From: Naegleria gruberi
Taxonomy: Eukaryota
Direction: 5' to 3' (one strand)
Assembly (NCBI GenBank): GCA_000004985.1
Contig: GG739389.1
Length of the DNA: 1,542 nucleotides
Made by a program: the position numbers and the translations under genes. Each line of letters starts with the position of its first letter. Within the stretch, counting starts at the first letter, position 1. Shown piece after piece: positions 1-1,542 of this stretch. A model generated the notes under the pieces. The model was not told the DNA's origin. It searched no databases and worked only from the letters and a program-made list of their open reading frames with translations.

Positions 1-155
1 CTGAAAAGTGGTGTAGAATCGTGTTGGAAACACCAACATTGACTATCATTATCATAGCCGACAATAACATGAGGAGAAGGATACTTTTCCAATAGGAATT
101 TATAATCAACAAAGGGAGAATCAATCTTTGCGAGAGTGGTCGAAGAAGAGGCCAT
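1..155 (-). CDS. 5' portion of a protein-coding gene, truncated by the window start. Encodes MASSSTTLAKIDSPFVDYKFLLEKYPSPHVIVGYDNDSQCWCFQHDSTPLF... Product unknown.
   Basis: Reverse complement of 1-155 reads ATG GCC TCT TCT TCG ACC ... CTT TTC AG: 51 sense codons with no stop, running off the window edge. The ATG (complement of 153-155) is the first ATG after an in-frame stop (complement of 207-209). Context aatcatataATGG has A at -3 and G at +4, with an A-rich leader (CAAAA repeats). The open length is unlikely by chance at this composition (stop frequency about 7 percent per codon, so P about 0.02 for 50 codons). It is absent from the supplied ORF track, probably because it is partial. No homolog recognised from memory. 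Confidence 0.5.
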   Translation of the reverse strand, partial: MASSSTTLAKIDSPFVDYKFLLEKYPSPHVIVGYDNDSQCWCFQHDSTPLF

Positions 156-162
156 TATATGA

Positions 163-181
163 TTGTTTTGTTTTGTTTTTG
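163..181. repeat. Pentanucleotide microsatellite (TTTTG)n, which is (CAAAA)n on the sense strand of the minus gene. It has about 3.5 units and lies 8-26 bp upstream of that gene's ATG.
   Basis: Direct reading gives ttg ttttg ttttg tttttg, with G at 165, 170, 175 and 181. It sits in the presumptive 5' leader of the minus-strand gene. Confidence 0.7.
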
Positions 182-1258
182 ATGGTATTTCTTGATAAAT
201 TACGAGCTATTTATTTTTAGCATTCAATTCAAAATATTGAATCTTCATAGTAATTGAACCTGACAGTTCCATGTACCATATGGTTACAAATTCTTAGAAA
301 TCGTTGACTTAAAAAAGAGGTGTTATCACTTAACTATTACATGAACCAAGTTTGTGTCCAGAAACAAAAATCTAAAGGACAACAAACACTTTGGAGGTTA
401 AATCTGATGATTCAATTGAAAATGTGAAAAGAAAAGTTATCTTGCCTTGCGATTCAGCACTAAATTTGTTGCCACTACGAACCAACCACTCACTAAATAT
501 CGTCGAGCTGTAATTAGAATACAAGTAAGTGTCCTGTCAGTGGATGTATCTTTGCTAACAAGCAATAATTGTATTATATTATTGAAAACTAACTAATTTA
601 GTTGCGTAAAACTAATAAAAATTTTGATAAATATTTCGAAAAGAAACTTTAAGTAATTAAATGGATTGTATGGTTTTGCATTGTGATTTCGCCAAACCTG
701 ATGAAACGGGTTTCTCATTTTGCTTTGTTTTTAAGCTGGTACCTAATTTACCACAACACCACAATATTTCTTAGGTGTTGAAATAAGATTTCAGGATAAT
801 TGAAAAAAGACTACAGCACCACAGGTTCCCAAGTTGTCTCCAACCTCAGTACTGATGTGGCTCGACGATGCTTAACTTCTCAAATCGGATAGAGGTGCAT
901 TCATCGTGATATGGCCGTAGCCATCCATAACCTCAAAAATATTCTGATAAACAAGCACTGTGGTCCTTGAGGTAAAGTCCATGAAAATGTTGCAAGTTTG
1001 AATAATGAAGTTTCTCCTTTCTAATCAAAATCTGTAATCAACTCAGTCAATTAGAATCACTTCATCTAGCAAAAAACACGAAAAGTGCTCCATTCACTTT
1101 TCCGACTTGATGAAAAAACGTCCTCGTCCTTCTTCCGTGAGTGCGTTCTAACGTTTTTCAACGCAACAACTTGGTGAGCTGCTACAACTACGCACGTTCT
1201 TTTTCGTCATGGTGAAAATCCGAACAATAGAAAAAGACCGTTGGAGTTTTATCTTCAA

Positions 1259-1268
1259 CATAAATATT
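1259..1268 (+). promoter_or_regulatory. Weak TATA-like element (cATAAATAtt), about 125-135 bp upstream of the plus-gene ATG.
   Basis: One mismatch to TATAWAWR at the first position. The spacing to the ATG is compatible with a yeast core promoter. AT-rich context makes chance matches likely. Confidence 0.2.
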
Positions 1269-1301
1269 GGTGAGACTGCATGAAGGAACAAAAACACAAT
1301 C

Positions 1302-1310
1302 AAAAAAAAA
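1302..1310. promoter_or_regulatory. Poly(dA:dT) tract (A9), about 80-90 bp upstream of the plus-gene ATG.
   Basis: caaaaaaaaag at 1301-1311. Homopolymeric dA:dT tracts are established nucleosome-disfavouring promoter elements in yeasts. A role here is inferred from position only. Confidence 0.35.
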
Positions 1311-1391
1311 GACTCAACAACTAATTGTTCTATTGAAGAACTAACAACAACAAGATATCTTGATATCAAAAGAAAACATTAGAAAATAAGA

Positions 1392-1542
1392 ATGAACGCT
1401 GTTATTATTCCATCAAATACTTCTGCTACTCATAAGAAGATGCATGCCAAGAAACATTCACCTCTCTCAGAGAGAAGAACCTTCTCAAGTGAATTAACTG
1501 TCAATTTGACTTCAGATAGAACTGCAATTGCTAATACTGCCA
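1392..1542 (+). CDS. 5' portion of a protein-coding gene, truncated by the window end. Encodes MNAVIIPSNTSATHKKMHAKKHSPLSERRTFSSELTVNLTSDRTAIANTA... (Ser/Thr- and Lys/His-rich N-terminus). Product unknown.
   Basis: ATG at 1392 is preceded by an in-frame TAG (1380-1382) and has the A-rich context aaaataagaATGaac (A at -3). There are 50 open codons to the window end. Codon choice is yeast-like (AGA x3 for Arg, CCA, GCT, ACT x5, TCA x5, TTG/TTA). GC content rises relative to the upstream leader. Not in the supplied ORF track, presumably because it is partial. Confidence 0.55.
   Translation, partial: MNAVIIPSNTSATHKKMHAKKHSPLSERRTFSSELTVNLTSDRTAIANTA

Follow-up and report, generated by a model that had tools for sequence, protein, structure and literature searches.

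A dispersed 5S rRNA gene between the divergent 5′ ends of two protein-coding genes in Naegleria gruberi-group DNA

The 1,542-nucleotide stretch of DNA analysed here (hereafter 'the window') very probably represents nuclear DNA of the Naegleria gruberi group, with three separate transcription units, namely the start of an AAA ATPase gene, a dispersed 5S rRNA gene, and the start of a gene for a conserved 86-amino acid protein. A first-pass annotation made from the same sequence had described a gene, a long promoter and a second gene in succession. The outer parts of that description hold up, in that two genuine divergent gene 5′ ends are present with intergenic DNA between them; its middle part, a single long promoter, does not, since a 5S rRNA gene occupies positions 808..922 on the minus strand.

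Two outward open reading frames at the window edges

Direct translation of both strands recovered the two open, outward-facing frames that had been noted earlier at the window edges. The minus strand from 155 to 1 encodes MASSSTTLAKIDSPFVDYKFLLEKYPSPHVIVGYDNDSQCWCFQHDSTPLF (51 codons; an in-frame TAA precedes the ATG by 18 codons), and the plus strand from 1392 to 1542 encodes MNAVIIPSNTSATHKKMHAKKHSPLSERRTFSSELTVNLTSDRTAIANTA (50 codons; here the in-frame stop lies three codons before the ATG). Reading of the sequence bore out that each frame begins at the first ATG past an in-frame stop and that both ATGs have an A at position −3. The supplied ORF track, which had been said to hold nothing beyond a dubious antisense frame of 73 amino acids, is indeed limited to it: this TTG-started frame, at 1148..1369, is the only closed ORF of at least 60 amino acids in the window. 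We considered and rejected it as a gene, on the grounds of its TTG start, its position inside the promoter and leader of the right gene, the lack of a Pfam match, and the failure of the ORF to be kept in L002 (one of three related loci, L001–L003, used for comparison below).

The window is AT-rich (GC content ranges from 29 to 43% across 200-nt segments), and the edge ORFs could in principle be chance open frames in DNA of that composition. We shuffled the window 5000 times with its dinucleotide composition preserved: outward frames of 50 codons or more with an ATG start ran off the right edge in 2.0% of the shuffles and off the left edge in 3.2%; either ORF taken singly is thus matched in 2–3% of shuffles, but both together appeared in none of the 5000. 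Specific homologues of both edge ORFs also share the same starting methionine, and the right ORF is under purifying selection, as described below. We therefore give scarcely any credence to a chance origin of the frames. Homologues were found for both N-terminal peptides, as the first-pass annotation had proposed to check, although not in the fungi and nematodes that it had named: every named homologue comes from Naegleria (Heterolobosea).

The features assigned to the window, with the basis for each, are as follows.

1..155, minus strand: 5′ end of an AAA ATPase gene, with its start codon at 155..153 and codons 1–45 in frame with homologues (phmmer, tblastn)
163..179: (TTGTT)3.4 microsatellite that appears as AACAA repeats in the leader, directly before the left ATG (Tandem Repeats Finder)
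802..807, minus strand: T6 run directly past the 5S 3′ end, RNA polymerase III terminator (minus strand reads ...GCTGTAGTCTTTTTTC; T-runs as described in PMC3369914)
808..922, minus strand: full-length 5S rRNA gene, 115 nt by Rfam boundaries (RF00001)
830..845, minus strand: box C-like internal control element GGTTGGAGACAACTTG (matches GRTGGGNGWCCNYNNG with 2 mismatches)
870..876, minus strand: box A-like internal control element GTTAAGC (SYYAANC core of the box A consensus, PMC3369914; a short pattern that is not significant alone)
935..943, minus strand: AT-rich, TATA-like stretch AATATTTTT at −13 to −21 of the 5S gene (minus-strand reading; kept in L001)
1100..1391, plus strand: promoter and A-rich 5′ leader of the 86-aa gene (four-way alignment with L001, L002 and L003)
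1236–1244, plus strand: conserved promoter block GACCGTTGG (four-way alignment)
1302–1320, plus strand: conserved promoter block A9+GACTCAACAA (four-way alignment)
1353–1367, plus strand: conserved promoter block AGATATCTTGATATC (four-way alignment)
1392..1542, plus strand: first 50 codons of the gene for a conserved 86-aa protein of a Naegleria-specific family (homology to P0001–P0005, dN/dS)

The right frame begins a small gene under purifying selection

A word-index search identified an 86-amino acid protein from a metagenome contig (P0001) that is 100% identical to the right ORF over 50 amino acids, together with two proteins that are 83% (P0002) and 73% (P0003) identical to the 86-aa protein over its full length. 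A profile of these three sequences detected N. lovaniensis C9374_011883 and N. fowleri FDP41_006539 (E about 1e-16), as well as one more metagenomic member. In an alignment of six sequences (P0001–P0006), all family members have in common the motif KKHSPL(S/F)ERR and a C-terminal H(M/L)SQYYTRDEIEEIYFxW..YIKLYE. The first of these (KKHSPLxERR) corresponds to residues 20–29 of the window peptide, and its columns are invariant or nearly so across the six sequences; the second (SQYYTRDEIEEIYFxW..YIKLYE) is present in P0001 and falls beyond the right edge of the window. The rest of the gene would extend 111 nt past that edge and is predicted to encode ...NPKKIYHMSQYYTRDEIEEIYFEWLATTEYIKLYED followed by a stop codon.

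Three pairwise comparisons of the 86-aa gene gave dN/dS ratios of 0.18, 0.20 and 0.22, and the copies in the window and in L001 are separated by two synonymous and no non-synonymous changes. On these comparisons we identify the right ORF as the 5′ end of a genuine small gene under purifying selection, which is unannotated in the N. gruberi group. No Pfam family matched the 86-aa protein family. An AlphaFold model of the protein is disordered save for one helix at residues 64–77 (pLDDT about 90; pTM 0.29), and the product is probably a disordered binding or regulatory protein.

Comparison of the window with L001–L003 indicated that conservation near the right gene extends upstream no farther than about 290 bp from its ATG. 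Among the blocks within this region, GACCGTTGG is found once per locus in all four sequences, 156–177 nt before the ATG, where 0.01 occurrences would be expected by chance per window. The reverse complement of this block contains CAACGG, the Myb recognition core, which we treat as a lead only.

The left frame begins an AAA ATPase gene

The left peptide found no homologue in a word-index protein search. A phmmer search of 1.84 billion representatives matched it to P0007 (E 7e-19, with 91% identity over amino acids 1–45) and to P0012 (E 1e-4), and a tblastn search onto the window gave 73% identity to amino acids 4–29 of P0012. P0007 is N. gruberi NAEGRDRAFT_76182 (XP_002668895.1). The cluster of P0012 at 90% identity or more includes N. 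fowleri FDP41_006335 (XP_044559574.1), a 491-aa protein that is described as 'ATPase AAA-type core domain-containing protein', contains a Pfam AAA domain (E 1.5e-9; P0014), and weakly matches AFG2, VCP and Cdc48 in a comparison with solved structures. On L001, the same AAA gene adjoins the same 86-aa gene in divergent orientation. Homology to P0007 and P0012, together with this pairing on L001, identifies the left ORF as the N-terminus of an AAA ATPase. The AAA domain itself (PF00004) lies beyond the left edge of the window; the syntenic ORF of L001 has a Pfam AAA match (E 6e-10).

P0007 begins with the first ~190 residues of the AAA protein and continues with the C-terminal 320 residues that the next downstream gene encodes on L001. 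We had considered it as a second deletion variant and abandoned that idea when it proved to be a JGI gene model of N. gruberi. Because it is such a model, the junction between the AAA gene and the downstream gene is most likely a product of gene prediction, and NAEGRDRAFT_76182 is probably a fusion of two genes.

The reading frame of the left AAA gene is interrupted within the window. In the homologues, ...CWCFQ is followed by QRFYTTFQ; in the window, RFYTTFQ (residues 48–54 of P0007) is encoded at 21..1 but in a frame other than that of the ATG at 155. Where CAA CAN CGA TTC would be expected, the window reads CAACA-CGATTC. One base is missing at about positions 21–23, which shifts the final six or seven residues of the left peptide (HDSTPLF) into the wrong frame. 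This one-base loss at codon 46 reflects either a recently disabled gene copy or a sequencing error.

A possible second lesion is seen in L001. This locus is about 99% identical to the window over positions 1071–1542 and aligns with it over 899–1070, where L001 carries three insertions (of 34, 7 and 27 nt). To the left of position 899 the two diverge: all that L001 retains of the 5S gene is its initial 24 nt, and this remnant is joined directly to the AAA ORF at a point equivalent to residue 104. Relative to the window, N. gruberi and N. fowleri, about 1 kb is gone from L001: the 5S gene beyond its 24-nt remnant, the spacer, and AAA codons 1 to ~103. Either a genuine deletion allele or an artefact of assembly could account for this difference. 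Given a frame broken at about 21–23 in the window and a locus without the N-terminal exon in L001, the AAA gene may be non-functional in this lineage.

A rival reading takes the left ORF as the beginning of a pseudogene in decay rather than of a working gene, with the AAA ATPase gene on its way to being lost from this Naegleria lineage by the frameshift here and the ~1-kb deletion in L001. The presence of RFYTTFQ out of frame with its ATG would fit such decay, as would the short 5S remnant and the late start of the AAA ORF in a locus otherwise so close to the window. However, a single missing base equally resembles a sequencing or assembly error, and the junction in L001 could likewise be an assembly or read chimera; moreover, the remaining 380 codons of the L001 AAA ORF are open and 89% identical to N. 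gruberi. We regard ongoing loss of the gene as possible, if somewhat unlikely, and retain the description of the left ORF as the 5′ end of an AAA ATPase gene.

A 5S rRNA gene occupies the centre of the window

The Rfam model RF00001 matched the minus strand at 808..922 with a score of 84.9 bits (gathering score 38; E 2.8e-18), covering model positions 1–120 of 120. No tRNA or other Rfam family was found in the window. The minimum free energy and centroid folds of the 5S sequence both form the canonical three-way junction (−40.5 kcal/mol; z −3.25). In the match to the Rfam model, five consensus positions are absent from helix III and loop C and two adjacent pairs are non-canonical. The signals of a polymerase III gene (box A, box C and the T-run) are all found in this copy, and the box C-like element is the sole match in the window to GRTGGGNGWCCNYNNG at two or fewer mismatches, with 0.09 expected by chance. 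The AT-rich element upstream, AATATTTTT, may serve in a TATA-like role.

N. gruberi has been reported to contain 279 putative 5S genes that are unlinked to the rDNA and are associated with a TATA box, an internal control region and T-runs (PMC3369914). These copies are scattered over most scaffolds and are mostly 117 nt in length, and partial 5S matches are numerous as well (PMC3369914, Table S1); no TFIIIA was found in N. gruberi in the same study (PMC3369914). A length of 117 nt is what the window copy would have with one or two flanking bases included, and a short loop C is therefore probably normal for 5S in the Naegleria lineage. DNA pattern scans of JGI metagenomes and IMG/VR gave no match to this 5S variant, and the fetched Naegleria loci contained no 5S gene. 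A candidate second, inverted 5S pseudogene at ~440–560, suggested by a 15-nt inverted repeat, was rejected when the best 5S alignment to the rest of the window was reached by 39 of 300 shuffles.

The absent loop C and helix III positions and the two adjacent non-canonical pairs raise the question of whether this element is itself a non-functional pseudogene copy, particularly as many partial 5S matches exist in N. gruberi (PMC3369914, Table S1) and as L001 shows that loss of this copy is possible. Set against this are a match over the whole model with a score more than double the gathering value, a canonical three-way-junction fold that is more stable than shuffled sequences, and the intact box A, box C-like elements and T6 terminator; the predominant length of 117 nt among N. 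gruberi 5S genes (PMC3369914) also fits this copy. A 5S pseudogene is, on this balance, decidedly unlikely, and we describe the element as a 5S rRNA gene.

A broader proposal would be that dispersed 5S genes act as breakpoints of structural variation in Naegleria, with L001 as a near-identical environmental haplotype in which the ~1-kb deletion extends from nucleotide 24 of the 5S gene to codon ~104 of the AAA gene, and that the AAA gene is being lost by independent lesions in the N. gruberi complex; a short loop C throughout the lineage would be a separate matter. Taken as a whole we consider it unlikely.

The rest of the centre and the question of a shared promoter

The remainder of the centre, 156..807, has no conserved counterpart in any fetched related locus and contains no credible ORF. 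A GTAAGT...ACTAAC...TAG string is present at 525–601, and an Inr-like TCATA is also found in the window. Together with the AT-rich leader and weak Pfam matches of the neighbouring genes, these features had led us to consider a yeast, trichomonad or microsporidian source, an idea given up when named homologues from Naegleria emerged. A ubiquitin-like stretch at 382–438 on the plus strand (TNTLEVKSDDSIENVKRKV) matched yeast ubiquitin with an E value of 2e-4 in a tblastn search, a value that applies to a tiny search space. We rejected it as a ubiquitin gene: the Pfam ubiquitin model scored 13 bits where 25 are required (E 0.075), the stretch has neither an in-frame ATG nor a C-terminal half, and it is conserved in no locus. 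It is at most an unproven, decayed fragment.

The first-pass annotation had proposed that the centre be read as regulatory DNA. In its fullest form this would mean that the two divergent genes share a single ~1.2-kb promoter, a view that draws on their orientation, on the spacing of their ATGs (1236 bp) and on the promoter-like conservation of the DNA nearest the right gene. That conservation, however, ends about 290 bp from the right ATG, 156..807 is without a counterpart in the fetched loci, and about 1 kb of the proposed promoter is absent from L001. An entire 5S rRNA gene, followed by a terminator of its own, is found at 808..922. The earlier reading had missed this independent RNA polymerase III unit, whose presence in the centre makes the description as one long promoter wrong; a promoter shared across the whole centre is accordingly highly improbable. 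The preferred reading is of three separate units, with conserved upstream DNA confined to the ~290 bp before the right ATG.

Discussion

In the arrangement that we propose, the AAA ATPase gene would be transcribed leftward with its coding sequence starting at 155. The middle unit, also leftward, would be transcribed by RNA polymerase III from 922 to 808, using the box A and box C-like elements and the upstream AT-rich element, and its transcription would end at the T6 run. The 86-aa gene would be expressed rightward, with its coding sequence starting at 1392, from a ~290-bp promoter whose conserved GACCGTTGG box resembles a Myb site, and would yield a mostly disordered product that carries KKHSPLxERR and one C-terminal helix. 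The sequence comparisons establish the identities of the genes, the presence of the 5S gene, purifying selection on the small gene and conservation of its promoter; the actual transcription of these units, the factors that would bind them and the functions of both proteins are inferred.

The main value of the analysis lies in the correction of an annotation. The bacterial-style ORF track misses both edge genes, because both run off the window, and reports a spurious antisense ORF; an ORF-only reading also overlooks the single gene that the window contains in full, an RNA gene. All of the elements are of known kinds, and the points concerning the 86-aa gene and the NAEGRDRAFT_76182 fusion change no biological concept.

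The left ORF and NAEGRDRAFT_76182 have the N-terminus MASSSTTL..KIDS.FVDYKFLLEKYPSPHVI.GYDNDSQCWCFQ in common, and the core of this region (YP.PH.I.GY.NDSQCWCF) is also found in N. fowleri FDP41_006335. At the protein level, the left gene of the window is only 91% identical to the N. gruberi NEG-M gene model, which sets the genome behind this 5S copy apart from NEG-M; unlike NAEGRDRAFT_76182, the window copy lacks one base at codon 46. On the right, C9374_011883 and FDP41_006539 resemble the 86-aa family in both KKHSPL(S/F)ERR and the C-terminal H(M/L)SQYYTRDEIEEIYFxW..T.YIKLYE, but differ from it in their length (116–119 aa), in their long Ser/Thr-rich insertions and in an overall identity of about 48–50%. 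Their loci differ as well, with other neighbouring genes and no 5S gene nearby, and the pairing of the AAA gene with the 86-aa gene is not conserved in N. fowleri or N. lovaniensis.

The head-to-head orientation of the two protein genes is like that seen at bidirectional promoters. Such promoters, however, are typically shorter than 1 kb and have no gene between the two starts, whereas here the ATGs are separated by 1236 bp and a 5S gene, which places the window outside that class; conservation is furthermore confined to the side near the right gene. The 5S gene can be compared with the dispersed 5S genes of N. gruberi by way of their published descriptions. As in those genes, the copy in the window is unlinked to rDNA, is ~117 nt in length, and has an AT-rich, TATA-like upstream stretch, internal control motifs and a T-run terminator; like them, it is a single copy that lies between protein-coding genes.

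A 5S rRNA gene in the window centre and its counterpart in L001

The first-pass annotation, which read the window centre from open reading frames only and took it to be regulatory DNA, holds in part: that reading overlooked a complete 5S rRNA gene.

Features of the window
163–179: (TTGTT)3.4 microsatellite, giving AACAA repeats in the leader directly 5′ of the ATG of the left gene (AAA ATPase)
808–922 (−): 5S rRNA gene, complete
1236–1244: GACCGTTGG box (also at L001 4201–4209, L002 1322–1330 and L003 16–24)

Five consensus positions are absent from loop C/helix III of this 5S gene. A published survey found no TFIIIA in the Naegleria gruberi lineage (PMC3369914).

A comparison of window 899–922 with L001 3789–3825 shows that L001, a metagenome contig near-identical to the right part of the window, retains no more of the 5S gene than its first 24 nt, and this fragment abuts codon ∼104 of the AAA gene directly. 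The alignment points to either a ∼1 kb deletion or a chimera in L001, which lacks the body of the 5S gene as well as the spacer and the N-terminal exon of the AAA gene. In the AAA ORF that remains in L001, the first ATG falls within the 5S fragment.

At 382–438 (+), 12 of the 19 positions of TNTLEVKSDDSIENVKRKV match ubiquitin residues 12–30 (tblastn E 2e-4 with the window as search space; Pfam ubiquitin E 0.075), and the stretch has neither a start codon nor the C-terminal half; its sequence may represent a decayed ubiquitin fragment or a chance match. At 525–601 (+), a GTAAGT ... TGCTAAC/AACTAAC ... TAG string resembles a yeast-type intron; it has no supporting exon context, and it is probably a chance occurrence in AT-rich DNA.

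The AAA ATPase gene and its models in Naegleria

Relative to its N. gruberi homologue, the left gene is one base short at window 15–30 (−) (CAACA-CGATTC), which shifts its frame from codon 46 and leaves the conserved RFYTTFQ out of frame at 21..1 (−). By comparison with L001 1023–3803, the homologue NAEGRDRAFT_76182 (P0007; annotated at 505 aa) combines residues 1 to ∼190 of the AAA ATPase with the last ∼320 of its neighbour, a 499-aa secreted-type protein, and is probably a model that fuses two genes. On metagenome and Logan contigs the N. fowleri AAA gene (L007 1163–2721; P0014) is called as two ORFs of 339 and 127 aa, versus a single 491-aa protein in the NCBI version; this difference implies an intron between residues ∼332 and ∼365.

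Spacer and promoter of the 86-aa protein gene

In the spacer that separates the conserved promoter from the region upstream of the 5S gene, L001 (3916–4031) carries three insertions of 34, 7 and 27 nt relative to window 1019–1070, one of which repeats TAATCAAAATC; this spacer is indel-prone and apparently unconstrained. In all close copies of the 86-aa protein gene the GACCGTTGG box is invariant and lies 156–177 nt 5′ of the ATG; the loci of N. fowleri and N. lovaniensis lack it. The reverse complement of the box includes CAACGG, a Myb-type core.
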